In this document: positions 1 through 64,000 of the stretch, in pieces
Layout: each line of letters begins with the position of its first letter
Position numbering within the stretch: the first letter of the stretch is position 1
NCBI RefSeq assembly: GCF_003790525.1
Contig: NZ_CP033635.1
Length of the DNA stretch: 64,000 nt
Source: Escherichia coli
GTDB lineage: Bacteria; Pseudomonadota; Gammaproteobacteria; Enterobacterales; Enterobacteriaceae
Reading direction: 5' to 3' (one strand)
Made by a program: the position numbers and the translations under genes
The notes under the pieces: generated by a model
Database searches by the model: none
The model's input: the letters and a program-made list of their open reading frames with translations, nothing else
What the model was told of the DNA's origin: nothing

Positions 1-2003
1 GGTAGCTGTATGCGGCAGCTGCGCTACCGAATTTCTGATCCATCACGCCCATCGCCCCGGTACCCATTTCGCCGTCGCCTTTGCTGGCTTCAATGGGGTT
101 CATCAGTACGCTAAGGCTGAAGGTGTCTTTCAGGCTCTGCCAGGTTTCATCTATCGCACTGAACAGCTCTTCACCGAGGTTAAACTCTGCCGGATTGAAC
201 TCTTCGTCCTGAATATTTTCTGCGGTGTAGAGGGTGTTGAGCGTACCCACTACCACTTCTTTCGCCATGGCACCTGTAAACAGGCCAACCGTTGCCTGCC
301 AGTTATCTTCATGCACGCCAATTGGCTTGAAGACCGGGGTGATCACCCGGCTGACGGACGCCAGCGCCGAGTCGTTGATGTTATCGACGATTTTCCCGCT
401 CAGCGAGAAGCTGTTGAAAGCGCTCAGGAAAATGCTGACGATGATAATCACTTTACCAGCACGCAGAACGAAGCCTTTCAGACGCTGCCAGGTCTGGATA
501 ATCAGGCTTTTAACGTGTGGTACATGATAGACCGGCAACTCCATGACAAACGGCGTCGCTTCACCGCGCATGATGGTGTACTTGAGCATCAGGCCAGTCA
601 GCACCGCCATCACGATACCCAGCATATACAGCGAGAAGACCGCCAGCGCACCGTTCTGCCCGAAGAAAGCAGCCGCAAATACGGCGAAGATAGCCAGACG
701 CGCGCCGCAGGACATAAACGGTGCCATCATGATGGTCATCAGACGTTCACGCGGTGCATCAAGCGTACGTGCGCCCATTACCGACGGTACGTTACAACCG
801 AAACCAACGATCAGCGGTACAAAGGATTTCCCCGGCAAGCCCAGCGCCTGCATCAGACGGTCCATCACAAACGCCGCACGCGCCATATATCCGGAGTCCT
901 CGAGGAAGGAGAGGAACAGGTACATCATGCCGATCTGCGGCACCAGTGGCAGCACGGTGTTAATACCGCCGCCCAGGCCCTGGGCGAGGAAGATAGTCAG
1001 CCAGTCCGGGAAGTGGAGCGTGTAGCCAATCCACTGAATACCATGCACAAATAGCGCCACGGAGCCGACGTCAAACAGCGGCTGTAACGCCCCGCCGATG
1101 TTGATAGCCAGCAGGAACATCAGGTACATCACAAAGAGGAAAATCGGCAGACCGAGGAAACGGTTGAGCACGATTTTATCTACCGCAGTGGTGAAACGGC
1201 TGGGTTCTGCCGTCAAGGTGTTGCTTACCACATCACAGATAGCAGCAATGCACTGGTAACGCGCATCGGCAATGTGCAGCGCCGGATCGTCCATCTCATT
1301 ACGCAGACGGGCGAGGGCGGCATCAAGATGCTGCGACGCTTCACCGGCGTAGGCGCGGCTGTAGATATCGCCTTCCAGCATTTGCAGACCCAGCCAGCGA
1401 CGTTGTTTCAGCGGGATGTCGGAAGGCATCACTTTTGCCAGTGAATCTGCTTCGTTGAGTAGCGGCTGTGCGTAATGCACCAGTTCCACATTCTCGTTAG
1501 CTTTATAGCGATCAATCGCCAGCTTGAGCGCTTCAATACCGCGACCACGGGTTGAAACCAGCGGGATCACCGGGCAGCCAAGACGCGCCGACAGAGCATC
1601 AATTTCAATACGAATATTTTGCTTCTCGGCAATGTCGAGCATGTTCAGCGCCACGATGCAGGGAATGCCGAGTTCCAGCAGTTGCAGCGTCAGGTACAGG
1701 TTACGCTCAAGGTTAGACGCATCCACCACGTTAATCAGCAGGTCGGCGTCGCCACTCAGAATATAGTGACAGGCGATTTGCTCATCGAGCGAGGTCTGCG
1801 ATGAGATGGTGGTCAGAGAATAGGTGCCAGGCAGGTCCACCAGGGTGACCTGATGATCGGTGGTGGAGAATTGCCCTTCTTTACGTTCGACGGTAACGCC
1901 AGCCCAGTTACCTACACGCTGACGTGCGCCAGTGAGCTGGTTAAATAAGGTTGTCTTGCCAGAATTTGGATTACCAATTAAGCCAATGGTTAATTTTTTC
2001 ATT
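1..2003 (-). CDS. feoB: Ferrous iron transporter FeoB, partial (3' end of gene lies beyond window start)
   Basis: Reverse complement of 1921..2003 reads MKKLTIGLIGNPNSGKTTLFNQLTGAR (FeoB N-terminal G-domain). Directly downstream of feoA on minus strand. No stop within window, so absent from ORF track. Confidence 0.85.
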
Positions 2004-2018
2004 GTTGTTATCACCGTA

Positions 2019-2246
2019 TTAACAGGAAACCGCTTCCACTTCTAATAAGGCCAGATCTTTTTTGCGTAATACCAGGCTCACACGACGGGTTTCGATATGA
2101 ATGGGGTCGCCGAGTGGAGCGACGCGCACCACATTAAAAGAGGAGCCAGGTAACATGCCAAGAGAAAGCAGTTTTTGGCGATATGCCGGGCTGATTTCAC
2201 GGGAAAAGCCAGTGATTTTCCACGCAGTATCTGGAGTGTATTGCAT
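2019..2246 (-). CDS. feoA: Ferrous iron transport protein A
   Basis: 75 aa ORF; translation recognised as FeoA; followed by feoB. Confidence 0.93.
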
Positions 2247-2361
2247 AGGTGCCTACTTGTTTCTCATTAACTGGATAACTACCTCATGGGGCGTTTGACA
2301 GCGACATGAGACCAGATGATTTGCCAACGAAGGAGAGATTAAATAATCAACAGTACAATGA

Positions 2362-2381
2362 TAATGAGAATGGTTTCTATC
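2362..2381 (-). promoter_or_regulatory. Fur-box-like element in feoA upstream region (tandem GATAAT-like hexamers: ATGATAATGAGAAT)
   Basis: By-eye match to Fur consensus GATAATGATAATCATTATC; feoAB is known to be Fur-repressed. Exact site unverified. Confidence 0.3.
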
Positions 2382-2435
2382 AGCAATACTTAAAATGTGT
2401 GTGAATGTTGGTTTGAATAATAATCTGACTCAATG

Positions 2436-2449
2436 TTGATATGGCTCAA
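2436..2449 (-). promoter_or_regulatory. FNR-like half-palindrome TTGATATGGCTCAA upstream of feoA
   Basis: Matches TTGAT-N4-NTCAA with 9 of 10 consensus positions; feoAB is known to be FNR-activated. Confidence 0.3.
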
Positions 2450-2574
2450 GGTTATATCGCAGCGAAAATATAATTCGCATGACGAATTATTAGGGCTGGT
2501 TAATGTTTAATTAAGGTTTCAGTTGTTAATGAAATGATAAATATTAACGGGATATATTATGAGTTTGCTTGTGG

Positions 2575-2605
2575 AATAAAAAGGCCGGAGATATTCTCCG
2601 GCACT
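2575..2605 (-). terminator. Probable intrinsic terminator downstream of tex (hairpin GCCGGAGAATATCTCCGGC with flanking T-runs on both strands)
   Basis: Palindrome at about 2584..2602; T-rich on minus strand after the stem. Confidence 0.45.
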
Positions 2606-2683
2606 TTTATGTCAGGCAAGGCGTTCGTTGCCAGATGTGGCGTGAACGCCTAATCGCGCAGGTTTAGGGGCCAGTCCGGGCGT

Positions 2684-5005
2684 TTAACGTTTTTTGCCCA
2701 TTGCCGCCGCCAGCGCATCCATCATCGCGCTATTACCGGCAGGCTGCGCTTCACGCCCACGCGGTTTGGCTGCCGGGCGGTTGTTCTGCGGACGTTCATT
2801 ACCGCCGCCGCGACGAGCGTTGGTTTCGCCAGGCTGCTCGTCCAGACGCATAGTCAGGGCGATACGTTTGCGCTGAAGATCCACTTCCAGCACTTTCACC
2901 TTCACAATATCGCCCGCTTTCACCACGGTATGCGGATCTTCCACAAACTTGTTCGACAATGAAGAGATGTGAACCAGGCCGTCCTGATGAACGCCAATAT
3001 CGACAAACGCGCCAAAGTTGGTGACGTTGGTCACCGCACCTTCGAGGATCATACCCGGTTGCAGGTCGTTCATCGTTTCGACGCCATCGGCAAACTGAGC
3101 GGTTTTAAATTCCGGACGCGGATCGCGACCCGGTTTTTCCAGCTCTTTGATGATGTCAGTTACCGTCGGTACACCGAATTTTTCATCAGTAAAGTCAGAC
3201 GCTTTCAGGTTACGCAACTCGCTGCTGTTACCCATCAGATCTTTCAGTGCCTGCTGTGTTGCTGCCAGAATGCGTTCCACCACCGGATAGGCTTCCGGGT
3301 GGACGGTAGACGCGTCCAGCGGGTTATCACCATGGTTAATGCGCAAGAAGCCCGCGCACTGCTCGAAGGCTTTCGGCCCCAGACGGCTCACTTTCAGCAG
3401 TTGCTGACGGTTCTGGAACTGACCGTTCTCATCGCGCCAGGCAACGATGTTTTGCGCCATCATGCGCGTCAGGCCCGCCACGCGAGTTAACAGCGGAACA
3501 GAAGCGGTGTTGAGATCGACGCCAACGGCGTTTACGCAGTCTTCTACTATTGCGTCCAGTTTGCGGGCCAGTTGCGTCTGGCTGACGTCATGCTGATACT
3601 GACCTACGCCGATAGATTTCGGATCGATTTTCACCAGCTCCGCCAGCGGATCCTGCAAACGGCGGGCTATAGACACCGCGCCACGCAGCGAAACGTCGAG
3701 ATCCGGGAACTCCTGTGCTGCCAGCTCGGAAGCCGAGTAAACCGACGCGCCAGCTTCGCTGACGATCACTTTCTGCGCGGTCACTTTCGGGAACTGCTTC
3801 TGCACGTCGAGATAGAAACGCTCGGTTTCGCGGGAAGCTGTACCGTTGCCGATCGCCACCAGTTCAACGTTATGCTTTTCACACAGGGCAGCAACGGTCA
3901 TCGCTGCTTTTGCGGCTTGTCCGGTATGTGGATAAATGGTATCGGTCGCCACCAGTTTGCCAGTTGCATCGACCACCGCTACTTTTACCCCGGTACGCAG
4001 ACCCGGATCGAGGCCCATCGTTGCACGCAGTCCGGCTGGGGCCGCCATCAGCAGATCGTGCAGGTTACGGGCAAAGACGTTGATTGCTTCATCTTCCGCG
4101 CGTTCGCGCACGGTGCCCATCAGTTCGGTTTCCAGATGCATCAGCACCTTGATGCGCCACGTCCAGCTCACCACGCCTTTGCGCCAGCTATCCGCCGGGG
4201 CATTGTTCAGGCGCAGGCCAAGGTGATCCATGATGATTTGCTCGCAATAGCTCTCTTTCGGCGGCTCTTCGAACTGCGGATCGGCATTCAGCGAAAGCTG
4301 AAGTATGCCTTCGTTACGCCCACGGAACATCGCCAGCGCGCGGTGAGAAGGCACCGTGGATAGCGGTTCGTGATGATCGAAATAGTCGCGGAATTTCGCC
4401 CCTTCCTCTTCTTTACCGCTCACCACCGTCGAAACCAAATGCGCGTTCTTCCACAGATAATCACGCACTTTTGCCAGCAGCGCGGCATCTTCGGCAAACC
4501 GTTCCATCAGGATATAGCGCGCGCCGTCCAGCGCGGCTTTGGTATCTGCCACGCCTTTATCTGCATCAACATATTGTGCAGCCGCGACTTCTGGCGTGTG
4601 TGACGGATCGCTCCACAGCAGGTCAGCCAACGGCTCAAGCCCTGCTTCAATGGCGATTTGCCCGCGGGTGCGGCGTTTAGGTTTGTAGGGTAGGTAGAGG
4701 TCTTCGAGTTCGGTTTTGCTTAAGGTGGCGTTGATGGCCTTCGCCAGATCATCGGTGAGTTTGCCTTGCTCGGAAATGGATTTGAGGATCGCCTGACGCC
4801 TCTCTTCCAGCTCGCGCAGATAGCTCAGACGCGTTTCCAGATTACGCAGCTGCGTGTCATCCAGACCGCCGGTGATTTCCTTACGATAACGTGCGATAAA
4901 CGGCACGGTATTCCCTTCGTCAAGCAGGCGAACGGCAGCGTCAACCTGTTCCGGGCGCGCCTGAATTTCACCCGCAATAATGCGGCAGAACGAATCATTC
5001 ATCAT
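2684..5005 (-). CDS. tex: Transcription accessory protein Tex (YhgF), S1 domain RNA-binding
   Basis: 773 aa ORF; translation recognised ([20 protein letters not shown]...). Confidence 0.95.
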
Positions 5006-5101
5006 GGTTTGAGTTCATCTTTTCGGATCAAAAATCAGGGGATAGTTATACGGACTGGCTGGCAAAAATGCCAGCCATCGGCAGGAGGTTAAGACTCTTC
5101 C

Positions 5102-5578
5102 TTACGGTTTCACGTACTCGATAGCATTAACATACCAGCTCGCTTCCCCGGCAGGGGTATTCACCACCGCCAGATCGCCGACTTCTTTTTTCAGCAATGC
5201 GCGGGCCATCGGGGAATCGATAGAGATGTAATCTTTACGGCCAAAAATTTCATCGTAGCCGACAATACGGAAACGGTGAGTCACGCCATCGTCGTTTTCA
5301 ATCTCCACCCACGCGCCAAAAAAGACTTTGCCTTCCTGCTGCGGGGAGTAATCGACGATTTTGAGATTTTCCATGCATTTAGTGAGATAGCGCACGCGAC
5401 GGTCGATTTCACGCAGGCGCTTTTTATTATACTGATAGTCAGCATTTTCGCTGCGGTCGCCCAAACTTGCGGCCCAGGTCACTTTCTTTGTGACCTCCGG
5501 GCGTTCTTCACGCCAGAGATAATTAAGCTCTTGTTTGAGTTTTTCATACCCTTCCCGGGTAACCAGGGGCGTTTTCAT
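5102..5578 (-). CDS. greB: Transcription elongation factor GreB
   Basis: ORF-track 170 aa trimmed to internal ATG (CAT at 5576..5578) giving 158 aa MKTPLVTREGYEKL...; matches GreB. Confidence 0.93.
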   Translation of the reverse strand: MKTPLVTREGYEKLKQELNYLWREERPEVTKKVTWAASLGDRSENADYQYNKKRLREIDRRVRYLTKCMENLKIVDYSPQQEGKVFFGAWVEIENDDGVTHRFRIVGYDEIFGRKDYISIDSPMARALLKKEVGDLAVVNTPAGEASWYVNAIEYVKP

Positions 5579-5805
5579 CTCGTTGATTCCCTTTGTCTGT
5601 TTGATAATGCGCACATTGGGTATAACGTGATCATATCAACAGAATCAATAATGTTTCGCCGAATAAATTGTATACTTAAGCTGCTGTTTAATATGCTTTG
5701 TAACAATTTAGGCTGAAATTCATACCAGATTTAGCTGGTGACGAACGTGAGCTTTTTTAAGAATACACGCTTACAAATTGTTGCGAACCTTTGGGAGTAC
5801 AAACA

Positions 5806-7874
<2,069 letters not shown>

Positions 7875-7876
7875 AT

Positions 7877-7907
7877 AAAACGGGAGGTGAAGGTGCCTCC
7901 CGTTTTT
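7877..7907. terminator. Bidirectional intrinsic terminator (AAAA-CGGGAGG-loop-CCTCCCG-TTTTT) shared by envZ and the minus-strand antitoxin gene
   Basis: 7 bp GC-rich stem 7881..7887 / 7896..7902 with A-run before and T-run after; antitoxin stop codon (7906..7908) lies in the T-run. Confidence 0.75.
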
Positions 7908-8202
7908 AGATTGTTTTCAATTGATTGATAATGAAAGGATTCGCTTGCAAAAGCAGGAGCAATTTTCGGGGTGCTCCGGTAGGCTGACGGCGTTTGGTTT
8001 CCCAGCTTTTGACCAGGTCATAACTTACCCCTACGGCGACAGCAAAATCTTGCTGACGTAAACCCGTTGCTTCACGGATCGCTTTTACATCGATTTCGCT
8101 AAAAGTATGGACGTGCTCTGGTTCTGGCGTTTCTTCACCCTTTTCGATGCGTACCATTTCTTCTGCGCTGGCAAGAAGATCAGCAAATAATTCATCTTTC
8201 AT
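7906..8202 (-). CDS. HigA-like antitoxin, XRE-family helix-turn-helix DNA-binding protein (98 aa)
   Basis: ATG at 8200..8202 with GGAGG Shine-Dalgarno about 10 nt upstream; C-terminal half has an HTH_XRE signature (LRQQDFAVAVGVSYDLVKSWETKRRQPTGAPRKLL); 58 bp downstream of a RelE/ParE-type toxin gene. Confidence 0.75.
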   Translation of the reverse strand: MKDELFADLLASAEEMVRIEKGEETPEPEHVHTFSEIDVKAIREATGLRQQDFAVAVGVSYDLVKSWETKRRQPTGAPRKLLLLLQANPFIINQLKTI

Positions 8203-8260
8203 CTGTTTTCAATGCCTCCGTTGACATTTCGGCCATGGTGGAATTTGTGGAGCTTCAACA

Positions 8261-8578
8261 TTAAAGCAGCTTCTCGGACAATAGTTTCAATGCCTTTCTT
8301 TGTTCTTCTGTTAAATCATCCTGTTCATTTTTAGGATAAATCAACGCCAGATAAATTCGGCCATTGCGTGTTACGTTGTAATAAATTATCCGAGTGCCAC
8401 CCCGTTTCCCCATTCCAGAACGGTTCCAGCGAATTTTTCTAAAACTGCCTGTGCCTGCGATAATGTCACCGGCAGTGGGATCTTGAATGAGTAGTTCCTG
8501 AAAAGCCCGGAACTCATCATCAGGTAGCAATAACTGGCGGCGTTTGCTAAATCCTTGTAGTTCAATAAAGGTGAACAT
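8261..8578 (-). CDS. HigB-like toxin, RelE/ParE superfamily (Gp49-like), probable ribosome-dependent mRNA endonuclease (105 aa)
   Basis: ATG at 8576..8578 with AGGA SD; motif GTGSFRKIRWNRSGMGKRGGTRIIYY resembles the conserved core of HigB-2/Gp49-like toxins (recalled Vibrio HigB: GTGGLRKIRVASKGKGKRGGSRIIYY); toxin-upstream, antitoxin-downstream order typical of hig loci. Confidence 0.72.
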   Translation of the reverse strand: MFTFIELQGFSKRRQLLLPDDEFRAFQELLIQDPTAGDIIAGTGSFRKIRWNRSGMGKRGGTRIIYYNVTRNGRIYLALIYPKNEQDDLTEEQRKALKLLSEKLL

Positions 8579-8602
8579 AATGCATCCTGCGGTCTATTGA
8601 TA

Positions 8603-8608
8603 ATTATA
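8603..8608 (-). promoter_or_regulatory. Candidate -10 hexamer TATAAT for toxin-antitoxin cassette promoter
   Basis: Perfect TATAAT on minus strand about 25 nt upstream of toxin ATG; -35 region weak; flanked by GTACAC direct repeat (possible operator). Confidence 0.35.
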
Positions 8609-8642
8609 AGTGTACCGTGTACATATTGGTAGCTAATTAGAT

Positions 8643-8673
8643 AAAAAAACCCCTTATCCGTTTGGATAAGGGG
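8643..8673 (-). terminator. Intrinsic terminator of pck (stem CCCCTTATCC / GGATAAGGGG followed by T7 on minus strand)
   Basis: 10 bp stem at 8650..8673 with A7 run at 8643..8649 (T-run on minus strand), 20 nt downstream of pck stop. Confidence 0.75.
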
Positions 8674-8692
8674 TCAATGAGATATCAGCTGA

Positions 8693-10315
8693 TTACAGCT
8701 TAGGACCTGCCGCTACCAGCGCGGCACCCGCAGGGGTGTCGGTGTATTTATCAAAGTTGTCGATAAACAGTTTCGCCAGGGTTTCGGCTTTTTCCTGCCA
8801 CTGTTCCGGGGAAGCGTAGGTGTTACGCGGATCGAGGATCTTCGTGTCTACGCCCGGCAGTTCGGTTGGGATCGCCAGGTTAAACATCGGCAGAGTGAAG
8901 GTTTCTGCGTTATCCAGCGAACCGTTGAGGATGGCGTCGATAATGGCGCGGGTATCTTTAATCGAGATACGTTTGCCAGTGCCGTTCCAGCCGGTGTTAA
9001 CCAGATACGCCTGCGCGCCTGCCGCCTGCATACGTTTCACCAGCACTTCTGCGTACTGAGTTGGGTGCAGCGACAGGAATGCCGCGCCGAAGCAGGCGGA
9101 GAAGGTTGGCGTCGGTTCGGTGATGCCGCGCTCTGTACCAGCCAGTTTGGCGGTGAAGCCAGAGAGGAAGTGGTACTGGGTTTGATCGGCAGTCAGACGA
9201 GAAACCGGCGGCAGCACGCCGAAAGCATCAGCAGTCAGGAAGATAACCTTAGTTGCGTGGCCCGCTTTGGACACCGGCTTAACGATGTTTTCAATGTGAT
9301 AGATAGGATAAGAAACGCGGGTGTTCTCGGTTTTTGAACCATCATCAAAGTCGATAGAACCATCTTCACGCACGGTGACGTTTTCCAGCAGCGCATCACG
9401 ACGGATAGCGTTGTAGATTTCAGGTTCCGCTTCTTTCGACAGCTTGATAGTTTTTGCGTAGCAGCCGCCTTCAAAGTTAAACACGCCGTCATCGTCCCAG
9501 CCGTGTTCGTCATCGCCAATCAGGCGACGTTTCGGGTCGGTGGAAAGGGTGGTTTTACCGGTGCCGGAAAGGCCGAAGAACACCGCAACATCGCCTTTCT
9601 CACCAACGTTGGCGGAGCAGTGCATAGAAGCGATACCTTTCAGCGGCAGCAGGTAGTTCATCATTGAGAACATCCCTTTCTTCATTTCGCCGCCGTACCA
9701 GGTGCCGCCAATCAGCTGCATGCGCTCGGTCAGGTTAAACGCCACGAAGTTTTCGGAGTTCAGACCCTGTTCTTTCCACTGCGGGTTAGTGCACTTCGCG
9801 CCGTTCATAACGATAAAGTCTGGTTTGAAACCTGCCAGCTCTTCATCGCTCGGGCGAATAAACATGTTTTTGACAAAATGCGCCTGCCAGGCCACTTCGG
9901 TGATGAAACGGACGGAAAGACGAGTATCCGGGTTCGCACCACAGAAAGCGTCGACAACGAACAGACGTTTGCCGGAAAGCTGTTTGGTCACCAGGCCTTT
10001 AAGATGCTGCCAGGTTTCCGGAGAGAGAGGTTTGTTGTCGTTCTTACCTTTGCCTTTGTCTGCCCACCAGAAAGTATCGCGAGTGGTATCGTCACGGACG
10101 ATATACTTATCTTTTGGTGAACGACCGGTGAAGATCCCGGTATCGACGGCAACGGCACCCAGATTAGTTAACACCCCGCGCTCATAACCTGTCAGGCTCG
10201 GATCGAGCTCTTCCTGATACAGCAGGTCGTAGCTTGGGTTGTAAACGATATCATGTACGTCACTGATACCATAAGCCTCGAGTTCTTGCGGGGTCAAACC
10301 ATTGTTAACGCGCAT
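8693..10315 (-). CDS. pck: Phosphoenolpyruvate carboxykinase (ATP)
   Basis: ORF-track 563 aa begins at a TTG; internal ATG (CAT 10313..10315) gives 540 aa [20 protein letters not shown]..., matching PckA. Confidence 0.95.
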
Positions 10316-10535
10316 TTCACTGCTCCTTAGCCAATATGTATTGCCTGAATAGTAAAGTCTTTTTGGGGGTGTTAACCGCGACAAGGCTCATAGATTTACG
10401 TATCTGGAGAAATTCATATTTGACAAAAAACTCCGTGATTCCTGTCACGAAACGGTTGCTATTATCGCAGAAATAGCATTTTAGGTGTGGAAAATGTTCT
10501 CAAAAGGTTAAATCTTGGTTTATATGGCGGGAATA

Positions 10536-10551
10536 TTGTGAGTGGAATCGC
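10536..10551. promoter_or_regulatory. CRP-like site TGTGAGTGGAATCGCA in pck/yhgE divergent region
   Basis: TGTGA-N6-TCGCA, 4 of 5 in second half-site; pck is CRP-regulated by recall. Low confidence. Confidence 0.25.
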
Positions 10552-10693
10552 ATTCCTGAATGAAATTGATGCAAATTCAATCGGTAAAGTATCGATTCAC
10601 CACGCTAACTTTTTTTGATTATTTTCTGAAAAAAGCAAAATACTACGGCCTGGATGCGATAATTAACCCACTTTTTGATTCTGGATAACTAAC

Positions 10694-12418
10694 ATGGATA
10701 GCGTTGAACTTTCACCCGCAACACGTTGGGGGATGATTGCTACCGGATTACTTCAGGGTCTGGTTTGCTACCTGCTGATCGCCTGGCTTGCAGGAAAAAA
10801 TCTCAGTTGGATTGTTTATGGCGTGCCTGCGACCGTCGCGTTTTCATCCGTTTTACTCTTCTCCGTGATCTCCTTTAAACAGAAGCGCCTTTGGGGATGG
10901 CTGGCGCTGGTGTTTATTGCCACGCTAGGGATGAGCGGTTGGCTAAAGTGGCAAATTGATGGCATGACCCCCTGGAGAGCTGAAAAGGCGATTTGGGATT
11001 TTGGCTGCTATCTGCTGCTGATGGCAATGTTGTTGCTACCGTGGATACAACAAAGCCTTCGCATCCGCAATGACAGTAGCCGCTATCGCTATTTTTACCA
11101 GTCAGTATGGCATAACGTACTTATATTACTGGTGATTTTTCTCGCCAATGGCCTGACGTGGCTGGTGCTTTTACTGTGGAGTGAGTTGTTTAAACTTGTT
11201 GGCATCACGTTTTTCAAAACGCTCTTTTTTGCAACCGACTGGTTTATTTATCTAACGTTAGGTCTGGTTACCGCGCTGGCGGTGATCCTCGCGCGAACAC
11301 AGTCACGTTTAATCGACTCTATTCAAAAGTTGTTCACGTTAATCGCCACGGGGTTGCTGCCGTTAGTATCATTGCTAACCCTGATGTTTATTATCACCCT
11401 GCCGTTTACGGGCCTGAGCGCGATTTCTCGCCACATCTCCGCCGCTGGGTTGCTGTTAACGCTGGCCTTTTTGCAATTGATCTTAATGGCTATTGTCCGC
11501 GATCCGCAAAAAGCGTCACTTCCCTGGACGGGGCCGTTGCGTTGCCTGATTAAAACCGCTCTGCTGGCTGCTCCGCTGTATGTGTTCGTCGCCGCCTGGG
11601 CGTTATGGCTGCGGGTCGCTCAGTACGGCTGGACTGTCGACCGCTTGCAGGGCGCGCTGGCGGTGCTGGTGTTACTGGTATGGTCGCTGGGGTATTTTGT
11701 CAGTATCGTCTGGCGTAAAGAGCAAAACCCTCTTGTTCTTCAGGGCAAAGTGAACCTTGCGGTTTCGTTATTGGTGTTGGTAATACTGGTGCTTCTTAAT
11801 TCGCCGGTGCTGGATAGTATGCGCATTAGTGTGAACAGTCATATGGCGCGTTATCAGAGCGGCAAAAACACGCCAGACCAGGTAACTATCTACATGCTCG
11901 AACAGAGCGGTCGCTATGGACGTGCGGCGCTTGAGTCGCTGAAAAGCGATGCCGGGTTTATGAAAGACCCGAAACGCGCGCGGGATCTGCTGATGGCGTT
12001 AGATGGAGAGCAACATCTTCAGGAACAGGTATCGGAAAAAGTATTAGCCGATAATGTGTTAATTGCCCCAGGTTCTGGTAAACCGGATGCGACATTCTGG
12101 TCGGCCTTAATCCAGGATCGCTTTAACGTGATGACCTGTATTGAAAAAGACGCCTGCGTACTGGTCGAGCAAGATCTGAATAGTGATGGTCAGGCGGAGC
12201 GGATCCTGTTTGCTTTTAATGATGACAGAGTCATTGTCTATGGCTTTGACTCAGATAGAAAAGAATGGGACGCGCTTGATATGAGTTTACTTCCGCGCCA
12301 AATAACGAAAGAAAAATTACTCGCTGCTGCGAAGGATGGAAAGCTGGGGACGAGGCCTAAAGCGTGGCGCGATCTGACGGTAGATGGTGAAACGCTGGAA
12401 ATAAACTTAAGTAAGTGA
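10694..12418 (+). CDS. yhgE: Inner membrane protein YhgE (DUF4153 family), function unknown
   Basis: 574 aa, highly hydrophobic N-terminal two-thirds; translation recognised as YhgE. Confidence 0.9.
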
Positions 12419-12477
12419 CAACGCTTTTAACGGATACGACGCTGTATCTGACCAAAATAACTTGCGATTTATTTCAT

Positions 12478-12505
12478 AGGCCTGGTAAGCGCAGCGCATC
12501 AGGCC
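12478..12505. repeat. REP-like palindromic unit (TAGGCCTGGTAAGCGCAGCGCATCAGGCC)
   Basis: Imperfect palindrome with GCCTGATGCGC core typical of E. coli REP elements, between convergent yhgE and hslO. Confidence 0.4.
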
Positions 12506-12520
12506 ATTACGTCGTAAAAT

Positions 12521-12542
12521 CCGGCAGAGCCCTCTCTGCCGG
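12521..12542 (-). terminator. Hairpin (9 bp stem CCGGCAGAG / CTCTGCCGG) 10 nt downstream of hslO stop; possible terminator
   Basis: Perfect 9 bp stem with 4 nt loop; weak T-run (ATTTTA) follows on minus strand. Confidence 0.4.
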
Positions 12543-12551
12543 ACATACTCA

Positions 12552-13430
12552 TTAATGAACTTGCGGATCTGCCGGAGACGCGTTGTTGCGGATTTCAGCA
12601 ATATCCATCGCATTGAACAGATAGTGGTTACCGCAGTAATCACAATGCATGTCAATTTCGCCATCTTCCGCCAGGATGCTATCGACTTCTTCATCCGGCA
12701 GCGTTTTTAGCGCGTCGGCGCAACGTTCACGCGAGCAGGTGCATTTGAACTCCACATCCTGCGGATCGTAAACCGTCACCTCTTCTTCGTGATACAAACG
12801 CCACAACACTTCGTTTGCCGGTAAGGTCAGCAGTTCTTCGGTTTTGATGGTTTCGGTTAGCGTCGCCAGGTGGTCAAAGTCGTCCTGCTGGGCATTTTGC
12901 GCAGGCATTACCTGCAACAACATACCGCCTGCAGCCGGTTTGCCGTCTACGTCGCCGGTGCGAATAAACAGGCGCGTCGGCAACTGTTCAGAACGCATAA
13001 AGTAATCTTCCAGGCAGGCCGCCAGGGTATCACCTTCCAGACCCACCACGCCCTGATAGCGTTCGCCTTCGCTTGGGGTGATGGTGATCACCACGTAACC
13101 ATTGCCGACCAGCGTTTTCAGGTCGGCATTTTCTGGAATTTCGCCCTGCACGCGCGCTACACCGCGCATCTGCTGGTTGTTGTTACCGTTAATAACCGCC
13201 AGATTCATCGGACCGTCGCCTTGCAGCTGTACGGTGATATCACCATCAAACTTCAACGTAGCGGTTAACAGGCTGGTCGCAACCAGCAGTTCTGCCAGCA
13301 CGTTTTTAACGGGCTGCGGATAATCGTGATTCTCAAGGATCTGTTGCAGGGTTTCCGAAACGGTTACCAGTTCGCCGCGAACGGCAAAGTTTTCAAACAG
13401 ATAGCGATGTAATTGGTCATGTTGCGGCAT
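12552..13430 (-). CDS. hslO: Redox-regulated chaperone Hsp33
   Basis: Translation recognised; two in-frame ATGs (13436 gives MIMPQHDQ..., 294 aa; 13430 gives MPQHDQ..., 292 aa). Confidence 0.93.
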
Positions 13431-13454
13431 AATCATCTCTCTTGCAGGTGACAG

Positions 13455-13856
13455 TTATTCACTGTCGCCGTGTTTAAATCGTAACAGGTCGCGGCGCTCT
13501 TTTTTGTCCGGGCGTCGGTCCGGATGCGGCATGGTTAAGGCATTAAGTTTACGTGCCAGCGCCATTTTTTCGCGTTTCTCTACACTTTCCGCAGTCTCTT
13601 CATACAGCAAGGCTGCCTCGCTGGCGGGGCGACGCTGTTCAGTAATCGCCTTTACAATCACCGTGCGTTCGTCATTTCCCTGGCGCAGAGTGAGCGTGGC
13701 ATTCAGCTCGACGATTTTGCTTGGCTTGCTGCGCTGCCCGTTGTAATGCACCTTACCGCCTTCAATCATTTCACGGGCCAGCGCGCGGGTTTTATAAAAA
13801 CGGGCAGCCCATAGCCATTTATCCAGTCGAACCTCAACAGCAGGTTTTTCTTTCAT
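13455..13856 (-). CDS. hslR: Heat shock protein Hsp15, ribosome-associated RNA-binding S4 domain
   Basis: 133 aa; translation recognised. Confidence 0.94.
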   Translation of the reverse strand: MKEKPAVEVRLDKWLWAARFYKTRALAREMIEGGKVHYNGQRSKPSKIVELNATLTLRQGNDERTVIVKAITEQRRPASEAALLYEETAESVEKREKMALARKLNALTMPHPDRRPDKKERRDLLRFKHGDSE

Positions 13857-13866
13857 GGCATCTCCT

Positions 13867-14535
13867 TCACATTAGCGAGGGGATCAGGCGGCGGTAGTCA
13901 TTCAGTGACGGATGGCGTTGATACTGTTTCTCGGCAATCCCGGAGTCAGGATTAGTCACACCGAGGCAGTAACGAATACCAAATTGCGCGGCAGCATCGA
14001 GAATCGCTTCGCTGTCATCAATAAACAGCGTTCTTTCAGCTTTAAGACCCGTAGCTTCGGCCACCGCATGCCATAACCGCTGATCCTCTTTCGGATAACC
14101 AAATGTGTGGGTGGAAAGTAATAAATCAAGGTGTGCGTCCAGACCGGTATGCTCAAGTTTTACCGCCAGGTTGTGCGGATGCGCATTGGTGAGCAAAATT
14201 CGCTGCTTACCGCTGGCTTTCAGTGCCTCAAGAAACGGAATGGTATCTTCACGCAGTACGGCGCGCGGTCCCATCTCGGTGGTCATCGCACAGATATCCA
14301 GACCCAGTTGCTCACTCCAGTAATCAAGACAGTACCAGTTTAGCGTATGCTGTACGTCGTGATATTGCTGGCGCATATATTCCATCGCTTCCTGTGGCGT
14401 AACCCCGTTTTTCGCGCCCCATGTTTCAGGCACCAGCTTTTGCCAGAAATAGTTATCGAAGGCGAGGTCGAGCAACGTGCCGTCCATATCCAGCAGAACG
14501 GTATCTACGTCCTGCCAGGCAATGTTGATATGCAT
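13867..14535 (-). CDS. yrfG: GMP/IMP nucleotidase YrfG (HAD superfamily)
   Basis: ORF-track 237 aa trimmed to ATG at 14533..14535 giving 222 aa MHINIAWQDVDTVLLDMDGTL... (HAD motif DxDGT). Confidence 0.9.
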   Translation of the reverse strand: MHINIAWQDVDTVLLDMDGTLLDLAFDNYFWQKLVPETWGAKNGVTPQEAMEYMRQQYHDVQHTLNWYCLDYWSEQLGLDICAMTTEMGPRAVLREDTIPFLEALKASGKQRILLTNAHPHNLAVKLEHTGLDAHLDLLLSTHTFGYPKEDQRLWHAVAEATGLKAERTLFIDDSEAILDAAAQFGIRYCLGVTNPDSGIAEKQYQRHPSLNDYRRLIPSLM

Positions 14536-14599
14536 GAGGGAAATCTCCAGAGTGAAGCAATTTGCGCGACAGGGTAGCATAACCTGCCGCGCAAACGTG

Positions 14600-16735
14600 T
14601 TATTCGATAAGGCTTTCTGAAGGGGTGATCAGTTGCGGGTTCAGGCAGCTTTCATAATAGGCCTGAATCTTCATCATGCGAGTGCGATGACGCTGGTAAC
14701 GACGCCAGGCCTGTACGCCATTATAAATGGCGCTACCCAGCATCGTCAGTAGCAGCAGCGTGGTGCTGAGATAGCGCCACAGGCCGGAACGATCCGGGAT
14801 CGGATGAAGGCCAATATGCTGCGTACCATTGGCGTCAGTGAAGATTTTTGTGACGATACCTTCGGCGTTAAACGGCGTATGCATCAGCATTTGTGCCAGT
14901 TTCTGGAAAGCGTTCCACTGTTCTTGCGGCGGGTAGTCGTAAAGTGATGCCGAAGGCCAGGGCTGATCAACAAAATCGCTGCCTTCGTCGCTGACAATCA
15001 GGAATCCACCGGGGGCCGGACTGTTTAGTGATTGTGCCGCTCGCGCCGTTTCATGCGTGATAAACGGCGCGGTGGAGGTTGCCACCAGGTTATCCAGTGA
15101 TTCCGCACTCACCGGGCGTAATAACACATTCACGCCATCGAGTTTCCCGGCGTTGGCGCGTTTTACCAGCGCGTCCCAGTCTTTACTGTTGCCGAGATTG
15201 ACCAGCGCATTTTTCAGTCGCACACAGTCATCTTTGGCAGAACATAAATCCGCTGTCTTCAGTACAATGTCGCCAAAATCATCAAGCAATACCATGCCGG
15301 ATTTTTGAATTGCTGAACGTAATGAGGCGCTGACGCGAGATTCATCTTCCGGTTTAGGGTGCAGCTGGCGATTAACTGCTTCGGTCAAAGCCGTCGCTTT
15401 GTTGACCAGTTCAGATTCTGGTAATGGCAATGAGCGGGCGTCATTCCAGATGATCTGCGAGCAGTCAAACGGTAAAAAAGGTGAATTGGTTTTCGCGCTC
15501 CAGGTTCCGGAAGTGCGAATATTACACATTCCCGTACCGCTAATACGCAATGTATCGCCAACCCGCACGCCAGCGTCAGCCAGTTGTTTTACGCTGGTGG
15601 CTTCAATGGTCTGTGCGCCTTTCATCCACGAGAGGGTGAATTTCAGCGGCATATCCAGCGGGATCCAGAATAACAGCATAAACAGCACCAGCAGCGAGCC
15701 CGCAGCGATAATCGTACTGCGCAGCCAGTGCTGTAACGGAAAGTTTTTTACTTCATCATGCAGCGAAAGATATCGCCCCTGACGCACTACGTGGCGGTCG
15801 AGATAGATATCGATATCGGTTTGTTGACCAAGATCCTGAGCAATGTAGGGCTGCCAGTGTGCGGGATAGACCAGGTCGATAATACCGAGTGAAATATTGT
15901 TGATCTGTTCCTGATCGTTTTCGCCAAACAATCCCCAACGACGGGGTGTGCCGCGTAGACAATGAATTTCCCGCAGGGAGGATTTTGCCGGGGGCGCGAA
16001 TAGCCCCCACAGTCCTGCGCCCAGCAGCAGTAACGCGCCGCCTGCCAGCCACGGAACAAATACATCCGGGGTAATCAGGCAGAAAAAGAACATCAGGAAG
16101 GAGGCTACAATCAGCAACGCTTCGCGCAGCCCGCGCGGACGACTTAGCGCATACTCTTCGTGCGTTTCTTTGCGAATATTGAGTAGCTCGATTTGCTCAC
16201 TCTCTTCCCCGCGAATCGACGCCTGTGTTGACGGAACAGGTTGCAAGGCATAGCCGCGAGTTTCCTGCATGTACTCCTGCAGCGTATGACCGTTGAGTGA
16301 AATAACCAGCGGCAGCGAATCGGTATGAATCAGTTCAACGGTATTCTCATCGTTGATGTACTGCTCCCAGAAAGGGGGCAGGTGGACTTCTACCGAATCG
16401 AGGTAGTAACGCCATTTATTCGGATCGTCGGTAGAGATGCCGTAACGCGTGATAGCGTGTGTTAGCATCATGACGTTGTTGCTTTCGGCATTCAGCGCCA
16501 GAGAGATCGGTGCCGCGCTGGCTCCCGTTGGGCCAGGCACCTGTAATACCTGCGTCAGGCTCTCAAGATAATTTTCAACGGCGCTACGTTCTTCAGGTGT
16601 GAGTTTGCGCGTTTGCGCGTCTGCGAAAGCGTTGGTCCAGGGCAGTTGACGCCGTCTGGATCGCACTTTTATCAGCCATCCCGCAAGTAGTGAGCAGGCC
16701 AGCAAAGCAGCTAAAAAAATCACAATGGTGCTCAT
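14600..16735 (-). CDS. igaA: Intracellular growth attenuator IgaA (YrfF), inner-membrane negative regulator of Rcs phosphorelay
   Basis: 711 aa; translation recognised. Confidence 0.93.
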   Translation of the reverse strand: MSTIVIFLAALLACSLLAGWLIKVRSRRRQLPWTNAFADAQTRKLTPEERSAVENYLESLTQVLQVPGPTGASAAPISLALNAESNNVMMLTHAITRYGISTDDPNKWRYYLDSVEVHLPPFWEQYINDENTVELIHTDSLPLVISLNGHTLQEYMQETRGYALQPVPSTQASIRGEESEQIELLNIRKETHEEYALSRPRGLREALLIVASFLMFFFCLITPDVFVPWLAGGALLLLGAGLWGLFAPPAKSSLREIHCLRGTPRRWGLFGENDQEQINNISLGIIDLVYPAHWQPYIAQDLGQQTDIDIYLDRHVVRQGRYLSLHDEVKNFPLQHWLRSTIIAAGSLLVLFMLLFWIPLDMPLKFTLSWMKGAQTIEATSVKQLADAGVRVGDTLRISGTGMCNIRTSGTWSAKTNSPFLPFDCSQIIWNDARSLPLPESELVNKATALTEAVNRQLHPKPEDESRVSASLRSAIQKSGMVLLDDFGDIVLKTADLCSAKDDCVRLKNALVNLGNSKDWDALVKRANAGKLDGVNVLLRPVSAESLDNLVATSTAPFITHETARAAQSLNSPAPGGFLIVSDEGSDFVDQPWPSASLYDYPPQEQWNAFQKLAQMLMHTPFNAEGIVTKIFTDANGTQHIGLHPIPDRSGLWRYLSTTLLLLTMLGSAIYNGVQAWRRYQRHRTRMMKIQAYYESCLNPQLITPSESLIE

Positions 16736-17054
16736 GCTTTCCCCATCTTACTTAGTCTGTCAGGCGTGGTCAGTCGCACCGGACACAATACATGATTCTG
16801 CGGTTGGCTATCGGCAAGCGTGGAGTTTAACTTGAGCATCATTAAGCACATCACAGTAACCGCTGATCATAGCAAACCCTCTGAAGGCGGAATATCAGCA
16901 AATTCCTGGAGTTATTTCAACCTATTGACTTTTAATTTGATTTGAGGATGATTATTTAATAAGTTACATAAATGTAAATAACATGCAATTCACATTGCCG
17001 AAAGCGTGTCCGATATCGCACAATAACCGCTGATTTCACAGCATAGATCCCACG

Positions 17055-17615
17055 ATGAGCAAATCATTACAAAAACCCACCATTCTGAATGTTGAAACTG
17101 TAGCCCGTTCACGACTGTTTACCGTCGAAAGCGTGGATCTGGAGTTCAGCAATGGCGTGCGGCGTGTTTATGAACGAATGCGTCCAACCAACCGGGAAGC
17201 GGTGATGATTGTGCCGATTGTGGACGATCACCTGATCCTGATCCGCGAATACGCAGTGGGAACGGAATCCTACGAATTAGGTTTTTCGAAAGGATTAATT
17301 GATCCGGGTGAAAGCGTCTACGAAGCCGCTAACCGCGAGCTAAAAGAAGAAGTGGGATTTGGTGCGAACGATCTGACTTTTTTGAAGAAGCTCAGCATGG
17401 CGCCGTCTTACTTTTCCAGCAAAATGAATATCGTGGTAGCGCAAGATCTCTATCCGGAATCGCTGGAAGGCGATGAGCCAGAGCCGCTACCACAGGTGCG
17501 CTGGCCGCTGGCGCATATGATGGATTTGCTGGAAGATCCTGACTTCAATGAAGCGCGTAATGTCAGCGCGCTGTTCCTCGTGCGCGAATGGTTGAAGGGG
17601 CAGGGGCGGTTGTAA
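17055..17615 (+). CDS. nudE: ADP compounds hydrolase NudE (Nudix)
   Basis: 186 aa; Nudix box GLIDPGESVYEAANRELKEEVG present. Confidence 0.94.
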   Translation: MSKSLQKPTILNVETVARSRLFTVESVDLEFSNGVRRVYERMRPTNREAVMIVPIVDDHLILIREYAVGTESYELGFSKGLIDPGESVYEAANRELKEEVGFGANDLTFLKKLSMAPSYFSSKMNIVVAQDLYPESLEGDEPEPLPQVRWPLAHMMDLLEDPDFNEARNVSALFLVREWLKGQGRL

Positions 17616-17628
17616 ATGCGTGAAGTTT

Positions 17629-17654
17629 GCCTGATGCATAATGCTTATCAGGCC
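17629..17654. repeat. REP-like palindromic unit (GCCTGATGCATAATGCTTATCAGGCC)
   Basis: Near-perfect palindrome with GCCTGATGC / GCTTATCAGGC arms just downstream of nudE. Confidence 0.45.
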
Positions 17655-17754
17655 TGTGCGGCTCCTGCAATATATTGATTTTTCTAGATGTTGCCAGACG
17701 GGTAAAGTGTTCACGCCGTATCCGGTATAAACAAAGTGCACTTTGTCAGCAAAC

Positions 17755-17782
17755 AGAAAAAGGCGCCGAAGCGCCTTTTTAA
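17755..17782. terminator. Bidirectional intrinsic terminator between convergent nudE and mrcA (AAAA-AGGCGC-CGAA-GCGCCT-TTTT)
   Basis: 6 bp GC stem with A-run and T-run flanks, abutting mrcA stop codon. Confidence 0.7.
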
Positions 17783-20335
17783 TCAGAACAATTCCTGTGC
17801 CTCGCCATTATCGATAATGGTCGTTCCCACCTCGTGCACCGCCTGTTGTGTCGGCTGCGTACCTTCGATGAAATACTCTTCGCGGCTGTTGCCACCATTA
17901 GCTAACTGCCCGGTGCTGCGATCGATATTCACCGTCACAATACCCGGCGGCGGCGTCAGCGGCTGCTCCGGCACACCTTCAAGAACGGCTTTCATATAAG
18001 CGTCCCATGCAGGCTGGGCACTCTTGGCACCGCCTTCGTAACCTGAGATCTGATCTTTAATCGCTCCAGAAGCCGTTGTATGACCGAGATTACGACGGTG
18101 ATCATCAAAGCCAATCCAGACCGAGGTCACAACGCCCGGACCGTAACCCGAGAACCACGCATCTTTCGAACTGTTAGTGGTACCCGTTTTTCCGCCTATA
18201 TCATGCCGTTGTAAATCACGACCTGCTCGCCAGCCAGTACCCTGCCAGCCTGGTTCACCAAAAATATTGGTGTTCAAGGCACTCTTAATCAGGAATGCCA
18301 GCGGTGTGTTGATGACGTGCGGTGCGTACTCCTGCGCGCCAGTCTTCGCCACTAACGCCTGATTTGCCTGCTCCAGCTGCGGCATTGGTACAGAAACATT
18401 CTGCTGCTCGCGGGAGATAGCGACATCTTCAACATCGTTATTTTCCAGAACGTTCGATTTCTGCGTATCACCGTAAATCACCGGAATATCGCATTCCGGG
18501 CAGGCTACTTTCGGTTTCGCTTCGAAAATCACGCCGCCCTGATCGTTTTCAATTTTGCTGATAAACCACGGGTCCACCAGGAAGCCGCCGTTCGCCATGA
18601 CCGCGTAGCCACGCGCCACCTGCATTGGGGTGAAGGACGCTGAACCCAGCGCCAGCGATTCGGTGTGGACAATGTTTTGTGCCGGGAAGCCGAAGCGTTG
18701 CAGATATTCTGCAGCGTAGTCGACGCCCATCGCCCGCATTGCGCGTACCATCACCACGTTTTTCGACTGACCCAGCCCCTGACGTAAGCGAATTGGACCA
18801 GCATATTGTGGCGGCGAGTTTTTCGGCTGCCAGTCAGAACCGGCACCTGCGTCCCAGCGAGAAATTGGCACATCGTTCAACATACTTGCCAGCGTCAGAC
18901 CTTTATCCATCGCCGCGGTGTAGAGGAACGGTTTGATGTTGGAACCCACCTGACGCAGTGCCTGGGTGGCGCGGTTAAACTTGCTCTGATTGAAATCAAA
19001 GCCACCGACCAGCGCCATAACGGCACCGTTTTGCGGATTGATCGACACCAGCGCCGAGTTCACTTCCGGCACTTGTGCCAGCCACCATGCATCGCCAACC
19101 TGACGAACCCAGATTTGCTGACCCGTTTGCAAAACATCGGTCACTTTACGCGGCGTCGGTCCCTGCTGAGTATCCGAACGGTAAGGACGCGCCCAGCGAA
19201 CGCCTTCCATACTCAATGCGACGGTCGACCCGTCCGCCAGCATCGCCGTCGCTTCCTGAGGATTGGCGCTGGTGACTGCGGCAGGCAGCAGAGGACCATA
19301 GGTCGGCAGCGCCTTCAACGTATCGGTAATCTTGTTGTTATCCCACGCCGATTCGCCCACTTTCCACAGCACATTTGCCGGGCCGCGATAGCCGTGGCGC
19401 ATGTCGTAGTCCAGCACGTTATTACGTACTGCCTGCTGTGCGGCCTGCTGTACTTTGCGGGTGATGGTGGTGTAAATGCGATAACCGTCTTCATAGGCAC
19501 TTTCGCCATAACGGTTATACATCTCCTGGCGCACCATTTCGCTCAGGTACGGCGCAGAGAAAACAATCTCCGGCGCGTGATAGTTAGCGTTAATCGCCTC
19601 AGTGTGTGTCTGATCGAACTGTTGTTGGGTGATATACCCTTCATCCAGCATCCGCGACAGTACGACGTTACGCCGCGCGACGGCACGATCCATTGAGTAG
19701 AGCGGATTAAAGGTGGAAGGCGCTTTCGGCAGCCCGGCTATCACCGCCATTTCGTTCAGCGTCAGTTGGTCGACCGTTTTACCGAAATAGACTTGTGCCG
19801 CAGCACCGACACCATAGGCGCGGTAACCGAGGTAAATCTTGTTCAGATAAAGCTCGAGGATCTCGTCTTTCGTCAGCAACTGTTCAATGCGAATCGCGAG
19901 GAAGACTTCCTTAATCTTACGCATCAGCGTGCGTTCTGGACTGAGGAAGAAGTTTCTCGCCAGCTGCTGGGTAATGGTACTCGCCCCTTGTGACGCGTGG
20001 CCGGAGAACAGCGCCACACTTGCCGCACGGAAGATCCCCACCGGGTCAACGCCGTGATGCTCGTAGAAGCGGCTGTCTTCCGTCGCGATAAAGGCTTTCA
20101 CCATCTCCGGCGGGATTTGATCCAACGTAACCGGAATACGACGTTTCTCACCGTATTGAGCAATCAGCTCGCCATCGGCGCTGTAAATCTGCATCGGAAT
20201 TTGCAGGCGAACATCTTTTAATGTCGCCACATCCGGCAGTTGTGGCTCGATGTAGCGGTATAGGCCATAAATCGAGCCTGCTCCCAGCAGAATGCAACAG
20301 ACTGCAAGGATCAAAAAATACTTTACGAACTTCAC
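17783..20335 (-). CDS. mrcA: Penicillin-binding protein 1A (bifunctional transglycosylase/transpeptidase)
   Basis: Translation recognised. Start ambiguous: GTG at 20333..20335 gives 850 aa MKFVKYFLILAV...; in-frame ATG at 20357..20359 gives 858 aa. Confidence 0.94.
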   Translation of the reverse strand: MKFVKYFLILAVCCILLGAGSIYGLYRYIEPQLPDVATLKDVRLQIPMQIYSADGELIAQYGEKRRIPVTLDQIPPEMVKAFIATEDSRFYEHHGVDPVGIFRAASVALFSGHASQGASTITQQLARNFFLSPERTLMRKIKEVFLAIRIEQLLTKDEILELYLNKIYLGYRAYGVGAAAQVYFGKTVDQLTLNEMAVIAGLPKAPSTFNPLYSMDRAVARRNVVLSRMLDEGYITQQQFDQTHTEAINANYHAPEIVFSAPYLSEMVRQEMYNRYGESAYEDGYRIYTTITRKVQQAAQQAVRNNVLDYDMRHGYRGPANVLWKVGESAWDNNKITDTLKALPTYGPLLPAAVTSANPQEATAMLADGSTVALSMEGVRWARPYRSDTQQGPTPRKVTDVLQTGQQIWVRQVGDAWWLAQVPEVNSALVSINPQNGAVMALVGGFDFNQSKFNRATQALRQVGSNIKPFLYTAAMDKGLTLASMLNDVPISRWDAGAGSDWQPKNSPPQYAGPIRLRQGLGQSKNVVMVRAMRAMGVDYAAEYLQRFGFPAQNIVHTESLALGSASFTPMQVARGYAVMANGGFLVDPWFISKIENDQGGVIFEAKPKVACPECDIPVIYGDTQKSNVLENNDVEDVAISREQQNVSVPMPQLEQANQALVAKTGAQEYAPHVINTPLAFLIKSALNTNIFGEPGWQGTGWRAGRDLQRHDIGGKTGTTNSSKDAWFSGYGPGVVTSVWIGFDDHRRNLGHTTASGAIKDQISGYEGGAKSAQPAWDAYMKAVLEGVPEQPLTPPPGIVTVNIDRSTGQLANGGNSREEYFIEGTQPTQQAVHEVGTTIIDNGEAQELF

Positions 20336-20454
20336 TGGAAATTTCCCATTTAGTTTCATTTGGGCAGTTTATAAACAAACGCGCGGTAGTATAAAGGCAA
20401 GCCAGACGCATTGATATACCCGTCAGAGTGACGGGTGATAAGGAGATCATCACA

Positions 20455-21234
20455 ATGGCATTTAAGATCTGGCAAATTGGTTTGCATTTACAACAGCAAG
20501 AAGCGGTAGCGGTTGCGATCGTGCGGGGCGCAAAAGAATGCTTTTTGCAACGCTGGTGGCGGTTGCCGCTGGAGAATGACATTATCAAAGATGGGCGGAT
20601 TGTTGATGCGCAGCGGCTGGCTAACACGTTGTTACCGTGGAGCCGCGAACTGCCGCAGCGTCATCACATTATGTTGGCGTTTCCCGCCAGTCGCACATTA
20701 CAGCGGTCATTTCCGCGCCCGTCGATGTCCCTTGGTGAGCGGGAGCAAACGGCCTGGCTGTCCGGGACGATGGCCCGTGAACTGGATATGGATCCGGACT
20801 CCCTGCGCTTCGATTACAGCGAAGACTCACTCAGTCCCGCCTATAACGTGACTGCCGCGCAAAGCAAAGAGCTGGCAACGCTGCTTACTCTGGCAGAAAG
20901 GTTGCGTGTTCATGTTAGCGCGATCACCCCGGATGCCAGTGCATTACAGCGATTCCTGCCTTTTTTACCTTCTCATCAGCAATGTCTGGCCTGGCGTGAT
21001 AACGAACAGTGGCTGTGGGCGACGCGCTATCGCTGGGGGCGCAAACTGGCGGTGGGGATGACTAGCGCGAAGGAGCTGGCGGCAGCGTTATCCGTTGATC
21101 CCGAAAGCGTCGCGCTATGTGGCGAAGGCGGATTTGATCCCTGGGAGGCCGTTTCTGTTCGTCAGCCGCCGCTACCGCCGCCAGGTGGAGACTTTGCCAT
21201 CGCGCTGGGGCTGGCGCTAGGGAAGGCGAACTGA
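20455..21234 (+). CDS. hofM: DNA utilization / competence pseudopilus assembly protein HofM (PilM-like)
   Basis: ORF-track 268 aa (GTG start) trimmed to ATG at 20455 giving 259 aa MAFKIWQIGLHL... Confidence 0.88.
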   Translation: MAFKIWQIGLHLQQQEAVAVAIVRGAKECFLQRWWRLPLENDIIKDGRIVDAQRLANTLLPWSRELPQRHHIMLAFPASRTLQRSFPRPSMSLGEREQTAWLSGTMARELDMDPDSLRFDYSEDSLSPAYNVTAAQSKELATLLTLAERLRVHVSAITPDASALQRFLPFLPSHQQCLAWRDNEQWLWATRYRWGRKLAVGMTSAKELAAALSVDPESVALCGEGGFDPWEAVSVRQPPLPPPGGDFAIALGLALGKAN

Positions 21235-21773
21235 TGAACCCGCCAATTAATTTTTTGCCCTGGCGACAGCAACGCCGGACCGCTTTTCTGCGTTTCTGGT
21301 TGCTGATGTTCGTTGCGCCTCTGCTGCTGGCCGTCGGGATTACGCTAATAATGCGTCTGACAAGCAACGCCGAAGCACGCGTAAACGCCGTTTTGCTTCA
21401 GGCGGAACAACAACTCGCTCGCAGCTTACAGATAACGAAACCACGTTTGCTGGAGCAACAGCAGTTACGCGAACAGCGTTTGCAAAGGCAGCGCCAGCGA
21501 CAATTTACCCGCGACTGGCAATCTGCGCTGGAAGCACTGGCGGCGCTTTTACCCGAGCACGCCTGGCTGACAACGATAAGCTGGCAGCAGGGAACGCTGG
21601 AGATCAAGGGGCTGACAACAAGCATTACCGCGTTAAACGCACTAGAAACGTCACTCCGCCAGGATGCATCTTTTCATCTCAATCAGCGGGGGGCCACGCA
21701 GCAGGATGCGCAGGGACGCTGGCAATTTGAGTATCAGTTAACAAGGAAGGTTAGCGATGGACATGCTCTTTGA
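21234..21773 (+). CDS. hofN: DNA utilization protein HofN (PilN-like)
   Basis: 179 aa; start overlaps hofM stop by 1 nt. Confidence 0.9.
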   Translation: MNPPINFLPWRQQRRTAFLRFWLLMFVAPLLLAVGITLIMRLTSNAEARVNAVLLQAEQQLARSLQITKPRLLEQQQLREQRLQRQRQRQFTRDWQSALEALAALLPEHAWLTTISWQQGTLEIKGLTTSITALNALETSLRQDASFHLNQRGATQQDAQGRWQFEYQLTRKVSDGHAL

Positions 21774-22197
21774 CTGGTGGTTCGCCGCATCACCCCGCCT
21801 CCGCCAGCTTTGCTGGGCATTCTGGTTGATGATGTTAGTTACGCTCATTTTTCTGTCATCGACACACCAGGAAGAGAGCGACGCATTAATTCGACTACGG
21901 GCGAGTCATCACCAGCAGTGGGCCGCACTGTATCGCCTGGTAGACACCACTTCCTTCAGCGAAGAAAAAACGCTGCCCTTTTCGCCACTGGATTTTCAGT
22001 TGCCCGGCGCGCAACTGGTTTCCTGGCATCCATCCGCGCAGGGAGGTGAGTTGGCGTTGAAAACGCTGTGGGAAGCAGTGCCGTCGGCATTTACACGGCT
22101 GGCAGAGCGCAACGTCAGCGTGAGCCGTTTTTCGTTAAGCGTGGAAGGTGATGATCTTTTGTTCACGCTACAACTGGAGACGCCGCATGAGGGGTAA
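21757..22197 (+). CDS. hofO: DNA utilization protein HofO (PilO-like)
   Basis: 146 aa; 17 nt overlap with hofN. Confidence 0.88.
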   Translation: MDMLFDWWFAASPRLRQLCWAFWLMMLVTLIFLSSTHQEESDALIRLRASHHQQWAALYRLVDTTSFSEEKTLPFSPLDFQLPGAQLVSWHPSAQGGELALKTLWEAVPSAFTRLAERNVSVSRFSLSVEGDDLLFTLQLETPHEG

Positions 22198-22591
22198 ACG
22201 CTGGTTGTTGGCAGGTATTGCATTGTGCCTTTTAACCGGTATGCGTGACCCTTTTAAACCGCCGGAAGATCTATGCCGGATTAGCGAACTTAGCCAGTGG
22301 CGCTATCAGGGGATAGTAGGGCGAGGCGAGCGCATCATCGGTGTAATAAAAGACGGGCAAAAGAAATGGCGACGGGTGCAGCAAAACGATGTGCTGGAAA
22401 ACGGCTGGACAATTTTACAGCTGACGCCAGACGCACTAACGCTGGGAACCGGAACAAACTGCGAACCGCCACAATGGTTGTGGCAACGGCAAGGAGATAC
22501 AAATGAAGCAATGGATAGCCGCACTACTGTTGATGCTGATACCCGGCGTACAGGCGGCAAAGCCGCAAAAAGTGACACTGATGGTGGATGA
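22187..22591 (+). CDS. hofP: DNA utilization protein HofP (PilP-like lipoprotein)
   Basis: ORF-track 147 aa trimmed to ATG at 22187 giving 134 aa MRGKRWLLAGIALCLLTGMRDPF...; overlaps hofO by 11 nt. Confidence 0.85.
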   Translation: MRGKRWLLAGIALCLLTGMRDPFKPPEDLCRISELSQWRYQGIVGRGERIIGVIKDGQKKWRRVQQNDVLENGWTILQLTPDALTLGTGTNCEPPQWLWQRQGDTNEAMDSRTTVDADTRRTGGKAAKSDTDGG

Positions 22592-23741
22592 CGTTCCGGT
22601 AGCTCAGGTGTTGCAGGCGCTGGCTGAACAGGAGAAGTTGAACCTGGTGGTGTCGCCAGACGTCAGCGGTACGGTGTCGTTACATCTAACAGATGTTCCC
22701 TGGAAGCAGGCACTACAAACTGTAGTGAAAAGCGCCGGACTGATAACGCGCCAGGAGGGCAACATTCTCTCAGTGCATTCCATTGCCTGGCAGAATGACA
22801 ATATCGCCCGTCAGGAAGCGGAGCAGGCGCGGGCGCAGGCAAATCTGCCGCTGGAAAATCGCAATATTACTCTGCAATACGCCGACGCCGGAGAGCTGGC
22901 GAAAGCTGGGGAGAAGCTACTGAGTGCCAAAGGGAGTATGACCGTCGATAAACGCACCAATCGCCTTTTGCTGCGAGATAACAAAACGGCGTTAAGCGCC
23001 CTTGAACAGTGGGTAGCGCAAATGGATCTGCCGGTCGGGCAAGTTGAGCTGTCGGCGCATATTGTCACCATTAATGAAAAAAGTTTGCGTGAGTTAGGCG
23101 TGAAATGGACGCTGGCCGATGCGCAACAAGCTGGTGGCGTTGGGCAAGTCACCACGCTTGGCAGCGACCTCTCCGTAGCGACGGCGACAACGCATGTCGG
23201 TTTTAACATTGGGCGTATCAACGGACGTTTGCTGGATCTTGAGCTTTCTGCGCTCGAACAAAAACAGCAGCTGGATATTATCGCCAGTCCGCGTCTGCTG
23301 GCCTCACATCTTCAGCCTGCCAGCATTAAACAGGGGAGCGAAATTCCATATCAGGTTTCCAGCGGGGAAAGTGGCGCGACGTCGGTGGAATTTAAAGAGG
23401 CCGTCCTGGGGATGGAGGTCACGCCCACGGTGTTACAAAAAGGTCGCATCCGGCTGAAATTACACATCAGCCAGAACGTTCCGGGGCAGGTGCTACAGCA
23501 GGCCGATGGCGAAGTGCTGGCGATTGATAAGCAGGAGATCGAAACGCAGGTCGAGGTCAAAAGCGGAGAAACGTTGGCGCTGGGCGGCATTTTTACCCGT
23601 AAAAATAAATCGGGTCAGGATAGCGTACCGTTGCTTGGCGACATTCCCTGGTTCGGGCAATTATTTCGTCATGACGGAAAAGAAGATGAACGACGCGAGT
23701 TAGTGGTGTTTATCACGCCACGACTGGTTTCCAGTGAGTAA
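22503..23741 (+). CDS. hofQ: Outer-membrane secretin HofQ (PilQ/ComE-like)
   Basis: 412 aa with signal peptide; strong AAGGAG SD 7 nt upstream of ATG; secretin C-terminal domain. Confidence 0.93.
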   Translation: MKQWIAALLLMLIPGVQAAKPQKVTLMVDDVPVAQVLQALAEQEKLNLVVSPDVSGTVSLHLTDVPWKQALQTVVKSAGLITRQEGNILSVHSIAWQNDNIARQEAEQARAQANLPLENRNITLQYADAGELAKAGEKLLSAKGSMTVDKRTNRLLLRDNKTALSALEQWVAQMDLPVGQVELSAHIVTINEKSLRELGVKWTLADAQQAGGVGQVTTLGSDLSVATATTHVGFNIGRINGRLLDLELSALEQKQQLDIIASPRLLASHLQPASIKQGSEIPYQVSSGESGATSVEFKEAVLGMEVTPTVLQKGRIRLKLHISQNVPGQVLQQADGEVLAIDKQEIETQVEVKSGETLALGGIFTRKNKSGQDSVPLLGDIPWFGQLFRHDGKEDERRELVVFITPRLVSSE

Positions 23742-24141
23742 ACAGCCGTAAAAGCGGTAATGTTTTTACGCTGAACGTGTTTCATCTATTTGACGCGCGC
23801 AGGTATTTAGCATACAAGGAGTACCGATTTGAGAGTTGGTGCTCTTCGCTGCCTGCGTTCCATGATGATGATTTATCATTCAGGCGGCATTTTGCTGTCT
23901 TTTTTACGCTAATCTTACCCGGTGATTTATCGCCAGAGCGGTGGTAGCAAGGCAGCGCGCTTGCAGCGACCAGATATGCAGAGGGATGGGTGATTTATTC
24001 AGTTGCCAAACCCGCTGGAGTATTGAGATAATTTTCAGTCTGACTCTCGCAATATCTTATGAGGTTTCAGTTCATGTCCTGCGGCGCTCTCTGAGCGAAG
24101 CGGGTTTATCATTAACGAATAGTCTTAGTAGTACCGAAAAA

Positions 24142-24663
24142 ATGGCAGAGAAACGCAATATCTTTCTGGTTGGGCCTATGGGTGCCGGAAAAAGCACTAT
24201 TGGGCGCCAGTTAGCTCAACAACTCAATATGGAATTTTACGATTCCGATCAAGAGATTGAGAAACGAACCGGAGCTGATGTGGGCTGGGTTTTCGATTTA
24301 GAAGGCGAAGAAGGCTTCCGCGATCGCGAAGAAAAGGTCATCAATGAGTTGACCGAGAAACAGGGTATTGTGCTGGCTACTGGCGGCGGCTCTGTGAAAT
24401 CCCGCGAAACGCGTAACCGTCTTTCCGCTCGTGGCGTTGTCGTTTATCTTGAAACGACCATCGAAAAGCAACTTGCACGCACGCAGCGTGATAAAAAACG
24501 CCCGTTGCTGCACGTTGAAACACCGCCGCGTGAAGTTCTGGAAGCGTTGGCCAATGAACGCAATCCGCTGTATGAAGAGATTGCCGACGTGACCATTCGT
24601 ACTGATGATCAAAGCGCTAAAGTGGTCGCAAACCAGATTATTCACATGCTGGAAAGCAACTAA
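24142..24663 (+). CDS. aroK: Shikimate kinase I
   Basis: ORF-track 240 aa trimmed to ATG at 24142 giving 173 aa [25 protein letters not shown]... (Walker A). Confidence 0.95.
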
Positions 24664-24719
24664 TTCTGGCTTTATATACACTCGTCTGCGGGTACAGTAA
24701 TTAAGGTGGATGTCGCGTT

Positions 24720-25808
24720 ATGGAGAGGATTGTCGTTACTCTCGGGGAACGTAGTTACCCAATTACCATCGCATCTGGTTTGTTTAATGAACCAGCTTCA
24801 TTCTTACCGCTGAAATCGGGCGAGCAGGTCATGTTGGTTACCAACGAAACCCTGGCTCCTCTGTATCTCGATAAGGTCCGCGGCGTACTTGAACAGGCGG
24901 GTGTTAACGTCGATAGCGTTATCCTCCCTGACGGCGAGCAGTATAAAAGCCTGGCTGTACTCGATACCGTCTTTACGGCGTTGTTACAAAAGCCGCATGG
25001 TCGCGATACTACGCTGGTGGCGCTTGGCGGCGGCGTAGTGGGCGATCTGACCGGCTTTGCGGCGGCGAGTTATCAGCGCGGTGTACGTTTCATTCAAGTC
25101 CCGACGACGTTACTGTCGCAGGTCGATTCCTCCGTTGGCGGCAAAACTGCGGTCAACCATCCCCTCGGTAAAAACATGATTGGCGCGTTCTACCAGCCTG
25201 CTTCAGTGGTGGTGGATCTCGACTGTCTGAAAACGCTTCCCCCGCGTGAGTTAGCGTCGGGGCTGGCAGAAGTCATCAAATACGGCATTATTCTTGACGG
25301 TGCGTTTTTTAACTGGCTGGAAGAGAATCTGGATGCGTTGTTGCGTCTGGACGGTCCGGCAATGGCGTACTGTATTCGCCGTTGTTGTGAACTGAAGGCA
25401 GAAGTTGTCGCCGCCGACGAGCGCGAAACCGGGTTACGTGCTTTACTGAATCTGGGACACACCTTTGGTCATGCCATTGAAGCTGAAATGGGGTATGGCA
25501 ATTGGTTACACGGTGAAGCGGTTGCTGCGGGTATGGTGATGGCGGCGCGGACGTCGGAACGTCTCGGGCAGTTTAGTTCTGCCGAAACGCAGCGTATTAT
25601 AACCCTGCTCACGCGGGCTGGGTTACCGGTCAATGGGCCGCGCGAAATGTCTGCGCAGGCGTATTTACCGCATATGCTGCGTGACAAGAAAGTCCTTGCG
25701 GGAGAGATGCGCTTAATTCTTCCGTTGGCAATTGGTAAGAGTGAAGTTCGCAGCGGCGTTTCGCACGAGCTTGTTCTTAACGCCATTGCCGATTGTCAAT
25801 CAGCGTAA
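24720..25808 (+). CDS. aroB: 3-dehydroquinate synthase
   Basis: 362 aa; translation recognised. Confidence 0.96.
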
Positions 25809-25899
25809 CAACAAGAAAGGTCAGGCCGCTTATCAAGCGGTCTATTAGCTTCAGGTTAATTGCAACGTGGTAAGCATTAACCTTTTAGTGGGGTGTTAA

Positions 25900-27186
25900 A
25901 TGGATGAATTCAAACCAGAAGACGAGCTGAAACCCGATCCCAGCGATCGTCGTACTGGTCGTTCTCGTCAATCTTCTGAACGTTCTGAGCGTACTGAACG
26001 TGGCGAACCGCAGATCAATTTTGATGATATTGAACTTGATGACACTGACGATCGCCGTCCGACTCGTGCGCAAAAAGAGCGCAATGATGAGCCGGAAATC
26101 GAAGAAGAAATTGACGAATCCGAAGATGAAATCGTGGATGAAGAGCGCGTAGAGCGTCGTCCGCGTAAGCGCAAAAAAGCAGCCAGTAAACCCGCTTCTC
26201 GTCAGTATATGATGATGGGGGTCGGCATTCTGGTTCTCCTACTGTTGATCATCGGTATCGGTTCTGCGCTAAAAGCCCCCTCGACCTCTTCCAGCGATCA
26301 AACCGCGTCTGGCGAGAAGAGTATTGATCTTGCAGGCAATGCGACCGATCAGGCGAATGGTGTGCAGCCAGCGCCGGGAACCACGTCTGCGGAAAATACT
26401 CAGCAGGATGTTTCTCTGCCGCCGATCTCTTCTACGCCGACTCAAGGGCAAACCCCGGCGGCAACGGATGGTCAACAACGTGTTGAAGTGCAGGGTGACC
26501 TGAACAATGCGCTGACCCAGCCACAAAATCAGCAACAGTTGAATAATGTGGCGGTCAATTCCACGTTGCCGACTGAACCCGCGACGGTCGCGCCTGTTCG
26601 CAATGGCAATGCATCGCGTGACACGGCGAAAACGCAAACCGCTGAACGTCCGGCCACTACGCGTCCAGCTCGCCAGCAGGCGGTGATTGAACCGAAAAAA
26701 CCGCAAGCAACCGTGAAAACGGAGCCGAAGCCGGTAGCACAGACGCCGAAGCGTACTGAACCAGCTGCTCCTGTGGCAAGCACGAAGGCACCGGCTGCGA
26801 CCTCTACGCCAGCACCAAAAGAGACCGCAACTACGGCTCCAGTACAGACGGCATCCCCGGCGCAAACCACGGCAACACCAGCCGCTGGAGGGAAGACCGC
26901 AGGTAATGTGGGTTCGTTGAAATCGGCACCGTCCAGCCATTACACTCTGCAGCTGAGCAGTTCCTCTAACTACGACAACCTGAACGGTTGGGCGAAGAAA
27001 GAGAATCTGAAAAACTACGTTGTCTATGAAACGACGCGTAATGGTCAGCCGTGGTATGTCCTGGTTTCTGGCGTGTACGCTTCGAAAGAAGAGGCGAAAA
27101 AAGCGGTATCTACATTGCCAGCCGATGTCCAGGCCAAAAACCCGTGGGCGAAACCGCTGCGTCAGGTACAGGCCGATCTGAAGTAA
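25900..27186 (+). CDS. damX: Cell division protein DamX (SPOR domain, low-complexity linker)
   Basis: 428 aa; acidic N-terminus, Pro/Thr/Ala/Gln-rich linker, C-terminal SPOR domain. Confidence 0.94.
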
Positions 27187-27292
27187 TCAAGGTTATCTCC
27201 CGCAATGGTTTATCATCGCGGGAGTTGCCTGAAGCGCTGGATGCTGTCGGAGCTTTCTCCACAGCCGGAGAAGGTGTAATTAGTTAGTCAGC

Positions 27293-28129
27293 ATGAAGAA
27301 AAATCGCGCTTTTTTGAAGTGGGCAGGGGGCAAGTATCCCCTGCTTGATGATATTAAACGGCATTTGCCCAAGGGCGAATGTCTGGTTGAGCCTTTTGTA
27401 GGTGCCGGGTCGGTGTTTCTCAACACCGACTTTTCTCGTTATATCCTTGCCGATATCAATAGCGACCTGATCAGTCTCTATAACATTGTGAAAATGCGTA
27501 CTGATGAGTACGTACAGGCCGCACGCGAGCTGTTTGTTCCCGAAACAAATTGCGCCGAGGTTTACTATCAGTTCCGCGAAGAGTTCAACAAAAGCCAGGA
27601 TCCGTTCCGTCGGGCGGTACTGTTTTTATATTTGAACCGCTACGGTTACAACGGCCTGTGTCGTTACAATCTGCGCGGTGAGTTTAACGTGCCGTTTGGC
27701 CGCTACAAAAAACCCTATTTCCCGGAAGCAGAGTTGTATCACTTCGCTGAAAAAGCGCAGAATGCCTTTTTCTATTGTGAGTCTTACGCCGATAGCATGG
27801 CACGCGCAGATGATGCATCCGTCGTCTATTGCGATCCGCCTTATGCACCGCTGTCTGCGACCGCCAACTTTACGGCGTATCACACAAACAGTTTTACGCT
27901 TGAACAACAAGCGCATCTGGCGGAGATCGCCGAAGGTCTGGTTGATCGCCATATTCCTGTGCTGATCTCCAATCACGATACGATGTTAACGCGTGAGTGG
28001 TATCAGCGCGCAAAATTGCATGTCGTCAAAGTTCGACGCAGTATAAGCAGCAACGGCGGCACACGTAAAAAGGTGGACGAACTGCTGGCTTTGTACAAAC
28101 CAGGAGTCGTTTCACCCGCGAAAAAATAA
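27293..28129 (+). CDS. dam: DNA adenine methyltransferase (GATC)
   Basis: 278 aa; DPPY catalytic motif ([11 protein letters not shown]) present. Confidence 0.97.
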
Positions 28130-28146
28130 TTCTCAAGGAGAAGCGG

Positions 28147-28824
28147 ATGAAACAGTATTTGATTGCCCCCTCAATTCTGTCGGCTGATTTTGCCCGCCTG
28201 GGTGAAGATACCGCAAAAGCCCTAGCAGCTGGCGCTGATGTCGTGCATTTTGACGTCATGGATAACCACTATGTTCCCAATCTGACGATTGGGCCAATGG
28301 TGCTGAAATCCTTGCGTAACTACGGCATTACCGCCCCTATCGACGTACATCTGATGGTGAAACCCGTCGATCGCATTGTGCCTGATTTCGCTGCCGCTGG
28401 TGCCAGCATCATTACCTTTCATCCAGAAGCCTCCGAGCATGTTGACCGCACGCTGCAACTGATTAAAGAAAATGGCTGTAAAGCGGGGCTGGTATTTAAC
28501 CCGGCGACACCGCTGAGCTATCTGGATTACGTGATGGATAAGCTGGATGTGATCCTGCTGATGTCCGTTAATCCTGGTTTCGGCGGTCAGTCTTTCATTC
28601 CTCAAACACTGGATAAACTGCGCGAAGTACGTCGTCGTATCGACGAGTCTGGCTTTGACATTCGACTGGAAGTGGACGGTGGCGTGAAGGTGAACAACAT
28701 TGGCGAAATCGCTGCGGCGGGCGCGGATATGTTTGTTGCTGGTTCGGCAATCTTCGACCAGCCAGACTACAAAAAAGTCATTGATGAAATGCGCAGTGAA
28801 CTGGCAAAGGTAAGTCATGAATAA
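28147..28824 (+). CDS. rpe: Ribulose-phosphate 3-epimerase
   Basis: 225 aa; translation recognised. Confidence 0.96.
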
Positions 28825-29575
28825 GTTTGAAGATATTCGCGGCGTCGCTTTTGATCTCGACGGTACGCTGGTGGACAGTGCTCCTGGCTTGGCTACCGCA
28901 GTAGATATGGCGCTGTATGCGCTGGAGTTGCCCGTCGCAGGTGAAGAACGCGTTATAACCTGGATTGGTAACGGCGCAGATGTTCTGATGGAGCGCGCAT
29001 TGACCTGGGCGCGTCAGGAACGTGCGACTCTGCGTAAAACAATGGGTAAACCGCCCGTTGATGACGACATTCCGGCAGAAGAACAAGTACGTATTCTGCG
29101 TAAACTGTTCGATCGCTACTATGGCGAGGTTGCCGAAGAGGGGACGTTTTTGTTCCCGCACGTTGCCGATACGCTGGGCGCATTGCAGGCTAAAGGCCTG
29201 CCGCTAGGTCTGGTCACCAACAAACCGACGCCGTTCGTCGCGCCGCTGCTCGAAGCCTTAGATATCGCCAAATACTTCAGCGTGGTAATTGGTGGTGATG
29301 ATGTGCAAAACAAAAAACCGCATCCGGACCCGCTGTTACTGGTGGCTGAGCGGATGGGAATTGCTCCACAACAGATGCTGTTTGTTGGCGACTCACGCAA
29401 TGATATTCAGGCAGCAAAAGCGGCAGGTTGCCCATCAGTTGGCTTAACCTACGGATATAACTACGGCGAGGCTATCGATCTCAGCCAGCCTGATGTAATT
29501 TATCAGTCTATAAATGACCTTCTGCCCGCATTAGGGCTTCCGCATAGCGAAAATCAGGAATCGAAAAATGACTAA
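28817..29575 (+). CDS. gph: Phosphoglycolate phosphatase (HAD)
   Basis: 252 aa; DLDGTL HAD motif; 8 nt overlap with rpe. Confidence 0.95.
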
Positions 29576-30572
29576 GCCCATCGTTTTTAGTGGCGCACAG
29601 CCCTCAGGTGAATTGACCATTGGTAACTACATGGGTGCGCTGCGTCAGTGGGTAAACATGCAGGATGACTACCATTGCATTTACTGTATCGTTGACCAAC
29701 ACGCGATCACCGTGCGCCAGGATGCACAGAAGCTGCGTAAAGCGACGCTGGATACGCTGGCCTTGTATCTGGCTTGTGGTATCGATCCTGAGAAAAGCAC
29801 CATTTTTGTTCAGTCCCACGTGCCGGAACATGCGCAGTTAGGCTGGGCACTGAACTGCTATACCTACTTCGGCGAACTGAGCCGCATGACGCAGTTTAAA
29901 GATAAATCTGCGCGTTATGCCGAGAACATCAATGCTGGTCTGTTTGACTATCCGGTGCTGATGGCTGCGGACATCCTGCTGTATCAAACTAATCTGGTAC
30001 CGGTGGGTGAAGACCAGAAACAGCACCTGGAACTGAGCCGCGATATCGCCCAGCGTTTCAACGCGCTGTATGGCGATATCTTTAAAGTGCCGGAGCCGTT
30101 TATTCCGAAATCCGGCGCGCGCGTAATGTCGCTGCTGGAGCCGACCAAAAAGATGTCCAAGTCTGACGATAACCGCAATAACGTTATCGGCCTGCTGGAA
30201 GATCCGAAATCGGTAGTGAAGAAAATCAAACGTGCGGTCACTGACTCCGACGAGCCGCCGGTAGTTCGCTACGATGTGCAGAACAAAGCGGGCGTTTCCA
30301 ACCTGCTGGATATCCTTTCTGCGGTAACGGGCCAGAGCATCCCGGAACTGGAAAAACAGTTCGAAGGCAAGATGTATGGTCATCTCAAAGGCGAAGTGGC
30401 TGATGCCGTTTCCGGTATGCTGACTGAATTGCAGGAACGTTATCACCGTTTCCGCAACGATGAAGCCTTCCTGCAACAGGTGATGAAAGACGGCGCGGAA
30501 AAAGCCAGTGCACACGCTTCTCGTACGCTGAAAGCGGTGTACGAAGCGATTGGTTTTGTGGCGAAGCCGTAA
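29568..30572 (+). CDS. trpS: Tryptophan--tRNA ligase
   Basis: 334 aa; class I aaRS KMSKS motif present (KMSKSD); overlaps gph by 8 nt. Confidence 0.97.
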
Positions 30573-30589
30573 TTTAACATTAATGCCAA

Positions 30590-30616
30590 AAACCGGGGAA
30601 ACCCGGTTTTTTTATC
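30590..30616 (+). terminator. Intrinsic terminator of the aroK-to-trpS operon (AACCGGGGAAACCCGGTTTTTTT)
   Basis: GC stem plus T7 run 18 nt after trpS stop. Confidence 0.75.
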
Positions 30617-30731
30617 CTCATTTGCAATAATCCGAAAAAATGTGAAGCACCTCGCCGTTTCCACATCTCACAGTTGCCACTTATCTTCATTTTAATGAAG
30701 ATATAAACATTCATTTTATTGAAAATATATT

Positions 30732-31637
30732 ATGCGTCGAACGTTTATCAAAAAAGAAGGCGTCGTTATCACGACACTGGCCCGTTATTTGTTGGGTGAA
30801 AAGTGCGGTAATCGACTGAAAACCATAGATGAGCTGGCAACTGAATGCCGTTCATCGGTTGGCCTGACGCAGGCCGCGTTGAAAACGCTGGAATCAAGCG
30901 GAGCGATACGGATTGAACGCCGTGGGCGCAATGGCAGTTATCTGGTCGAGATGGATAACAAAGCATTGCTGACTCATGTAGATATCAACAATGTGGTGTG
31001 CGCGATGCCCTTGCCCTATACCCGTTTGTACGAAGGCCTGGCGAGCGGATTGAAAGCTCAGTTTGATGGTATTCCTTTTTACTATGCGCATATGCGCGGC
31101 GCGGATATTCGCGTGGAGTGTTTACTTAACGGCGTGTATGACATGGCGGTTGTTTCCCGACTGGCGGCGGAAAGTTATCTCACGCAAAAAGGCTTATGCC
31201 TCGCGCTGGAGTTGGGGCCGCACACCTACGTTGGCGAGCACCAGTTGATTTGCCGTAAAGGCGAGTCCGCAAACGTGAAGCGCGTGGGGCTGGATAACCG
31301 TTCGGCGGATCAGAAAATCATGACCGATGTCTTTTTTGGCGATAGTGATGTGGAACGTGTCGATCTCTCTTATCACGAGAGTTTACAACGCATTGTTAAA
31401 GGCGATGTCGATGCGGTGATCTGGAACGTGGTGGCGGAAAACGAACTGACCATGCTGGGATTAGAAGCGACGCCGCTCACAGACGATCCGCGATTTTTAC
31501 AGGCCACCGAAGCCGTGGTTTTGACGCGAGTCGATGATTACCCGATGCAACAATTGCTGCGTGCAGTTGTTGATAAACAGGCCCTGCTTGCCCATCAACA
31601 ACGAGTGGTCAGTGGGGAACAGGAACCCAGTTATTAA
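30732..31637 (+). CDS. yhfZ: Uncharacterized protein YhfZ (putative regulator)
   Basis: 301 aa; translation recognised as YhfZ. Function is not something I can derive from sequence. Confidence 0.85.
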   Translation: MRRTFIKKEGVVITTLARYLLGEKCGNRLKTIDELATECRSSVGLTQAALKTLESSGAIRIERRGRNGSYLVEMDNKALLTHVDINNVVCAMPLPYTRLYEGLASGLKAQFDGIPFYYAHMRGADIRVECLLNGVYDMAVVSRLAAESYLTQKGLCLALELGPHTYVGEHQLICRKGESANVKRVGLDNRSADQKIMTDVFFGDSDVERVDLSYHESLQRIVKGDVDAVIWNVVAENELTMLGLEATPLTDDPRFLQATEAVVLTRVDDYPMQQLLRAVVDKQALLAHQQRVVSGEQEPSY

Positions 31638-31653
31638 ACGAAAGGCATCTGAA

Positions 31654-32016
31654 ATGGAAACCAGACTCAACCTGCTTTGCGATGCAGGCGTTATTGATAA
31701 GGACATCTGCAAAGGCATGATGCAGGTCGTCAACGTACTGGAAACAGAGTGTCATCTACCGGTGCGCAGCGAGCAAGGAATGATGGCGATGACACATATG
31801 GCGAGCGCACTGATGCGCAGTCGCCGCGGTGAAGAAATAGAGCCGCTGGATAACGAATTGCTGGCAGAACTGGCGCAATCCAGCCACTGGCAAGCCGTTG
31901 TGCAATTGCATCAGGTGTTGTTGAAGGAATTTGCACTGGAAGTTAACCCGTGTGAAGAAGGCTATTTGCTGGCCAACCTTTATGGATTATGGATGGCTGT
32001 TAACGAAGAGGTTTGA
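31654..32016 (+). CDS. yhfY: Uncharacterized protein YhfY
   Basis: ORF-track 160 aa trimmed to ATG at 31654 giving 120 aa METRLNLLCDAGVIDKDICKG... Confidence 0.8.
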   Translation: METRLNLLCDAGVIDKDICKGMMQVVNVLETECHLPVRSEQGMMAMTHMASALMRSRRGEEIEPLDNELLAELAQSSHWQAVVQLHQVLLKEFALEVNPCEEGYLLANLYGLWMAVNEEV

Positions 32017-32099
32017 AGCTCCCGACAAATCCACGTCGCACAACCTAAATATTCAAAAAAATGAATATTTAATTCAAGGAACAGAAACGAGGCAACAAG

Positions 32100-33263
32100 A
32101 TGTTTGTAGAAGCATTGAAACGCCAGAACCCGGCGCTAATTTCCGCCGCACTAAGTTTGTGGCAAAAGGGCAAGATCGCCCCGGACAGCTGGGTGATCGA
32201 CGTGGATCAGATACTGGAAAACGGTAAGCGGCTGATTGAGACGGCGCGGCTTTACGGCATTGAACTGTATCTGATGACCAAGCAGTTTGGTCGTAATCCG
32301 TGGCTGGCGGAAAAATTGCTGGCATTAGGCTACAGCGGCATTGTGGCGGTGGATTACAAAGAGGCGCGAGTCATGCGCCGCGCTGGTTTGCCGGTGGCGC
32401 ATCAGGGGCATCTGGTACAAATCCCTTGTCATCTGGTTTCTGACGCCGTTGAACAGGGAACTGATGTCATCACCGTGTTTACTCTCGACAAAGCGCGGGA
32501 AGTTTCTGCGGCAGCGTTGAAGACCGGACGTGTGCAGTCTGTGCTACTCAAAGTTTATAGCGACGATGATTTTCTTTATCCGGGCCAGGAGAGCGGTTTT
32601 GCCCTCCAGGTGTTGCCGGAGATTGTCGCCGAAATCCAGAATCTGCCGGGGTTACATTTGGCGGGACTTACCCATTTCCCTTGCCTGCTTTGGGATGAAG
32701 CTGTCGGGAAAGTTTTGCCGACACCGAATCTTCACACGCTGGTACAAGCACGGGATCAACTGGCGAAATCTGGTATTGCGATTGAGCAACTGAACGCGCC
32801 TTCAGCGACCAGCTGCACTTCGCTGCCATTGCTGGCGGAATACGGTGTGACTCATGCCGAACCCGGTCATGCGCTGACGGGCACTATTCCGGCAAACCAG
32901 CAGGGCGATCAGCCTGAACGTATCGCGATGCTCTGGTTAAGTGAAATCTCCCATCATTTCCGTGGCGACAGCTACTGCTACGGCGGCGGTTACTACCGTC
33001 GTGGTCACGCGCAACATGCGCTGGTGTTTACGCCAGAAAATCAAAAGATTACTGAAACCAATCTCAAAACTGTGGATGACAGCAGTATCGACTACACCCT
33101 GCCGCTGGCAGGCGAGTTTCCGGTAAGCAGTGCAGTAGTGCTCTGTTTTCGCACGCAGATTTTTGTCACCCGTAGCGATGTGGTGTTGCTGTCCGGTATT
33201 CACCGTGGCGAACCGGAAATCGTCGGTCGTTATGACAGTCTTGGAAACTCTCTGGGGGCGTAA
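32100..33263 (+). CDS. yhfX: Putative PLP-dependent amino-acid racemase-like protein YhfX
   Basis: 387 aa; translation recognised as YhfX (alanine racemase fold by recall). Confidence 0.88.
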
Positions 33264-34489
33264 TGGCGCGATTTGTGGTGTTAGTGATTGATAGCTTTGG
33301 CGTAGGCGCAATGAAAGATGTCACGCTGGTGCGTCCACAGGATGCCGGGGCGAATACTTGTGGTCACATCCTGAGCCAGCTGCCGCATTTGCAGCTACCA
33401 ACGCTGGAGAAGTTGGGGCTAATCAACGCATTGGGTTATGCGCCAGGTGATATGCAGCCGTCAGACTCCGCAACCTGGGGTGTGGCAGAGCTGCAACATG
33501 AAGGTGGCGATACCTTTATGGGGCATCAGGAAATTTTAGGCACGCGCCCGTTACCACCGCTGCGGATGCCTTTTCGCGATGTGATTGACCGTGTTGAGCA
33601 GGCATTAGTTTCCGCCGCTTGGCAGGTGGAGCGCCGTGGCGAAGAGTTGCAATTTCTGTGGGTCAATCAGGCGGTTGCGATTGGCGATAATCTCGAGGCG
33701 GATTTAGGCCAGGTCTATAACATCACCGCCAATCTCTCTGTGGTCTCTTTTGACGACGCAATCAAAATTGGTCGTATCGTGCGTGAGCAGGTACCGGTCG
33801 GGCGGGTCATTACATTTGGCGGCCTGTTAACCGACAGTCAACGCATTCTCGATGCCGCAGAAAGCAAAGAAGGGCGCTTTATTGGCATCAACGCGCCGCG
33901 TTCTGGCGCTTATGACAACGGTTTCCAGGTCGTGCATATGGGCTATGGCGTCGATGAAAAAGTGCAGGTACCACAAAAACTGTATGAAGCAGGCGTGCCA
34001 ACCGTGCTGGTGGGTAAGGTGGCAGATATCGTCAACAATCCTTATGGCGTGAGCTGGCAAAACCTGGTGGATAGCCAGCGGATTATGGATATCACCCTCG
34101 ACGAATTTATCACCCATCAGACAGCGTTTATTTGCACCAACATTCAGGAAACCGACCTCGCTGGTCACGCAGAAGACGTCGCACGTTATGCTGAACGTTT
34201 GCAGGTCGTTGACCGTAATCTTGCTCTCCTGGTTGAGACGATGCAGCCAGATGATTGCCTGGTCGTGATGGCGGATCACGGTAACGATCCGACAATCGGT
34301 CACAGCCACCATACCCGCGAAGTCGTGCCGGTGCTGGTTTATCAGCAAGGCCTGGCTGCCACGCAGCTTGGTGTTCGCACCACGCTCTCCGATGTGGGCG
34401 CTACCGTGTGTGAATTCTTCCGTGCGCCACCGCCACAAAATGGTCGCTCTTTTCTTTCCTCCCTCCGGTTTGCAGGAGACACCCTATGA
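33263..34489 (+). CDS. yhfW: Phosphopentomutase-like metalloenzyme YhfW
   Basis: 408 aa; 1 nt overlap with yhfX stop. Confidence 0.88.
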
Positions 34490-35364
34490 GTTTTGATCCG
34501 ACGGGTTACACCCTGGCCCATGAGCATCTGCATATTGATCTTTCCGGCTTTAAAAACAACGTGGACTGCCGCCTTGATCAGTATGCGTTCATTTGCCAGG
34601 AGATGAACGACCTGATGGCCCGGGGCGTGCGTAATGTGATTGAAATGACCAACCGTTACATGGGGCGCAATGCGCAATTTATGCTCGATGTAATGCGTGA
34701 AACCGGGATCAACGTGGTGGCCTGTACCGGTTATTACCAGGACGCGTTTTTCCCGGAACATGTGGCGACCCGCAGCGTGCAGGAACTGGCGCAGGAGATG
34801 GTCGATGAAATTGAGCAGGGTATCGATGGCACTGACCTGAAAGCCGGAATTATCGCGGAGATCGGCTCCAGCGAAGGGAAGATTACGTCGCTAGAAGAGA
34901 AGGTGTTTATTGCCGCCGCGCTGGCGCATAACCAGACCGGACGCCCGATCTCCACGCATACGTCGTTCAGCACGATGGGGCTGGAGCAACTGGCTCTGTT
35001 GCAAGCCCACGGAGTTGATCTTTCGCGCGTCACCGTCGGCCACTGCGATCTGAAAGACAATCTCGACAACATTTTGAAGATGATCGATCTCGGCGCGTAT
35101 GTGCAGTTCGACACCATCGGCAAGAACAGTTACTACCCGGACGAAAAGCGGATTGCGATGCTCCATGCGCTACGTGACCGTGGGTTGCTGAACCGCGTCA
35201 TGCTGTCGATGGATATTACGCGGCGCTCTCATTTAAAAGCCAACGGTGGTTATGGCTATGACTTTTTATTGACCACCTTTATTCCGCAATTGCGCCAGTC
35301 AGGATTCAGTCAGGCCGATGTGGATGTGATGTTACGTGAAAATCCCTCTCAATTTTTCCAATAA
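34486..35364 (+). CDS. php: Phosphotriesterase homology protein (amidohydrolase superfamily)
   Basis: 292 aa; 4 nt overlap with yhfW. Confidence 0.9.
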
Positions 35365-35374
35365 GGACAGACTC

Positions 35375-35728
35375 ATGAAAAAGATTGGTGTTGCAGGCTT
35401 ACAGCGTGAGCAGATTAAAAAAACCATTGAAGCGACGGCTCCTGGCTGTTTTGAAGTTTTCATTCATAACGACATGGAAGCGGCGATGAAAGTGAAATCC
35501 GGGCAACTGGATTACTACATCGGCGCGTGTAATACCGGTGCGGGCGCGGCATTGTCGATTGCCATCGCGGTGATTGGCTATAACAAAAGTTGCACCATTG
35601 CCAAACCAGGCATTAAAGCGAAAGACGAGCATATCGCCAAAATGATCGCTGAAGGAAAAGTGGCGTTTGGCCTTTCCGTTGAGCACGTCGAACACGCGAT
35701 TCCGATGCTGATTAACCATCTGAAATAA
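35375..35728 (+). CDS. yhfU: Uncharacterized protein YhfU
   Basis: ORF-track 130 aa trimmed to ATG at 35375 giving 117 aa MKKIGVAGLQREQIKK... Confidence 0.82.
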   Translation: MKKIGVAGLQREQIKKTIEATAPGCFEVFIHNDMEAAMKVKSGQLDYYIGACNTGAGAALSIAIAVIGYNKSCTIAKPGIKAKDEHIAKMIAEGKVAFGLSVEHVEHAIPMLINHLK

Positions 35729-35739
35729 AAGGCACGACT

Positions 35740-37044
35740 ATGGATCTGTATATTCAGATTATCGTGGTGGCGTGCCTGACGGGTATGACATCGCTTCTGG
35801 CGCATCGCTCGGCAGCCGTTTTTCATGACGGTATCCGCCCGATCCTGCCGCAACTGATTGAAGGCTATATGAACCGTCGCGAGGCGGGGAGTATCGCTTT
35901 TGGTCTGAGCATTGGTTTTGTGGCCTCGGTGGGGATCTCTTTTACCCTGAAAACCGGGCTGCTCAACGCATGGTTACTCTTTCTTCCTACCGATATCCTC
36001 GGCGTACTGGCGATAAACAGCCTGATGGCGTTTGGTCTTGGCGCTATCTGGGGCGTGTTGATCCTTACTTGCCTGTTGCCGGTAAACCAGCTGCTGACCG
36101 CGCTACCGGTGGATGTATTAGGTAGCCTCGGGGAATTAAGCTCGCCGGTGGTTTCAGCTTTTGCACTCTTCCCGCTGGTGGCGATTTTCTACCAGTTTGG
36201 CTGGAAGCAAAGTCTGATCGCCGCCGTGGTGGTACTGATGACCCGCGTGGTCGTCGTGCGCTATTTCCCACATCTTAACCCTGAATCCATCGAAATCTTT
36301 ATTGGTATGGTGATGCTGCTGGGGATCGCGATAACTCACGACCTGCGTCATCGTGATGAAAATGACATTGATGCCAGCGGGCTTTCGGTGTTTGAAGAAC
36401 GCACGTCACGGATTATCAAAAACTTACCGTATATCGCCATCGTGGGAGCATTGATTGCCGCCGTTGCCAGCATGAAGATTTTCGCCGGTAGTGAAGTGTC
36501 GATCTTCACTCTGGAGAAAGCGTACTCCGCAGGCGTAACGCCGGAACAATCGCAAACACTAATCAACCAGGCAGCTCTGGCGGAATTTATGCGCGGGCTG
36601 GGTTTTGTGCCGATGATTGCCACCACCGCGCTAGCCACCGGCGTGTATGCAGTTGCGGGCTTTACCTTTGTTTATGCGGTGGGCTATCTCTCGCCGAATC
36701 CGATGGTTGCAGCGGTATTAGGCGCAGTGGTTATTTCGGCGGAAGTCCTGCTGCTTCGTTCGATCGGCAAATGGCTGGGGCGCTACCCGTCGGTGCGTAA
36801 TGCGTCGGATAACATCCGTAACGCCATGAATATGCTGATGGAAGTGGCGTTGCTGGTCGGTTCGATCTTTGCAGCAATCAAAATGGCGGGCTATACCGGA
36901 TTCTCTATCGCAGTTGCCATTTACTTCCTCAACGAATCCCTGGGCCGTCCGGTACAGAAAATGGCGGCACCGGTCGTGGCAGTAATGATCACCGGTATTC
37001 TGCTGAATGTTCTTTACTGGCTTGGCCTGTTCGTTCCGGCTTAA
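35740..37044 (+). CDS. yhfT: Inner membrane protein YhfT (putative transporter)
   Basis: 434 aa, multi-pass hydrophobic; translation recognised. Confidence 0.88.
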   Translation: MDLYIQIIVVACLTGMTSLLAHRSAAVFHDGIRPILPQLIEGYMNRREAGSIAFGLSIGFVASVGISFTLKTGLLNAWLLFLPTDILGVLAINSLMAFGLGAIWGVLILTCLLPVNQLLTALPVDVLGSLGELSSPVVSAFALFPLVAIFYQFGWKQSLIAAVVVLMTRVVVVRYFPHLNPESIEIFIGMVMLLGIAITHDLRHRDENDIDASGLSVFEERTSRIIKNLPYIAIVGALIAAVASMKIFAGSEVSIFTLEKAYSAGVTPEQSQTLINQAALAEFMRGLGFVPMIATTALATGVYAVAGFTFVYAVGYLSPNPMVAAVLGAVVISAEVLLLRSIGKWLGRYPSVRNASDNIRNAMNMLMEVALLVGSIFAAIKMAGYTGFSIAVAIYFLNESLGRPVQKMAAPVVAVMITGILLNVLYWLGLFVPA

Positions 37045-37055
37045 GGAAGGCACCT

Positions 37056-38141
37056 ATGAAGACGTTTCCTCTGCAAAGCCTGACGCTTATTGAGGCGCAG
37101 CAAAAGCAGTTTGCGCTGGTGGATAGCATTTGTCGCCATTTTCCCGGCAGCGAGTTTCTTGCTGGCGGTGATTTAGGCTTAACGCCGGGGCTGAATCAAC
37201 CGCGCATTACCCAGCGAGTGGAACAGGTGCTGGCTGATGCATTTCACGCACAGGCTGCAGCGCTGGTACAGGGCGCGGGTACTGGCGCGATCCGTGCGGC
37301 GTTGGCGGCTTTGCTCAAACCGGGGCAGCGTCTTCTGGTGCATGACGCGCCTGTTTACCCGACGACTCAGGTCATTATTGAGCAGATGGGGCTGACGCTT
37401 ATTACTGCTAATTTCAATGACCTGTCGGCACTTAAGCAGGTCGTCGACGAGCAACAACCGGATGCGGCGCTGGTGCAGCATACGCGCCAGCAGCCGCAGG
37501 ACGGCTACATTCTGGCAGATGTGCTGGCAACGTTGCGCTCGGCAGGTGTTCCAGCCTTAACCGATGATAACTATGCGGTGATGAAGGTGGCGCGCATTGG
37601 CTGTGAATGCGGGGCGAATGTCTCGACATTTTCCTGCTTCAAGCTATTTGGGCCAGAGGGTGTTGGCGCGGTGGTAGGCGATGCCGATGTTATTAGCCGG
37701 ATTCGCGCCACGCTCTATTCCGGCGGCAGCCAGGTTCAGGGCGCGCAGGCGCTGGAAGTCTTGCGTGGTCTGGTGCTCGCGCCAGTGATGCACGCGGTGC
37801 AGGCGGGGGTATCTGAACGGTTGCTGGCTTTGCTTAACGGCGGCGCGGTGGCGGAAGTGAAAAGCGCCGTCATTGCCAATGCACAGTCGAAGGTATTGAT
37901 TGTGGAGTTTCATCAGCCGATTGCCGCCAGAGTGCTGGAAGAGGCGCAGAAACTCGGTGCCTTGCCTTACCCGGTTGGTGCAGAGTCGAAATATGAAATC
38001 CCGCCGCTCTTTTATCGACTTTCCGGAACGTTTCGCCAGGCGAATCCGCAGTTAGAACATTGCGCGATTCGCATTAACCCAAATCGCAGCGGTGAAGAGA
38101 CGGTATTGCGGATTTTGCGCGAGAGTATTGCCGACGTTTAA
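37056..38141 (+). CDS. yhfS: Putative PLP-dependent enzyme YhfS
   Basis: 361 aa; translation recognised. Confidence 0.88.
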   Translation: MKTFPLQSLTLIEAQQKQFALVDSICRHFPGSEFLAGGDLGLTPGLNQPRITQRVEQVLADAFHAQAAALVQGAGTGAIRAALAALLKPGQRLLVHDAPVYPTTQVIIEQMGLTLITANFNDLSALKQVVDEQQPDAALVQHTRQQPQDGYILADVLATLRSAGVPALTDDNYAVMKVARIGCECGANVSTFSCFKLFGPEGVGAVVGDADVISRIRATLYSGGSQVQGAQALEVLRGLVLAPVMHAVQAGVSERLLALLNGGAVAEVKSAVIANAQSKVLIVEFHQPIAARVLEEAQKLGALPYPVGAESKYEIPPLFYRLSGTFRQANPQLEHCAIRINPNRSGEETVLRILRESIADV

Positions 38142-38171
38142 TTCTGGGAACGATGTTTTTCGAAGAGTATG

Positions 38172-38207
38172 GAGAAAAAATACGCCCTCGGAAAATCTCG
38201 AGGGCGT
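38172..38207 (-). terminator. Intrinsic terminator downstream of yhfL (stem CGCCCTCG / CGAGGGCG, T-run on minus strand)
   Basis: 8 bp GC stem 38183..38206 with A-run 38172..38181 on plus strand (T-run on minus). Confidence 0.55.
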
Positions 38208-38247
38208 CAGGCAATTAAATCAGCATCTGCCAATTTCTGTCAGAGAC

Positions 38248-38415
38248 TTACTGTGCAGTAGGACCGCAACCGCCAATGATTTTAGAAATAGAAATAGCTG
38301 GGTGCAGCAGGTAGTCGTAAGAGCAGTTCTTATCACGGTTTTCAATATGACCAGTACATGCAGTTAACGTAGCCAGTACCGCACCTACCAGTGCAACTTT
38401 AATAAATTTGTTCAT
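38248..38415 (-). CDS. yhfL: Small lipoprotein YhfL (55 aa)
   Basis: Hand-translated minus-strand ORF: MNKFIKVALVGAVLATLTACTGHIENRDKNCSYDYLLHPAISISKIIGGCGPTAQ (lipobox LTAC). Below ORF-track size cutoff. Confidence 0.88.
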   Translation of the reverse strand: MNKFIKVALVGAVLATLTACTGHIENRDKNCSYDYLLHPAISISKIIGGCGPTAQ

Positions 38416-38629
38416 TTACATTCCCTATGTATTATATATTGATTAATATTCATTGATTATATGAATATAAGCAGACTGCTCATTAAGAATGATACAGGAA
38501 TATTTAATTGGCGTCAGTGAACGAATGACTTAATTTTGTAAGTCGCTGTAACGGTGAATATAACCCATTAGCAGATAATATTTATTAAGGGGGGTATTTT
38601 TATCTGCTGAATATATAAAGAGAGTTGTA

Positions 38630-38656
38630 AACGAAAAAGGCCAGAATTCTCTGGCC
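38630..38656 (-). terminator. Intrinsic terminator of nirBDC-cysG operon (stem GGCCAGA / TCTGGCC, T-run on minus strand)
   Basis: 7 bp stem 38639..38656, AAAAA on plus strand at 38634..38638, 10 nt downstream of cysG stop. Confidence 0.6.
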
Positions 38657-38665
38657 CTGGTTAAA

Positions 38666-40039
38666 TTAATGGTTAGAGAACCAGTTCAATTTATCGCGCA
38701 GGCCAACAACCCGACCAATAATAATTAGCGATGGACTGTTCATTTGCTGCGCCAGTTCGCCCAGCTGCGTGAGCGTACCGTCAATCACGCGCTGCGTGAC
38801 TGCCGTTCCGTTTTCGACAATTGCCACCGGCATTTCGCCAGGCATACCGTGTTCAATCAGCTTTTGCTGAATAGTCGCGGCCTGATTCAACCCCATATAG
38901 AACACCAGCGTCTGTTTTTCTGCCGCCAGGTTTTCCCAGTCCAGTTCGCCACCGGTTTTTAAGTGTCCGGTAATTAAGCGTACGCTCTGGGCATAATCGC
39001 GATGCGTGAGCGGAATACCCGAATAGGCAGAGCAACCAGAAGCTGCGGTAATACCCGGAACCACCGAGAACGGAATGCCTGCATTGCACAGTGTTTCCAG
39101 CTCTTCGCCACCACGGCCAAAAATAAACGGATCGCCGCCTTTCAGTCGCACCACGCGTTTGCCTTTTTGCGCTTCCCGCAGCAGGATCTGGTTAATCTCT
39201 TCCTGCGGTACGCAGTGGTATCCCGCGCGTTTGCCGACGAAAACGCGATCAGCATCGCGGCGTACCAGATTCATAATATCGTCAGAAACCAGACGGTCGT
39301 AGACCACCACATCTGCCTGCTGAATTTGTTGCAGTCCTTTCAGTGTCAGCAGCCCGGCATCGCCCGGACCTGCGCCAACCAGCACCACTTCACCGCGATG
39401 GTCGAGCGGTTCGTTGATTAATTGTTCGGTCGTTTCAGTAATGGCTTTCTGATCGTTGTTTGCCAGCGACTGCGCCAGACGGTCATTAACGAACAGTTTT
39501 TCCCAGAAACGGCGACGTTCACCCATTGTGGCGAACTGTTGTTTCACTCGACCGCGTAATTGCCCGGCGTATTTCGCTACCTGGCCCAGATGCAACGGCA
39601 GCAGTGATTCAAGTTTTTCACGCAACAGGCGTGCCAGAACCGGAGAGGTGCCGCCAGAGGAGACCGCGACCATGAGCGGTGAGCGGTCAATAATTGACGG
39701 CATAATAAAGCTGGCGGCTTTCGGCGCATCGACCACGTTACAGAAGATGCGACGAGCTTCAGCGGCTTCACTGACGCGCTGGTTAAGCGCGTCATCATCT
39801 GTCGCTGCAATCGCCAGCCAGCAGGTGTCGAGAAGGCTTTCATCAAATGGCCCTTCGACGAGGGTTAACATGCCTGCATCTGCCCATGCGGTGAACTGTG
39901 GAATAAACGCTAATGCATTCACCGTTAAGCGAGCGCCTGCGTCTAACAGCAACCTTGCTTTGCGTTCCGCGACATCACCACCGCCGACAATCAGACAGTC
40001 GCGATCGCGTAATTGGCAAAATATAGGCAAATGATCCAC
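38666..40039 (-). CDS. cysG: Siroheme synthase (uroporphyrinogen-III methyltransferase / precorrin-2 dehydrogenase / ferrochelatase)
   Basis: 457 aa; translation recognised. Confidence 0.96.
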
Positions 40040-40057
40040 GTAAAAACCCCTTAGTAA

Positions 40058-40864
40058 TTAACCGGCAGCTGTTTCAGTTTGATTAAATTTGTCCGCAACC
40101 GGACGATTCGCTTTCGGCGTAGCATACCAATAACCCAATCCCATGAATACGGCACCTGATAAAGTATTACCCAGCGTCACCCACAGCAGGTTATGACCAA
40201 TACCCGCCAGCGTGTAGGCTTCGCTGTGGTTGCCAAACCAGGAGAGGGCGAACAGCGTCATGTTCGCGATGGAGTGCTCGTAGCCGGACGCGATAAATGC
40301 CAGCAGACACCACCAGATAGCGATAAATTTCGCCGCCCCTTCAGTGCGCAGCGCCATCCAGATAGCCAGGCAAACCAGCCAGTTACACAATGCACCTTTG
40401 AAGAACAGTACCATTGCCGGTGCAGTGGTTTTAGCCAGCGCGACGGAGTGAACGATGCTGGTATCTACCGGCAGCAGGCTACCGCCGCCCCAGCTATAGA
40501 GCATGGCAACAAAGACGGAACCAACCAGGTTACCCAGCCAGGTTTGCGGCAGGATTGCCCACATTTGCCCGTGGCTGATAGTGCCCGCTTTCACTCCAAA
40601 GGTGAGGAACATGGTGTGTCCGGTGAACAGTTCAGAACCAGCAATAATGACCAGCGTTAAGGCGATACCAAAGGTCGCGCCCATCACCAGAGGACGTACG
40701 GACGGGTCGAGCAAATTACCGAGCGTGAAAATCAGGATGATCCCAAGACCCACATACGCCCCCGCCATTGCGGAGCTGACCCAGAAGCCGAGCGGGTTAT
40801 TTGCCGACAGGCGTGCAATGCGCGCAGCGTTAGCCGCACACTTATTAATAGTGTCTGTAAACAT
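40058..40864 (-). CDS. nirC: Nitrite transporter NirC (FNT family)
   Basis: 268 aa; translation recognised. Confidence 0.95.
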   Translation of the reverse strand: MFTDTINKCAANAARIARLSANNPLGFWVSSAMAGAYVGLGIILIFTLGNLLDPSVRPLVMGATFGIALTLVIIAGSELFTGHTMFLTFGVKAGTISHGQMWAILPQTWLGNLVGSVFVAMLYSWGGGSLLPVDTSIVHSVALAKTTAPAMVLFFKGALCNWLVCLAIWMALRTEGAAKFIAIWWCLLAFIASGYEHSIANMTLFALSWFGNHSEAYTLAGIGHNLLWVTLGNTLSGAVFMGLGYWYATPKANRPVADKFNQTETAAG

Positions 40865-40988
40865 TTGATTATCCTTTAAAAAATAAAAACAAAAAATAAA
40901 ACAAAAAGTTTAAAAAATGTCCTGCAATATACCAAGGTTATTACAGGACCATGCAAAAAGGGGAGGCATTGTGCCTCCCGTTAAAACA

Positions 40989-41315
40989 TTAACCGCGTAG
41001 CTGCACCACGCCGTCTTTCACTCGCGCGTCGTAATGCTTGACGGAAAACTGTTCGTCTTCCATGCACAAGCCGTCGCTTAAGCGAAAACGCTGTTTTTTC
41101 AGCGGGCTGGCGACCCACAGCTCGCCCTGGTGTTCCGCAATCAGCCCGCGTGACAGCACGCTGGACTCGAAGAACGGGTCGATGTTGCTGATCGCAAACA
41201 CCTGGTCGCTGTGATACGGGCGGAAAATTGCTACCTGCTCGTCACCTAACAGCGCGCAGACGCCGGTTTCAGGCAGGATGTCATCGATTTTGCAGATGTC
41301 TTTCCACTGGCTCAT
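40989..41315 (-). CDS. nirD: NADH-nitrite reductase small subunit (Rieske-like)
   Basis: 108 aa; 4 nt overlap with nirB. Confidence 0.95.
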   Translation of the reverse strand: MSQWKDICKIDDILPETGVCALLGDEQVAIFRPYHSDQVFAISNIDPFFESSVLSRGLIAEHQGELWVASPLKKQRFRLSDGLCMEDEQFSVKHYDARVKDGVVQLRG

Positions 41316-43855
41316 GCGTTGTCCTCCACCAGAGTTACCGGGATACGTTCATACGGCGTTGCCGGACGGTGCTGTTCGCGCTCTGGCACCATCTGCACGT
41401 TCGGGTCACGCTTGTCGCTGTTGATGAAGTGTTTGAAGCGAGTCTGCGCGGACGGTGTATTGACCGTTTCAGTCCACTCACACACTACCGCTTCACGCAG
41501 GCGCGCCATCTCTTCTTCCAGATGTGCGTTCAGCCCCAGTTTGTCGTCAATGATCACCGCTTTCAGGTAATCGATGCCACCTTCGAGGTTTTCTAACCAC
41601 GGCGCGGTACGCGTCAGTTTGTCGGCAGTACGGATGTAGAACATCATGAAGCGGTCAAGATATTTAATCAGCGTTTCGCGATCGATATCCGCTGCCAGCA
41701 GATCCGCATGACGCGGTTTCATGCCGCCGTTACCGCAAACATACAGGTTCCAGCCTTTTTCGGTGGCGATGATACCCACGTCTTTACCCTGAGCTTCTGA
41801 ACATTCACGGGTACAGCCAGAGACACCGAACTTCATTTTGTGCGGCGTACGGATGCCTTTGTAGCGGTTTTCCAGTTCCACGCCGAGGCCGACGCTGTCG
41901 CCAACGCCGTAGCGGCACCAGGTGCTACCCACGCAGGTTTTCGCCATACGCAGTGCTTTCGCATAGGCATGACCGGTTTCGAAGCCGGCTTCAATCAGCT
42001 GACGCCAGATTTCCGGCAGATCGTCTTTCTGTGCGCCAAACATCGCCAGGCGCTGAGAGCCGGTGATTTTGGTGTAGAGATTAAATTCACGCGCGATACG
42101 ACCTACTGCCATCAGCCCTTCCGGGGTGATTTCACCGCCCGGAGAACGCGGGATCACCGAGTAGGTGCCGTCTTTCTGGATGTTAGCGAGGAAGTTGTCG
42201 TTTGAATCCTGCAGCGGAGTATGTTCCGGCTTCAGAATGTATTCGTTCCAGCAGGAGGCCAGCAGCGAACCGACGGTCGGTTTACAAACTTCACAACCGT
42301 AGCCTTTGCCGTGTTTCGCCAGCAGTTCTTCGAAGGTTTTAATGCCTTCAACGCGGATCAAATGGAACAGTTCCTGACGCGAATAAGCAAAGTGTTCGCA
42401 CAGGTTGTTGTTAACTTCGATGCCCTGTTTCGCCAGTTCCGCGTTCAGTACCTGAGTGACCAGCGGGATACAGCCACCGCAGCCAGTACCCGCTTTGGTT
42501 TCAGCTTTCAGCGCCGCAACGGTGTGGCAGCCTTTGTTGATAGCTGCAATCAGATCGCCTTTGGTGACGTCGAAGCAGGAGCAGATTTGCGCGCTGTCCG
42601 GCAGTTTATCAACACCGATAGACGGCTTACCGCTACCTGAGTGCGCCGGCAGAATCAGAGAATCCGGGTTTTCCGGCAGTTCGATAGCGTTCAGCACCAG
42701 TTGCAGCAGGTTGCCGTAGTCGCTGGTATCGCCCACCAGTACCGCACCGAGCAGGGTTTTGTTGTCTTCGCTGACAATCAGGCGTTTGTAGATCTCTTTG
42801 CTTTCGTCGAGGTAAACGTAGCTACGTGCGCCAGGCGTGCGACCATGCGCATCACCAATACCGCCTACGTCTACGCCCAGCAGTTTCAGCTTAGCGCTAA
42901 GGTCAGCACCTTCAAAGGCGTTTTCGCTACCAAGAATATGGTCAACGGCGACCTGCGCCATTTTGTAGCCTGGTGCTACCAGACCAAATACACGGTTGTT
43001 CCAGCTTGCGCATTCACCGATGGCGTAGATATCCGGATCGGAAGTCTGGCAGGAATCATTGATGACAATACCCCCACGCGGAGCAACGTCCAGACCACAC
43101 TGGGTTGCCAGCTTATCGCGCGGACGGATACCGGTTGAGAAGACGATAAAGTCGACTTCCAGCTCGCTACCGTCGGCAAAACGCATGGTTTTACGCGCTT
43201 CGACACCTTCCTGCACAATCTCAAGGGTGTTTTTGCTGGTGTGAACGCGCACGCCCATACTTTCGATTTTGCGACGCAGCTGCTCGCCACCCATCTGATC
43301 AAGCTGTTCCGCCATCAGCATAGGGGCAAATTCGATAACGTGGGTTTCAATACCTAAGTTTTTCAGCGCGCCAGCGGCTTCCAGACCTAACAGGCCGCCA
43401 CCAACAACGGCACCGCGTTTGCTGCGACGGGCACAGGATTCAATGGCGTTGAGGTCTTCAATGGTGCGATAGACAAAGCAGTCCTGAGTATCAGAACCTT
43501 TGATTGGCGGGATCCACGGGTAGGAACCGGTTGCCATGATCAGCTTGTCATAAAAAACGGTACGTCCGGCGCTGGAGTGAATCACCTTCTCCTGACGGTT
43601 GATGGTGATAGCGCGTTCACCGACCAGAACTTTGATGCCGTGTTTCTCGTAGAAGCCTTCGCGCACCAGCGACAGCTCTTCGGCGGTGTGGTGAGAGAAG
43701 TAAGACGAGAGGTGTACGCGGTCATAAGCGATGCGCGGTTCTTCACAGAAAACGGTAATATCAAAGTTGGCCGCATCAGATTTATCAAGAAGATCTTCGA
43801 TAAAGCGATGGCCGACCATACCGTTACCGATAATTGCGAGTCTGACTTTGCTCAT
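41312..43855 (-). CDS. nirB: NADH-nitrite reductase large subunit
   Basis: 847 aa; translation recognised. Confidence 0.97.
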   Translation of the reverse strand: MSKVRLAIIGNGMVGHRFIEDLLDKSDAANFDITVFCEEPRIAYDRVHLSSYFSHHTAEELSLVREGFYEKHGIKVLVGERAITINRQEKVIHSSAGRTVFYDKLIMATGSYPWIPPIKGSDTQDCFVYRTIEDLNAIESCARRSKRGAVVGGGLLGLEAAGALKNLGIETHVIEFAPMLMAEQLDQMGGEQLRRKIESMGVRVHTSKNTLEIVQEGVEARKTMRFADGSELEVDFIVFSTGIRPRDKLATQCGLDVAPRGGIVINDSCQTSDPDIYAIGECASWNNRVFGLVAPGYKMAQVAVDHILGSENAFEGADLSAKLKLLGVDVGGIGDAHGRTPGARSYVYLDESKEIYKRLIVSEDNKTLLGAVLVGDTSDYGNLLQLVLNAIELPENPDSLILPAHSGSGKPSIGVDKLPDSAQICSCFDVTKGDLIAAINKGCHTVAALKAETKAGTGCGGCIPLVTQVLNAELAKQGIEVNNNLCEHFAYSRQELFHLIRVEGIKTFEELLAKHGKGYGCEVCKPTVGSLLASCWNEYILKPEHTPLQDSNDNFLANIQKDGTYSVIPRSPGGEITPEGLMAVGRIAREFNLYTKITGSQRLAMFGAQKDDLPEIWRQLIEAGFETGHAYAKALRMAKTCVGSTWCRYGVGDSVGLGVELENRYKGIRTPHKMKFGVSGCTRECSEAQGKDVGIIATEKGWNLYVCGNGGMKPRHADLLAADIDRETLIKYLDRFMMFYIRTADKLTRTAPWLENLEGGIDYLKAVIIDDKLGLNAHLEEEMARLREAVVCEWTETVNTPSAQTRFKHFINSDKRDPNVQMVPEREQHRPATPYERIPVTLVEDNA

Positions 43856-43912
43856 TTTTGCCTCGATTTCTTTTCTATTACCGCCTACCTTAACGATTCA
43901 GCAACCCCGCTT

Positions 43913-43926
43913 ATTGATGTAAATCA
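43913..43926 (-). promoter_or_regulatory. FNR binding site of nirB promoter (TTGATGTAAATCAA, perfect TTGAT-N4-ATCAA)
   Basis: Perfect FNR consensus centred about 64 bp upstream of nirB ATG, consistent with the known -41.5 site of the nir promoter. Confidence 0.8.
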
Positions 43927-43939
43927 AATTCACCTTTAT

Positions 43940-43955
43940 ATACTCCTTAAGGGGT
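43940..43955 (-). promoter_or_regulatory. NarL/NarP 7-2-7 heptamer pair (TACTCCT-TA-AGGGGTA) of nirB promoter
   Basis: Inverted heptamers matching TACYYMT, centred about 28 bp upstream of FNR site centre (about -69.5). Confidence 0.65.
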
Positions 43956-44116
43956 ATATTGCTGATTTGTATAAATTTTCTTAAGTCACGGAATTGTCTG
44001 ACATTTCATGTTTGTACAAAAAACAGACAAATTGAGCGGGTTTATAGAAATAGATGTACGTAGCGCGGTAAGAGAGGAAAAGGCCGGACGACGATAGTGC
44101 CGCCCGGCATGAGCAA

Positions 44117-45298
44117 TTAATGAGAGGTCAGGGTGTTATGCTGACGGTGACGGCTGACGAAACCTAACAGGAAGCACATCACAAAGACGACAGCGTACAG
44201 ACCGTTTGCCGTCAGCAGCGCCGCCTGCGGACCGCTATGTTCAACAATCGGGCCGGTAACCACAAAGGTCAACATAGTACCGATGGTCCCGCAGGTCAGG
44301 ACAAAGTTAACCAGTTTTGGCGACGGTACTTTGGTCTGCTGTGAACCCAAAGTGATGATGGTGGTATAGATCGCGCTGGAGAAGAAGCCCAGGGCGAGAA
44401 TTGACCACGCCATATGTGCCGGTGTTCCGGTGTTAAAGACGTACATCAGAATCGCAGCCAGACCAGCCAGTACGGTCAGAATGCGTTGCAAATCAAAGAA
44501 GCGAAGAATAAAGCTGAACGCCCACATGCCGACCATGTATGACATCCAGAAGTTACTCACCAGCGTGCCCGCGTCGTTCAGGCTCATGCCCAGGCCTTTG
44601 GCATACTCAGGCACCCAGGAGATAAAACCTAACTGACCGAGGATGTAGCACAGTGCCGCAATGGAGAGAAACAGCACGCCGATCCCCCATTTTTCTTTCG
44701 CTACCGGAGCGTCCGTTTTTGGCGCATGTTTACCCAGCGCCGGGAACTCACAGCCGAAGGTCAGAATAAAGATAGCGACGTACACCAGCCCGATGCAGGC
44801 ATAAACCCAGTACCACTCAATGCTGCGCGCCAGCAGAAACGCGGCGATCATTGGGAAAATCATCCCGGCCATACTGAAGAAGGAGTCGGTAAATAACAGG
44901 CGTGAACCGCGCTGACGTCCTTCATACATTTGTGTTACCAGGAATGTACCAATCGACATGGTGATGCCGCTGACCACCCCGAGAATGAACATCGCCGCCG
45001 AGAACAGTGCCAGGCTGTGGCTGAACATCAAACCGGCAACCGCCAGCACCATCAGGAGAAAGCCAAAACGTAACTGCGTTTTCAACGGGACGATTTCCAT
45101 CAGCCAGGCGTTGAGGAAGATAGAGATTAAAATGCCGGCGTTGAGGAAGGTGAAGGTATTACTCATACTGGAAACAGGCAGATTGAAATAATCGGCGATA
45201 TTTCCCATCACCATCCCGGTGACAATAACCAACGCACCGGTCAGTGCGTAGGAGAGAAAGCTAATCCATGTGAGCTTGATGCGATTGCTGTTAGTCAT
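44117..45298 (-). CDS. tsgA: MFS transporter TsgA
   Basis: 393 aa; translation recognised. Confidence 0.93.
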
Positions 45299-45420
45299 GA
45301 TTGGCCTGCGTTCAAAAATAAAATGGCATAGCGGGATATGCCGCGAGCGGGCGATTTTAGGTGATTTTGTGATCTGTTTAAATGTTTTATTGCAATCGGT
45401 TGCTAAATTGCATTTTAAGA

Positions 45421-45436
45421 GGTGATTTTGATCACA
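45421..45436. promoter_or_regulatory. CRP-like site GGTGATTTTGATCACA in tsgA/ppiA divergent region
   Basis: 9 of 10 match to TGTGA-N6-TCACA; ppiA is CRP/CytR-regulated by recall. Confidence 0.45.
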
Positions 45437-45559
45437 GAATAAAAAGTGATCGTCAGGTTACATATATTTCAGATACGTAAAATTAGGTAAAGGGATGGCC
45501 TTGTTCTTGAAGGCTATTTAGAATCTCTTCACTTGCTTTTTTTCTGCTCTGTTTGTTAA

Positions 45560-46141
<582 letters not shown>

Positions 46142-46151
46142 TGATTTCTCG

Positions 46152-46185
46152 CGCGGGCAATCTTGCCCGCGCTTCTGCTCTCCCG
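46152..46185 (+). terminator. Intrinsic terminator of ppiA (stem GCGCGGGCA / TGCCCGCGC)
   Basis: 9 bp GC stem 46154..46175 followed by T-rich TTCTGCTCT. Confidence 0.55.
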
Positions 46186-46245
46186 GCGTAACCCGGATTT
46201 GCCGCTTATACTTGTGGCAAATGGACACGTTCAGGGAGGCATCAA

Positions 46246-46413
46246 GTGAAGAAACTCACCGATAAGCAAAAGTCCCGTCTCTGGGAGCTTCAGCGTAATC
46301 GTAATTTCCAGGCCAGTCGCCGTCTTGAAGGCGTCGAGATGCCTTTAGTCACTCTTACTGCCACAGAGGCTTTAGCGCGCCTTGAAGCGCTGAGGAGGCA
46401 CTATGAGCGATAA
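46246..46413 (+). CDS. yhfG: Small protein YhfG (55 aa), Fic-associated
   Basis: GTG start at 46246; hand translation [55 protein letters not shown]; overlaps fic start by 11 nt. Confidence 0.8.
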
Positions 46414-47005
46414 ATTCGGCGAAGGGCGCGATCCGTATCTTTATCCTGGCCTTGATATCATGCGTAACCGGCTGAACATCCACCAGCAGCAGCGGCTGGA
46501 ACAGGCCGCTTACGAAATGACGGCGCTGCGTGCTGCGACCATTGAGCTTGGTCCGCTGGTGCGCGGTTTACCGCATTTGCGCACTATCCATCGCCAGCTG
46601 TATCAGGATATTTTCGACTGGGCGGGGCAACTGCGTGAAGTTGATATTTATCAGGGCGATACGCCGTTCTGCCACTTTGCTTATATCGAAAAAGAGGGCA
46701 ATGCCCTGATGCAGGATCTGGAGGAAGAAGGTTATCTGGTTGGCCTGGAGAAAGCGAAGTTCGTCGAGCGGCTGGCGCATTACTATTGTGAAATCAACGT
46801 GCTGCATCCCTTCCGGGTGGGAAGTGGTCTGGCACAGCGGATCTTCTTCGAGCAACTGGCGATTCATGCCGGATATCAACTGAGCTGGCAGGGTATCGAA
46901 AAAGAGGCCTGGAATCAGGCAAATCAGAGTGGGGCAATGGGGGATCTCACCGCGCTGCAGACGATATTTAGCAAAGTGGTAAGCGAAGCCGGGGAATCTG
47001 AGTAA
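46403..47005 (+). CDS. fic: Fic-domain protein (cell filamentation protein Fic) with non-canonical active-site motif
   Basis: 200 aa; FIC motif region reads [12 protein letters not shown] rather than canonical HxFx[DE]GNGRxxR. Confidence 0.92.
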
Positions 47006-47036
47006 AATAGCGCGGTTCTTTCGTACCGGAGCCGCC

Positions 47037-47600
47037 ATGATCCTGCTTATAGATAACTACGATTCTTTTACCTGGAACCTCTACCAGTACTTTTGTGAAC
47101 TGGGGGCGGATGTGCTGGTTAAGCGCAACGATGCGTTGACGCTGGCGGATATCGACGCCCTTAAACCACAAAAAATTGTCATCTCACCCGGCCCCTGTAC
47201 GCCAGATGAAGCCGGGATCTCCCTTGACGTTATTCGCCACTATGCCGGGCGCTTGCCGATTCTTGGCGTCTGCCTCGGTCATCAGGCAATGGCGCAGGCA
47301 TTTGGCGGTAAAGTTGTGCGCACCGCAAAGGTCATGCACGGCAAAACCTCGCCGATAACACATAACGGTGAGGGCGTATTTCGGGGGCTGGCAAATCCAC
47401 TTACCGTGACACGCTACCATTCGCTGGTGGTGGAACCTGACTCATTACCAGCGTGCTTTGACGTGACGGCCTGGAGCGAAACCCGCGAGATTATGGGGAT
47501 TCGCCATCGCCAGTGGGATCTGGAAGGTGTGCAGTTCCATCCAGAAAGTATTCTTAGCGAACAAGGACATCAACTGCTGGCTAATTTCCTGCATCGCTGA
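47037..47600 (+). CDS. pabA: Aminodeoxychorismate synthase component II (glutamine amidotransferase)
   Basis: 187 aa; translation recognised. Confidence 0.96.
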
Positions 47601-47626
47601 TTTCTGATTGCTATTAAGTGATTTTT

Positions 47627-47658
47627 TATGCATATTTTGTGATTATAATTTCACATTG
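47627..47658 (+). promoter_or_regulatory. Putative ArgR operator (ARG-box-like TGTGATTATAATTTCACA and adjacent TATGCATATTTT) upstream of argD
   Basis: Palindromic AT-rich 18-mer resembling ARG box TnTGAATwwwwATTCAnw, 28 bp upstream of argD ATG. Confidence 0.4.
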
Positions 47659-47670
47659 ATTTATGCGTAA

Positions 47671-48909
<1,239 letters not shown>

Positions 48910-48966
48910 GACGCATCAGGCAAAAGATGTCGGATGCGGCGTGAACGCTGTATCCGATGGTTTAGC
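48910..48966. repeat. Degenerate REP-like element(s) between convergent argD and yhfK (..CGCATCAGGC.., ..CGGATGCGGCGTGAACGC..TATCCG..)
   Basis: By-eye similarity to REP consensus GCCGGATGCGGCGTGAACGCCTTATCCGGCC with mismatches. Confidence 0.4.
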
Positions 48967-48971
48967 CTGCA

Positions 48972-51062
48972 TTACGCCTTCGAATCCCGCAACTTGCGAC
49001 TCAGCCAAATCCCGTGATGCGGTCGCTGACGCCATGCCATCGACGAAATGGTGTGCATGGTGTTCAGATGACCAATAACCCGCTGTAAATGCTGCTCCAG
49101 CGTACCTGCCGCGCCTTCGTGCGGCTGCATCTCCGGCGCATCCATGATATTGGCATCGCCAGAACTACCCGGTTCGTCATACTCCAGTCGCTGCTGACAA
49201 CGCTGAATGGCGATTTCACAAGACTGTAAATATTCTTGCGCCAGTTCAGGTGGCAATGCCCGGTGTTCCCGTGCCAGCGTGGTCATGGCATTGATATGTT
49301 CAACTATAAACTGACTGTGCGTTACCCACAGTTTCATATCTGCCAGATAATGGCTGTTGAATGCCGGTTCCTGCATCGCCTGATTCAATGAGTTATACAG
49401 AGTGTTATGCGCCTGATTCACCCGCATTCGCTGCCAGGCCAGTGGCGTTGGTTGCGGGTCCTCGCTCAGAATCAAGCGAATCGCGTCCTGATAGGCTTCT
49501 AAAGCGTCATGGGCGTTCTTACGCAATAACCCGCTCTGCCACTGCGGCCACAGCCAGACAGTACCGCCGAAAGCAATTAAACAACCAATAATGGTATCGA
49601 TAAGACGCGGAAGGATGTACTGCTCACCGTTCAGCCACAACAGTTGCAGGGTATACACTGCGGTAATGGTAAAACCGACCGTCGCCCAGCCGTAGTTTTT
49701 GCGCAATATCAGGTAGCTGGCAAGGGTGGTAATCAGCATCAAGGTCAGGGTGTAACCTTCGGGAATTTTAAAGTGCAGCGCCACGCCCGCAATGATTAAC
49801 CCGACCACGGTTCCCACGGAGCGATTCACAATCCTCAGACGGGTTGCGCCATAGCCATTTTGCGTCACCAGCAATACCGTCATCAGGATCCAGTACGACT
49901 TCGGCAGATGCAGCGCGGTGCCCATCAGGCTGGCAACGCTTAACATCACACTGAGTCGTCCGGCATTGCGTAGCGCCGGAGACTTTAGTGACAAATAACT
50001 TTTCAGCGCCGGAAGTAACGGCATTCGCCGCTGTTTATCGGCCAGTAAGTCACGGGCATAGAGCGGTTTTTGGGTGCGCAGCACGCGGGCAATGCGGCTG
50101 AAATGCCAGTAGCAGAATTGCCCAACCGGATTATCCGGGTGTTGGCGGGCGATTTTTTCCAGTGCGCCAATTTGCTTTTCCATCGTAAAACGCGTCGGCA
50201 GGCGATGGTAAAGAATGTCATCAGCCAGCACGCGCAGGCGAGCGGCGACGGTTTGCGCATTCCAGCGGATAACTTCTTCCGCATGGCTACGCTCGACCAG
50301 CTTTTGCACCTCTTCCGGCTGATGCAAACTGACCGAAATATGTTCCTGCAAATCCAGCGCCTCCTGGAAAATACGCAGCATCCGCTTGTAATCGGTATTA
50401 TTTTGCGCGGAAAGCATATGCATTTGCTGATAGCACTGGGTAATTAAATCGACCGCTTTTTGCTGGCGCACCAGCAGCGGCGGCAGCGCTTTTTCAGGGT
50501 CGGTGTGCTGGGTAAGCAGGCTGTATTTGGCTTCACAGTAATCTGCCAGTTCACGGTACAGCAGACTTAGTGACTCGCGTAGCGGTTGTTCGCGCCAGAT
50601 CCAGAACCAAAACCAGTTAAACAATCCGTACCACAAAGTGCCCAGCGCATAGATGAGCAACGGTTCCCAGACCGGCATGTATCCCGCCAGACTGAGGGTA
50701 AAAATGGCGGCGAGCAGCGATGCGGGAAGCAATTTTGCGTGCAATGGCCCCAGCTCAGCAGTGACGCCAAGTACCAGCGTTAATCCGGTCAGCAAAAAGG
50801 GCAGGGGAACATCTTTTGCCAGTAGCACCTGTGTCAGCAAGCTACAGGTGGCAAACAGCGACGCACCAATGATTAAGCGTTTGAAAAAACGTTTATGAGG
50901 CGTATCAAGGCCCGCAATATTGCAACAGGCAGGAACGAGGGAGAAGAGCAGACCGAATCGTAATTCGCCAAGCATTAACCCAACGGCCACGGGCAAACAT
51001 AGCACCAGCGTTTGTCGCAGTGCATAGTTAATATCGGGGTGATAAATCAGTCTGCGCCACAT
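48972..51062 (-). CDS. yhfK: Inner membrane protein YhfK (FUSC-like putative transporter)
   Basis: ORF-track 700 aa (TTG start) trimmed to ATG at 51060..51062 giving 696 aa MWRRLIYHPDINYALRQ... Confidence 0.88.
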   Translation of the reverse strand: MWRRLIYHPDINYALRQTLVLCLPVAVGLMLGELRFGLLFSLVPACCNIAGLDTPHKRFFKRLIIGASLFATCSLLTQVLLAKDVPLPFLLTGLTLVLGVTAELGPLHAKLLPASLLAAIFTLSLAGYMPVWEPLLIYALGTLWYGLFNWFWFWIWREQPLRESLSLLYRELADYCEAKYSLLTQHTDPEKALPPLLVRQQKAVDLITQCYQQMHMLSAQNNTDYKRMLRIFQEALDLQEHISVSLHQPEEVQKLVERSHAEEVIRWNAQTVAARLRVLADDILYHRLPTRFTMEKQIGALEKIARQHPDNPVGQFCYWHFSRIARVLRTQKPLYARDLLADKQRRMPLLPALKSYLSLKSPALRNAGRLSVMLSVASLMGTALHLPKSYWILMTVLLVTQNGYGATRLRIVNRSVGTVVGLIIAGVALHFKIPEGYTLTLMLITTLASYLILRKNYGWATVGFTITAVYTLQLLWLNGEQYILPRLIDTIIGCLIAFGGTVWLWPQWQSGLLRKNAHDALEAYQDAIRLILSEDPQPTPLAWQRMRVNQAHNTLYNSLNQAMQEPAFNSHYLADMKLWVTHSQFIVEHINAMTTLAREHRALPPELAQEYLQSCEIAIQRCQQRLEYDEPGSSGDANIMDAPEMQPHEGAAGTLEQHLQRVIGHLNTMHTISSMAWRQRPHHGIWLSRKLRDSKA

Positions 51063-51112
51063 CGGGGGAAACAAAATGGCGCGCTACCAGGTAACGCGCC
51101 ACTCCGACGGGA

Positions 51113-51745
51113 TTAACGAGTGCCGTAAACGACGATGGTTTTACCGTGTGCGGAGATCAGGTTCTGATCTTCCAGCATCTTCAGAATGCGTCCCACGGTT
51201 TCACGAGAACAGCCGACAATCTGACCGATTTCCTGACGGGTAATTTTGATTTGCATACCGTCCGGGTGAGTCATAGCATCCGGTTGTTTTGCCAGATTCA
51301 GCAGAGTCTGTGCAATGCGGCCCGTCACGTCGAGGAACGCCAGGTTGCCCACTTTCTCTGAAGTGACTTGCAGACGACGCGCCATCTGTGCAGACAGACG
51401 CATCAGAATGTCCGGGTTTACCTGAATCAATTGGCGAAATTTTTTGTACGAAATTTCAGCCACTTCACAGGCGGTTTTCGCACGTACCCATGCGCTACGT
51501 TCCTGGCCCTCTTCAAACAGGCCCAGTTCGCCAATAAAATCACCCTGATTCAGATAGGAGAGGATCATTTCTTTACCCTCTTCGTCTTTGATCAGCACTG
51601 CCACAGAGCCTTTAACGATGTAGTACAGCGTTTCCGCTTTTTCACCCTGGTGAATAAGCGTGCTCTTGGATGGGTACTTATGAATGTGGCAATGAGACAA
51701 GAACCATTCGAGAGTCGGGTCTGTTTGCGGTTTGCCAAGCACCAT
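51113..51745 (-). CDS. crp: cAMP receptor protein
   Basis: 210 aa; translation recognised including [20 protein letters not shown]. Confidence 0.98.
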
Positions 51746-51863
51746 GCGCGGTTATCCTCTGTTATAAGCTTTCTCCAGAGCCAGATAACGCCGCTGTCTC
51801 TGGATTGCCGAAATATGCTTCCCGCTACCTGGGAAGGGGCTATCAACTGTACTGCACGGTAAT

Positions 51864-51879
51864 GTGACGTCCTTTGCAT
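51864..51879. promoter_or_regulatory. CRP half-site-containing element (TGTGACGTCCTTTGCA) in crp upstream region
   Basis: TGTGA half-site with weak second half; the crp promoter is autoregulated by recall. Tentative. Confidence 0.3.
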
Positions 51880-52046
51880 ACATGCAGTACATCAATGTAT
51901 TACTGTAGCATCCTGACTGTTTTAGCATAGCTTTCGCTTTGTGTCTCCTGGTGTCTCGCTTCAGCATGACCCAGGTCGCCTTCCGTTGCGCGATTTGGTT
52001 AGTACGCGTACTCTGTCAGGAAAATTGACGCAGTGGAGTAGCAAAA

Positions 52047-52451
52047 ATGCAAGCGCGAGTGAAGTGGGTCGAAGGGTTAACTTTTCTGGGCGAATCCGCC
52101 TCTGGTCACCAGATTTTAATGGACGGCAACTCAGGCGATAAAGCACCAAGTCCGATGGAAATGGTGTTGATGGCGGCGGGGGGTTGCAGTGCCATCGATG
52201 TGGTTTCTATCCTGCAAAAAGGGCGTCAGGATGTGGTCGATTGTGAAGTAAAATTGACCTCTGAACGCCGCGAAGAGGCACCACGCCTGTTTACGCACAT
52301 TAATCTGCATTTTATCGTCACCGGTCGCGACCTGAAAGACGCAGCGGTTGCGCGTGCGGTTGATCTCTCTGCTGAGAAATATTGTTCAGTGGCGTTGATG
52401 CTGGAAAAAGCGGTGAATATTACTCACTCGTATGAAGTGGTTGCCGCGTGA
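52047..52451 (+). CDS. yhfA: OsmC-family protein YhfA
   Basis: 134 aa; translation recognised. Confidence 0.92.
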   Translation: MQARVKWVEGLTFLGESASGHQILMDGNSGDKAPSPMEMVLMAAGGCSAIDVVSILQKGRQDVVDCEVKLTSERREEAPRLFTHINLHFIVTGRDLKDAAVARAVDLSAEKYCSVALMLEKAVNITHSYEVVAA

Positions 52452-52471
52452 TTTAACTATCCCGTTGTGAA

Positions 52472-52493
52472 GCCGGATAGTATTTTATCCGGC
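52472..52493. terminator. Hairpin (GCCGGATA / TATCCGGC) between convergent yhfA and prkB
   Basis: 8 bp stem with 6 nt loop 21 nt after yhfA stop; no strong T-run. Confidence 0.35.
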
Positions 52494-52505
52494 GTAATAG
52501 CAGAG

Positions 52506-53375
52506 TTACTCGATTTTCTTTCCTTCCATCAATCGTTGCACCAGCGGCAGCATAATTAATTCCATTGCCAGACCCATTTTGCCGCCGGGCACCACTAACG
52601 TATTGATGTGGGAAATGAATGAGCCCTGCAACATCGCCAGCAGCCAGGGGAAATCGATCCCTTCCAGATTACGAAAATGGATCACCACAAAGCTTTCATC
52701 CAGCGACGGGATACCTTTTGCCGCGAACGGGTTTGAGGTGTCGACGGTGGGAACGCGCTGGAAGTTAAGATGGGTGCGGGAAAACTGCGGTGTGATGTAG
52801 TTGATATAGTCTTCCATTGAGCGCACTACTGAGTCCATCACTGCTTCTCGTGAGTGCCCGCGCTCGCTGGTGTCGCGGATCAATTTTTGAATCCACTCAA
52901 GGTTAACGATAGGCACCACGCCGACCAGTAAATCCACATGCTGCGCAACGTTATGCTGTGGCGTGACGACGCCGCCGTGTAAACCTTCATAAAACAGTAC
53001 ATCAGTGGGTTCCGGTAAAGGTTGCCATGGGGTGAATGTCCCCGGTACCTGATTCCACGGTACGGCTTCGTCGTAGGTATGCAGATATTTGCGAGATTTC
53101 CCTTTGCCGCTCTGACCGTATTCAATGAAGGTTTGTTCCAGCAGGCCGAAGTCGTTCGCTTCGGGGCCGAAGTAGCTGATATGCCGCCCGGCGTCGCGCG
53201 CTTTGCGGATCGCCATGTCCATTTCCGGGCGGGTGTAACGGTGAAAACTGTCACCTTCCACCTCGGCTGCATGCAGATTTAACTGCGCGAATATTTTACG
53301 AAACGCGAGGCTGGTGGTGGTGGTCCCCGCGCCGCTGGATCCTGTTACCGCAATGACCGGATGTTTGGCAGACAT
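52506..53375 (-). CDS. prkB: Phosphoribulokinase homolog
   Basis: 289 aa; N-terminal P-loop (GSSGAGTTT). Confidence 0.93.
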   Translation of the reverse strand: MSAKHPVIAVTGSSGAGTTTTSLAFRKIFAQLNLHAAEVEGDSFHRYTRPEMDMAIRKARDAGRHISYFGPEANDFGLLEQTFIEYGQSGKGKSRKYLHTYDEAVPWNQVPGTFTPWQPLPEPTDVLFYEGLHGGVVTPQHNVAQHVDLLVGVVPIVNLEWIQKLIRDTSERGHSREAVMDSVVRSMEDYINYITPQFSRTHLNFQRVPTVDTSNPFAAKGIPSLDESFVVIHFRNLEGIDFPWLLAMLQGSFISHINTLVVPGGKMGLAMELIMLPLVQRLMEGKKIE

Positions 53376-53428
53376 AGTAACTCCATGACTTAGCTATCAT
53401 TATTATCTCGTCCGCCGACGGTTGCAGG

Positions 53429-53647
53429 TTATTCGCGAAACTGACTGCGCGGCATGATATTGACCGTTTCGTGCAGCTCCGACCATACCAGCACCGCTTC
53501 TCCGCACTGTAGCTGGCGTTTGACGTCGGCGACTTTCTGTTCAAGTGTACGCTCATGTTCACCATAATCGGTGCCTTCACGTAACACAAAGCTTTCAATT
53601 AAATTTTCCAGCGTTTCGGGGGAGAGGTCTTGCCACGGAATCAACAT
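53429..53647 (-). CDS. yheU: UPF0270 protein YheU
   Basis: 72 aa; translation recognised. Confidence 0.88.
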
Positions 53648-54663
53648 GATTTCGCCTCCAGATACGTTGTTAACCAGTCAGGAATGCGTGACTCCAGCCA
53701 CATTTGCGGATGAAGTAACGTACCGCCAATAAAGCCAACATGACCGCCATGTTCAGTCAGTTGATACTCCACCTGCGGGGGGAGACTTTCCGGTTTCGGG
53801 ATCACCTGATGATCCATAAACGGATCGTCTTTGGCGTGAATAATCAGCGTCGGTTTGGCGATCTGGTTCAGCATCGGCATGGCGCTACACTGACGATAAT
53901 AGTCGATAGCGTCAGCGTAGCCGTGAATTCTGGCGGTGATCAGATCGTCAAATTCACGGATGCGACGTACCGATTTTAACTGTGCGAGATTAATCGGCAG
54001 CGTACCGGGATAGGCTGCCAGTTTGCGCGCAGCATTGGCTTTTAACAGGTTCAGCAAGTAACGCTGATAAACGCGGGAAAAGCCCTTTTCCATATGATAA
54101 CTACAGGCTTCCAGCATAAATGGCGCGGAGACAATTACCGCTGCATCAATCGGGAGGTTATTACCTTCTTTTGCCAGCAAACAGGCGAGCATATTACCGC
54201 CGAGCGAATAGCCGACGGCAGCCGTTGGCGCATGTCCAAATTCGCGCTGCAGCCAGCGTAAAAACCAGCTGGCGTCTTCGGTTTCGCCCGAATGGTAAAT
54301 GCGGTGCATACGGTTTGGTTCACCGCTGCATCCGCGAAAATGCATCACCACGCCCAGCCAGCCGCGTTTTTGCGCCGCCTCGACCAGACCGTGGGCGTAA
54401 GGGCTATTGAGGCTGCCCTCCAGCCCGTGAAACACCACTAAACGCGGTTTATGGTTCGCCTGGGCAGGGTCTTCACTCCATGCGAGATCGACAAAATCGC
54501 CGTCGGGCAACTCCAGCCGCTGCCAGTACGGGGTGAATTTCACCTTGCGACGAAACAGACGCGGCAGCATGGTTTGCAGATGACAATTGCTAAAGCCGCG
54601 CATAGGGGTGAATTCAGCACTGCTGCTGAATTCATTGGCATCGGTCGTCGTTATCTGCGCCAT
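53641..54663 (-). CDS. yheT: Alpha/beta-hydrolase YheT
   Basis: 340 aa; GYSLGG nucleophile elbow. Confidence 0.9.
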
Positions 54664-56576
54664 CAGTTGCTTTGGCCTTCCAGCAGCATCTGCTCAAGCT
54701 GCTCCTGGGCTTCCAGCCACGCCATTTCGCACTCTTCCAGGCCGGATTTGGCGCTGGCTTGCTGTTGCAGGCAGGCGGTCAACTCCGCTTTACGGCTCTG
54801 ATCATACAGTTCGCTGTCGCCGAGTTTCTCTTCCGCCTGCGCCAGTTGCGCGTTCAGCTTCTCCATCTCTTTTTCCAGACGGGCAATCTCTTTACGCAGT
54901 GGCTGGGTTTGCGCACGCAGCTCCGCTTCCCGACGCTTCTGATCTTTACGTGCCTGGGCGCTGTTCGCGTTCTCTTTTGGCGCTTCGTCGGTCTGGTTTT
55001 CCTGCTTTTGTACGTCGCTCAACCACTGTTGATAATCTTCCAGATCGCCGTCGAACGGTTCGACTTTACGATCGTGAACCAGGTAGAGATCGTCAGTGGT
55101 GGAACGCAGCAAATGACGGTCGTGCGAGACGACAACCAGCGCACCTTCGAACTCGATTAATGCTTCGGTGAGTGCCTGACGCATGTCGAGGTCAAGGTGG
55201 TTGGTCGGTTCGTCGAGCAGCAGCAGATTCGGACGCTGCCAGACAATTAATGCCAGCACCAGGCGGGCTTTTTCCCCACCGGAGAAGCGGCGTGTTTCTT
55301 CGGTTACTTTATCGCCCTGGAAACCAAAGCCGCCGAGGTAGTCACGCAGTTTTTGCTCCAGCTCCTGCGGCGCTAAACGTGCCAGATGTTGAATAGGCGA
55401 TTCGTCGGCGCGCAGGTATTCCAGTTGATGCTGGGCGAAGTAACCGAGCTTGATCCCTTTTGCCAGACCAATTTCACCGCTGACTGGCGCAAGTTCGCCG
55501 GCTAACAGTTTGATTAATGTCGATTTACCCGCGCCGTTGCGGCCTAACAGACCAATGCGCGAGCCGGGGACCAGATTCAGTTTAATCGAGTCGAGAATAA
55601 TGCGATCACCATAGCCCGCACTGACTTTTTCCATCTTCAGTAACGGATTTGGCAGGCTTTCCGGCGCGCGGAAGCTAAAGCGGAACGGGTTGTCGACGTG
55701 TGCGGGGGCAATCAGCTCCATACGCTCGAGCATCTTAATGCGGCTCTGGGCCTGCTTCGCTTTGGTGGCTTTGGCACGGAAACGGTCGATATAACTTTGC
55801 AGATGCGCCACGCGTTCCTGCTGGCTTTCATACATCGCCTGTTGCTGCGCCAGACGGGTGGCGCGCTGCACTTCAAATGAGCTGTAGTTACCGGTGTACT
55901 CGAACATGCTTTGTTGTTCGATATGAATGATTTTATCGACGATCGGATCGAGGAAGTCGCGGTCGTGAGAGATCAGGATCAGCGTGCCCTGATAGCTCTT
56001 CAGCCATTTTTCCAGCCAGATAACGGCATCGAGATCGAGGTGGTTAGTCGGTTCGTCGAGCAGCAGCAAGTCTGAACGGCAAATCAGCGCCTGAGCAAGG
56101 TTAAGGCGCATACGCCAGCCACCGGAGAAATCACTTACCGGACGCTCCAGTTGTTCGTTGCTGAAACCGAGGCCGTGCAGCAGGCTGGCGGCGCGGGAGC
56201 GAATACTCCATGCGTCGATAGCATCCAGCTTGCCATGAATGGTCGCAATGGCGTGACCGTCGTTACGTTCGTTGGCGTCGTATAGCTGCGCTTCCAGTTG
56301 ACGATATTCACGGTCGCCGTCAATGACATATTCCAGCGCCGCTTGCGGTAACGCTGGTGTTTCCTGATTCACCCACGCCAGTTGCCAGCTTCCCGGAAAG
56401 GTGTAGCTGCCGCCGTCGGCGCTGATTTCATTTTTCAGCAATGCCAGCAGGGTAGATTTACCACAGCCGTTTTTACCCACCAGGCCGACTTTCTGCCCGG
56501 GGTTGATGGTGGCGGTGGCATTATCCAGCAGGACGCGCACGCCGCGACGAATTTGTAACGAGGAGAAAACAATCAT
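54663..56576 (-). CDS. yheS: ABC-F family ATPase YheS (tandem ABC domains with linker)
   Basis: 637 aa; two Walker A motifs (GKNGCGKST, GRNGAGKST). Confidence 0.94.
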   Translation of the reverse strand: MIVFSSLQIRRGVRVLLDNATATINPGQKVGLVGKNGCGKSTLLALLKNEISADGGSYTFPGSWQLAWVNQETPALPQAALEYVIDGDREYRQLEAQLYDANERNDGHAIATIHGKLDAIDAWSIRSRAASLLHGLGFSNEQLERPVSDFSGGWRMRLNLAQALICRSDLLLLDEPTNHLDLDAVIWLEKWLKSYQGTLILISHDRDFLDPIVDKIIHIEQQSMFEYTGNYSSFEVQRATRLAQQQAMYESQQERVAHLQSYIDRFRAKATKAKQAQSRIKMLERMELIAPAHVDNPFRFSFRAPESLPNPLLKMEKVSAGYGDRIILDSIKLNLVPGSRIGLLGRNGAGKSTLIKLLAGELAPVSGEIGLAKGIKLGYFAQHQLEYLRADESPIQHLARLAPQELEQKLRDYLGGFGFQGDKVTEETRRFSGGEKARLVLALIVWQRPNLLLLDEPTNHLDLDMRQALTEALIEFEGALVVVSHDRHLLRSTTDDLYLVHDRKVEPFDGDLEDYQQWLSDVQKQENQTDEAPKENANSAQARKDQKRREAELRAQTQPLRKEIARLEKEMEKLNAQLAQAEEKLGDSELYDQSRKAELTACLQQQASAKSGLEECEMAWLEAQEQLEQMLLEGQSN

Positions 56577-56703
56577 AAGGCGCCGTATGTTCAGACTATG
56601 TTAACTTATCATTATGATAATGTAATGTATGGGCGAGCTGCCGCACCGGGCGCAATGGTAGCCCAAAACAGCGACTATACACAAAAACCATACCGGGAGG
56701 GGG

Positions 56704-57258
56704 ATGATGTCTCAGCCAGCGAAAGTTTTGCTGCTGTATGCCCATCCGGAATCTCAGGACTCGGTGGCAAACCGGGTACTGCTTAAACCGGCCACGCAGC
56801 TCAGCAATGTTACCGTGCACGACCTTTATGCGCACTATCCCGACTTTTTTATTGATATCCCTCGTGAGCAGGCATTACTGCGCGAGCACGAGGTGATTGT
56901 CTTTCAGCATCCTCTTTATACCTATAGCTGCCCGGCGCTACTGAAAGAGTGGCTGGACCGGGTATTAAGCCGTGGTTTTGCCAGCGGACCGGGGGGAAAC
57001 CAACTGGCGGGAAAGTACTGGCGTAGCGTGATTACCACCGGCGAGCCGGAAAGTGCTTACCGTTATGACGCGCTGAATCGCTACCCGATGAGCGATGTGC
57101 TGCGCCCCTTTGAACTGGCGGCGGGCATGTGCCGGATGCATTGGTTGAGTCCCATCATTATTTACTGGGCGAGACGGCAAAGCGCACAGGAGCTGGCGAG
57201 TCACGCCAGAGCCTACGGTGACTGGCTGGCAAATCCGCTGTCTCCAGGAGGCCGCTGA
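56704..57258 (+). CDS. kefG: Glutathione-regulated K+ efflux system ancillary protein KefG
   Basis: 184 aa; stop overlaps kefB start by 1 nt. Confidence 0.93.
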
Positions 57259-59063
57259 TGGAAGGTTCCGATTTTTTACTCGCAGGAGTGTTGTTTCTCT
57301 TCGCGGCGGTGGCTGCGGTGCCGCTGGCATCGCGGCTGGGTATTGGCGCTGTGTTGGGATATTTGCTGGCAGGGATTGCAATTGGCCCGTGGGGGCTGGG
57401 TTTTATTAGCGACGTCGATGAGATCCTCCACTTTTCGGAACTCGGCGTGGTGTTCCTGATGTTTATCATCGGCCTGGAGTTGAATCCCTCCAAGCTTTGG
57501 CAATTGCGGCGTTCGATTTTTGGCGTAGGCGCGGCACAGGTGCTGTTAAGCGCGGCGTTGCTGGCGGGATTATTGATGCTGACCCATTTCTCATGGCAGG
57601 CGGCGGTGGTCGGTGGCATTGGCCTTGCGATGTCTTCAACTGCAATGGCGTTGCAATTGATGCGTGATAAAAGGATGAATCGCAGCGAATCCGGCCAGTT
57701 AGGTTTCTCGGTACTGCTGTTTCAGGATCTGGCGGTGATCCCGGCACTGGCGTTAGTGCCGTTGTTGGCGGGTTCGGCAGACGAACATTTCGACTGGATG
57801 AAGATCGGCATGAAGGTGCTGGCGTTTGTCGGCATGCTGATTGGCGGGCGCTATTTACTGCGTCCGGTATTCCGTTTTATTGCAGCTTCTGGTGTGCGGG
57901 AAGTGTTCACCGCCGCGACGCTGCTGCTGGTGTTGGGTTCCGCATTGTTTATGGATGCGCTGGGGTTGTCGATGGCGCTCGGTACGTTTATTGCGGGTGT
58001 GCTACTGGCGGAAAGTGAATATCGCCATGAACTGGAAACGGCTATCGATCCCTTCAAAGGCTTGCTGCTCGGTTTGTTCTTTATCTCTGTCGGCATGTCA
58101 CTCAACCTCGGGGTGCTTTATACCCATCTGTTGTGGGTAGTGATAAGTGTGGTTGTGCTGGTGGCGGTGAAAATTCTCGTGCTGTATCTGCTGGCGCGAT
58201 TGTATGGCGTGCGTAGCTCAGAGCGGATGCAGTTTGCTGGCGTGTTGAGTCAGGGCGGTGAGTTTGCCTTTGTCCTCTTTTCTACCGCTTCTTCACAACG
58301 CTTATTCCAGGGCGACCAGATGGCGCTGTTGCTGGTGACGGTGACGCTTTCCATGATGACCACGCCGCTGCTGATGAAGCTGGTAGATAAATGGCTATCC
58401 CGCCAGTTTAACGGACCGGAAGAAGAAGACGAAAAACCATGGGTCAACGATGATAAACCCCAGGTCATTGTCGTGGGCTTTGGGCGTTTTGGTCAGGTGA
58501 TTGGTCGTTTGCTGATGGCAAATAAAATGCGCATTACTGTACTGGAGCGGGATATCAGTGCCGTTAACCTGATGCGCAAATATGGCTACAAAGTTTATTA
58601 CGGCGACGCCACGCAGGTAGATCTTTTACGTTCTGCGGGTGCAGAGGCCGCTGAGTCTATCGTCATTACCTGTAACGAGCCGGAAGACACCATGAAACTG
58701 GTGGAAATATGCCAGCAGCACTTTCCGCATTTGCATATTCTTGCGCGAGCGCGCGGACGTGTGGAAGCGCATGAGTTATTACAGGCAGGGGTGACGCAGT
58801 TTTCCCGTGAAACATTCTCCAGTGCGTTAGAGCTGGGGCGCAAGACGCTGGTCACGCTTGGCATGCATCCGCATCAGGCACAGCGGGCGCAACTGCATTT
58901 TCGCCGCCTGGATATGCGGATGCTGCGAGAGCTCATCCCAATGCATGCCGATACCGTACAAATTTCTCGCGCCAGGGAAGCCCGACGCGAACTGGAAGAG
59001 ATTTTCCAGCGTGAAATGCAACAAGAACGACGCCAGCTGGACGGCTGGGATGAATTTGAGTAG
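57258..59063 (+). CDS. kefB: Glutathione-regulated potassium-efflux system protein KefB
   Basis: 601 aa; membrane domain plus KTN/RCK domain ([11 protein letters not shown]). Confidence 0.96.
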
Positions 59064-59072
59064 AGGGTAAAG

Positions 59073-59273
59073 ATGGCAATCCGAAAACGTTTTATTGCGG
59101 GGGCAAAATGCCCGGCCTGTCAGGCGCAGGATTCAATGGCGATGTGGCGCGAAAATAATATTGATATTGTTGAATGTGTTAAGTGCGGACATCAGATGCG
59201 AGAAGCAGACAAAGAAGCCCGCGATCACGTTCGCAAAGATGAGCAAGTGATCGGGATTTTTCATCCGGACTAG
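59073..59273 (+). CDS. yheV: Small zinc-ribbon protein YheV
   Basis: 66 aa; CPAC...CVKCGH cysteine pairs. Confidence 0.85.
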   Translation: MAIRKRFIAGAKCPACQAQDSMAMWRENNIDIVECVKCGHQMREADKEARDHVRKDEQVIGIFHPD

Positions 59274-59367
59274 CGATATGCGCCGAGTTTTTTTAAGCTA
59301 GTGAGTACACGGCTGCAGAATTCCGCTACAATCTGCGCCACTATTCTTCCCATGCTCAGGAGATATC

Positions 59368-59958
59368 ATGAAAGTAGCAAAAGACCTGGTGGTCAGCCTG
59401 GCCTATCAGGTACGTACAGAAGACGGTGTGTTGGTTGATGAGTCTCCGGTGAGTGCGCCGCTGGACTACCTGCATGGTCACGGTTCCCTGATCTCTGGCC
59501 TGGAAACGGCGCTGGAAGGTCACGAAGTTGGCGACAAATTTGATGTCGCTGTTGGCGCGAACGACGCTTACGGTCAGTACGACGAAAACCTGGTGCAACG
59601 CGTTCCTAAAGACGTATTTATGGGCGTTGATGAACTGCAGGTAGGTATGCGTTTCCTGGCTGAAACCGACCAGGGTCCGGTACCGGTTGAAATCACTGCG
59701 GTTGAAGACGATCACGTAGTGGTTGATGGTAACCACATGCTGGCTGGTCAGAACCTGAAATTCAACGTTGAAGTTGTGGCGATTCGCGAAGCGACCGAAG
59801 AAGAACTGGCTCATGGTCACGTTCACGGCGCGCACGATCATCACCACGATCACGACCACGACGGTTGCTGCGGCGGTCATGGCCACGATCACGGTCATGA
59901 ACACGGTGGCGAAGGCTGCTGCGGCGGTAAAGGTAACGGCGGTTGCGGTTGCCACTAA
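59368..59958 (+). CDS. slyD: FKBP-type peptidyl-prolyl isomerase SlyD with His/Cys-rich metal-binding tail
   Basis: 196 aa; C-terminus HGHVHGAHDHHHDHDHDGCCGGHGHDHGHEHGGEGCCGGKGNGGCGCH. Confidence 0.97.
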   Translation: MKVAKDLVVSLAYQVRTEDGVLVDESPVSAPLDYLHGHGSLISGLETALEGHEVGDKFDVAVGANDAYGQYDENLVQRVPKDVFMGVDELQVGMRFLAETDQGPVPVEITAVEDDHVVVDGNHMLAGQNLKFNVEVVAIREATEEELAHGHVHGAHDHHHDHDHDGCCGGHGHDHGHEHGGEGCCGGKGNGGCGCH

Positions 59959-59972
59959 TACCGAAAAAGTGA

Positions 59973-60003
59973 CAAAAAAGCGGGGGAATCCCCGCTTTTT
60001 TTA
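59973..60003. terminator. Bidirectional intrinsic terminator between convergent slyD and slyX (AAAAAAGCGGGGGAATCCCCGCTTTTTTT)
   Basis: GC stem flanked by A-run and T-run. Confidence 0.75.
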
Positions 60004-60007
60004 CGCC

Positions 60008-60226
60008 TCAATAATGTGGCGGTGGCGTTTCTTCAGCCTGCGACGCGATGTTCGACGGCTGGCTGGCTTTTAGCTTCTCGGTCAGCAGACGCAGATGATC
60101 GCGCAGTTTCGCCATCTCCATTTCATGAGCGGTCACCGTGACGTTCAGTTCTTCAATGGTGATTTCCTGAAAAGCCAGTCGGCTCTCCAGCTCTGCCAGG
60201 CGTGCTTCCAATGATAAATCCTGCAT
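60008..60226 (-). CDS. slyX: Protein SlyX
   Basis: 72 aa; translation recognised. Confidence 0.93.
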
Positions 60227-60446
60227 GATTCACCTCTTTTGTCGAATGGTTGCCGCGGATTCTACTTAACTTTGCCGCCCGAGACAGCACTCATTTCGCG
60301 GTCATCGAAACTAATTTAAACAAAAAGAGTCTGAAAATAGATGATAATAGGGCGTGTCTGTATGTAGATTTGTTCGACAACGCTTTATAGTACCCTTCTG
60401 ATAATAGTTAACCCTGGGGTGAGATGCCCCGATCCTGGAGATATGG

Positions 60447-61259
60447 ATGAAATCACTGTTTAAAGTAACGCTGCTGGCGACCACAATGGCCGTTGCCCTG
60501 CATGCACCAATCACTTTTGCTGCTGAAGCTGCAAAACCTGCTACAACTGCTGACAGCAAAGCAGCGTTCAAAAATGACGATCAGAAATCAGCTTATGCAC
60601 TGGGTGCTTCGCTGGGTCGTTACATGGAAAACTCTCTTAAAGAACAAGAAAAACTGGGCATCAAACTGGATAAAGATCAGCTGATCGCTGGTGTTCAGGA
60701 TGCATTTGCTGATAAGAGCAAACTTTCCGACCAAGAGATCGAACAGACTCTGCAAGCATTCGAAGCTCGCGTGAAGTCTTCTGCTCAGGCGAAGATGGAA
60801 AAAGACGCGGCAGATAACGAAGCGAAAGGTAAAGAGTACCGCGAGAAATTTGCCAAAGAGAAAGGTGTGAAAACCTCTTCAACTGGTCTGGTTTATCAGG
60901 TAGTAGAAGCCGGTAAAGGCGAAGCACCGAAAGACAGCGATACTGTTGTCGTGAACTACAAGGGTACGCTGATCGACGGAAAAGAGTTCGACAACTCTTA
61001 CACCCGTGGTGAACCGCTCTCTTTCCGTCTGGACGGTGTTATTCCGGGTTGGACAGAAGGTCTGAAGAACATCAAGAAAGGCGGTAAGATCAAACTGGTT
61101 ATTCCACCAGAACTGGCTTACGGCAAAGCGGGTGTTCCGGGGATCCCACCGAATTCTACCCTGGTGTTTGACGTAGAGCTGCTGGATGTGAAACCAGCGC
61201 CGAAGGCTGATGCAAAGCCGGAAGCTGATGCGAAAGCCGCAGATTCTGCTAAAAAATAA
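60447..61259 (+). CDS. fkpA: Periplasmic FKBP-type peptidyl-prolyl isomerase FkpA
   Basis: 270 aa with signal peptide; translation recognised. Confidence 0.96.
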   Translation: MKSLFKVTLLATTMAVALHAPITFAAEAAKPATTADSKAAFKNDDQKSAYALGASLGRYMENSLKEQEKLGIKLDKDQLIAGVQDAFADKSKLSDQEIEQTLQAFEARVKSSAQAKMEKDAADNEAKGKEYREKFAKEKGVKTSSTGLVYQVVEAGKGEAPKDSDTVVVNYKGTLIDGKEFDNSYTRGEPLSFRLDGVIPGWTEGLKNIKKGGKIKLVIPPELAYGKAGVPGIPPNSTLVFDVELLDVKPAPKADAKPEADAKAADSAKK

Positions 61260-61270
61260 GCATTAAGAAC

Positions 61271-61298
61271 CGCCGCCTGACCAGGCGGCGGTTTTTTT
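61271..61298 (+). terminator. Intrinsic terminator of fkpA (CGCCGCCTG-ACC-AGGCGGCGG-TTTTTTT)
   Basis: 9 bp GC stem plus T7. Confidence 0.8.
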
Positions 61299-61425
61299 AT
61301 TACAGGCCGGATATAATTAGTGCTGGAAAGCGGAACCTCCGCTGTATTAATTTAGTTACCCGCATCATTAATGAGCCTGCCCTGAAAAGTTAACGACAGG
61401 CTCCTGAAAAGGAGTGTTTTTTTTC

Positions 61426-62533
<1,108 letters not shown>

Positions 62534-62534
<1 letters not shown>

Positions 62535-62893
62535 TGAAACGAATTGCGTTTGTTTTTTCTACTGCACCTCATGGTACAGCTGCAGGCCGGGAAGGTTTAG
62601 ATGCTTTACTGGCAACTTCCGCATTAACTGACGATCTGGCTGTCTTCTTTATAGCTGATGGCGTTTTTCAGCTGCTGCCAGGACAAAAGCCCGATGCAGT
62701 GCTGGCGCGTGATTACATTGCCACTTTTAAATTGTTGGGTCTGTACGACATTGAACAGTGCTGGGTTTGTGCGGCTTCACTGCGCGAACGCGGGTTAGAT
62801 CCGCAGACACCCTTTGTTGTCGAAGCCACGCCGCTCGAAGCAGATGCCTTACGCCGCGAACTCGCCAACTACGATGTTATTTTGAGGTTTTGA
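62534..62893 (+). CDS. tusC: Sulfurtransferase complex subunit TusC
   Basis: 119 aa. Confidence 0.94.
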
Positions 62894-62900
62894 GGCGTTT

Positions 62901-63188
62901 ATGCTGCATACATTACATCGTTCACCCTGGCTGACGGATTTTGCTGCGCTGCTGCGTCTGCTCAGTGAAGGCGACGAACTGCTATTATTGCAAGATGGCG
63001 TAACTGCCGGAGTTGACGGTAACTGCTACCTTGAAAGTCTGCGTAATGCCCCCATTAAGGTCTATGCCCTGAACGAAGACCTTATTGCCCGCGGTTTGAC
63101 TGGTCGAATTTCGAACGACATCATTCCCATTGACTATACTGATTTCGTCAGACTTACGGTTAAGCACTCCAGCCAGATGGCCTGGTGA
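62901..63188 (+). CDS. tusB: Sulfurtransferase complex subunit TusB
   Basis: 95 aa. Confidence 0.93.
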
Positions 63189-63214
63189 TGGCGGGATCGT
63201 TGTATATTTCTTGA

Positions 63215-63688
<474 letters not shown>

Positions 63689-63769
63689 TGGTTCTCCGTT
63701 AAGTAAGGCCAAACGTTTTAACTTAAATGTCAAACTAAACTCGTAGAGTTTTGGACAATCCTGAATTAA

Positions 63770-64000
<231 letters not shown>

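Follow-up and report, generated by a model that had tools for sequence, protein, structure and literature searches.

DamX of Escherichia coli K-12 belongs, together with FtsN, DedD, and RlpA, to the family of proteins that carry a SPOR domain. It localizes to the septal ring and has a role in division, and it is described as having the longest periplasmic linker among the inner membrane SPOR proteins (PMC7642682). FtsN and DedD resemble DamX in their layout, in that a membrane helix is followed by a low-complexity segment, which in these two proteins is rich in Pro, Gln, Ala, and Thr and predicted to be disordered, and then by a C-terminal SPOR domain. For DedD, an NMR analysis of the periplasmic part has been reported to show a disordered region followed by the SPOR domain (PMC7642682). 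Compared with the linkers of FtsN and DedD, that of DamX is the longest and contains two blocks that are nearly invariant across Enterobacteriaceae.

E. coli also possesses nested and antisense genes that have experimental support, the ShET1 genes antisense to pic being an example, and in these cases the open reading frame (ORF) lies wholly within a larger annotated gene. Antisense and nested genes known from E. coli are reviewed in the introduction of PMC12350097, which also presents a PIRT-Seq translation screen of strain K-12 that yielded a nested candidate in damX, designated in-damX.

Here, we analyzed a stretch of 64,000 nucleotides of an E. coli chromosome (NZ_CP033635.1), referred to below as the window, in which an initial annotation had pointed out a low-complexity segment of DamX overlapped by two minus-strand ORFs. 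We conclude with high confidence that this region is the periplasmic linker of DamX and that both minus-strand ORFs are noncoding shadows of the composition of the linker.

Results

Identity of the gene and layout of its product

The coding sequence that contains the region (Table 1) encodes the cell division protein DamX. Residues 1 to 428 matched positions 1 to 424 of the 424 in the NCBIfam DamX equivalog profile NF008153, with a score of 849.8 bits against a cutoff of 256. In the operon aroK-aroB-damX-dam-rpe-gph-trpS, the gene is preceded by aroB and followed by dam, and the order aroK-aroB-damX-dam-rpe was evident both from the ORFs of the window and from the RefSeq annotation of an identical locus and of K-12. 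In the reference genomes compared, the RefSeq annotation of the damX locus contained no antisense gene. Among complete E. coli genomes, damX is annotated in 5425 of 5426, in one copy each. The copy in the window is 100% identical to those of E. coli FDAARGOS_497 and MSB1_8B and shares 97.7% DNA identity with that of K-12 W3110; it differs from K-12 by 30 single nucleotide polymorphisms, 23 of which fall inside the linker, and by 6 amino acid changes in all. It is the same gene as in K-12, coding for 428 residues in the same context and with the same SPOR domain, and the differences are allelic only. damX and its linker represent biology that is already known.

Table 1. Features of the damX region in window coordinates
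Feature	Position	Strand	Details
damX coding sequence	25900..27186	+	428 aa plus stop; encodes cell division protein DamX (six-frame ORF list)
Cytoplasmic N-terminal domain (predicted), acidic and basic	25900..26199	+	aa 1-100; E 20%, R 16%, D 14%
Single transmembrane helix (predicted)	26200..26259	+	aa 101-120; AlphaFold2 helix, pLDDT 69-77; hydrophobic sequence
Periplasmic low-complexity linker (predicted)	26260..26898	+	aa 121-333; composition, entropy, low pLDDT
Antisense ORF of 223 aa (ATG start)	26269..26940	-	codon-aligned with damX; judged a noncoding shadow ORF
Conserved linker block 1	26470..26514	+	aa 191-205; at least 85% identity at every position, 81 orthologues
Antisense ORF of 113 aa (GTG start)	26529..26870	-	offset 2 relative to damX codons; judged noncoding
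Conserved linker block 2	26560..26595	+	aa 221-232; at least 85% identity at every position, 81 orthologues
12-bp unit ACGCCAGCACCA, single copy	26806..26817	+	second copy in a minority E. coli allele
C-terminal SPOR domain (binds septal peptidoglycan)	26899..27183	+	PDB 2LFV, Pfam, AlphaFold2

The domain layout was derived from profile and structure matches, from an AlphaFold2 model built with a 72-sequence orthologue alignment, and from damX sequences sampled from 80 species representatives plus eight further E. coli strains. DamX is predicted to be bitopic, with one transmembrane helix between a predicted cytoplasmic N terminus and a predicted periplasmic part. The N-terminal domain is 86 to 100 residues long among 81 orthologues, and Tandem Repeats Finder reported a 9-bp tandem repeat at 25974-26001, within the part of damX that codes for it. 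The transmembrane block (aa 101 to 125) counted 25 residues in all 81 orthologues, with a mean identity to the window of 0.88. At the other end of the protein, the solved SPOR structure PDB 2LFV, entitled "Protein damX," matched residues 334 to 428 (E = 1.3e-55), Pfam PF05036 (SPOR) matched residues 345 to 418 (E = 1.9e-14), and AlphaFold2 placed the strand and helix fold of the SPOR domain at residues 333 to 427. Across the 81 Enterobacteriaceae sequences, the SPOR segment is 84 or 85 residues long, with a mean identity to the window of 0.89.

Composition and predicted disorder of the linker

The region singled out by the initial annotation (26260 to 26940) corresponds to DamX residues 121 to 347, the part of the protein that separates the membrane helix from the SPOR domain. 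Its assignment to the DamX linker is supported by the NF008153 and SPOR matches, by the RefSeq annotation of damX, and by the low pLDDT values over residues 121 to 330, which range from 31 to 56 and leave this stretch without confident tertiary structure in the AlphaFold2 model. Weak helices are predicted within it at residues 201 to 204 and 208 to 219.

Ala (17%), Thr (15%), Pro (12%), Gln (10%), and Ser (9%) together make up 63% of residues 121 to 347, a biased composition in which residues that promote disorder are overrepresented and hydrophobic and aromatic ones are scarce. Shannon entropy over 40 residues drops to 2.8 to 3.1 bits at residues 260 to 340, versus 3.4 to 3.7 bits in the membrane helix and SPOR parts; the acidic N-terminal domain is also low in entropy, with 3.06 to 3.16 bits at residues 41 to 100. 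At the DNA level, 26700-26899 is skewed, with a GC fraction of up to 0.63 and an AT skew of up to +0.57. Composition, entropy, and DNA skew therefore all agree with the earlier description of the linker as compositionally biased and of low complexity, and the linker is predicted to be intrinsically disordered. A sentence in PMC6677119 on inner membrane proteins with regions of enhanced disorder names DamX as a ZipA disordered-region docking partner, which lends weak support to disorder of the DamX linker itself. With a mean identity to the window of 0.66 among the 81 sequences, the linker evolves faster than the flanking folded domains, in sequence as well as in length.

Conserved blocks in the N-terminal half

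Conservation is unevenly distributed along the linker, its mean being 0.70 to 0.82 over residues 121 to 240 versus 0.46 to 0.56 for most of residues 241 to 340. Two blocks stand out (Table 1). In the first, Q192, R194, E196, V197, G199, L201, N202, and L205 are invariant in 72 sequences, and the block adjoins the weak helices predicted at residues 201 to 204 and 208 to 219. In the second, S221 to T225 and P227 to A231 are invariant in the same number of sequences. Because the N-terminal half contains nearly invariant blocks, the linker is no featureless spacer and a simple tether model is incomplete.

Length variation of the linker

The initial annotation had described the linker as the kind of region that varies in length between strains and had proposed an alignment of damX alleles to look for insertions and deletions. 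This expectation holds between genera, where 28 distinct lengths between 219 and 253 residues occurred among the 81 Enterobacteriaceae sequences and both halves of the linker vary, but only weakly within E. coli. Rank-spread samples of E. coli genomes, which could miss rarer indels, gave a damX length of 1287 bp for 39 of 40 genomes and a linker length of 657 nt for 58 of 60. The two exceptions in linker span are strain GF4-3 and a draft-type chromosome that is 1 nt shorter, maybe as the result of an assembly error.

The sole in-frame length variant that we found in E. coli is a 12-bp insertion, ACGCCAGCCGCA, after position 26805, adjoining the unit ACGCCAGCACCA and adding the residues TPAA. 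The gap was placed by aligning the window with GF4-3 and K-12, and the protein alignment agrees. Carriers include E. coli HS, GF4-3, and at least 28 other genomes; a 92-nt probe across the insertion was matched at full length in at least 30 genomes, and when the 4966 matches were sampled in 60 steps, full-length matching had ended by the second. This places the frequency of the insertion allele at about 30 to 85 of 5426 genomes, or 0.6 to 1.5%. The two-copy state is also found in E. albertii, E. whittamii, and Escherichia sp. E1V33. Since the insertion allele matches the state of E. albertii and E. whittamii, the 12-bp difference looks like one old event, and the distribution suggests that most E. 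coli lost the second copy through a single deletion long ago; nothing points to slippage that is still going on. The linker contains no repeat array according to Tandem Repeats Finder run down to a score of 30. Within E. coli, linker length is thus near-fixed despite the biased composition of the segment.

Synonymous diversity of the linker

Among nine strains, diversity at 4-fold sites was 0.10 in the linker, compared to 0.016 to 0.035 in the flanking segments, a difference that is affected by ascertainment bias, as the strains had been chosen along the damX identity ranking. In an unbiased comparison of the window with K-12 over 50 kb, the 4-fold divergence of the linker was 0.117 against a background of 0.076, and yhfZ, php, and yhfW exceeded the linker, with values of 0.137 to 0.157. 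The unusual values are rather the low ones, 0.00 to 0.024, of aroK, aroB, the damX N terminus, the SPOR domain, and dam. Divergence from E. albertii and E. whittamii was similar in linker and flanks. We therefore rejected the idea that the linker is a hot spot of synonymous diversity, given the biased choice of strains and the ordinary value in the unbiased 50-kb comparison.

Why the antisense frames are open

Both minus-strand ORFs are present in the ORF list exactly as had been described, encoding 223 and 113 aa. Their characterization as Arg, Cys, and Gly rich applies roughly to the 223-aa ORF (R 26%, L 13%, G 9%, C 6%) and not to the 113-aa ORF (A 19%, V 19%, G 15%).

In the codon-aligned antisense frame, stops arise solely from sense TTA, CTA, or TCA codons. 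In damX there are just two of these, both CTA, and they belong to the transmembrane helix or its immediate vicinity (26239 and 26269); TTA and TCA are used not once among 23 Leu and 35 Ser codons. The frame is open from 26272 past the end of damX because the Leu and Ser codons of the linker (7 and 17, respectively) avoid TTA, CTA, and TCA altogether. A start codon in this frame must lie opposite a His codon or CAA (Gln). Following the upstream stop, the first such codon is that of His347 (CAT), whose reverse complement provides the ATG at 26940. In the offset-2 frame, a stop requires a Tyr codon or a His or Gln codon preceded by a codon ending in T, and none occurs in 26532-26939. The same cause underlies shadow antisense ORFs of real genes, namely, the rarity of TTA, CTA, and TCA as sense codons (20.9 per 1000 in the window), and compared with other shadow ORFs, those of damX have nothing distinctive.

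Length of the antisense ORFs relative to chance

Three null models with 5000 replicates each were used, i.e., synonymous resampling by window codon usage, a synonymous shuffle within damX, and a shuffle of codon order. In this sequence of models, the probability of an ORF of at least 223 aa was 0.077, 0.455, and 0.335, and that of an ORF of at least 113 aa was 0.370, 0.099, and 0.179. Neither ORF is longer than chance, given the amino acids and codon usage of damX. The sole nominal signal came from the stop-free run of 305 codons compared to window-wide codon usage (P = 0.03, uncorrected); the run is somewhat long by this standard because damX uses no TTA or TCA. Likewise, it is only the scarcity of Leu and the lack of TCA codons in the linker that make the 223-aa ORF rather long. 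Six further genes in the window, which according to the K-12 annotation are yhgF, envZ, mrcA, rpe, trpS, and yhfW, carry codon-aligned antisense ORFs of 198 to 296 aa.

Conservation of and selection on the antisense frames

Over residues 125 to 347, amino acid identity in the sense and codon-aligned antisense frames was 0.98 and 0.91, respectively, for K-12, 0.91 and 0.72 for E. albertii, 0.76 and 0.46 for Salmonella, and 0.72 and 0.37 for Enterobacter. The nucleotide differences from K-12 in this segment fall 3, 2, and 18 times at sense codon positions 1, 2, and 3 (18 of 23 at the third). Synonymous changes prevail over nonsynonymous ones in the sense codons, by 19 to 4 in the comparison with K-12 and by 54 to 21 in that with E. 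albertii. In the antisense codons, it is the nonsynonymous changes that prevail, by 21 to 2 (K-12), 62 to 13 (E. albertii), and 115 to 23 (Salmonella). Judging from these substitutions, the sense frame of the linker is under purifying selection; in the codon-aligned antisense frame, none was detected in the comparisons with K-12, E. albertii, and Salmonella.

Within residues 124 to 347, the antisense frame is interrupted by stops in 77 of the 81 orthologues and stop-free in 4, and the positions of the stops vary (e.g., aa 173, 178, 221, 223, 276, 303, and 325). The longest codon-aligned antisense ORF in these sequences has a median length of 148 aa (range, 0 to 305), and the CAT codon that corresponds to the antisense ATG start is present in just 33 of 81. 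The 223-aa ORF is intact in all nine E. coli strains and in E. coli-like Escherichia, and its integrity in the nine strains is expected by descent at a divergence of at most 4%. The 113-aa ORF is intact in two of the nine strains and broken in the other seven, including K-12, EDL933, and HS.

Coding and expression signals of the antisense ORFs

The codon usage of both antisense ORFs is noncoding-like. Log-likelihood scores per codon were -0.24 for the 223-aa ORF and -0.09 for the 113-aa ORF, as against +0.39 ± 0.08 for real genes, +0.32 for damX, and a mean of -0.09 for the codon-aligned antisense strands of real genes. Duplex energies for Shine-Dalgarno pairing (-3.3 and -4.8 kcal/mol) were unremarkable, at about the mean of crude gene starts. 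No minus-strand sigma-70-like promoter site was found upstream of either ORF, and the two terminator-like sites detected do not exceed the number expected from shuffled sequence. An Rfam search of 25000-28200 at E ≤ 1 gave 0 matches, and the idea of a structured RNA on either strand was rejected on this basis.

The antisense products matched nothing above noise in Pfam and NCBIfam (best E = 0.78). The exact 223-aa sequence was not found among about 15 billion predicted proteins, and the 113-aa sequence occurred there just as unnamed gene calls on Logan contigs of at most 2 kb, where damX would be truncated. A full-text literature search for damX together with antisense returned no reports of antisense expression. 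The PIRT-Seq candidate in-damX occupies window positions 26000..26152, outside the linker region, and is read in the +1 frame of the sense strand; as it concerns the sense strand and a different part of damX, we did not accept it as evidence for the antisense ORFs.

Discussion

The identity of the gene, the domain layout of its product, the predicted disorder of the linker, the chance expectation for the antisense ORFs, and the lack of antisense selection are all documented here for this locus. In our reading, the linker would be a disordered tether of about 210 to 220 residues, rich in Ala, Thr, Pro, Gln, and Ser, that connects the transmembrane helix to the SPOR domain. Such a tether would let membrane-anchored DamX reach the cell wall, with its SPOR domain placed on denuded septal peptidoglycan. 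This flexible-tether role is the most likely one in view of the literature on DamX and the composition of the segment, and we regard both antisense ORFs, with high confidence, as noncoding shadows of that same composition.

A different view of the minus strand would be that one or both ORFs are real, young overlapping genes restricted to Escherichia and translated from an antisense transcript inside damX. Certain features might be taken in this sense: the 223-aa ORF begins with ATG and is unbroken in each of the nine E. coli strains as well as in closely related Escherichia, its stop-free run ranks near the top of the resampled lengths (P = 0.03), antisense and nested genes are reported in E. 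coli (PMC12350097), and a gene finder called the 113-aa ORF on a few short Logan contigs. However, both lengths fall within chance, antisense substitutions are overwhelmingly nonsynonymous in the comparisons with K-12 and Salmonella, neither the boundaries nor the start codon is conserved, and the 113-aa ORF is disrupted in seven strains, K-12 and EDL933 among them. Codon usage is of the noncoding type, Shine-Dalgarno pairing is weak, and no promoter-like site is located upstream; no protein family is matched, and the 223-aa product is absent from the predicted proteins searched. The published nested candidate in damX, moreover, is located on the sense strand and elsewhere in the gene. The damX ORFs share with supported nested or antisense genes (ShET1/pic, the PIRT-Seq candidates) the location wholly within a larger annotated gene, but unlike these, they have no support from selection, conservation, or expression signals. 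We consider the existence of such overlapping genes extremely improbable. Equally remote, in our estimate, is the narrower scenario in which a cryptic antisense transcript supports weak translation of the Arg-rich 223-aa ORF, which would be so young and Escherichia restricted that it precedes any signal of selection. The suspicion in the initial annotation that the ORFs are artefacts is therefore in line with their chance length, unconserved frame and boundaries, and noncoding codon usage, and with the lack of family, Rfam, and promoter signals.

For the linker itself, two departures from a plain tether deserve attention. It might be a repeat-driven, contingency-like region that is hypervariable in length and often differs in size between strains. 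E. coli does have a 12-bp indel that keeps the frame and is bordered by the direct repeat ACGCCAGC, and 28 linker lengths between 219 and 253 residues occur across genera. Against this, the linker has no tandem repeat array, its length and that of damX are almost constant in the sampled E. coli genomes (657 nt in 58 of 60 and 1287 bp in 39 of 40), the insertion allele is rare (30 to about 85 of 5426 genomes) and coincides with the state of E. albertii and E. whittamii, and the 4-fold-site divergence of 0.117 is within the range of other genes. With no repeat array and one 12-bp indel allele in E. coli, we rejected this reading as very unlikely. More credible, although still tentative, is the possibility that the N-terminal half of the linker (approximately aa 139 to 233) carries short linear motifs or a conditionally folded element that binds a peptidoglycan synthase or a divisome partner. 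This idea extends the tether explanation and does not replace it. It would fit the high conservation of residues 191 to 205 and 221 to 232, with their many invariant positions, the higher conservation of residues 121 to 240 than of most of residues 241 to 340, and the weak helices in the AlphaFold2 model. Reports that DamX interacts with PBP1B and stimulates it (PMC7642682) and that DamX cross-links to gp27 of phage T4 (PMC11054660) may point in the same direction. On the other hand, pLDDT values in this part reach just 51 to 56, no Pfam domain covers it, and all species sampled are Enterobacteriaceae, so that limited divergence may explain part of the conservation. The two blocks may thus be interaction motifs, and conserved blocks in a linker that is usually treated as a spacer could guide the mapping of DamX interactions.

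With respect to the gene as such, the outcome matters little, in that a textbook gene is confirmed and a quantitative account is obtained of why its linker yields long antisense frames. Where a coding region is low in complexity and poor in Leu, the codon-aligned antisense frame stays open, which calls for caution in ORF-based scans. On short contigs, gene finders do call such shadow ORFs, as exemplified by the 113-aa ORF in the Logan assemblies.

Conserved and variable segments of damX

The periplasmic linker of DamX, supposedly featureless, holds two blocks that are nearly invariant across the Enterobacteriaceae compared. AlphaFold2 predicts weak helices at aa 201 to 204 and 208 to 219 in this part of the protein. 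We propose that the two blocks may represent putative, so far unmapped interaction motifs. The coordinates of these blocks and of the other features discussed here are collected in the table.

Features in and around damX
Feature	Position	Strand	Description
Low-divergence segment	24142-26199		aroK, aroB, damX N-terminus
Low-divergence segment	26932-28129		SPOR domain, dam
9-bp tandem repeat	25974-26001		TTCTGAACG x 3.1; encodes SERSERTER, DamX cytoplasmic domain
Nested out-of-frame ORF	26000..26152	+	50 aa, GTG start; +1 frame inside damX N-terminal domain
Conserved linker block 1	26470-26514		DamX aa 191-205; nearly invariant across 72-81 Enterobacteriaceae species
Conserved linker block 2	26560-26595		DamX aa 221-232; nearly invariant across 72-81 Enterobacteriaceae species
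Sigma-70-like site	26917-26946	+	TTGAAA + 18-nt spacer + TACACT; 9/12 matches

Orthologues from Salmonella, Citrobacter, and Enterobacter lack 5 to 6 residues exactly at the SERSERTER repeat. Hence, it is this 9-bp repeat that is the clearest slippage-type indel site of damX, and not the linker, which the initial annotation had described as the kind of region that varies in length between strains.

At four-fold sites, divergence from K-12 is 0.00 to 0.024 in aroK, aroB, the damX N-terminus, the SPOR domain, and dam, compared with 0.076 for the 50-kb background and 0.117 for the damX linker. These segments form a local trough of synonymous divergence that is broken by the linker. Both recombination history and stronger constraint are possible sources of this trough.

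Nested reading frame and promoter-like site

The 50-aa ORF nested in the N-terminal domain corresponds to the "in-damX" candidate of the PIRT-Seq study (PMC12350097), since its stop codon, TAG at 26150-26152, directly follows the 3' end of the SPA-tagging primer IN-damX_DW.F used there. In that study, the candidate was detected in one kanamycin replicate only (PMC12350097). The +1 frame of damX is free of stops over 63 to 73 codons in most of the 81 orthologues, likely because the acidic and basic sense sequence is devoid of NTN codons.

The sigma-70-like site lies where the linker meets the SPOR domain, approximately 350 bp upstream of dam, and is read in the sense direction. Such sites were no more numerous than in shuffled sequence.

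Neighboring region and irregular damX records

In K-12 (locus record L090, 38423-43758), yhfS and cysG are separated by the frlABCDR operon and yhfL, which together take up about 5.3 kb. The window has about 0.5 kb (~38141-38666) between yhfS and a 457-aa minus-strand ORF of the length of cysG, and the strain therefore appears to be without the fructoselysine operon.

Two damX records were irregular: in Citrobacter amalonaticus AUH_CA_2023_1 (L051) a frameshift cuts damX to 89 aa, and in E. coli UID2309220036 (H167) the linker spans 656 instead of 657 nt. While either could be read as a real pseudogene, assembly errors in long-read drafts are the probable explanation. In the ecoli_genomes collection (5426 complete E. 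coli genomes), all genomes but one had a damX match, and one match came from a sequence record that carries a plasmid label.

Follow-up and report, generated by a model that had tools for sequence, protein, structure and literature searches.

The yhf genes of Escherichia coli were annotated long ago, and four of their products (YhfZ, YhfX, YhfS, and Php) have crystal structures, held in structural-genomics entries labelled 'uncharacterized' or 'homology protein'. What compound does such a densely packed set of genes handle? A preliminary description of the locus regarded its substrate as not established, and we found no report of one in the literature searched. Here we analyze the cluster in a window of E. 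coli DNA, the whole 64-kb stretch under study, and compare it with its counterparts in other bacteria. New in this analysis are a conserved core of genes, a candidate operator, a link to the phosphoenolpyruvate:sugar phosphotransferase system (PTS), and a predicted fold for YhfU. On balance, we lean toward the view that these genes form a catabolic module that is complete in itself, widely conserved, and coupled to the PTS. Its most likely role is a pathway for a nitrogen-containing, sugar-like compound, passing through a phosphorylated intermediate.

Gene content and boundaries

Eight co-directional open reading frames occupy positions 30732-38141 on the + strand, as first described, and are 100% identical to those of E. 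coli SMS-3-5 (NC_010498.1), where RefSeq names them yhfZ, yhfY, yhfX, yhfW, php, yhfU, yhfT, and yhfS. Domain searches agree with the composition proposed earlier (a regulator, a PLP racemase-like enzyme, a phosphopentomutase-like enzyme, a phosphotriesterase-family protein, a membrane protein, and a second PLP enzyme). The genes and the flanking terminators are as follows.

30588..30611, + strand: trpS intrinsic terminator, AAAAACCGGG-GAAA-CCCGGTTTTT followed by a T run; perfect 10-nt inverted repeat
30732..31637, + strand: yhfZ, regulator; GntR/FadR-type winged helix at the N-terminus, YhfZ-specific ligand-binding domain at the C-terminus (PDB 2ozz)
31654..32016, + strand: yhfY, 120-aa stand-alone PRD (PTS regulation) domain, without a DNA- or RNA-binding domain
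32100..33263, + strand: yhfX, fold-type III (alanine-racemase-fold) PLP enzyme of the YhfX family (PDB 4kbx)
33263..34489, + strand: yhfW, phosphopentomutase paralogue, alkaline-phosphatase-superfamily metalloenzyme (NF009049, 731 bits)
34486..35364, + strand: php, phosphotriesterase-homology protein, binuclear-metal amidohydrolase (PDB 1bf6, 4lef)
35375..35728, + strand: yhfU, DUF2620 protein of 117 aa with a predicted alpha/beta fold like that of RpiB/LacAB; Cys52 loop invariant
35740..37044, + strand: yhfT, polytopic membrane protein of the YhfT family, presumed permease (PF10797, E 5e-180)
37056..38141, + strand: yhfS, fold-type I PLP enzyme, optional module member (PDB 4j8l)
38182..38207, - strand: yhfL terminator hairpin, GC-rich, with a T run on the - strand; 9-bp stem, 7 GC pairs

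The minimal spacing noted earlier was also borne out: yhfX and yhfW overlap by 1 nt and yhfW and php by 4 nt, while the gaps measure 16 nt (yhfZ-yhfY), 83 nt (yhfY-yhfX), 10 nt (php-yhfU), and 11 nt (both yhfU-yhfT and yhfT-yhfS). The trpS terminator forms the upstream boundary. The downstream boundary is the terminator of the convergent yhfL, which may also halt read-through from yhfS. Missing from the preliminary description were the identity of YhfY as a PRD, that of YhfU (DUF2620) as a separate small soluble protein, and the PTS link.

A conserved core of genes

With YhfT as its anchor, a survey yielded 80 loci, which belong to Enterobacterales, Vibrionaceae, Sebaldella, Clostridia, and Bacilli. 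These carry yhfZ, a PRD frame of about 120 aa (yhfY), php, yhfU, yhfT, yhfX, and yhfW, arranged in four or more different orders, and the shuffled core set extends over Enterobacterales, Vibrionaceae, Sebaldella, Bacillota, and metagenomic lineages. Even remote YhfT homologues, at 27-30% identity, still adjoin DUF2620, PTE, YhfX-like, Metalloenzyme, and PRD genes. Judged by gene content, this co-occurrence is far beyond chance, and persistence across phyla despite rearrangement shows that the genes make up one functional catabolic unit.

A candidate operator and two probable transcription units

YhfZ scores 373.5 bits against the NF041241 cut-off of 260. Its N-terminus matches winged-helix regulators, and its C-terminus matches solute-binding proteins marginally; PDB 2ozz spans residues 74-301. 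Three copies of the palindrome ATnTTCA-N6-TGAAnAT are present in the window, compared with 0.16 expected, and every match falls in the two intergenic regions of the cluster that precede yhfZ or yhfX.

30683..30702, no strand assigned: box 1 (ATCTTCATTTTAATGAAGAT), a candidate operator for YhfZ that precedes yhfZ; same offset kept in Enterobacteriaceae
30707..30726, no strand assigned: box 2 (ACATTCATTTTATTGAAAAT), a candidate operator for YhfZ, 24 bp away from box 1
32049..32068, no strand assigned: box 3 (ATATTCAAAAAAATGAATAT), a candidate operator for YhfZ within the 83 nt that separate yhfY from yhfX

The TTCA-N6-TGAA core of box 2 stops 9 nt before the yhfZ ATG. The box about 35 nt upstream of yhfX is kept in Escherichia, Citrobacter, Klebsiella, and Trabulsiella, and one also precedes yhfX in Vibrio barjaei. 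The 150 nt preceding the first gene of the cluster contain one or more TTCA-N6-TGAA boxes at 29 of 31 Enterobacteriaceae-like, 6 of 12 Yersiniaceae-like, and 16 of 23 Vibrionaceae loci and at the single Sebaldella locus, against a background rate of about 0.01 per 150 nt; it was not found at Bacillota loci. No enrichment of a sigma-54 site was seen at the yhf cluster.

YhfZ would recognize two tandem sites before yhfZ and one before yhfX. Box 3 implies a second regulated promoter, and PMC4448311 reproduces an operon table in which php, yhfS, yhfT, yhfU, yhfW, and yhfX appear without yhfZ or yhfY. The eight genes had been taken for a single operon; the idea of one catabolic unit stands, while transcription is probably divided between two adjacent YhfZ-controlled units, yhfZY and yhfXW-php-yhfUTS.

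Links to the phosphotransferase system

The strongest functional clue to the cluster is its PTS link. YhfY matches Pfam PF00874 (E 9e-4) and, weakly, TIGR03582 (27 bits, cut-off 69); its orthologues match the PRDs of GlcT and LicT, and H48, A52, R55, and E101 are invariant among 17 sequences. In six lineages, the module contains or adjoins HPr or Enzyme I genes. One locus (L088) has both inside the cluster, together with a DUF2620-PRD fusion whose PRD aligns with YhfY over its full length; another (L093) encodes a Php-like protein fused to HPr (TIGR01003, 63.4 bits, cut-off 47.9). Enzyme I is directly 3' of yhfW at L070 and adjacent to the module at L089, and HPr is directly 3' of yhfW at L077, L074, and L076. 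A complete Lac/Cel-type EIIB-EIIC-EIIA operon adjoins the module at six Vibrionaceae loci (L047, L055, L059, L060, L067, L068), and at five of these a YhfZ-type box precedes EIIB by 48-70 nt; at L050 and L053, only an EIIC homologue is present beside the module.

PRDs are phosphorylated by HPr or EIIB, which couples gene expression to PTS transport (PMC8560693). Like the LicT/BglG antiterminators and the activators MtlR, LevR, and ManR, YhfY has a PRD with conserved His and Arg; unlike them, it is a single PRD without an RNA- or DNA-binding, EIIA-like, or EIIB-like domain, and the separate protein YhfZ would provide DNA binding. This bare PRD, through its conserved His48, may relay the PTS phosphorylation state to YhfZ or to the transporter. 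The linkage of HPr, Enzyme I, and PRD could be regulatory alone, and no EIIA gene was identified inside any module, so that no full PTS chain leading to YhfU and YhfT can be seen.

Proposed transport by YhfT and YhfU

At every locus carrying yhfU, the gene is directly 5' of yhfT. We propose that the membrane protein YhfT and its obligatory small partner YhfU would mediate uptake, with the substrate gaining a PEP-derived phosphate through Enzyme I and HPr. This would account for a phosphomutase-bearing module that contains no kinase gene in any version examined. YhfT has about 10-12 hydrophobic segments and represents a small family (305 clusters). No relatives of YhfT were detected among solved structures, nor any similarity to Lac-family EIIC (hhalign probability 0.1%), and for neither YhfT nor YhfU was similarity to any PTS family model or solved PTS structure detected. 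For YhfU, an RpiB-like fold with an invariant Cys is confidently predicted (structure model pLDDT 95.6): its closest structural matches are the RpiB/LacAB isomerases, and its Cys-x-Thr/Ser-Gly-x-Gly loop aligns where RpiB carries the catalytic Cys.

An ordinary secondary-transport pathway, which we consider unlikely while still worth weighing seriously, would make YhfT a conventional ion-coupled permease and YhfU either an RpiB-type enzyme that isomerises sugar phosphates or a subunit that binds a ligand. The PTS would then serve regulation only, with YhfY, HPr, and Enzyme I imposing carbon-catabolite control, and phosphate would come from an unlinked kinase or with a substrate imported already phosphorylated. 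The fold and Cys loop of YhfU, the dissimilarity of YhfT to known EIIC, and the missing EIIA all suit this reading, as do sugar ABC-transporter genes beside distant versions (ATPase, permease, and binding protein at L093; a permease gene at L090), where a different importer may operate. However, no lineage examined has a linked kinase even though YhfW needs a phosphorylated substrate, and the Php-HPr and DUF2620-PRD fusions are hard to square with global catabolite control alone. Aligned with RpiB, YhfU also lacks the ring-opening His/Asn and C-terminal phosphate-binding segment and is at least 30 residues shorter (117 versus about 150 aa), and it misses the threshold of Pfam LacAB_rpiB (E 0.16).

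Enzymes of the proposed pathway

From family chemistry, we infer the following steps for the PTS-coupled pathway. Php (NF007373, 651.9 bits versus 486; far under the cut-offs of the OPH and phospho-furanose lactonase models) would act hydrolytically on the phospho-intermediate, at a lactone, lactam, or N-acyl bond. YhfW would move phosphate between two hydroxyls via a phospho-Thr enzyme; in alignment with Bacillus cereus phosphopentomutase (PPM), it keeps the catalytic Thr nucleophile (GGDT) and all metal-ligand motifs. YhfX (PF01168, E 5e-22, and PF21279; closest solved relatives alanine racemase, E 1e-4, and D-threonine aldolase, E 5e-3) would perform PLP chemistry at an amine-bearing carbon, either racemisation/epimerisation or elimination/retro-aldol cleavage. 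YhfS, distant kin of the Cys/Met gamma-lyase/synthase and cysteine-desulfurase groups, would catalyse PLP-dependent elimination or deamination where present; one YhfS-like protein shows a weak SelA-family match. Since yhfW has been lost in several Yersinia species and yhfS is absent in many lineages, the proposed enzyme order is not obligatory.

A phosphorylated intermediate is suggested because YhfW retains every PPM catalytic residue and no linked kinase was seen. The most likely substrate class is an amino-sugar, amino-aldonate, or lactone-type compound, a tentative lead that comes from nagB 3' of the module in two Bacilli, porin genes upstream of yhfZ in Vibrionaceae, and the known hydrolysis of phospho-sugar lactones (PMC10971088) or N-acetyltaurine (PMC11374699) by Php relatives. 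A phosphorylated or amino-sugar-like substrate, as originally supposed, was a reasonable guess given YhfW and nagB.

Salvage of an unusual, for example aminated, ribosyl compound seems improbable. Under this scheme, YhfW would act as a genuine pentose 1,5-phosphomutase and YhfU would isomerise a pentose 5-phosphate, with the PLP enzymes and Php stripping or processing the nitrogenous part. The intact PPM apparatus of YhfW, which shares the catalytic Thr and Mn-ligand motifs of DeoB, and the RpiB-like fold of YhfU would fit, and the transporter at L093 and the permease gene at L090 are of ribose type. An MtnN-type nucleosidase is paired with a remote YhfT homologue in three contigs, but these represent one remote lineage without the rest of the module, and the canonical module has neither phosphorylase nor nucleosidase. 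YhfW, moreover, reaches only 144.8 against the deoB equivalog cut-off of 341 (TIGR01696), aligns poorly with PPM in its middle, substrate-binding part, and is dispensable in those Yersinia.

Comparison with known systems

The E. coli L-ascorbate (Ula/Sga) system combines the PTS UlaABC with the lactonase UlaG and downstream enzymes. It resembles yhf in having the gene for a small soluble partner next to that for a large membrane protein (about 430-460 aa) and, as proposed here for yhf, has a ring-opening hydrolase acting on a PTS-generated phospho-intermediate and a dedicated repressor. It differs in that YhfT and YhfU showed no similarity to any PTS family model, yhf has no EIIA, and the yhf hydrolase has a PTE fold instead of a metallo-beta-lactamase fold; yhf also adds two PLP enzymes and a phosphomutase. 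The Dga system likewise joins PTS-type uptake to a PLP enzyme (DgaE, a SelA-family member) that takes nitrogen off a phosphorylated amino-sugar acid. Its permease components are non-homologous, its operon depends on sigma-54 and DgaR whereas yhf shows no enriched sigma-54 site, and yhf lacks an aldolase but has a lactonase-type hydrolase and a mutase.

Genes for phospho-sugar lactonases of the Lmo2620 group sit in PTS-containing operons. These enzymes belong to the same amidohydrolase subfamily as Php, which scores 97 bits against the phospho-furanose lactonase equivalog cut-off of 630 and so falls in another subgroup. According to Korczynska 2014, as cited in PMC10971088, the substrates of Lmo2620, Bh0225, and the Mycoplasma enzymes MS53_0025 and Mag6390 are phosphorylated sugar lactones. 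Mammalian PTER ('phosphotriesterase-related'), likened to Php here by their common family name, hydrolyses N-acetyltaurine or N-acetyl-beta-alanine (PMC11374699, PMC13311154). Its modelled metal-binding residues include glutamate E169 (PMC11374699). PTER is eukaryotic, has a helical insertion (PMC12873775), and lacks operon context; it shows that this branch can hydrolyse small N-acyl amides bearing an anionic group.

YhfY's best NCBIfam match, below cut-off, is to a model of the EF_0829/AHA_3910 conserved cluster (TIGR03582 and neighbouring TIGRFAMs). We take that cluster to unite an amidohydrolase and a SelA-like PLP enzyme with a small PRD protein and with further small proteins and membrane proteins whose functions are not known. 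Neither YhfU nor YhfT matches its models, and the likeness to yhf is best regarded as analogous, with homology not demonstrable.

The cluster as a unit

The locus had been placed next to the variable frl genes; in the window, however, yhfS is followed directly by yhfL (- strand) and then cysG, and it is only in K-12-type strains that frlRDCBA separates yhfS from yhfL. That position, directly downstream of yhfS, would favor an accessory arm of fructoselysine/Amadori-product catabolism, which we nevertheless regard as very improbable: the yhf cluster is intact here without frl, no frl names appear in the neighbour-gene annotations or family scans at the other loci looked at, and frl runs convergently to yhfS, with FrlR as a regulator of its own. 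That the genes share no function and just happen to be neighbours in E. coli, as might be read from the finding that no promoter or terminator signal at the cluster is significant above shuffled expectation, is effectively refuted by the same six or seven families occurring together across phyla and by fusions between members. The repeated PTS wiring of the module in other bacteria offers a concrete route to testing yhf function.

Locus structure and prevalence in Escherichia coli

The 7.9-kb stretch at 30500-38400 is 100% identical to the reverse strand of Escherichia coli SMS-3-5 (NC_010498.1), in which RefSeq annotates eight co-directional genes, yhfZ, yhfY, yhfX, yhfW, php, yhfU, yhfT and yhfS. 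The same reading frames were obtained from the ORF list of the window, with orthologue alignments backing the annotated starts of yhfY (31654) and yhfU (35375), which are the shorter ones, and the intergenic distances from yhfZ to yhfS are 16, 83, -1, -4, 10, 11 and 11 nt, confirming the shared orientation and minimal spacing noted in the preliminary description.

30588-30611, intrinsic terminator of trpS, upstream of the cluster
30732-38141, plus strand, yhfZ-yhfY-yhfX-yhfW-php-yhfU-yhfT-yhfS cluster
38182-38207, GC-rich hairpin that terminates the convergent yhfL, downstream of the cluster

The cluster is not new as a sequence feature, its genes having long been annotated, with structural-genomics structures for four of them. 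Of 5426 complete E. coli genomes, at least 5058 contain 80% or more of it, which places it among the better-conserved blanks of the E. coli 'y-ome'.

The fructoselysine (frl) locus, described at first as adjacent, is missing from the window, where yhfL and cysG come directly after yhfS; only in the K-12-type strain compared (L094) is frlRDCBA found between yhfS and yhfL. The frl locus is a presence/absence polymorphism with a clean junction (38142-38700 in the window against 15773-21259 in L094). The trpS-yhfZ spacer also differs, from 159 nt in the window (30573-30731) to about 289 nt in the K-12-type strain (L094, 8074-8362). Since yhfZ has been grouped among genes with an upstream BIME-type element (PMC2965389), such a repeat would account for the additional ~130 bp. 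Several E. coli database proteins (P0002, P0005, P0012, P0018, P0076 and P0109) join YhfT to domains of Php, YhfU or YhfS (98-100% identity); their most likely origin is a frameshift or a gene-calling error across the 10-11-nt gaps, and they are distinct from the genuine Php-HPr and DUF2620-PRD (PTS regulation domain) fusions of distant lineages.

Conservation of the module across lineages

A genome scan anchored on YhfT, with a 10-sequence YhfT alignment as the query, recovered 80 genomic loci, at which gene arrangements were read by tblastn with the eight E. coli proteins. Wherever yhfU is present it lies directly upstream of yhfT, a PRD protein is found in nearly every module, and metagenomic YhfT homologues of just 27-30% identity still adjoin DUF2620 (YhfU family), phosphotriesterase-family (PTE), YhfX-like, Metalloenzyme and PRD genes. 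This constant membership despite shuffled gene order is strong evidence for functional coupling, and rules out a chance assembly of unrelated genes.

Two genes vary in their presence. The gene yhfS is an optional member, missing from all Yersinia loci as well as from those of Vibrionaceae and Pluralibacter. In several Yersinia loci (L034, L035, L039, L040, L041, L044 and L045) yhfW has been lost from between yhfX and php, and it is kept in Y. nurmii (L037); either the mutase is dispensable to the pathway, or the pathway is in decay where the gene is missing. No kinase occurs in any module version examined. On three contigs (L086, 8001-9978; L087; and one more) the rest of the module is missing, and a remote YhfT homologue, with 27% identity, has as its partner a 5'-methylthioadenosine/S-adenosylhomocysteine nucleosidase of the MtnN type. 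Some members of the YhfT family may carry nucleoside-like substrates.

Enzymes of the module

Each module enzyme scores below the cut-off of every characterised NCBIfam equivalog. Php belongs to the PTE family (PF02126), matching NF007373 at 651.9 bits against a cut-off of 486, and the E. coli Php structures 1bf6 and 4lef are near-identical orthologues (E about 1e-194). It falls below the characterised subgroups, with 97.8 bits against 500 for OPH and 97.4 against 630 for phospho-furanose lactonase.

YhfW is, judged by its sequence, a paralogue of phosphopentomutase. Aligned with the Bacillus cereus enzyme (3m8w), it conserves the DS-G-G, GxDT-GH-E, D-x-GH-D, ADHGNDP and HTRE motifs, and so carries the Thr nucleophile and Mn-binding Asp/His motifs of DeoB. 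Orthology to DeoB is not indicated by the family models (144.8 bits against 341.2 for TIGR01696 and 181.7 against 256 for NF003766), the YhfW-specific NF009049 being the only one passed.

The two pyridoxal phosphate (PLP) enzymes are similarly orphaned. YhfX has the alanine-racemase (fold-type III) PLP fold (PF01168, E 5e-22; PDB 4kbx) without a close characterised relative, scoring 25 bits against 480 for ornithine racemase; matches to D-threonine aldolase and alanine racemase lie only in the range E 1e-4 to 5e-3, and YhfX is given no named activity. YhfS is a fold-type I PLP enzyme (4j8l), distantly akin to the Cys/Met gamma family and to cysteine desulfurases; all 24 of its NCBIfam matches lie far under their cut-offs (Met gamma-lyase, for example, at 38 against 550), its Pfam domain matches are partial and its PDB profile matches are no better than E 3e-10, assigning it to no named lyase or synthase.

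Linkage to the phosphotransferase system

The main new point on the yhf module, missed in the preliminary description, is its link to the phosphotransferase system (PTS). Genes for the general PTS proteins Enzyme I and HPr lie within or beside the module, or are fused to it, at several of the loci compared, and beside it six Vibrionaceae loci carry a full EIIB-EIIC-EIIA operon of the Lac/Cel type, accompanied by a DUF7916 protein.

PTS genes linked to the yhf module
L088: genes for HPr and Enzyme I within the cluster
L093: fusion of a Php-like protein with an HPr domain bearing the GLHARP signature (TIGR01003, 63.4 bits; cut-off 47.9)
L070: Enzyme I directly after yhfW (TIGR01417, 738 bits)
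L077, L074, L076: HPr directly after yhfW
L089: Enzyme I adjacent to the module
L047 (4258-7153), L055 (16451-19300), L059 (17211-20113), L060, L067 (3127-6015), L068: Lac/Cel PTS operon with 296-aa DUF7916 protein

In L088, moreover, the DUF2620 protein ends in a PRD; this domain aligns over its full length with YhfY and has all four of the residues invariant in that protein. The position and orientation of the Vibrionaceae Lac/Cel operon relative to the module vary, and two further loci (L050 and L053) have an EIIC homologue alone beside the module. A box of the type found before yhfZ lies 48-70 nt upstream of EIIB in five of the six complete operons, which probably places them in the same regulon. 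The DUF7916 protein gives a weak hint of a DeoC/LacD aldolase. Directly upstream of yhfZ in a Photobacterium (L059, 5362-6420) and a Vibrio (L067, 6087-7214) is an OmpC/OmpF/PorB-like porin gene, a hint that the substrate has its own channel through the outer membrane.

Dependence of the pathway on Enzyme I and HPr is predicted from this genomic linkage. With an intact phosphomutase site in YhfW and no linked kinase, the simplest reading is that phosphate would come from PEP via Enzyme I and HPr. We infer, with moderate confidence, a pathway with a phosphorylated intermediate whose phosphate is PTS-derived, in which YhfY, through His48, would tie regulation to the relay.

YhfU and YhfT as a possible Enzyme II

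The membrane protein of the module is less easily placed. YhfT is polytopic and belongs to a small family, with 305 clusters at 50% identity in a set of 1.84 billion representatives; its profile has no match at E<=10 among PDB sequences and no NCBIfam match. Compared directly with the Lac/Cel EIIC, it gave an hhalign probability of 0.1% and was dismissed as a recognised EIIC of that type. The defining tests place YhfT and YhfU in no known Enzyme II family.

YhfU, a DUF2620 protein, was modelled with AlphaFold2 at a pLDDT of 95.6 from a 29-sequence alignment (43.5 in a single-sequence run), and the predicted structure has an RpiB-type alpha/beta fold. Invariant residues G50, C52, G55 and G57, in the motif DYYIGAC-N-T/S-G-x-G, lie on the loop from strand 3 to helix 3, where the catalytic Cys-Gly-Thr-Gly-x-Gly of RpiB is located. 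An hhalign comparison with an RpiB sequence, not significant at E 0.054, places C52 and T54 on RpiB C66 and T68; in the same alignment RpiB His99/Asn100 is not conserved and the C-terminal segment of RpiB has no counterpart. YhfU is ~30 residues shorter than RpiB. Against Pfam PF02502 it reaches only E 0.16 over 30 residues. Of the RpiB catalytic set (Cys, Thr, His/Asn and phosphate-binding Arg residues), the Cys and the Thr/Ser are conserved, so that the full set is lacking along with a family-profile match. YhfU as modelled has an RpiB-like fold and is not a canonical RpiB, and a role as an isomerase, to which the fold and the shared Cys and Thr/Ser lend themselves, is possible.

A role as a phospho-carrier or transporter partner is made attractive by the invariant Cys in a Gly-rich loop at a helix N-terminus, by the constant pairing with YhfT and by the PRD fusion in one lineage. 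YhfT and YhfU might then act as an unconventional Enzyme II, a suggestion held with low confidence. Its most specific form, which we regard as speculative and rather doubtful, would be an unrecognised PTS Enzyme II type in which YhfU is an RpiB-fold phospho-Cys52 carrier charged by HPr, possibly without an EIIA, YhfT represents a new EIIC-like permease family and YhfY relays the state of the carrier to YhfZ.

Regulators, candidate operator and transcription units

The gap between yhfY and yhfX holds a perfect palindrome, ATATTCA-N6-TGAATAT, and two related copies lie in tandem right before yhfZ.

30683-30702, box 1, before yhfZ
30707-30726, box 2, before yhfZ
32049-32068, box 3, yhfY-yhfX gap

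A scan of the 64-kb window for ATnTTCA-N6-TGAAnAT, with one mismatch allowed, yielded these boxes as its three matches, against 0.16 expected. The core TTCA-N6-TGAA was counted in the 150 nt that precede the first cluster gene at the compared loci, where the background is ~0.01 per 150 nt.

Loci with a TTCA-N6-TGAA box upstream of the first cluster gene
Enterobacteriaceae-like: 29/31
Yersiniaceae-like: 6/12
Vibrionaceae: 16/23
Sebaldella: 1/1, with three identical copies
Bacillota: 0/10

Escherichia, Citrobacter, Klebsiella, Trabulsiella and Vibrio barjaei share the box before yhfX. Two Photobacterium species carry yhfZ a second time (L059, about 20583-21269; L060, about 20622-21293), as a paralogue with 48-49% identity to E. 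coli YhfZ that lies divergent from the Lac/Cel PTS operon and has its own palindromic box ~10 nt upstream.

A winged helix in YhfZ is supported by FadR, CodY and GntR profile matches at residues about 20-90. Where classical GntR regulators have a FadR, HutC/UTRA, MocR or YtrA effector domain, YhfZ has a C-terminal domain (PDB 2ozz) that is YhfZ-specific and resembles solute-binding proteins only marginally in sequence profiles; in some distant modules a GntR/UTRA regulator replaces YhfZ. We infer that YhfZ binds the candidate boxes and controls two adjacent promoters, which it would repress through the palindromes, a reading held with moderate confidence. It fits PMC4448311, where a reproduced operon table puts php, yhfS, yhfT, yhfU, yhfW and yhfX into one unit and leaves out yhfZ and yhfY. 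The idea of one catabolic operon therefore stands as regards a functional unit, since the module is conserved, but gives way as regards transcription, the cluster probably comprising two units.

YhfY is a 120-aa stand-alone PRD domain in which H48, A52, R55 and E101 are invariant among 17 sequences from five lineages. Close to the C-terminus, Clostridia-type and metagenomic (L082, L088) sequences retain a second His, at which Gammaproteobacteria have Asn. A BglG/LicT-type antiterminator, with a CAT RNA-binding domain and two PRDs, is set aside, as YhfY has one PRD only and no antiterminator-type element was matched in Rfam. An Rfam scan (E-value mode) of 30000-38800 returned no RNA family, and a riboswitch or antiterminator RNA is accordingly unsupported in that interval. 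Sigma-54 promoter matches numbered 45 against 45 expected, with none in the intergenic regions of the cluster at one mismatch or fewer, and a promoter of this type was rejected; a scan for consensus promoters and terminators, with counts not above those in shuffled sequence, was uninformative on operon structure.

Proposed pathway and substrate class

The gene content and its conservation, the enriched motif, the folds, the conserved catalytic residues and the PTS linkage and fusions are observed; beyond them, a route can be sketched with low confidence. Php might open a lactone or lactam or remove an N-acyl group, YhfW might then relocate the phosphate, and YhfX, with YhfS where present, might use PLP chemistry to epimerise or remove an amino group. 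There is precedent among Php relatives, in that characterised members open phospho-sugar lactones, according to PMC10971088, and mammalian PTER de-acylates N-acetyltaurine (PMC11374699).

Neighbouring genes give hints of the likely substrate. NagB lies directly after the module in two Bacilli (L073, 15797-17333, above the NCBIfam cut-off; L075, about 15823-16659), followed in L073 by a gene of the ComB-like 2-phosphosulfolactate phosphatase family. The Sebaldella module contains an amidase-signature gene, L082 has a Cof-type sugar phosphatase, and dehydrogenases occur in distant versions of the module. Taken with the porin and Lac/Cel PTS genes of Vibrionaceae, the NagB, amidase-signature, Cof-type phosphatase and dehydrogenase genes suggest a compound of the amino-sugar, amino-aldonate or lactone type, which may be freed from a larger glycoside. 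A full-text literature search found no biochemical assignment for the yhf genes, DUF2620 or Php, individual yhf genes appearing in incidental tables and screens only, in agreement with the initial statement that the substrate is not established.

In its proposed working the module resembles PTS-linked catabolic operons such as those for L-ascorbate (Ula) and D-glucosaminate (Dga), and the operons around phospho-sugar lactonases. Unlike these, it has a non-canonical pair of a membrane and a small protein, a stand-alone PRD protein with a separate DNA-binding protein, no EIIA, and a combination of a PTE-fold hydrolase, a phosphopentomutase paralogue and one or two orphan PLP enzymes.

Implications

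Since the crystallisation of Php in the 1990s no substrate of the protein has become known, and YhfX, YhfS and YhfZ likewise have orphan structures. The comparative results now give a candidate operator and regulator, two phospho-acceptor candidates (YhfU Cys52 and YhfY His48) and a predicted dependence on Enzyme I and HPr. If YhfU and YhfT do constitute a new type of Enzyme II, they would add to the catalogue of PTS families; if they do not, the module would still be a compact, widespread route by which gut and marine bacteria use a carbohydrate-like nutrient that contains nitrogen. A well-known blank in the E. coli genome now has a testable regulatory and phosphorelay model.

Follow-up and report, generated by a model that had tools for sequence, protein, structure and literature searches.

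The yhfS–yhfL junction of Escherichia coli SMS-3-5 is probably an unoccupied, ancestral-type allele of the frlABCDR site

Results

Genes and hairpins of the yhfS–yhfL junction

The window analysed here is a stretch of 64,000 nucleotides, in which the 1.7 kb around the yhfS–yhfL junction match the chromosome of E. coli SMS-3-5 (NC_010498.1) at 100%. SMS-3-5 is an environmental O19:H34 isolate of ST354 and phylogroup F (PMC11537424). In the annotation of NC_010498.1 the genes run in the order yhfZ-Y-X-W-php-U-T-S, followed on the opposite strand by yhfL-cysG-nirC-nirD-nirB. From the list of open reading frames and the RefSeq annotation of this identical record, it is clear that yhfS (37056..38141, + strand, 361 amino acids) is intact. 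Its product is an enzyme of the PLP-dependent aminotransferase fold with 95% amino acid identity to the YhfS protein of K-12; the gene ends with a TAA stop codon at 38139-38141 and closes the yhfZYXW-php-yhfUTS cluster as its last member. On the other side lies yhfL (38248..38415, − strand, 55 amino acids), which was identified from the open reading frame list, the annotation and tblastn, and which codes for a small DUF4223 lipoprotein that is 100% identical to its K-12 counterpart as checked by tblastn. Both flanking genes are thus full length, and neither is truncated.

The two convergent genes are separated by an intergenic spacer of 106 bp (38142..38247), which we regard as an unoccupied, ancestral-type frl site. 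A preliminary description of this DNA had set the yhfS stop at 38141 and the yhfL stop at 38248 with a gap of 106 bp, and these coordinates hold. The same description had called the junction clean, and indeed the spacer contains no IS element, frl fragment or Rfam match. An Rfam scan of 37900-38750 gave no match at E ≤ 1, a search of the same interval for repeats and IS ends returned only short matches at chance level, and tblastn of the frl proteins against the whole 64-kb window gave zero matches. Pieces of frl genes within 38142..38247, named beforehand as grounds for giving up the claim that the operon is absent, were looked for by BLAST against K-12 and by tblastn, and none was found. Since the absence of frl is a fact of gene order and not a statistical pattern, chance is not at issue here.

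The terminator hairpin mentioned in the preliminary description is real, as confirmed by a terminator scan and by RNA folding. The scan found a sole site, an intrinsic (Rho-independent) terminator of yhfL at 38172..38207 on the − strand, with the stem-loop at 38207..38182 and the T-run at 38181..38172. Its 9-bp stem has seven G-C pairs and encloses an 8-nt loop; the tail reads ATTTTTTCTC, with ATTTTTT following the stem-loop directly on the minus strand. Folding of the yhfL 3′ UTR recovered the same hairpin, and eight of the nine stem pairs never vary in nine Escherichia sequences. Because the T-run lies on the minus strand only, and none follows the hairpin on the yhfS (+) strand, the hairpin is assigned to yhfL. 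A G+C-rich stem-loop followed by a U-run is what defines an intrinsic terminator, and termination of yhfL at this site is predicted from it. The minimum-free-energy fold contains in addition a second, AU-rich hairpin of 8 bp (38217..38236, − strand), which follows closely on the yhfL stop codon and precedes the terminator in the 3′ UTR. In the alignment of nine Escherichia sequences 94% of its cells are paired and two pairs change on both sides, which gives weak statistical support.

Comparison with K-12 MG1655

Heated food is rich in the Amadori products fructoselysine and psicoselysine, on which the frl operon allows E. coli to grow; frlABCDR of K-12 is reportedly the operon through which both compounds are utilised (Wiame et al. 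2002, 2004; Graf von Armansperg et al. 2021). In K-12 the order of genes is cysG, yhfL, frlA, frlB, frlC, frlD, frlR and then yhfS on the other strand. The gene order given in the preliminary description is therefore right, and yhfS is not adjacent to yhfL in the MG1655 annotation. When the window was aligned with K-12 by BLAST, the check that had been proposed for this claim, two collinear blocks were obtained, one ending at 38147 and the other resuming at 38173, with the frl block skipped between them. The stretch of K-12 left out (3499692-3504928) measures 5,237 bp, in agreement with the roughly 5 kb of frl genes said to be absent.

The two loci are alike in their neighbourhood, nirBDC-cysG-yhfL lying to one side and yhfS-yhfZ-trpS to the other; the flanks of K-12 and SMS-3-5 are 93–98% identical, and both have the same yhfL terminator. 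What SMS-3-5 lacks is the set of five frl genes, together with the promoter region of these genes and the REP/GC-rich repeats found in K-12 between frlR and yhfS; it has 25 bp of ancestral-type spacer where K-12 has the 5,237 bp left out by the BLAST blocks. At the junction the genome is thus not K-12-like, as had been proposed: a 106-bp spacer stands in place of the frlABCDR operon of K-12.

The divergence of the flanking genes from K-12 is uneven. The DNA of yhfS is only 93.5% identical to that of K-12, going down to 91% toward its 3′ end and the junction, compared with 97.6–98.1% for cysG and nirB. Both the yhfT and yhfS stretch (35740-38141) and yhfW (33263-34489) are unusually diverged for E. 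coli.

Frequency of the empty and occupied alleles

The distribution of the two states was determined in 5,426 complete RefSeq E. coli genomes. A contiguous frl-less yhfS–yhfL junction is present in 2,107 of them (39%), and in 3,297 (61%) the K-12 frl block is found to an extent of 80% or more; the remaining 22 genomes belong to neither class. With 2,107 empty and 3,297 occupied alleles in this collection, the locus is indeed a variable one, as had been suggested from a single sequence. The particular allele of SMS-3-5 is rare, since its junction region is matched at 99% identity or more in only 32 of the 5,426 genomes, and most other E. coli stand at 93–94%. In two frl-less genomes (NZ_CP029747.1 and NZ_CP041996.1) an ISApl1 element of the IS30 family lies inside the 1.7-kb junction region and splits the match in two.

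The operon is carried by IAI1, the O111 strain 11128 and O157:H7 EDL933, among others, and is missing from O145:H28 RM12581, O104:H21 and several H21 swine strains. We take these strains to belong to phylogroups B1 and E, among which both states would then occur.

Arrangement in other species

The arrangement outside typical E. coli was examined with a YhfL query against one genome per GTDB species, which yielded at least 39 loci; their genes were assigned by tblastn, using the proteins of K-12, and the 39 loci listed include neither E. fergusonii nor the named cryptic clades. At the loci listed, yhfL directly adjoins yhfS, with no frl gene within 10 kb, in E. albertii, in a divergent Escherichia labelled E. 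coli (locus L022, 4–8% from K-12 in nirD, nirC, cysG and yhfL) and in five species of other genera, namely Citrobacter werkmanii, Citrobacter sp. FP75, Enterobacter sp. ENT03, Superficieibacter electus and Buttiauxella agrestis. In at least about 20 other species trpS comes straight after yhfL. The only one of the GTDB representatives listed with frl at this site is E69, labelled E. coli, which has the K-12-like arrangement.

All of these empty junctions, from E. albertii to Citrobacter, Enterobacter, Superficieibacter and Buttiauxella, resemble that of SMS-3-5 in having convergent genes with a terminator hairpin between them and no frl. In the other genera the spacer measures only about 60–90 bp and the terminator hairpin has another sequence, whereas the Escherichia spacers, that of E. 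albertii included, can be aligned over their full length. The SMS-3-5 spacer can be aligned from one end to the other with the spacers of L022, of E. albertii and of the four further frl-less E. coli inspected, and every one of these four has a spacer of 106 bp as well. This adjacency of yhfL and yhfS in the outgroups, together with the collinearity of the spacer, argues that the empty site is of the ancestral type and that frl is an insertion in K-12-like lineages. Judged by its sequence, the SMS-3-5 junction is one of the ancestral, unoccupied type, since its spacer is collinear and contains neither the GC tract of frl-positive alleles (see below) nor frlA promoter DNA nor the REP/GC-rich repeat. 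The frl genes had been described as missing, which is true relative to K-12, but the word should not be taken to imply a deletion: the spacer runs collinear with its E. albertii counterpart, and K-12 probably has the derived state.

Several other features of this region vary as well. The yhfS-yhfZ cluster of about 9 kb is itself variable: in E. coli strain 137 (locus L007, NZ_CP028626.1, 1772-8244) trpS adjoins frlR, the frl genes being kept and the yhf cluster being wholly gone, and yhfL lies next to trpS in the enterobacterial species mentioned above (loci L011, L012, L015 and others). In E69 yhfW is only 85% identical. YhfL homologues were also found away from nir-cysG in Serratia, Mixta, Pluralibacter, Mangrovibacter and Rahnella (loci L017, L024, L026, L036-L038, L041 and L044), and Citrobacter youngae ATCC 29220 has two YhfL copies (L015 and L031). 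Matches to YhfL in 'Bacillota' and 'Rickettsiales' metagenome-assembled genomes (L040 and L046) are on short contigs and are probably due to contamination.

Content, age and mobility of the frl block

The block present in K-12 consists of the frlA promoter region, frlABCDR, a REP element and a GC-rich dispersed repeat. Its annotation shows no integrase, transposase or tRNA, and no convincing target-site duplication was found. The G+C content of the block (53.8%) is the same as that of its flanks (53.6–54.0%), and its GC3 is only slightly higher, at about 65% compared with 57–60% for cysG, nirB and yhfS; base composition was therefore rejected as a signal of foreign origin, being uninformative. 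With a G+C content like that of the flanks and without an integrase, transposase, tRNA or duplication, nothing marks the block as foreign. A 6-bp direct repeat, TTAAAT, that flanks the K-12 block was considered as a target-site duplication and discarded, since alignment with two empty alleles, those of strains HH97 and HH45, moved the insertion point away from the stop codon.

The K-12 spacer between frlR and yhfS (locus L001, 10785-10935) is made up of the REP element and the GC-rich dispersed repeat CCCCTCACCCTAACCCTCTCCCCAAAGGGGCGAGGGG, which we presume to be boxC-like. Because the repeat is dispersed, a query with the frl block gives many short extra matches, with a median of eight places per genome. 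The deletion of the yhf cluster in strain 137 ends right at this GC-rich repeat.

The block appears to have been at this site for a long time. E69 differs from K-12 by 3–6% in nirD, nirC, cysG and yhfL, and its frl genes are 91–96% identical to those of K-12; in complete RefSeq E. coli genomes frl is always at least 95% identical to K-12, none being as divergent as E69. The presence of frl at the same site in a genome that has diverged by 3–6% indicates that the insertion is old.

Close homologues of the operon occur on Pantoea plasmids, where the genes frlA-frlB-frlD-frlR encode FrlA, FrlB and FrlR proteins with 84–89% amino acid identity to those of K-12, and an FrlD with 65%. One such cluster, without frlC, is at 4642-8772 of the P. 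eucrina plasmid NZ_CP083449.1 (L049), and FrlB homologues were found on thirteen Pantoea plasmids, including P. agglomerans megaplasmids. These clusters share with K-12 the order of the genes and a conserved stretch upstream of frlA; they differ in being plasmid-borne, in having no frlC and in an FrlD that is only 65% identical. Homologues on plasmids of another genus indicate that the operon travels among the Enterobacterales. The Pantoea plasmids were also considered as the donor and not retained as such: the homologues are close, yet give no evidence of direction.

Insertion point and the question of secondary loss

Hand alignment of both edges of the K-12 island with SMS-3-5 and with HH97 and HH45 places the equivalent of the frl insertion point at 38149..38152 of the window, an approximate position to be read as give or take a few bp, which is 8–11 bp past the end of yhfS. 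In K-12 the sequence homologous to 38142-38148 is retained next to yhfS and that homologous to 38153-38247 next to yhfL, and the K-12 insertion, as aligned against HH97 and HH45, measures about 5.2 kb (3499723-3504925). In the three frl-positive alleles examined (K-12, E69 and strain 137) a GC-rich tract of 11–13 bp is situated just beyond the terminator, and no such tract is present in seven aligned empty spacers.

The sequence expected after a clean excision of frl from K-12 was constructed and used as a query among E. coli genomes. This mimic was matched at 96–98% only in HH97 (locus L047, 3061-3178) and HH45 (L048, 3061-3179), two of the 2,107 empty junctions, and every other full-length match among those listed, best first, stood at 91.3%. 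HH97 and HH45 are also the only empty junctions with the GC tract, which is otherwise seen only in frl-positive alleles. Since the tract is absent in SMS-3-5 and in 2,105 of the 2,107 empty alleles, these are not excision scars of the frl-positive allele. HH45 retains beside the insertion point an ancestral CGTT that K-12 lacks, and an excision scar therefore fits it less well than an allele that was never occupied and stands near the progenitor of the occupied one. The HH97 allele can be read both ways, as one of the progenitor type or as a product of excision.

These data bear on secondary loss, in which an ancestor of SMS-3-5 would have had frl at this site and would have lost it by illegitimate or microhomology deletion, or by allelic replacement through homologous recombination in yhfS and yhfL/cysG with DNA of a frl-less strain. 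Such a history is conceivable in that frl is old at the site, being present with matching divergence in E69, which is 3–6% from K-12, and in that the divergence of yhfS climbs toward the junction, as is expected near recombination breakpoints or from an old polymorphism. Both states are moreover found among the strains that we take to be of phylogroups B1 and E. A frl-less B1 gut strain is also on record (PMC12021133), and together these occurrences suggest that recombination shuffles the alleles. A simple deletion, however, should leave an island edge or the GC tract behind, and neither is present in SMS-3-5: its spacer was searched for frl-edge sequence (GC tract, REP/boxC and frlA promoter fragments) and none was found, no K-12 island sequence remains in it, and neither flanking gene is truncated. 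Base for base, the spacer is instead collinear with the E. albertii one. The neighbouring phylogroup B2 is reported to be almost uniformly frl-less (PMC5996543). Allelic replacement would still have left an ancestral-type allele here, altering the history of the locus and not the identity of the sequence. We therefore consider secondary loss unlikely, although it survives better than the other alternatives.

Search for frl elsewhere in the genome

Another location of the operon in SMS-3-5, at a different chromosomal site or on a plasmid, is very improbable. A composite query made of the SMS-3-5 junction region and 1,400 bp of K-12 frlB and 5′ frlC was run by blastn with a word size of 11; SMS-3-5 ranked first, and the single place matched by the query within NC_010498.1 was the junction. 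This single place means that the operon is not elsewhere on the chromosome at a similarity detectable at the DNA level, frlB and 5′ frlC not being found down to roughly 65–70% identity. Across the E. coli collection, frlBCD was matched in 3,300 genomes, in a single place in all but one, always on the chromosome and on no plasmid, and yhfL adjoins the operon in every frl-positive locus examined. The check that had been proposed for frl elsewhere, run here with the frlB/frlC part of the operon, thus came out negative for frlB and 5′ frlC on the SMS-3-5 chromosome and for frlBCD on E. coli plasmids. Least probable of all, to the point of being negligible, is an assembly artefact in which a 5-kb block was collapsed or dropped, since the junction region recurs with 100% identity over 1,701 bp in at least 20 complete genomes that were sequenced independently, the architecture is common to 2,107 genomes, and the junction has no repeats able to cause a collapse.

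Discussion

Taken together, the above comparisons make it most probable that the sequence at 38142-38247 represents, within the presence/absence polymorphism of frlABCDR, the allele of the ancestral, unoccupied type, frl having been inserted in K-12-like lineages. In the empty allele, the convergent yhfS and yhfL are parted only by the yhfL 3′ UTR with its two hairpins, the second of them along the transcript being the predicted terminator. In K-12-like E. coli the frl block of about 5.2 kb would have been inserted some 8–11 bp past the yhfS stop, and the island would probably have been gained by horizontal transfer. With no frl genes found on its chromosome, SMS-3-5 would be without the route for these Amadori compounds that is formed by the FrlA transporter, the FrlD kinase, the FrlB deglycase and the FrlC epimerase.

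A wider reading can be put forward tentatively, and we hold it as possible though not as the likelier case: the frl polymorphism would predate the diversification of E. coli and cross Escherichia species clusters, with the empty state as the original one, and would have been long kept by selection and reshuffled by recombination. This suggestion comes from the occupied alleles in K-12-like E. coli and E69, the empty alleles in E. albertii, L022, the strain types that we take to be B1 and E, and phylogroup F, the greater divergence of the adjoining yhfS, and the rare progenitor-like empty alleles of HH45 and HH97. Selection of this kind may, for example, act through a diet- or niche-dependent use of Amadori compounds.

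The lack of frl in E. coli strains has been described before. Absence of the frl transporter or operon marks B2, AIEC and ExPEC strains, for which growth on fructoselysine was predicted in 0–3% of cases compared with 69–91% in other groups (PMC5996543, Fang et al. 2018), and it has been called a hallmark of B2 (bioRxiv 10.1101/2025.09.14.675865). A B1 strain of the mouse gut has also been reported to be without the operon, with mutations in frlR and frlA being selected in an frl-positive strain (PMC12021133), and frl mutations have repeatedly been selected in mouse-gut evolution experiments (PMC12021133; bioRxiv 10.64898/2026.05.27.728231). According to section 11 of PMC11774025, genes for fructoselysine/psicoselysine degradation are exclusive to 'lower phylons' (the B2/D side). 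This statement is opposite to PMC5996543 and to the present genome counts; perhaps another set of genes is meant, or the statement is an error.

SMS-3-5 shares this difference in gene content with the documented frl-negative B2, ExPEC and AIEC strains and with the B1 strain of the mouse gut; it differs from them in belonging to phylogroup F and in being environmental. Since absence in B2/ExPEC and in some B1 strains has been published, the finding in SMS-3-5 is an instance of a known strain difference, and the absence of frl here is common, ordinary and already known as a difference from strain to strain.

Among the metabolic traits by which B2/ExPEC strains stand apart from most E. coli is the absence of frl (PMC5996543). 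For the present genome, the junction sets the strain background as non-K-12, and from the gene content a fructoselysine-negative phenotype is predicted. What the comparison adds is a probable direction, from an ancestral empty site to the insertion in K-12; this leaves knowledge of the pathway itself unchanged and would be a modest clarification for the annotation of this locus and for the polarity of gene gain and loss in the E. coli pangenome.

Follow-up and report, generated by a model that had tools for sequence, protein, structure and literature searches.

The AT-rich spacer of 250 bp that lies between cysG and yhfL in Escherichia coli SMS-3-5 is very probably an ordinary, vertically inherited piece of the core genome, which holds the terminator of the nirBDC-cysG operon at one end and the promoters of yhfL at the other. 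Within it we find a terminator hairpin that is conserved across Escherichia, promoter hexamers, and agreement between these hexamers and transcription start sites mapped in another E. coli strain, and the spacer as a whole is conserved in single copy. At the cysG-proximal end, the intrinsic terminator would end transcription of nirBDC-cysG, and the yhfL-proximal 150 bp would act as a promoter stack for monocistronic yhfL, with starts about 66, 35 and 8-10 nt before the ATG and the sequence AGGGA after them. Such AT-richness is typical of promoter DNA of this kind; it would let RNA polymerase carrying sigma-70 or sigma-S bind without an activator, and it would also make the spacer a target for H-NS, the silencer of AT tracts. 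Because the proximal 150 bp are near-identical to those of E. coli K-12, we infer that the signals function in SMS-3-5 as they do in other strains. The spacer is already known biology: RegulonDB covers it, and it appears in SELEX and start-site data published for other E. coli strains.

The locus and its base composition

The DNA analysed, hereafter the window, is a stretch of 64,000 nucleotides, of which positions 38100-38800 match the chromosome of E. coli SMS-3-5 (NC_010498.1) at 100%. The RefSeq annotation and the list of open reading frames agree on the layout of the locus: yhfT (35740-37044) and yhfS (37056-38141, with its stop at 38141) are on the plus strand and are followed, on the minus strand, by yhfL (38248-38415), which encodes a 55-amino acid lipoprotein of the YhfL family (DUF4223), and by cysG (38666-40039, 457 amino acids, stop codon at 38666-38668), beyond which lie nirC, nirD and nirB, all on the minus strand. 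The spacer, at 38416-38665, is exactly the 250-bp gap between the cysG stop and the yhfL start, as the first-pass annotation had described it. Its GC content is 31.2%, 21 points under the window mean of 52.3% (standard deviation 4.8% among 250-bp windows), and no more than 0.16% of 250-bp windows have so low a value.

The sole comparably AT-rich stretch in the window is the spacer between yhgF and feoA (approximately 2290-2626, down to 29.6% GC), which is likewise long, promoter-bearing and placed between co-directional genes, and which has been tabulated with an RpoD promoter and H-NS binding (PMC3946193). Both spacers hold the terminator of an upstream operon and the promoter of a downstream gene, and both are flagged for HNS in the same table; they share the build of the Type-B (co-directional) AT-rich spacers with 'constitutive' RpoD promoters and H-NS sites (Shimada et al., 2014), of which yhgF-feoA is an example. 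They differ in that the feoA spacer is under well-studied control by Fur and FNR, whereas yhfL has no established regulator of its own.

Short direct repeats had been singled out earlier in the spacer. The quoted string, TTGATTAATATTCATTGATTATATGAA, does exist, at 38439-38465, and ATTGATTA occurs twice, at 38438 and 38452, 14 nt apart. However, among 1000 dinucleotide-preserving shuffles 20% had an exact direct repeat of at least 8 nt at that spacing, which means that the repeat is no more than is expected by chance in DNA of this composition.

A probable terminator at the cysG end

A pattern scan and RNA folding place an intrinsic (Rho-independent) terminator for cysG, or for nirBDC-cysG as a whole, at 38634-38658 on the minus strand. 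Its hairpin, AGGGCCAGA-GAAT-TCTGGCCTT followed by TTT, begins 8 nt past the cysG stop codon and has a GC-rich stem of 9 bp and a loop of 4 nt, with the stem-loop occupying 38637-38658 and the T-run 38634-38638; the cysG terminator that had been assigned to 38630-38656 was thus essentially right. The fold has a predicted free energy of -14.3 kcal/mol (z -3.9), and none of 200 shuffled sequences was equally stable.

The hairpin is kept in every Escherichia lineage that we aligned. In the divergent lineage E69 a C-G pair is replaced by U-A, a compensatory change, and in Escherichia SCPM-O-B-8794 there is a G-U wobble; among the eight sequences, double-sided changes are seen at three of the nine pairs, and the hairpins of Citrobacter are out of register. 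The segment combines a stable hairpin and a U-run with a structure that is maintained through compensatory change, and like canonical Rho-independent terminators it has a GC-rich 9-bp stem, a 4-nt loop and a U-run just past the stop codon. It departs from them in its U-tract (UUUUUCG here, UUCUUAAU in K-12), a short and broken run of 5 U of which two lie inside the stem, and this may make the efficiency of termination modest.

Probable promoters and translation start of yhfL

A consensus scan of the yhfL strand returned a single sigma-70-like site, CTGACG-17-TATCAT, with 9 of 12 consensus positions matched. Shuffled sequences would be expected to give 2.8 such sites, so that by the scan itself the spacer is not enriched in promoters. 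The assignment gains its strength from start sites mapped in other strains: in O157:H7 EDL933, Cappable-seq (PMC10469882, Table S5) gives two starts for yhfL, 66 and 8 nt before its start codon, and the RegulonDB v10.5 values for MG1655 that are tabulated in the same paper are 137, 35, 15 and 10 nt upstream. In that tabulated yhfL entry, EDL933 has the -66 and -8 starts alone, without those at -137, -35, -15 and -10, and the RegulonDB values may include computational predictions. Within the portions of the published start-site and 3'-end supplementary tables that we searched, the entry in PMC10469882 is the only one for yhfL, and neither cysG nor yhfL has a Term-seq entry there.

Mapped onto the window, these positions define three promoters on the minus strand. 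The first, P(-66), spans 38489-38517, with its -35 element CTGACG at 38517-38512 and its -10 element TATCAT at 38494-38489, separated by 17 bp; the scan predicts a +1 at 38481-38482, and the -66 start of EDL933 corresponds to G38481, 7 nt past the -10 element. The second, P(-35), spans 38456-38486 and consists of TTAATG (38481-38486), a 19-bp spacer and TATAAT at 38461-38456. Its counterpart in K-12, TTAACG-19-TATAAT, was proposed from genomic SELEX with the RpoD holoenzyme (PMC3946193), and the RegulonDB start at -35 maps to about A38450, 5 nt past the TATAAT. The third, P(-8), spans 38423-38436, with a second TATAAT at 38436-38431 as its -10 element, and the -8 start of EDL933 corresponds to G38423, again 7 nt past it, leaving a very short leader; the RegulonDB starts at -10 and -15 are counted with this promoter. 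The start at -137 in K-12, according to the RegulonDB value as tabulated in PMC10469882, would lie at 38552 on the minus strand, adjoining the conserved block GTTACAGCGACTTACAAA (38534-38551).

The spacer thus carries -35 and -10 hexamers of the sigma-70 type at distances within 16-19 bp, together with a further TATAAT, and for two of the -10 elements there is a 5' end about 7 nt downstream, as placed on this sequence from data for another strain. The K-12 spacer is moreover bound by the RpoD holoenzyme (PMC3946193) and selected by the RpoS holoenzyme (PMC5493296) in genomic SELEX. Together these observations bear out the suggestion of the first-pass annotation that a yhfL promoter lies in the spacer. 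The CTGACG of P(-66) does not vary among the eight aligned Escherichia sequences, but other hexamers are not identical between strains. The -10 of P(-66) reads TATCAT in SMS-3-5, nearer to consensus than the TATCGT (as in K-12 and O157) or TATTGT of the other seven aligned Escherichia sequences, and the -35 of P(-35) reads TTAATG, further from consensus than the TTAACG of K-12.

Translation of yhfL would start from a Shine-Dalgarno sequence, AGGGA (38426-38422), that is separated by 6 nt from the ATG at 38415-38413, the whole element spanning 38413-38426 on the minus strand as read from the sequence. The surrounding region, TAGGGAATG, is kept across Escherichia, and a core of (A/C)(A/G)GGA is the sole element kept by other genera. 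A start-stop pair, ATG-TAA (AATGTAAATG, 38413-38421 on the minus strand), directly abuts the yhfL ATG. The divergent Escherichia lineages have AAA in place of the TAA, which would add two in-frame codons to yhfL (MKMNKF...). The spacing from the Shine-Dalgarno sequence favours the annotated ATG.

Conservation and distribution of the spacer

Of 5426 complete E. coli genomes, 5421 contain a match to the spacer, as a single copy (5458 places in 5423 records, with a median of one per genome). A repetitive or mobile element, such as REP, BIME, ERIC or the remnant of an IS, would be expected in many copies, and we rejected this candidate on that count. One genome, that of E. coli KFu022 (NZ_CP091677.1, a river-water isolate), has an IS1A inserted in the spacer at the equivalent of about 38544, which cuts off the yhfL promoter region and leaves the cysG-proximal 122 bp as the only part that still matches.

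We aligned six E. coli alleles with two divergent Escherichia lineages and two Citrobacter sequences, the representative alleles of the spacer being 244-254 bp long. In K-12 MG1655 the corresponding region (b3368-b3369, NC_000913.3 3499202-3499447) has the same flanking genes, terminator hairpin and Shine-Dalgarno sequence, and the promoter hexamers are the same but for SNPs. It is 246 bp long rather than 250, with a 4-bp deletion in the U-tract of the terminator and about ten substitutions or indels in the linker, and over the whole length it is 92-93% identical to the spacer of SMS-3-5. Most of the difference of about 7-8% falls in the distal 100 bp: the proximal 150 bp are 97.3% identical, and the terminator segment, with its 4-bp indel, is 83% identical. 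Three of the four SNPs in the proximal part fall within promoter elements (TATCGT vs TATCAT, TTAACG vs TTAATG) or the 5'-UTR. The least conserved segment is the variable AT-rich linker that runs, on the minus strand, from the terminator to the promoter region (38566-38633), which is 84.6% identical to K-12 over 64 bp, 78% to O157 and approximately 51-53% to the divergent Escherichia lineages.

Because its divergence from K-12 equals that of the third codon positions of cysG (93.2% identity; cysG overall differs by 2.4%), the spacer taken as a whole drifts about neutrally, with its promoter part under constraint. In the two divergent Escherichia lineages only the proximal 65 bp remain 88% identical, alongside 94% nucleotide and 83-84% third-codon identity in cysG, and the blocks GCTTATATTCATATAATCAATGAATATTA, TCACTGACG, GTTACAGCGACTTACAAA and TAGGGAATG survive with one or two substitutions each.

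The order cysG-yhfL is maintained throughout the Enterobacteriaceae, and is found in Citrobacter, Enterobacter, Leclercia, Lelliottia, Cedecea, Buttiauxella, Pseudocitrobacter and Hafnia, where the spacers measure 124-333 bp (507 bp in Hafnia) and have 28-47% GC. Apart from the Shine-Dalgarno sequence, spacers from outside Escherichia could not be aligned with those within it, and footprinting across genera yielded no deeper conserved motif. As regards the gene itself, Citrobacter youngae ATCC 29220 carries a pair of yhfL-like genes, each on its own scaffold, of which only one adjoins cysG, and the YhfL family therefore has paralogues in some genera. Homologues of YhfL with 57-84% identity also occur on contigs of metagenome-assembled genomes labelled Bacillota and Rickettsiales, which are most likely mis-binned or contaminating.

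Possible repression of yhfL

The alternative that survives best is that the AT-rich core serves mainly as a platform for repressors, with H-NS filaments nucleating on it, a Nac operator lying over the -10 boxes, or both, so that yhfL would be silent outside certain conditions. It is compatible with the reading of the spacer as terminator and promoters, and we consider it a serious possibility that falls somewhat short of probable. The K-12 spacer was flagged as H-NS-bound in genomic SELEX, in vitro (PMC3946193), and upon induction of Nac no gene is repressed more strongly than yhfL (0.008-fold), the assigned ChIP-seq peak lying in the vicinity (PMC5217608). However, when we convert the coordinates from U00096.2, the peak falls at about 38733 of the window, inside the 3' end of cysG and approximately 280 bp from the palindrome described below.

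We scanned for regulator sites with consensus sequences. For H-NS, the high-affinity motif is TCGATAAATT; the spacer has the AT-richness that H-NS prefers (31% GC), but its best matches to this motif reach only 8 of 10. The best match in the neighbourhood, GCGATAAATT (9 of 10, 38688-38697), lies outside the spacer, in the 3' end of cysG and near the converted position of the Nac peak. For Nac, the minimal consensus ATA-N9-TAT occurs once in 38380-38860, at 38446-38460, and overlaps the TATAAT at 38456-38461; against this, we estimate that about 0.4 such matches are expected by chance per 250 bp of the composition of the spacer. Scans of the spacer for Fur, CRP, NarL and Lrp sites gave no matches, and those for FNR (8 of 10), the ARG box (14 of 16), IHF, ArcA and Fis-like sites gave weak matches that are as expected in AT-rich DNA and were set aside.

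The Nac-like sequence lies within a perfect 8-bp inverted repeat, the palindrome ATATTCAT-N7-ATGAATAT (38446-38468), which overlaps the -10 box of P(-35), is part of the 66-nt leader of P(-66), and belongs to the best-conserved stretch of the spacer (GCTTATATTCATATAATCAATGAATATTA). Every E. coli allele keeps this repeat, and E69 and SCPM-O-B-8794 each differ from it by a single change. An inverted repeat as long as this arises in 8% of shuffles, and its presence is not significant alone. It is a candidate operator or, alternatively, a candidate hairpin in the 66-nt leader. That a specific regulator uses it as an operator to switch the orphan lipoprotein YhfL off seems to us improbable, and Nac is the only candidate regulator for which there are any data. 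A Nac site at the palindrome is suggestive, and we treat it as a lead and not as a finding; if true, it would tie yhfL to nitrogen limitation. More generally, H-NS, and possibly Nac, would be presumed to repress yhfL in SMS-3-5.

RNA and coding potential

It is very unlikely that the spacer encodes an RNA or a peptide of its own, whether as a small RNA, a structured 5'-UTR of yhfL (a riboswitch or thermosensor) or a small open reading frame. The palindrome at 38446-38468 could form an 8-bp hairpin in the 66-nt leader, but the leader as a whole folds no better than shuffled sequences (z -0.77, with 42 of 200 as stable), and its sequence is not conserved outside Escherichia. The linker contains a 9-bp inverted repeat, AGCAGATAA and TTATCTGCT at 38570-38578 and 38600-38608, which is perfect in SMS-3-5 and folds better than shuffles (z -3.1); the K-12 version contains a single mismatch and E69 and SCPM-O-B-8794 lack the repeat, which is thus specific to the strain. 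Rfam covariance models, run over 37900-39000 on both strands at E <= 1, gave no matches. The ATG-TAA pair that directly precedes the yhfL ATG might count in favour of such a reading. We rejected the five small open reading frames (12-19 codons), which lack a ribosome-binding site and fall where conservation is poor.

Relation to the frl operon

In K-12 the frlABCDR operon is inserted downstream of yhfL, between yhfL and yhfS, and it is absent from SMS-3-5. The first-pass annotation had placed the spacer next to the junction of a deletion of frl, and two parts of this description need correction. Firstly, the breakpoints of frl lie at approximately 38150-38170, between the yhfL terminator and the yhfS stop at 38141 and some 250 bp from the spacer. 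The yhfL terminator, an intrinsic terminator on the minus strand (38182-38207; -18.1 kcal/mol, z -4.2), stands between yhfL and the site of frl insertion, and the spacer is consequently set apart from the junction by both yhfL and its terminator. The comparison with K-12 had been proposed as the means of deciding the matter, an identical spacer with frl variation confined to the other side of yhfL being what would speak against a connection. The spacer is not identical, its differences following strain lineage and sitting in the distal, non-promoter part; the frl breakpoints are indeed confined to the other side of yhfL.

Secondly, the polarity implied by 'frl-deleted' is probably wrong. The 106-bp spacer between yhfL and yhfS (38142-38247) is uninterrupted and colinear with that of E. 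albertii and of the divergent Escherichia SCPM-O-B-8794, and no remnant of frl was found in it when SMS-3-5, E. albertii and SCPM-O-B-8794 were aligned. A contiguous yhfL-yhfS junction is present in 2064 of 5426 E. coli genomes (38%), including ST131, and yhfL and yhfS are also adjacent in Citrobacter, Superficieibacter, Buttiauxella and an Enterobacter. Because the arrangement without frl is common to 38% of E. coli, to E. albertii and to other genera, it probably represents the ancestral, empty state of the site, into which frl was inserted in some members of the species, as judged from these comparisons. The pattern could also have come about through recombination-driven spread of frl or its repeated precise loss, and in this respect it is relevant that E69, a divergent Escherichia lineage, has frlA after yhfL.

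For the cysG-yhfL spacer itself, we compared alleles with and without frl. The two sampled strains that lack frl are 94-95% identical to SMS-3-5, and K-12, ARL09/232 and O157, in which yhfS is not adjacent to yhfL, are 91-93% identical; the alleles track lineage and not frl status. These data bear on the weakest of the alternatives, namely that the AT-rich spacer is foreign or rearranged DNA, either a scar or remnant of frl loss or a horizontally acquired islet. The GC content 21 points under the window mean, the true absence of the frl operon from SMS-3-5, and a divergence from K-12 of 7-8%, against 2.4% for cysG overall, might each be taken to point that way, but the near-universal presence of the spacer in genomes with or without frl, a divergence equal to that of the cysG third codon positions, breakpoints beyond the yhfL terminator, an frl-less junction that is colinear with E. 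albertii and common to other genera, and the ancient synteny of cysG and yhfL leave it scarcely credible, and we rejected it. No sequence derived from frl or from a mobile element was seen inside 38416-38665.

Conclusion

The cysG-yhfL spacer is best regarded as a terminator and a set of promoters in AT-rich DNA of the core genome, and its analysis in SMS-3-5 matters little beyond what is on record for other strains, since its outcomes are negative or corrective: there is no link to frl, the direct repeat is at the level of chance, and the site without frl is best read as ancestral. The last of these, the reading of the locus as an ancestral empty site, matters only for annotating the presence and absence of frl across E. 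coli.

Follow-up and report, generated by a model that had tools for sequence, protein, structure and literature searches.

The window, by which we mean the whole stretch of Escherichia coli DNA that was analysed (64,000 nucleotides), carries the nirB gene, and the question raised by this locus is whether the DNA upstream of nirB is an intact nir promoter that works like the one dissected in E. coli K-12. A sequence-only reading had proposed that a perfect FNR site and a NarL/NarP 7-2-7 site are present there at the expected spacing. It had added that the regulatory region is conserved, and that the finding is not novel but anchors the annotation.

The nirB locus and its two regulator sites

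The gene downstream of the proposed sites is indeed nirB. Its product matches the NirB profiles NCBIfam NF011565 with 1873 bits (cutoff 883) and TIGR02374 with 1386 bits, and the gene lies on the minus strand. The neighboring genes and features are the following.

38666-41315, minus strand: rest of the operon, with nirD at 40989-41315, nirC at 40058-40864 and cysG at 38666-40039
41312-43855, minus strand: nirB, encoding the NADH-nitrite reductase large subunit of 847 aa (open reading frame, profile match, and annotation in SMS-3-5 and K-12)
44083-44108, minus strand: terminator-like hairpin with a T-rich tail, CTTTTCCTCT, with a 10-pair stem (8 G-C pairs), just after the tsgA stop
44117-45298, minus strand: tsgA, upstream of nirB (NF002982, 643 bits)

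The coordinates of nirD, nirC and cysG were converted from the annotation of E. coli SMS-3-5 by way of an alignment of the window to that record (NC_010498.1, reverse complement). This alignment contains one mismatch in 64,000 bases, and by its sequence the strain is indistinguishable from SMS-3-5 over the window. The gene order in SMS-3-5 is ppiA / tsgA-nirB-nirD-nirC-cysG-yhfL, and the order tsgA-nirB-nirD-nirC-cysG matches K-12. The hairpin after tsgA would stop tsgA transcription from running on into the nir promoter.

Three further observations concern the wider window. The sole mismatch to SMS-3-5 falls within positions 1-31994. In the region of 38142-38247, yhfL (38248-38415, minus strand) directly adjoins yhfS (37056-38141, plus strand), whereas K-12 has frlA after yhfL; the K-12 alignment ends at window position 38173. 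Of 5426 E. coli genomes, 2097 cover a query across the yhfL-yhfS junction contiguously to at least 80%, and the frl (fructoselysine) region appears to be a presence/absence polymorphism here. Finally, the pckA-envZ interval contains, at 7906-8578 on the minus strand, a RelE/ParE-family toxin gene (8261-8578) and a NadS-family gene (7906-8202), both according to the SMS-3-5 annotation. We call this segment a putative accessory toxin-antitoxin-like module because just 1330 of the 5426 complete E. coli genomes contain it, and in each of these it is chromosomal.

Within the interval between tsgA and nirB, we distinguish the following elements, listed from the promoter-distal end.

43963-43968, minus strand: AAATCA block, -89 to -84, at least 95% conserved in 79 promoters and outside the search pattern used below
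43941-43956, minus strand: NarL/NarP 7-2-7 site, sense strand TACCCCTTAAGGAGTA, i.e., TACCCCT-TA-AGGAGTA, with its centre at 43948.5 (-69.5)
43914-43927, minus strand: FNR site, sense strand TTGATTTACATCAA, a perfect TTGAT-N4-ATCAA with its centre at 43920.5 (-41.5)
43889-43902, minus strand: candidate Cra (FruR) operator GCTGAATCGTTAAG, -23 to -10, centre -16.5, overlapping the -10 region
43887-43892, minus strand: -10 hexamer TAAGGT, -13 to -8, matching TATAAT at 3 of 6 positions
43879, minus strand: predicted start of transcription (+1, base A), 24 nt before the ATG, from arithmetic on the -41.5/-69.5 centres and the identity with K-12 from -71 to +27
43856-43878, minus strand: 5' untranslated leader, with the Shine-Dalgarno sequence GAGG at 43861-43864

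Both regulator sites that had been claimed, one for the oxygen sensor FNR and one for the nitrate/nitrite sensors NarL/NarP, are thus present, and each is unique. The FNR pattern TTGATNNNNATCAA has one match on the two strands of the 64-kb window, with 0.11 expected from dinucleotide-preserving shuffles. For the NarL/NarP 7-2-7 consensus TACYYMTNNAKRRGTA, a single match is found in the window even when one mismatch is allowed (0.10 expected), and this site fits TACYYMT-N2-AKRRGTA exactly. Read along the minus strand, the promoter has the order TACCCCTTAAGGAGTA-TATAAAGGTGAAT-TTGATTTACATCAA-TAAGCGGGGTTGCTGAATCGTTAAGGTAGGCGGTAATAGAAAAGAAATCGAGGCAAAAATG. The gap between the two sites is 13 bp and their centres are 28 bp apart, which is the exact distance between -41.5 and -69.5 and agrees with K-12, so the spacing is as had been expected. 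The FNR site lies 58 bp from the nirB ATG.

Some details of the sequence-only reading need adjustment. The sites that it placed in the range 43913-43955 are real, but both ends of this range are off by one base, the true start being 43914 and the true end 43956. On the plus strand, the sites read TTGATGTAAATCAA (43914-43927) and TACTCCTTAAGGGGTA (43941-43956) in the 64-kb window. The strings that had been quoted are the antisense reading of two near-palindromes, and nothing had been said of nirB being on the minus strand.

The core promoter and its identity with K-12

The K-12 nir promoter, which drives nirBDC-cysG, is at the same locus as the promoter in the window, and the two share the gene order, the FNR site, the -10 hexamer and the leader. 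An alignment with this characterised promoter had been suggested as a check, and the one we made with K-12 MG1655 shows 100% identity from -71 to a point past the start codon. The NarL/NarP site is in the same position in K-12, where it shares 15 of its 16 bases with the window. The sites are therefore of the K-12 type and intact, with the qualification that only the FNR site is identical, while the NarL/NarP site has one base difference, at -72. Likewise, the statement that the regulatory region is conserved is correct for the core promoter but not for the DNA upstream of the NarL site, which has eight further substitutions relative to K-12. In total, the 261-bp tsgA-nirB intergenic region has 9 substitutions, at -72, -123, -137, -145, -153, -178, -187, -190 and -224 (with +1 at window position 43879). 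The last of these (window position 44103, G where K-12 has A) is in the stem of the tsgA hairpin, where it changes an A-U pair to G-U and pairing is kept.

Because the core is identical to that of K-12, we consider the K-12 positions -41.5 and -69.5 to be transferable, and we infer that transcription starts at 43879. With this +1, the ATG of nirB is at +25. The -10 hexamer TAAGGT is largely conserved across about 79 species, and GAGGCAAAAATG in the leader is conserved across species. There is no usable -35 element, and the FNR site occupies its place. The combination of a weak -10 with no usable -35 argues that the promoter is activator-dependent. In a scan of 43800-44200 for the sigma-70 consensus, no promoter-like site was found. 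We considered whether the missing consensus should count against a promoter and rejected this argument, as the lack is expected of an activator-dependent class II promoter.

The element that overlaps the -10 region, GCTGAATCGTTAAG, is identical in K-12 and partly conserved across species. For the nir promoter, Tyson, Busby and Cole (1997) reportedly described a Cra (FruR) operator with its centre at -16.5; the candidate falls exactly there and is intact. A literature search on Cra/FruR together with nirB returned tangential matches only, and a search for the exact site sequences and site positions returned nothing useful.

Two other kinds of feature were considered in this region and set aside. 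A search of both strands of 43700-44300 against Rfam, with E-values up to 1, found no RNA family, and the idea that the leader or the intergenic region holds a riboswitch or an sRNA was accordingly dropped. Two plus-strand open reading frames over the promoter (43577-43984 and 43731-43922) are antisense to the start of nirB; they are unsupported, are unannotated in both SMS-3-5 and K-12, and were rejected as genes.

The composite motif across species and the variation at -72

Short, degenerate consensus sequences are matched by chance at some rate, and it is important to consider that both motifs could be such matches with no regulatory role. By itself, either motif would be expected about 0.1 times in 64 kb, which leaves some room for a coincidence. 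What this explanation does not accommodate is that the motifs occur jointly, with the exact 13-bp gap and the appropriate distance to nirB, and that the sequence is identical with the K-12 promoter dissected by experiment. We addressed the same point with a scan for the composite TACYYMTNNAKRRGTA-N13-TTGATNNNNATCAA in about 100,000 species-representative genomes (298 Gb). The composite has 85 matches, where about 0.1 would be expected by chance (an estimate that assumes equal base frequencies), and 83 of the 85 are immediately upstream of nirB in Enterobacterales. The scan and the identity with K-12 effectively refute the chance explanation, which we regard as vanishingly improbable.

The distance to the gene is also nearly constant. 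According to tblastn, NirB starts 53-59 bp after the FNR site in 82 matches, and mostly at 57-58 bp. For one further match (L049), the flank is too short for tblastn, and it reads ATGAGCAAAGTCAGACTCGCAATTATCG / GAGGCAAAAATGAGCAAAGTCAGACTCGCAATTATCG, giving MSKVRLAII, the N-terminus of NirB. The nirB matches come from Citrobacter, Salmonella arizonae, Kluyvera, Buttiauxella, Enterobacter, Cedecea, Atlantibacter, Raoultella, Kosakonia, Franconibacter, Pantoea, Erwinia, Mixta and Pectobacterium, and the identity of their NirB proteins to that of the window goes down to 66-79%. The layout of NarL site, 13 bp, FNR site, 58 bp and ATG is almost diagnostic of nirB across Enterobacterales.

Within this set, there are 27 versions of the NarL 16-mer and 17 versions of the FNR 14-mer, the latter differing in the spacer, and the contact bases are fixed; the 13-bp gap has many sequence versions and a fixed length. 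Since the set was selected by the pattern itself, it is in part circular to cite it for conservation of the two sites. Independent evidence from the scan comes from the association with nirB, from the constant distance to the ATG and from the conserved flanking blocks. In an alignment of 79 non-identical enterobacterial nirB promoters, these blocks are AAATCA, parts of GCTGAATCGTTAAGGT near the -10, and the Shine-Dalgarno/start region.

No Escherichia, Salmonella enterica or Klebsiella representative is among the 85 matches, although the window and K-12 fit the pattern. This absence points either to variant sites in the representatives or to a gap in the collection.

The two matches not associated with nirB are from Shewanella waksmanii and S. 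benthica (L022, 6222-6265, and L058, 5482-5525). In both, the composite site is about 125 bp upstream of the gene for a small secreted protein (MMRKNILSGLIATALLATGFTSSVAAHQAGD...), which we take to resemble an OmpW-type outer-membrane protein. That the motif is kept in both species suggests a real promoter of the EtrA/NarP type.

We turn to the single difference between the window and K-12 within the sites themselves. At -72 (window position 43951), in the promoter-distal heptamer, K-12 has A (TACCCAT-TA-AGGAGTA) and the window has C (TACCCCT-TA-AGGAGTA). This is position 6 of the TACYYMT heptamer, where M stands for A or C, so both bases fit the consensus. Of 5426 complete E. coli genomes, 5425 contain a 361-bp stretch of this promoter, in every case with at least 95% identity. 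For a shorter query of 80 bp, any one mismatch drops a genome below the 99% band, so this band corresponds to exact matches. By this measure, the allele of the window is found exactly in 3769 of the 5425 complete genomes and that of K-12 in 1200, with 456 genomes having other variants of the 80-bp stretch. The window thus has the form that is common in E. coli, and the allele of the laboratory reference, K-12, is in the minority.

Such a polymorphism might mean that the nir promoter of the window is tuned unlike that of K-12, i.e., that -72C and the eight upstream substitutions alter the size or the threshold of nitrate/nitrite induction. With the C, the 7-2-7 site gains in symmetry (6 of 7 positions mirrored, vs. 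5 of 7 in K-12) and has the heptamer TACCCCT, as does the engineered narG -89/-89 site, which is of high affinity (PMC4549865). Moreover, the eight upstream substitutions are in the region of the described Fis and IHF sites, and both alleles have appreciable frequencies in E. coli. On the other hand, position 6 is degenerate in the consensus, and among the selected enterobacterial nirB promoters, C occurs in 43 (including the window) and A in 38 (including K-12). Such nearly equal use of the two bases across nirB promoters is a neutral-like pattern, and it argues that the polymorphism in E. coli is neutral as well. Our assessment is that the difference at -72 is probably neutral and that differential tuning is unlikely. 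If -72C does change the occupancy by NarL or NarP, the degree to which nitrite/nitrate induces the cytoplasmic nitrite reductase would not be the same in most natural E. coli as the textbook values for K-12 indicate, a consequence that we consider equally doubtful. For users of the K-12 nir promoter as a model or an expression tool, the polymorphism is a minor point.

Proposed working of the promoter and its relation to known promoters

Given these results, we are nearly certain that 43879-43968 (minus strand) is the promoter of nirBDC-cysG, most likely working as in K-12. None of the observations speaks against this reading. The K-12 assignments can be transferred to the window because the core positions are identical, and it is from the K-12 literature that we infer protein binding and the anti-repression mechanism in the strain of the window. 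In that literature, the FNR site of nirBDC-cysG is at -41.5, with support from ChIP and expression data (PMC3688515). NarL binds the nir promoter at -69.5 and displaces IHF at -88 (PMC10853779), and relief of Fis repression has also been described (PMC10853779; PMC3688515).

The promoter in the window would then operate as follows. Under anaerobiosis, an FNR dimer would bind the perfect TTGAT-N4-ATCAA at -41.5. As this site overlaps the missing -35 element, FNR would recruit RNA polymerase directly, in the class II manner, to the weak -10 hexamer TAAGGT. IHF and Fis bound upstream would hold this FNR-dependent activation down. When nitrate or nitrite is present, phosphorylated NarL or NarP would bind the 7-2-7 site at -69.5, and its main effect would be to displace IHF near -88 and relieve the repression by IHF and Fis, rather than to contact the polymerase.

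The identity of the protein at -41.5 deserves separate consideration, as another regulator of the CRP/FNR family, e.g., CRP, might be the main user of TTGAT-N4-ATCAA in place of FNR. CRP and FNR recognise related half-sites, and nir expression reportedly responds to catabolites, an effect attributed to Cra and Fis and not to CRP. However, the half-sites in the window are of the FNR type, TTGAT, and do not have the G of the CRP-type GTGA. Furthermore, FNR ChIP and expression data put nirBDC-cysG in the FNR regulon with its site at -41.5 (PMC3688515). Predominant use by CRP or a relative is thus highly improbable, and FNR is the regulator that we assign to this site.

The upstream part of the mechanism involves the nucleoid proteins. 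Apart from the two selected sites, AAATCA is the element with the strongest conservation, and its position is consistent with its being the core of the IHF I site at -88, which is the IHF site that clashes with NarL at the nir promoter (PMC10853779). Also fairly well conserved are ACTTA at -107 to -103 and AAAAT near -100 to -96. Together with AAATCA, these are candidate contact blocks for IHF or Fis. For the nir promoter, Fis sites have been reported near -142, -97 and +23, as has another IHF site near -115. The substitutions at -137 and -145 relative to K-12 flank -142, and for this reason the nucleoid-protein part of the mechanism could differ from K-12 in degree.

The promoter in the window is one that is already known, and it is intact and ordinary. 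We agree that it is not novel and that its value is that of an annotation anchor only: with it, nirB and the tsgA-nirBDC-cysG block are identified, and their strand and start are settled. It also marks the window as E. coli chromosome that is SMS-3-5-like.

Among other known promoters of E. coli, the nrf promoter (pnrf) has a similar architecture. Its 7-2-7 site is at -74.5, as compared with -69.5 in nir. Like nir, pnrf has FNR at -41.5, NarL/NarP upstream, and suppression by IHF and Fis (PMC5434802). The two differ in that pnrf is at another locus and drives the operon for the periplasmic cytochrome c nitrite reductase; the window carries nirB and not nrfA. The yeaR and ogt promoters, which are NarL-dependent class II promoters, contain the same 7-2-7 element as nir (PMC10853779). 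At these promoters, however, FNR has no part, and NarL makes direct contact with RNA polymerase from a position at -43.5 or -44.5, whereas the NarL site of nir is at -69.5 and serves for anti-repression on an FNR-dependent promoter (PMC10853779).

Follow-up and report, generated by a model that had tools for sequence, protein, structure and literature searches.

The yhfG–fic locus of Escherichia coli is a vertically inherited class I Fic module under purifying selection that lacks the ATP- and Mg-binding residues of the FIC motif

The yhfG–fic gene pair of Escherichia coli is a vertically inherited, selected, and RpoS-dependent class I Fic module without the ATP- and Mg-binding residues of the FIC motif, and it is not a decaying relic. 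The E. coli Fic protein is the namesake of the Fic/Fido superfamily, and its own activity has been elusive for about 40 years. We analyzed the pair in a window, by which we mean the whole 64000-nt stretch of DNA under study, together with its counterparts in other Enterobacteriaceae. Very probably, the pair represents a class I Fic module of AMP-transferring FicT/FicA descent, which in Enterobacteriaceae has come to occupy a fixed place between ppiA and pabA, perhaps as a YhfG-gated enzyme with a new substrate. Unlike a typical mobile toxin–antitoxin module, it is inherited vertically and keeps one genomic position; mobile type II modules are marked by patchy occurrence, horizontal transfer, and changing genomic surroundings, none of which was found for this pair. 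It has been known since 2016 that the motif is degenerate, that the two proteins form a 1:1 complex, and that the ppiA–pabA synteny is conserved, and an earlier note on this DNA, which drew attention to the motif, was in this respect a correct rediscovery. It spotted the right anomaly, but one already published in that year, together with crystal structures and with AMPylation assays that gave negative results; the observation therefore adds nothing new and makes the open question of the substrate no easier to test. Our survey gives modest support to the published view, in that the degenerate site is strongly selected, its charged residues were apparently lost stepwise, and residues of Fic and YhfG that are in contact in the crystal vary in concert.

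In the window, yhfG (ecficA; positions 46246–46413, plus strand) begins with GTG and encodes a small partner or antitoxin-like protein of 55 amino acids that belongs to the Pfam YhfG family, whereas fic (ecficT; 46403–47005, plus strand) begins with ATG and encodes a class I Fic-domain protein of 200 amino acids. The two genes overlap by 11 nt, ATGAGCGATAA (46403–46413, plus strand), a segment that comprises the fic start codon, the last yhfG codons, and the yhfG stop codon. The length, the GTG start, and the overlap that the earlier note had ascribed to yhfG all agree with the list of open reading frames. The conserved downstream neighbor, pabA (47037–47600, plus strand), starts 31 nt past the fic stop codon. 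The RefSeq annotation of E. coli SMS-3-5 contains the same two coding sequences, in the order tsgA, ppiA, yhfG, fic, pabA, and argD. The 1-kb yhfG–fic locus is 100% identical to that of SMS-3-5 (NC_010498.1), and the whole window corresponds, in reverse complement, to positions 3685995–3749994 of that genome, with one mismatch, at window position 19605. An Rfam scan of the window returned no match. A search of 5426 complete E. coli genomes recovered the locus in 5425, and its arrangement was the same in 80 other enterobacterial species, so the feature is not a chance effect. One E. coli genome, H12, has a split fic.

The window carries the chromosomal fic locus of E. coli, which is the EcFicT/EcFicA pair of PDB entries 5JFF and 5JFZ. 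Fic matched 5JFZ_A with an E-value of 2e-134 (5JFF_A: about 1e-134) and differed from it only in T187, which is M in K-12, and in S2G, which is a construct change; YhfG matched 5JFF_B and 5JFZ_B with E-values of about 1e-28. The Pfam Fic domain (PF02661) was recognized at residues 58–152 of Fic (E = 1.5e-13), and the catalytic His that opens the signature loop of Fic/Fido proteins is present as H135. YhfG matched Pfam family PF10832 (E = 6e-25). Both NCBIfam equivalog cutoffs were exceeded more than 1.6-fold, with 429.5 bits for Fic against NF007672 (cutoff 181) and 125.4 bits for YhfG against NF007573 (cutoff 77). The assignment to class I (FicT/FicA) follows from a separate small protein that carries S24-RRL-E28-G29 and whose gene lies immediately upstream and shares 11 nt with fic. 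In the crystal structures 5JFF and 5JFZ, which contain essentially the same proteins, the Glu of the partner contacts R2 of the Fic motif (PMC5033356). The K-12 pair shares the genes, the motif, the overlap, and the ppiA–pabA locus with the pair analyzed here (PMC5033356), and 3 of the 55 residues of YhfG differ from EcFicA of K-12 (T40A, A48E, and R51S). Such differences are only strain-level polymorphisms, and none falls in the motif, at G55, or at S24 or E28. The Gly55 codon of fic (46565–46567, plus strand), which is altered in the classical fic-1 (G55R) allele with the phenotype described in PMC5033356, is wild-type in the window.

The FIC signature, which runs from H135 to R146 of Fic (46805–46840, plus strand), is degenerate, as the earlier note had read from the letters. 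Relative to the canonical AMP-transferring signature, HxFx[D/E]GNGRxxR, the acidic Mg ligand at position 5 is replaced by V139, the Asn at position 7 by S141, and R1 at position 9, the contact for the beta-phosphate of ATP, by L143, whereas His135, the Gly-rich anion nest, and Arg146 are retained. These substitutions were confirmed both by translation and by the alignment with characterized Fic proteins that the note had proposed as a check; the nucleotide-transfer assays and the co-purification that it also proposed have already been performed by others. In pairwise alignments, the motif lay column for column under HPFREGNGRAQR of Fic-1 (PDB 8WT0) and under HPFREGNGRTLR of VbhT (PDB 3ZCB/3SHG). 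We also considered that the true motif might lie elsewhere in Fic. This is ruled out because both alignments are in register, and no second H.F..G.G...R stretch was found anywhere else in the protein.

The complex was solved as EcFicT/EcFicA by Stanger, Harms, Dehio, and Schirmer in 2016 (PMC5033356), who described the signature motif as "somewhat degenerated" and pointed to Leu in place of R1 as the key change, along with the exchange of the acidic Mg ligand for a hydrophobic residue. They ascribed the loss of adenylylation mainly to these two replacements. In its summary of work from 2015, the same paper states that neither auto-adenylylation nor target adenylylation was observed, even with the inhibition-relief mutant YhfG E28G. 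The argument in the earlier note that the motif speaks against standard adenylylation is borne out to the extent of that summary. The authors also described a new hydrophobic groove or pocket, conserved within the clade, and the vertical inheritance of the pair between ppiA and pabA (PMC5033356). A 2026 paper on Fic-1–AntF still states that the mechanism of EcFicT "remains elusive" (PMC13327609). The literature on toxicity is mixed: a fic knockout is as viable as the wild type (PMC5033356), whereas a 2024 review states that ectopic EcFicT strongly inhibits the growth of E. coli and credits this to Harms 2015 (Cell Rep) (PMC10886550). If the statement in the review is correct, Fic would keep a toxic activity.

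To place these observations in a wider context, we sampled the yhfG–fic locus from 80 Enterobacteriaceae species and, with the reference locus of SMS-3-5, compared the synteny of 81 loci. The ppiA gene lay upstream in all 81 loci and pabA downstream in 79. At one of the two exceptions (L079), the sequence stops just past fic; at the other (L077, Dryocola boscaweniae), neither pabA nor argD was found in the 3 kb of downstream DNA. The order ppiA–yhfG–fic–pabA–argD was the same in every locus with a pabA match (79/81). A literature search for a link between fic and pabA or folate yielded nothing usable.

Across the 80 species, the signature reads HPFR[ILVA]G[NST]G[LIMVR]xxR. The residues H135, P, F, R138 (R0), G140, G142, and R146 (R2) of the motif, together with N132 and G55, were invariant in all 80. 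Neither D nor E occurred at position 139 in any of the 80 species (the residue being I, L, V, or A), and position 141 was occupied by N in 40 species, S in 38, and T in 2. R1 (R143) was kept in two Franconibacter species and one Dryocola species and was replaced by L, I, M, or V in the other 77; E36 was kept only in those species in which R143 was kept. The charged residues therefore appear to have been lost stepwise, as judged from the sequences: not one of the 80 species retains the acidic residue, whereas R1 and E36 still occur together in 3 species and are both missing from the other 77. All of the 120 nearest database homologues (at least 79% identity) were degenerate in the same way. Among 149 other representatives, the motif was readable under a strict definition in 120 and canonical in 113, all of which showed no more than 51% identity. 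Since the canonical motif is confined to these distant relatives, the enterobacterial clade is a derived branch of the AMP-transferase family.

This pattern bears on the proposal that Fic is still a transferase of AMP, or of another NMP, whose activity requires uncommon conditions, a different nucleotide, or one particular target. Some features are consistent with such an enzyme: according to the structure paper, the protein still has the adenine pocket and the Asn ahead of the motif (PMC5033356), this Asn (N132) is invariant in the survey, and ectopic expression inhibits growth according to the review (PMC10886550). However, adenylylation of Fic itself or of a target was not seen even when inhibition was relieved, according to the summary in PMC5033356, and R1 is missing in 77 of the 80 species and the Mg-binding acidic residue in all of them. 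The joint loss of E36 and R1 points to a remodeled site rather than to a tolerated variant, and we consider a conditional transferase quite improbable.

Both genes are under strong purifying selection. For fic, dN/dS was 0.03–0.05 within Escherichia, where dS is unsaturated, and 0.04–0.12 in more distant comparisons; for yhfG, it was mostly 0.05–0.12, with three comparisons at 0.16–0.25. YhfG is thus as constrained as Fic. A degenerate motif, a viable knockout (PMC5033356), and occasional broken copies (the split fic of H12 and a yhfG nonsense codon in E. albertii) might be taken to indicate the remnant of a toxin–antitoxin module that was inactivated by mutation and is on its way to being lost. 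However, the pair is found in nearly every E. coli genome (5425/5426) and occupies one and the same locus across 80 species from many genera, dN/dS of fic stays at 0.03–0.12 throughout, and the reading frames, the overlap, the Shine–Dalgarno sequences, and a promoter-like block are all conserved. We give almost no credence to decay, and the low dN/dS, together with this conservation, excludes a pseudogene or relic.

The two proteins also appear to have changed together. Tyr at position 67 of Fic always occurred with Arg at position 25 of YhfG, and Phe at position 67 with Asn or Leu at position 25, with no mixed cases. This agrees with the water-mediated contact between Y67 and R25 in the crystal (PMC5033356). 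Because at most two or three independent events underlie the co-variation patterns, they lend support but do not amount to statistical proof.

The suggestion that yhfG and fic resemble toxin–partner pairs was well founded, given that YhfG has the canonical [S/T]xxxE[G/N] motif and that the proteins are known to co-purify as a stable 1:1 complex and to co-crystallize (5JFF/5JFZ). [quoted passage not shown] In the window, the codons for S24-R-R-L-E28-G29 of YhfG (46315–46332, plus strand) match the inhibitory-helix motif. S24 and E28 were invariant in an alignment of 20 genera, and [S/T]xxxE[G/N] was found in 76 of the 80 species. The four exceptions were two Trabulsiella (SRRLER), one Atlantibacter-like genome (SLRLED), and the type strain of E. 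albertii, in which W13 is replaced by a nonsense codon and fic is intact. A stop codon in yhfG has also been reported in E. albertii strain TW07627 (PMC5033356). We considered whether the nonsense codon might represent a lineage-wide natural "antitoxin knockout" in E. albertii and rejected this, as it is limited to strains: nine other complete E. albertii genomes with an identical Fic encode an intact YhfG of 55 amino acids. The E. albertii strains with a broken yhfG and an intact fic imply that full-length YhfG is not always indispensable.

Among solved structures, the closest canonical relative of Fic is Fic-1, which is paired with AntF in Pseudomonas bijieensis 2P24 (PDB 8WT0; PMC13327609; E = 2e-50) and aligns with Fic over residues 1–196 without a gap. 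AntF is a small upstream protein, labeled DUF2559 in the PDB entry, and has S24 and E28 like YhfG. When the PDB was searched with a YhfG profile, AntF was reached only weakly (E = 0.24), with its SxxxEG motif in register, and VbhA was not reached. [quoted passage not shown] The deAMPylation by Fic-1–AntF requires E28 of AntF, a divalent metal, and a negatively charged cleft formed by E29, E36, and E139 of Fic-1 (PMC13327609). The VbhT/VbhA pair of Bartonella schoenbuchensis (PDB 3SHG, 3ZC7, and 3ZCB) shares with YhfG–Fic the class I architecture, the FIC fold, and an antitoxin Glu placed on R2. Unlike Fic, VbhT has the canonical motif HPFREGNGRTLR, is a proven AMPylase of gyrase and topo IV, and is plasmid-borne. 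VbhA has three helices, whereas YhfG has two, and no sequence match was detectable between these two partners.

The resemblance to Fic-1–AntF raises the possibility that the pair is a dedicated de-modifying enzyme, with the YhfG–Fic complex rather than free Fic as its active form. More specifically, the heterodimer could be a domesticated pair that performs only the hydrolytic half-reaction, in which His135 and Glu28 of YhfG would act on a phosphodiester-linked protein modification and the ATP-dependent forward reaction would have been discarded. Such an enzyme would account for the loss of the ATP contacts beside the kept His135, R146, and E28 of YhfG. If this were true, the constraint on YhfG that equals that on Fic, their co-evolution, and the status of the pair as a core rather than a mobile locus would also be explained, and a possible role would be to undo modifications that incoming FicT-type toxins introduce or that appear during stationary phase. 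Several observations fit: the closest canonical relative with a solved structure is a deAMPylase dependent on E28 of AntF (PMC13327609), the SxxxEG motif of YhfG falls in register with that of AntF, if at the weak E-value of 0.24, S24 and E28 of YhfG and R146 of Fic are invariant, and YhfG is constrained as much as Fic and co-evolves with it. However, deAMPylation by Fic is made less plausible by the replacement of E29, E36, and E139 of the Fic-1 cleft with Q29, A36, and V139, whereby three of four acidic residues are gone. In addition, we know of no AMPylated substrate in E. coli K-12. We therefore regard the de-modifying enzyme as improbable, and the version restricted to a hydrolytic half-reaction is similarly doubtful.

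Other Fic proteins have acquired different chemistries with altered motifs. The motif of Doc is HxFx(D/N)(A/G)NKR and that of AnkX is HxFxDANGR, and both keep charged phosphate-binding residues, whereas Fic of E. coli has hydrophobic residues in their place. In Doc (a kinase) and AnkX (a phosphocholine transferase), the altered motif goes with an altered substrate, and the His is retained (PMC5033356). Neither protein was among the PDB sequence matches of Fic, and no similarity to them beyond the Fic fold was found.

The conservation of the site must also be weighed against the possibility that Fic is a non-catalytic pseudoenzyme, in which YhfG–Fic acts by binding only, as a scaffold or regulator, and the active site is a structurally kept fossil. 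No activity has been reported over decades (PMC5033356, PMC13327609), three substrate-binding residues are gone, and the decrease of 10 °C in Tm caused by E28G indicates that the E28–R146 bridge is at least structural. On the other hand, all 80 species share the general base His135, R0, both Gly residues, and R2, which are residues of a kind that usually drifts in pseudoenzymes, and the clade-specific pocket beside the motif is conserved as well. A purely binding function is therefore unlikely in our view.

The preferred reading remains that of an enzyme with a new substrate. Following the proposal of Stanger et al. (PMC5033356), Fic would still be an enzyme, gated by YhfG, and its retained His and anion nest may act on a new, less charged substrate bound in the clade-specific hydrophobic groove. 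That catalysis is retained is suggested by just two features, the conservation of His135 and that of the pocket. Our data agree with this proposal.

The unit has conserved candidate expression signals at its borders and at the gene junction. Just past the ppiA stop codon, a G+C-rich hairpin, CGCGCGGGCA-ATCT-TGCCCGCGC (46150–46173, plus strand), forms the upstream boundary of the yhfG–fic unit. A stem is found at this site in 20 genera, with different loop and stem sequences. The hairpin has no T-run and was for this reason missed by a terminator scan, which also returned no terminator-like site between fic and pabA; together with a scan for the sigma-70 consensus, it identified neither a promoter nor a terminator at the borders of the unit. 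Further downstream, a non-coding block of 20 nt, TGCCGCTTATACTTGTGGCA (46200–46219, plus strand), is near-invariant in the 20 genera, whereas the flanking intergenic DNA is variable, and it includes a −10-like TATACT at 46207–46212. From its conservation across genera and RpoS array data, this block is likely to be the promoter of yhfG–fic. The Shine–Dalgarno sequence of yhfG, GGGAGG (46234–46239, plus strand), lies 6 nt before the GTG codon, and CAGGGAGG is conserved in the 20 genera; in genera other than Escherichia, ATG occupies the position of the yhfG start codon. The Shine–Dalgarno sequence of fic, AGGAGG (46393–46398, plus strand), lies 4 nt before the fic ATG and within codons L49-R50-R51 of yhfG, and its pattern, (A/G)GG(A/G)GG, is kept in the 20 genera. 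Of the 80 species loci, 78 have the 11-nt overlap, with the internal Shine–Dalgarno sequence conserved along with it, and the remaining 2 have an overlap of 4 nt.

In E. coli O157:H7, yhfG–fic is listed as an RpoS-dependent operon (PMC2907692). This listing, together with the conserved Shine–Dalgarno sequences, overlap, and promoter-like block, makes a single stationary-phase transcript likely, with coupled or closely linked translation; coupling in the strict sense is plausible. One RpoS-dependent transcript would then give rise to both YhfG and Fic. Ribosomes that finish yhfG, or that load at the internal AGGAGG, would start fic 11 nt upstream of the end of yhfG, and initiation by such ribosomes may keep the partners nearly equimolar. 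A masked ribosome-binding site that would force obligatory coupling was considered and ruled out. The predicted RNA folds of the junction (46340–46440 and 46215–46440) were no more stable than those of shuffled sequences (z = −0.02 and −0.64, respectively) and thus gave no hint of a masked start site that would make coupling obligatory. No clear embedded element emerged from synonymous-site conservation along fic, which showed a mild dip at codons 2–12, corresponding to the overlap, and another at about codons 87–106.

Three species retained both the first Arg of the FIC motif (R1, position 143) and residue E36 of Fic, namely those represented by loci L062 and L063 (Franconibacter) and L077 (Dryocola) in the survey of Enterobacteriaceae. 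Their motif reads HPFRIG[TS]GRAQR, in which the acidic residue and the Asn (positions 139 and 141) have already gone, and the YhfG partner proteins of all three carry SNRLEG. These intermediates would be natural test cases for establishing which substitution ends AMP transfer.

The partner gene itself is occasionally disrupted. In Escherichia albertii NBRC 107761 (L005:2844–3011), codon 13 of yhfG is changed from TGG to TGA and fic is intact, and a stop codon in yhfG has also been reported in strain TW07627 (PMC5033356). Because yhfG stop codons occur with fic intact, at least some strains tolerate free Fic. An intact yhfG was present in nine further complete E. albertii genomes that encode the same Fic as NBRC 107761, and in one of the nine, YhfG carries a W13R substitution. 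In rare gene calls from public assemblies, YhfG and Fic are instead joined in a single polypeptide (...ARLEELRVTMSDKFG...), as in the proteins P0001 (252 amino acids, representing 15 member sequences) and P0006 (233 amino acids), which thereby mimic a class II-like single-chain Fic. The pattern is that expected from a 1-nt frameshift within the overlap of the two genes, and these fusions may be sequencing errors.

Within Escherichia (L002–L005), synonymous divergence was about threefold lower in yhfG (dS 0.14–0.19, estimated over only 51 codons) than in fic next to it (dS 0.44–0.65). This difference could be attributable to constraint at the nucleotide level or to recombination boundaries, although it may be noise, given the small number of codons. 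Upstream of yhfG, alignment across 20 enterobacterial genera revealed a non-coding block at window positions 46200–46219, TGCCGCTTATACTTGTGGCA, that was nearly unchanged, whereas the spacer flanking it was variable among the same genera. The block is probably the RpoS-dependent promoter of yhfG-fic; it was not picked up in a scan for consensus sigma-70 promoters.

The locus survey also showed approximately 800 bp of extra DNA in the spacer between fic and pabA in Pseudescherichia vulneris (L070:3647–4334, minus strand) and a few other genera, with similar DNA in L027, L038, L060, and L068. This insert contains two ORFs of 128 and 117 amino acids on the opposite strand, the second of which encodes a helix–turn–helix protein with a weak likeness to NadS/MqsA-type antitoxins, scoring below the family cutoffs. 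The insert is probably a mobile toxin–antitoxin-like element. Elsewhere, between pckA and envZ (window 7906–8578, minus strand), the record annotates a small gene pair encoding a RelE/ParE-family toxin (record 3741417–3741734) and a NadS-family protein (record 3741793–3742089), which looks like a mobile toxin–antitoxin insert. K-12 is not known to carry this pair at that position.

Comparison of the window with E. coli SMS-3-5 (NC_010498.1) identified a sole mismatch in 64,000 bases, at position 19605 within mrcA (window 17783–20335, minus strand), where the window has T and the complement of the record has C. Codon 244 of MrcA (PBP1a) is thus CGC (Arg) in the record and CAC (His) in the window, which could reflect a difference between record versions or a variant.
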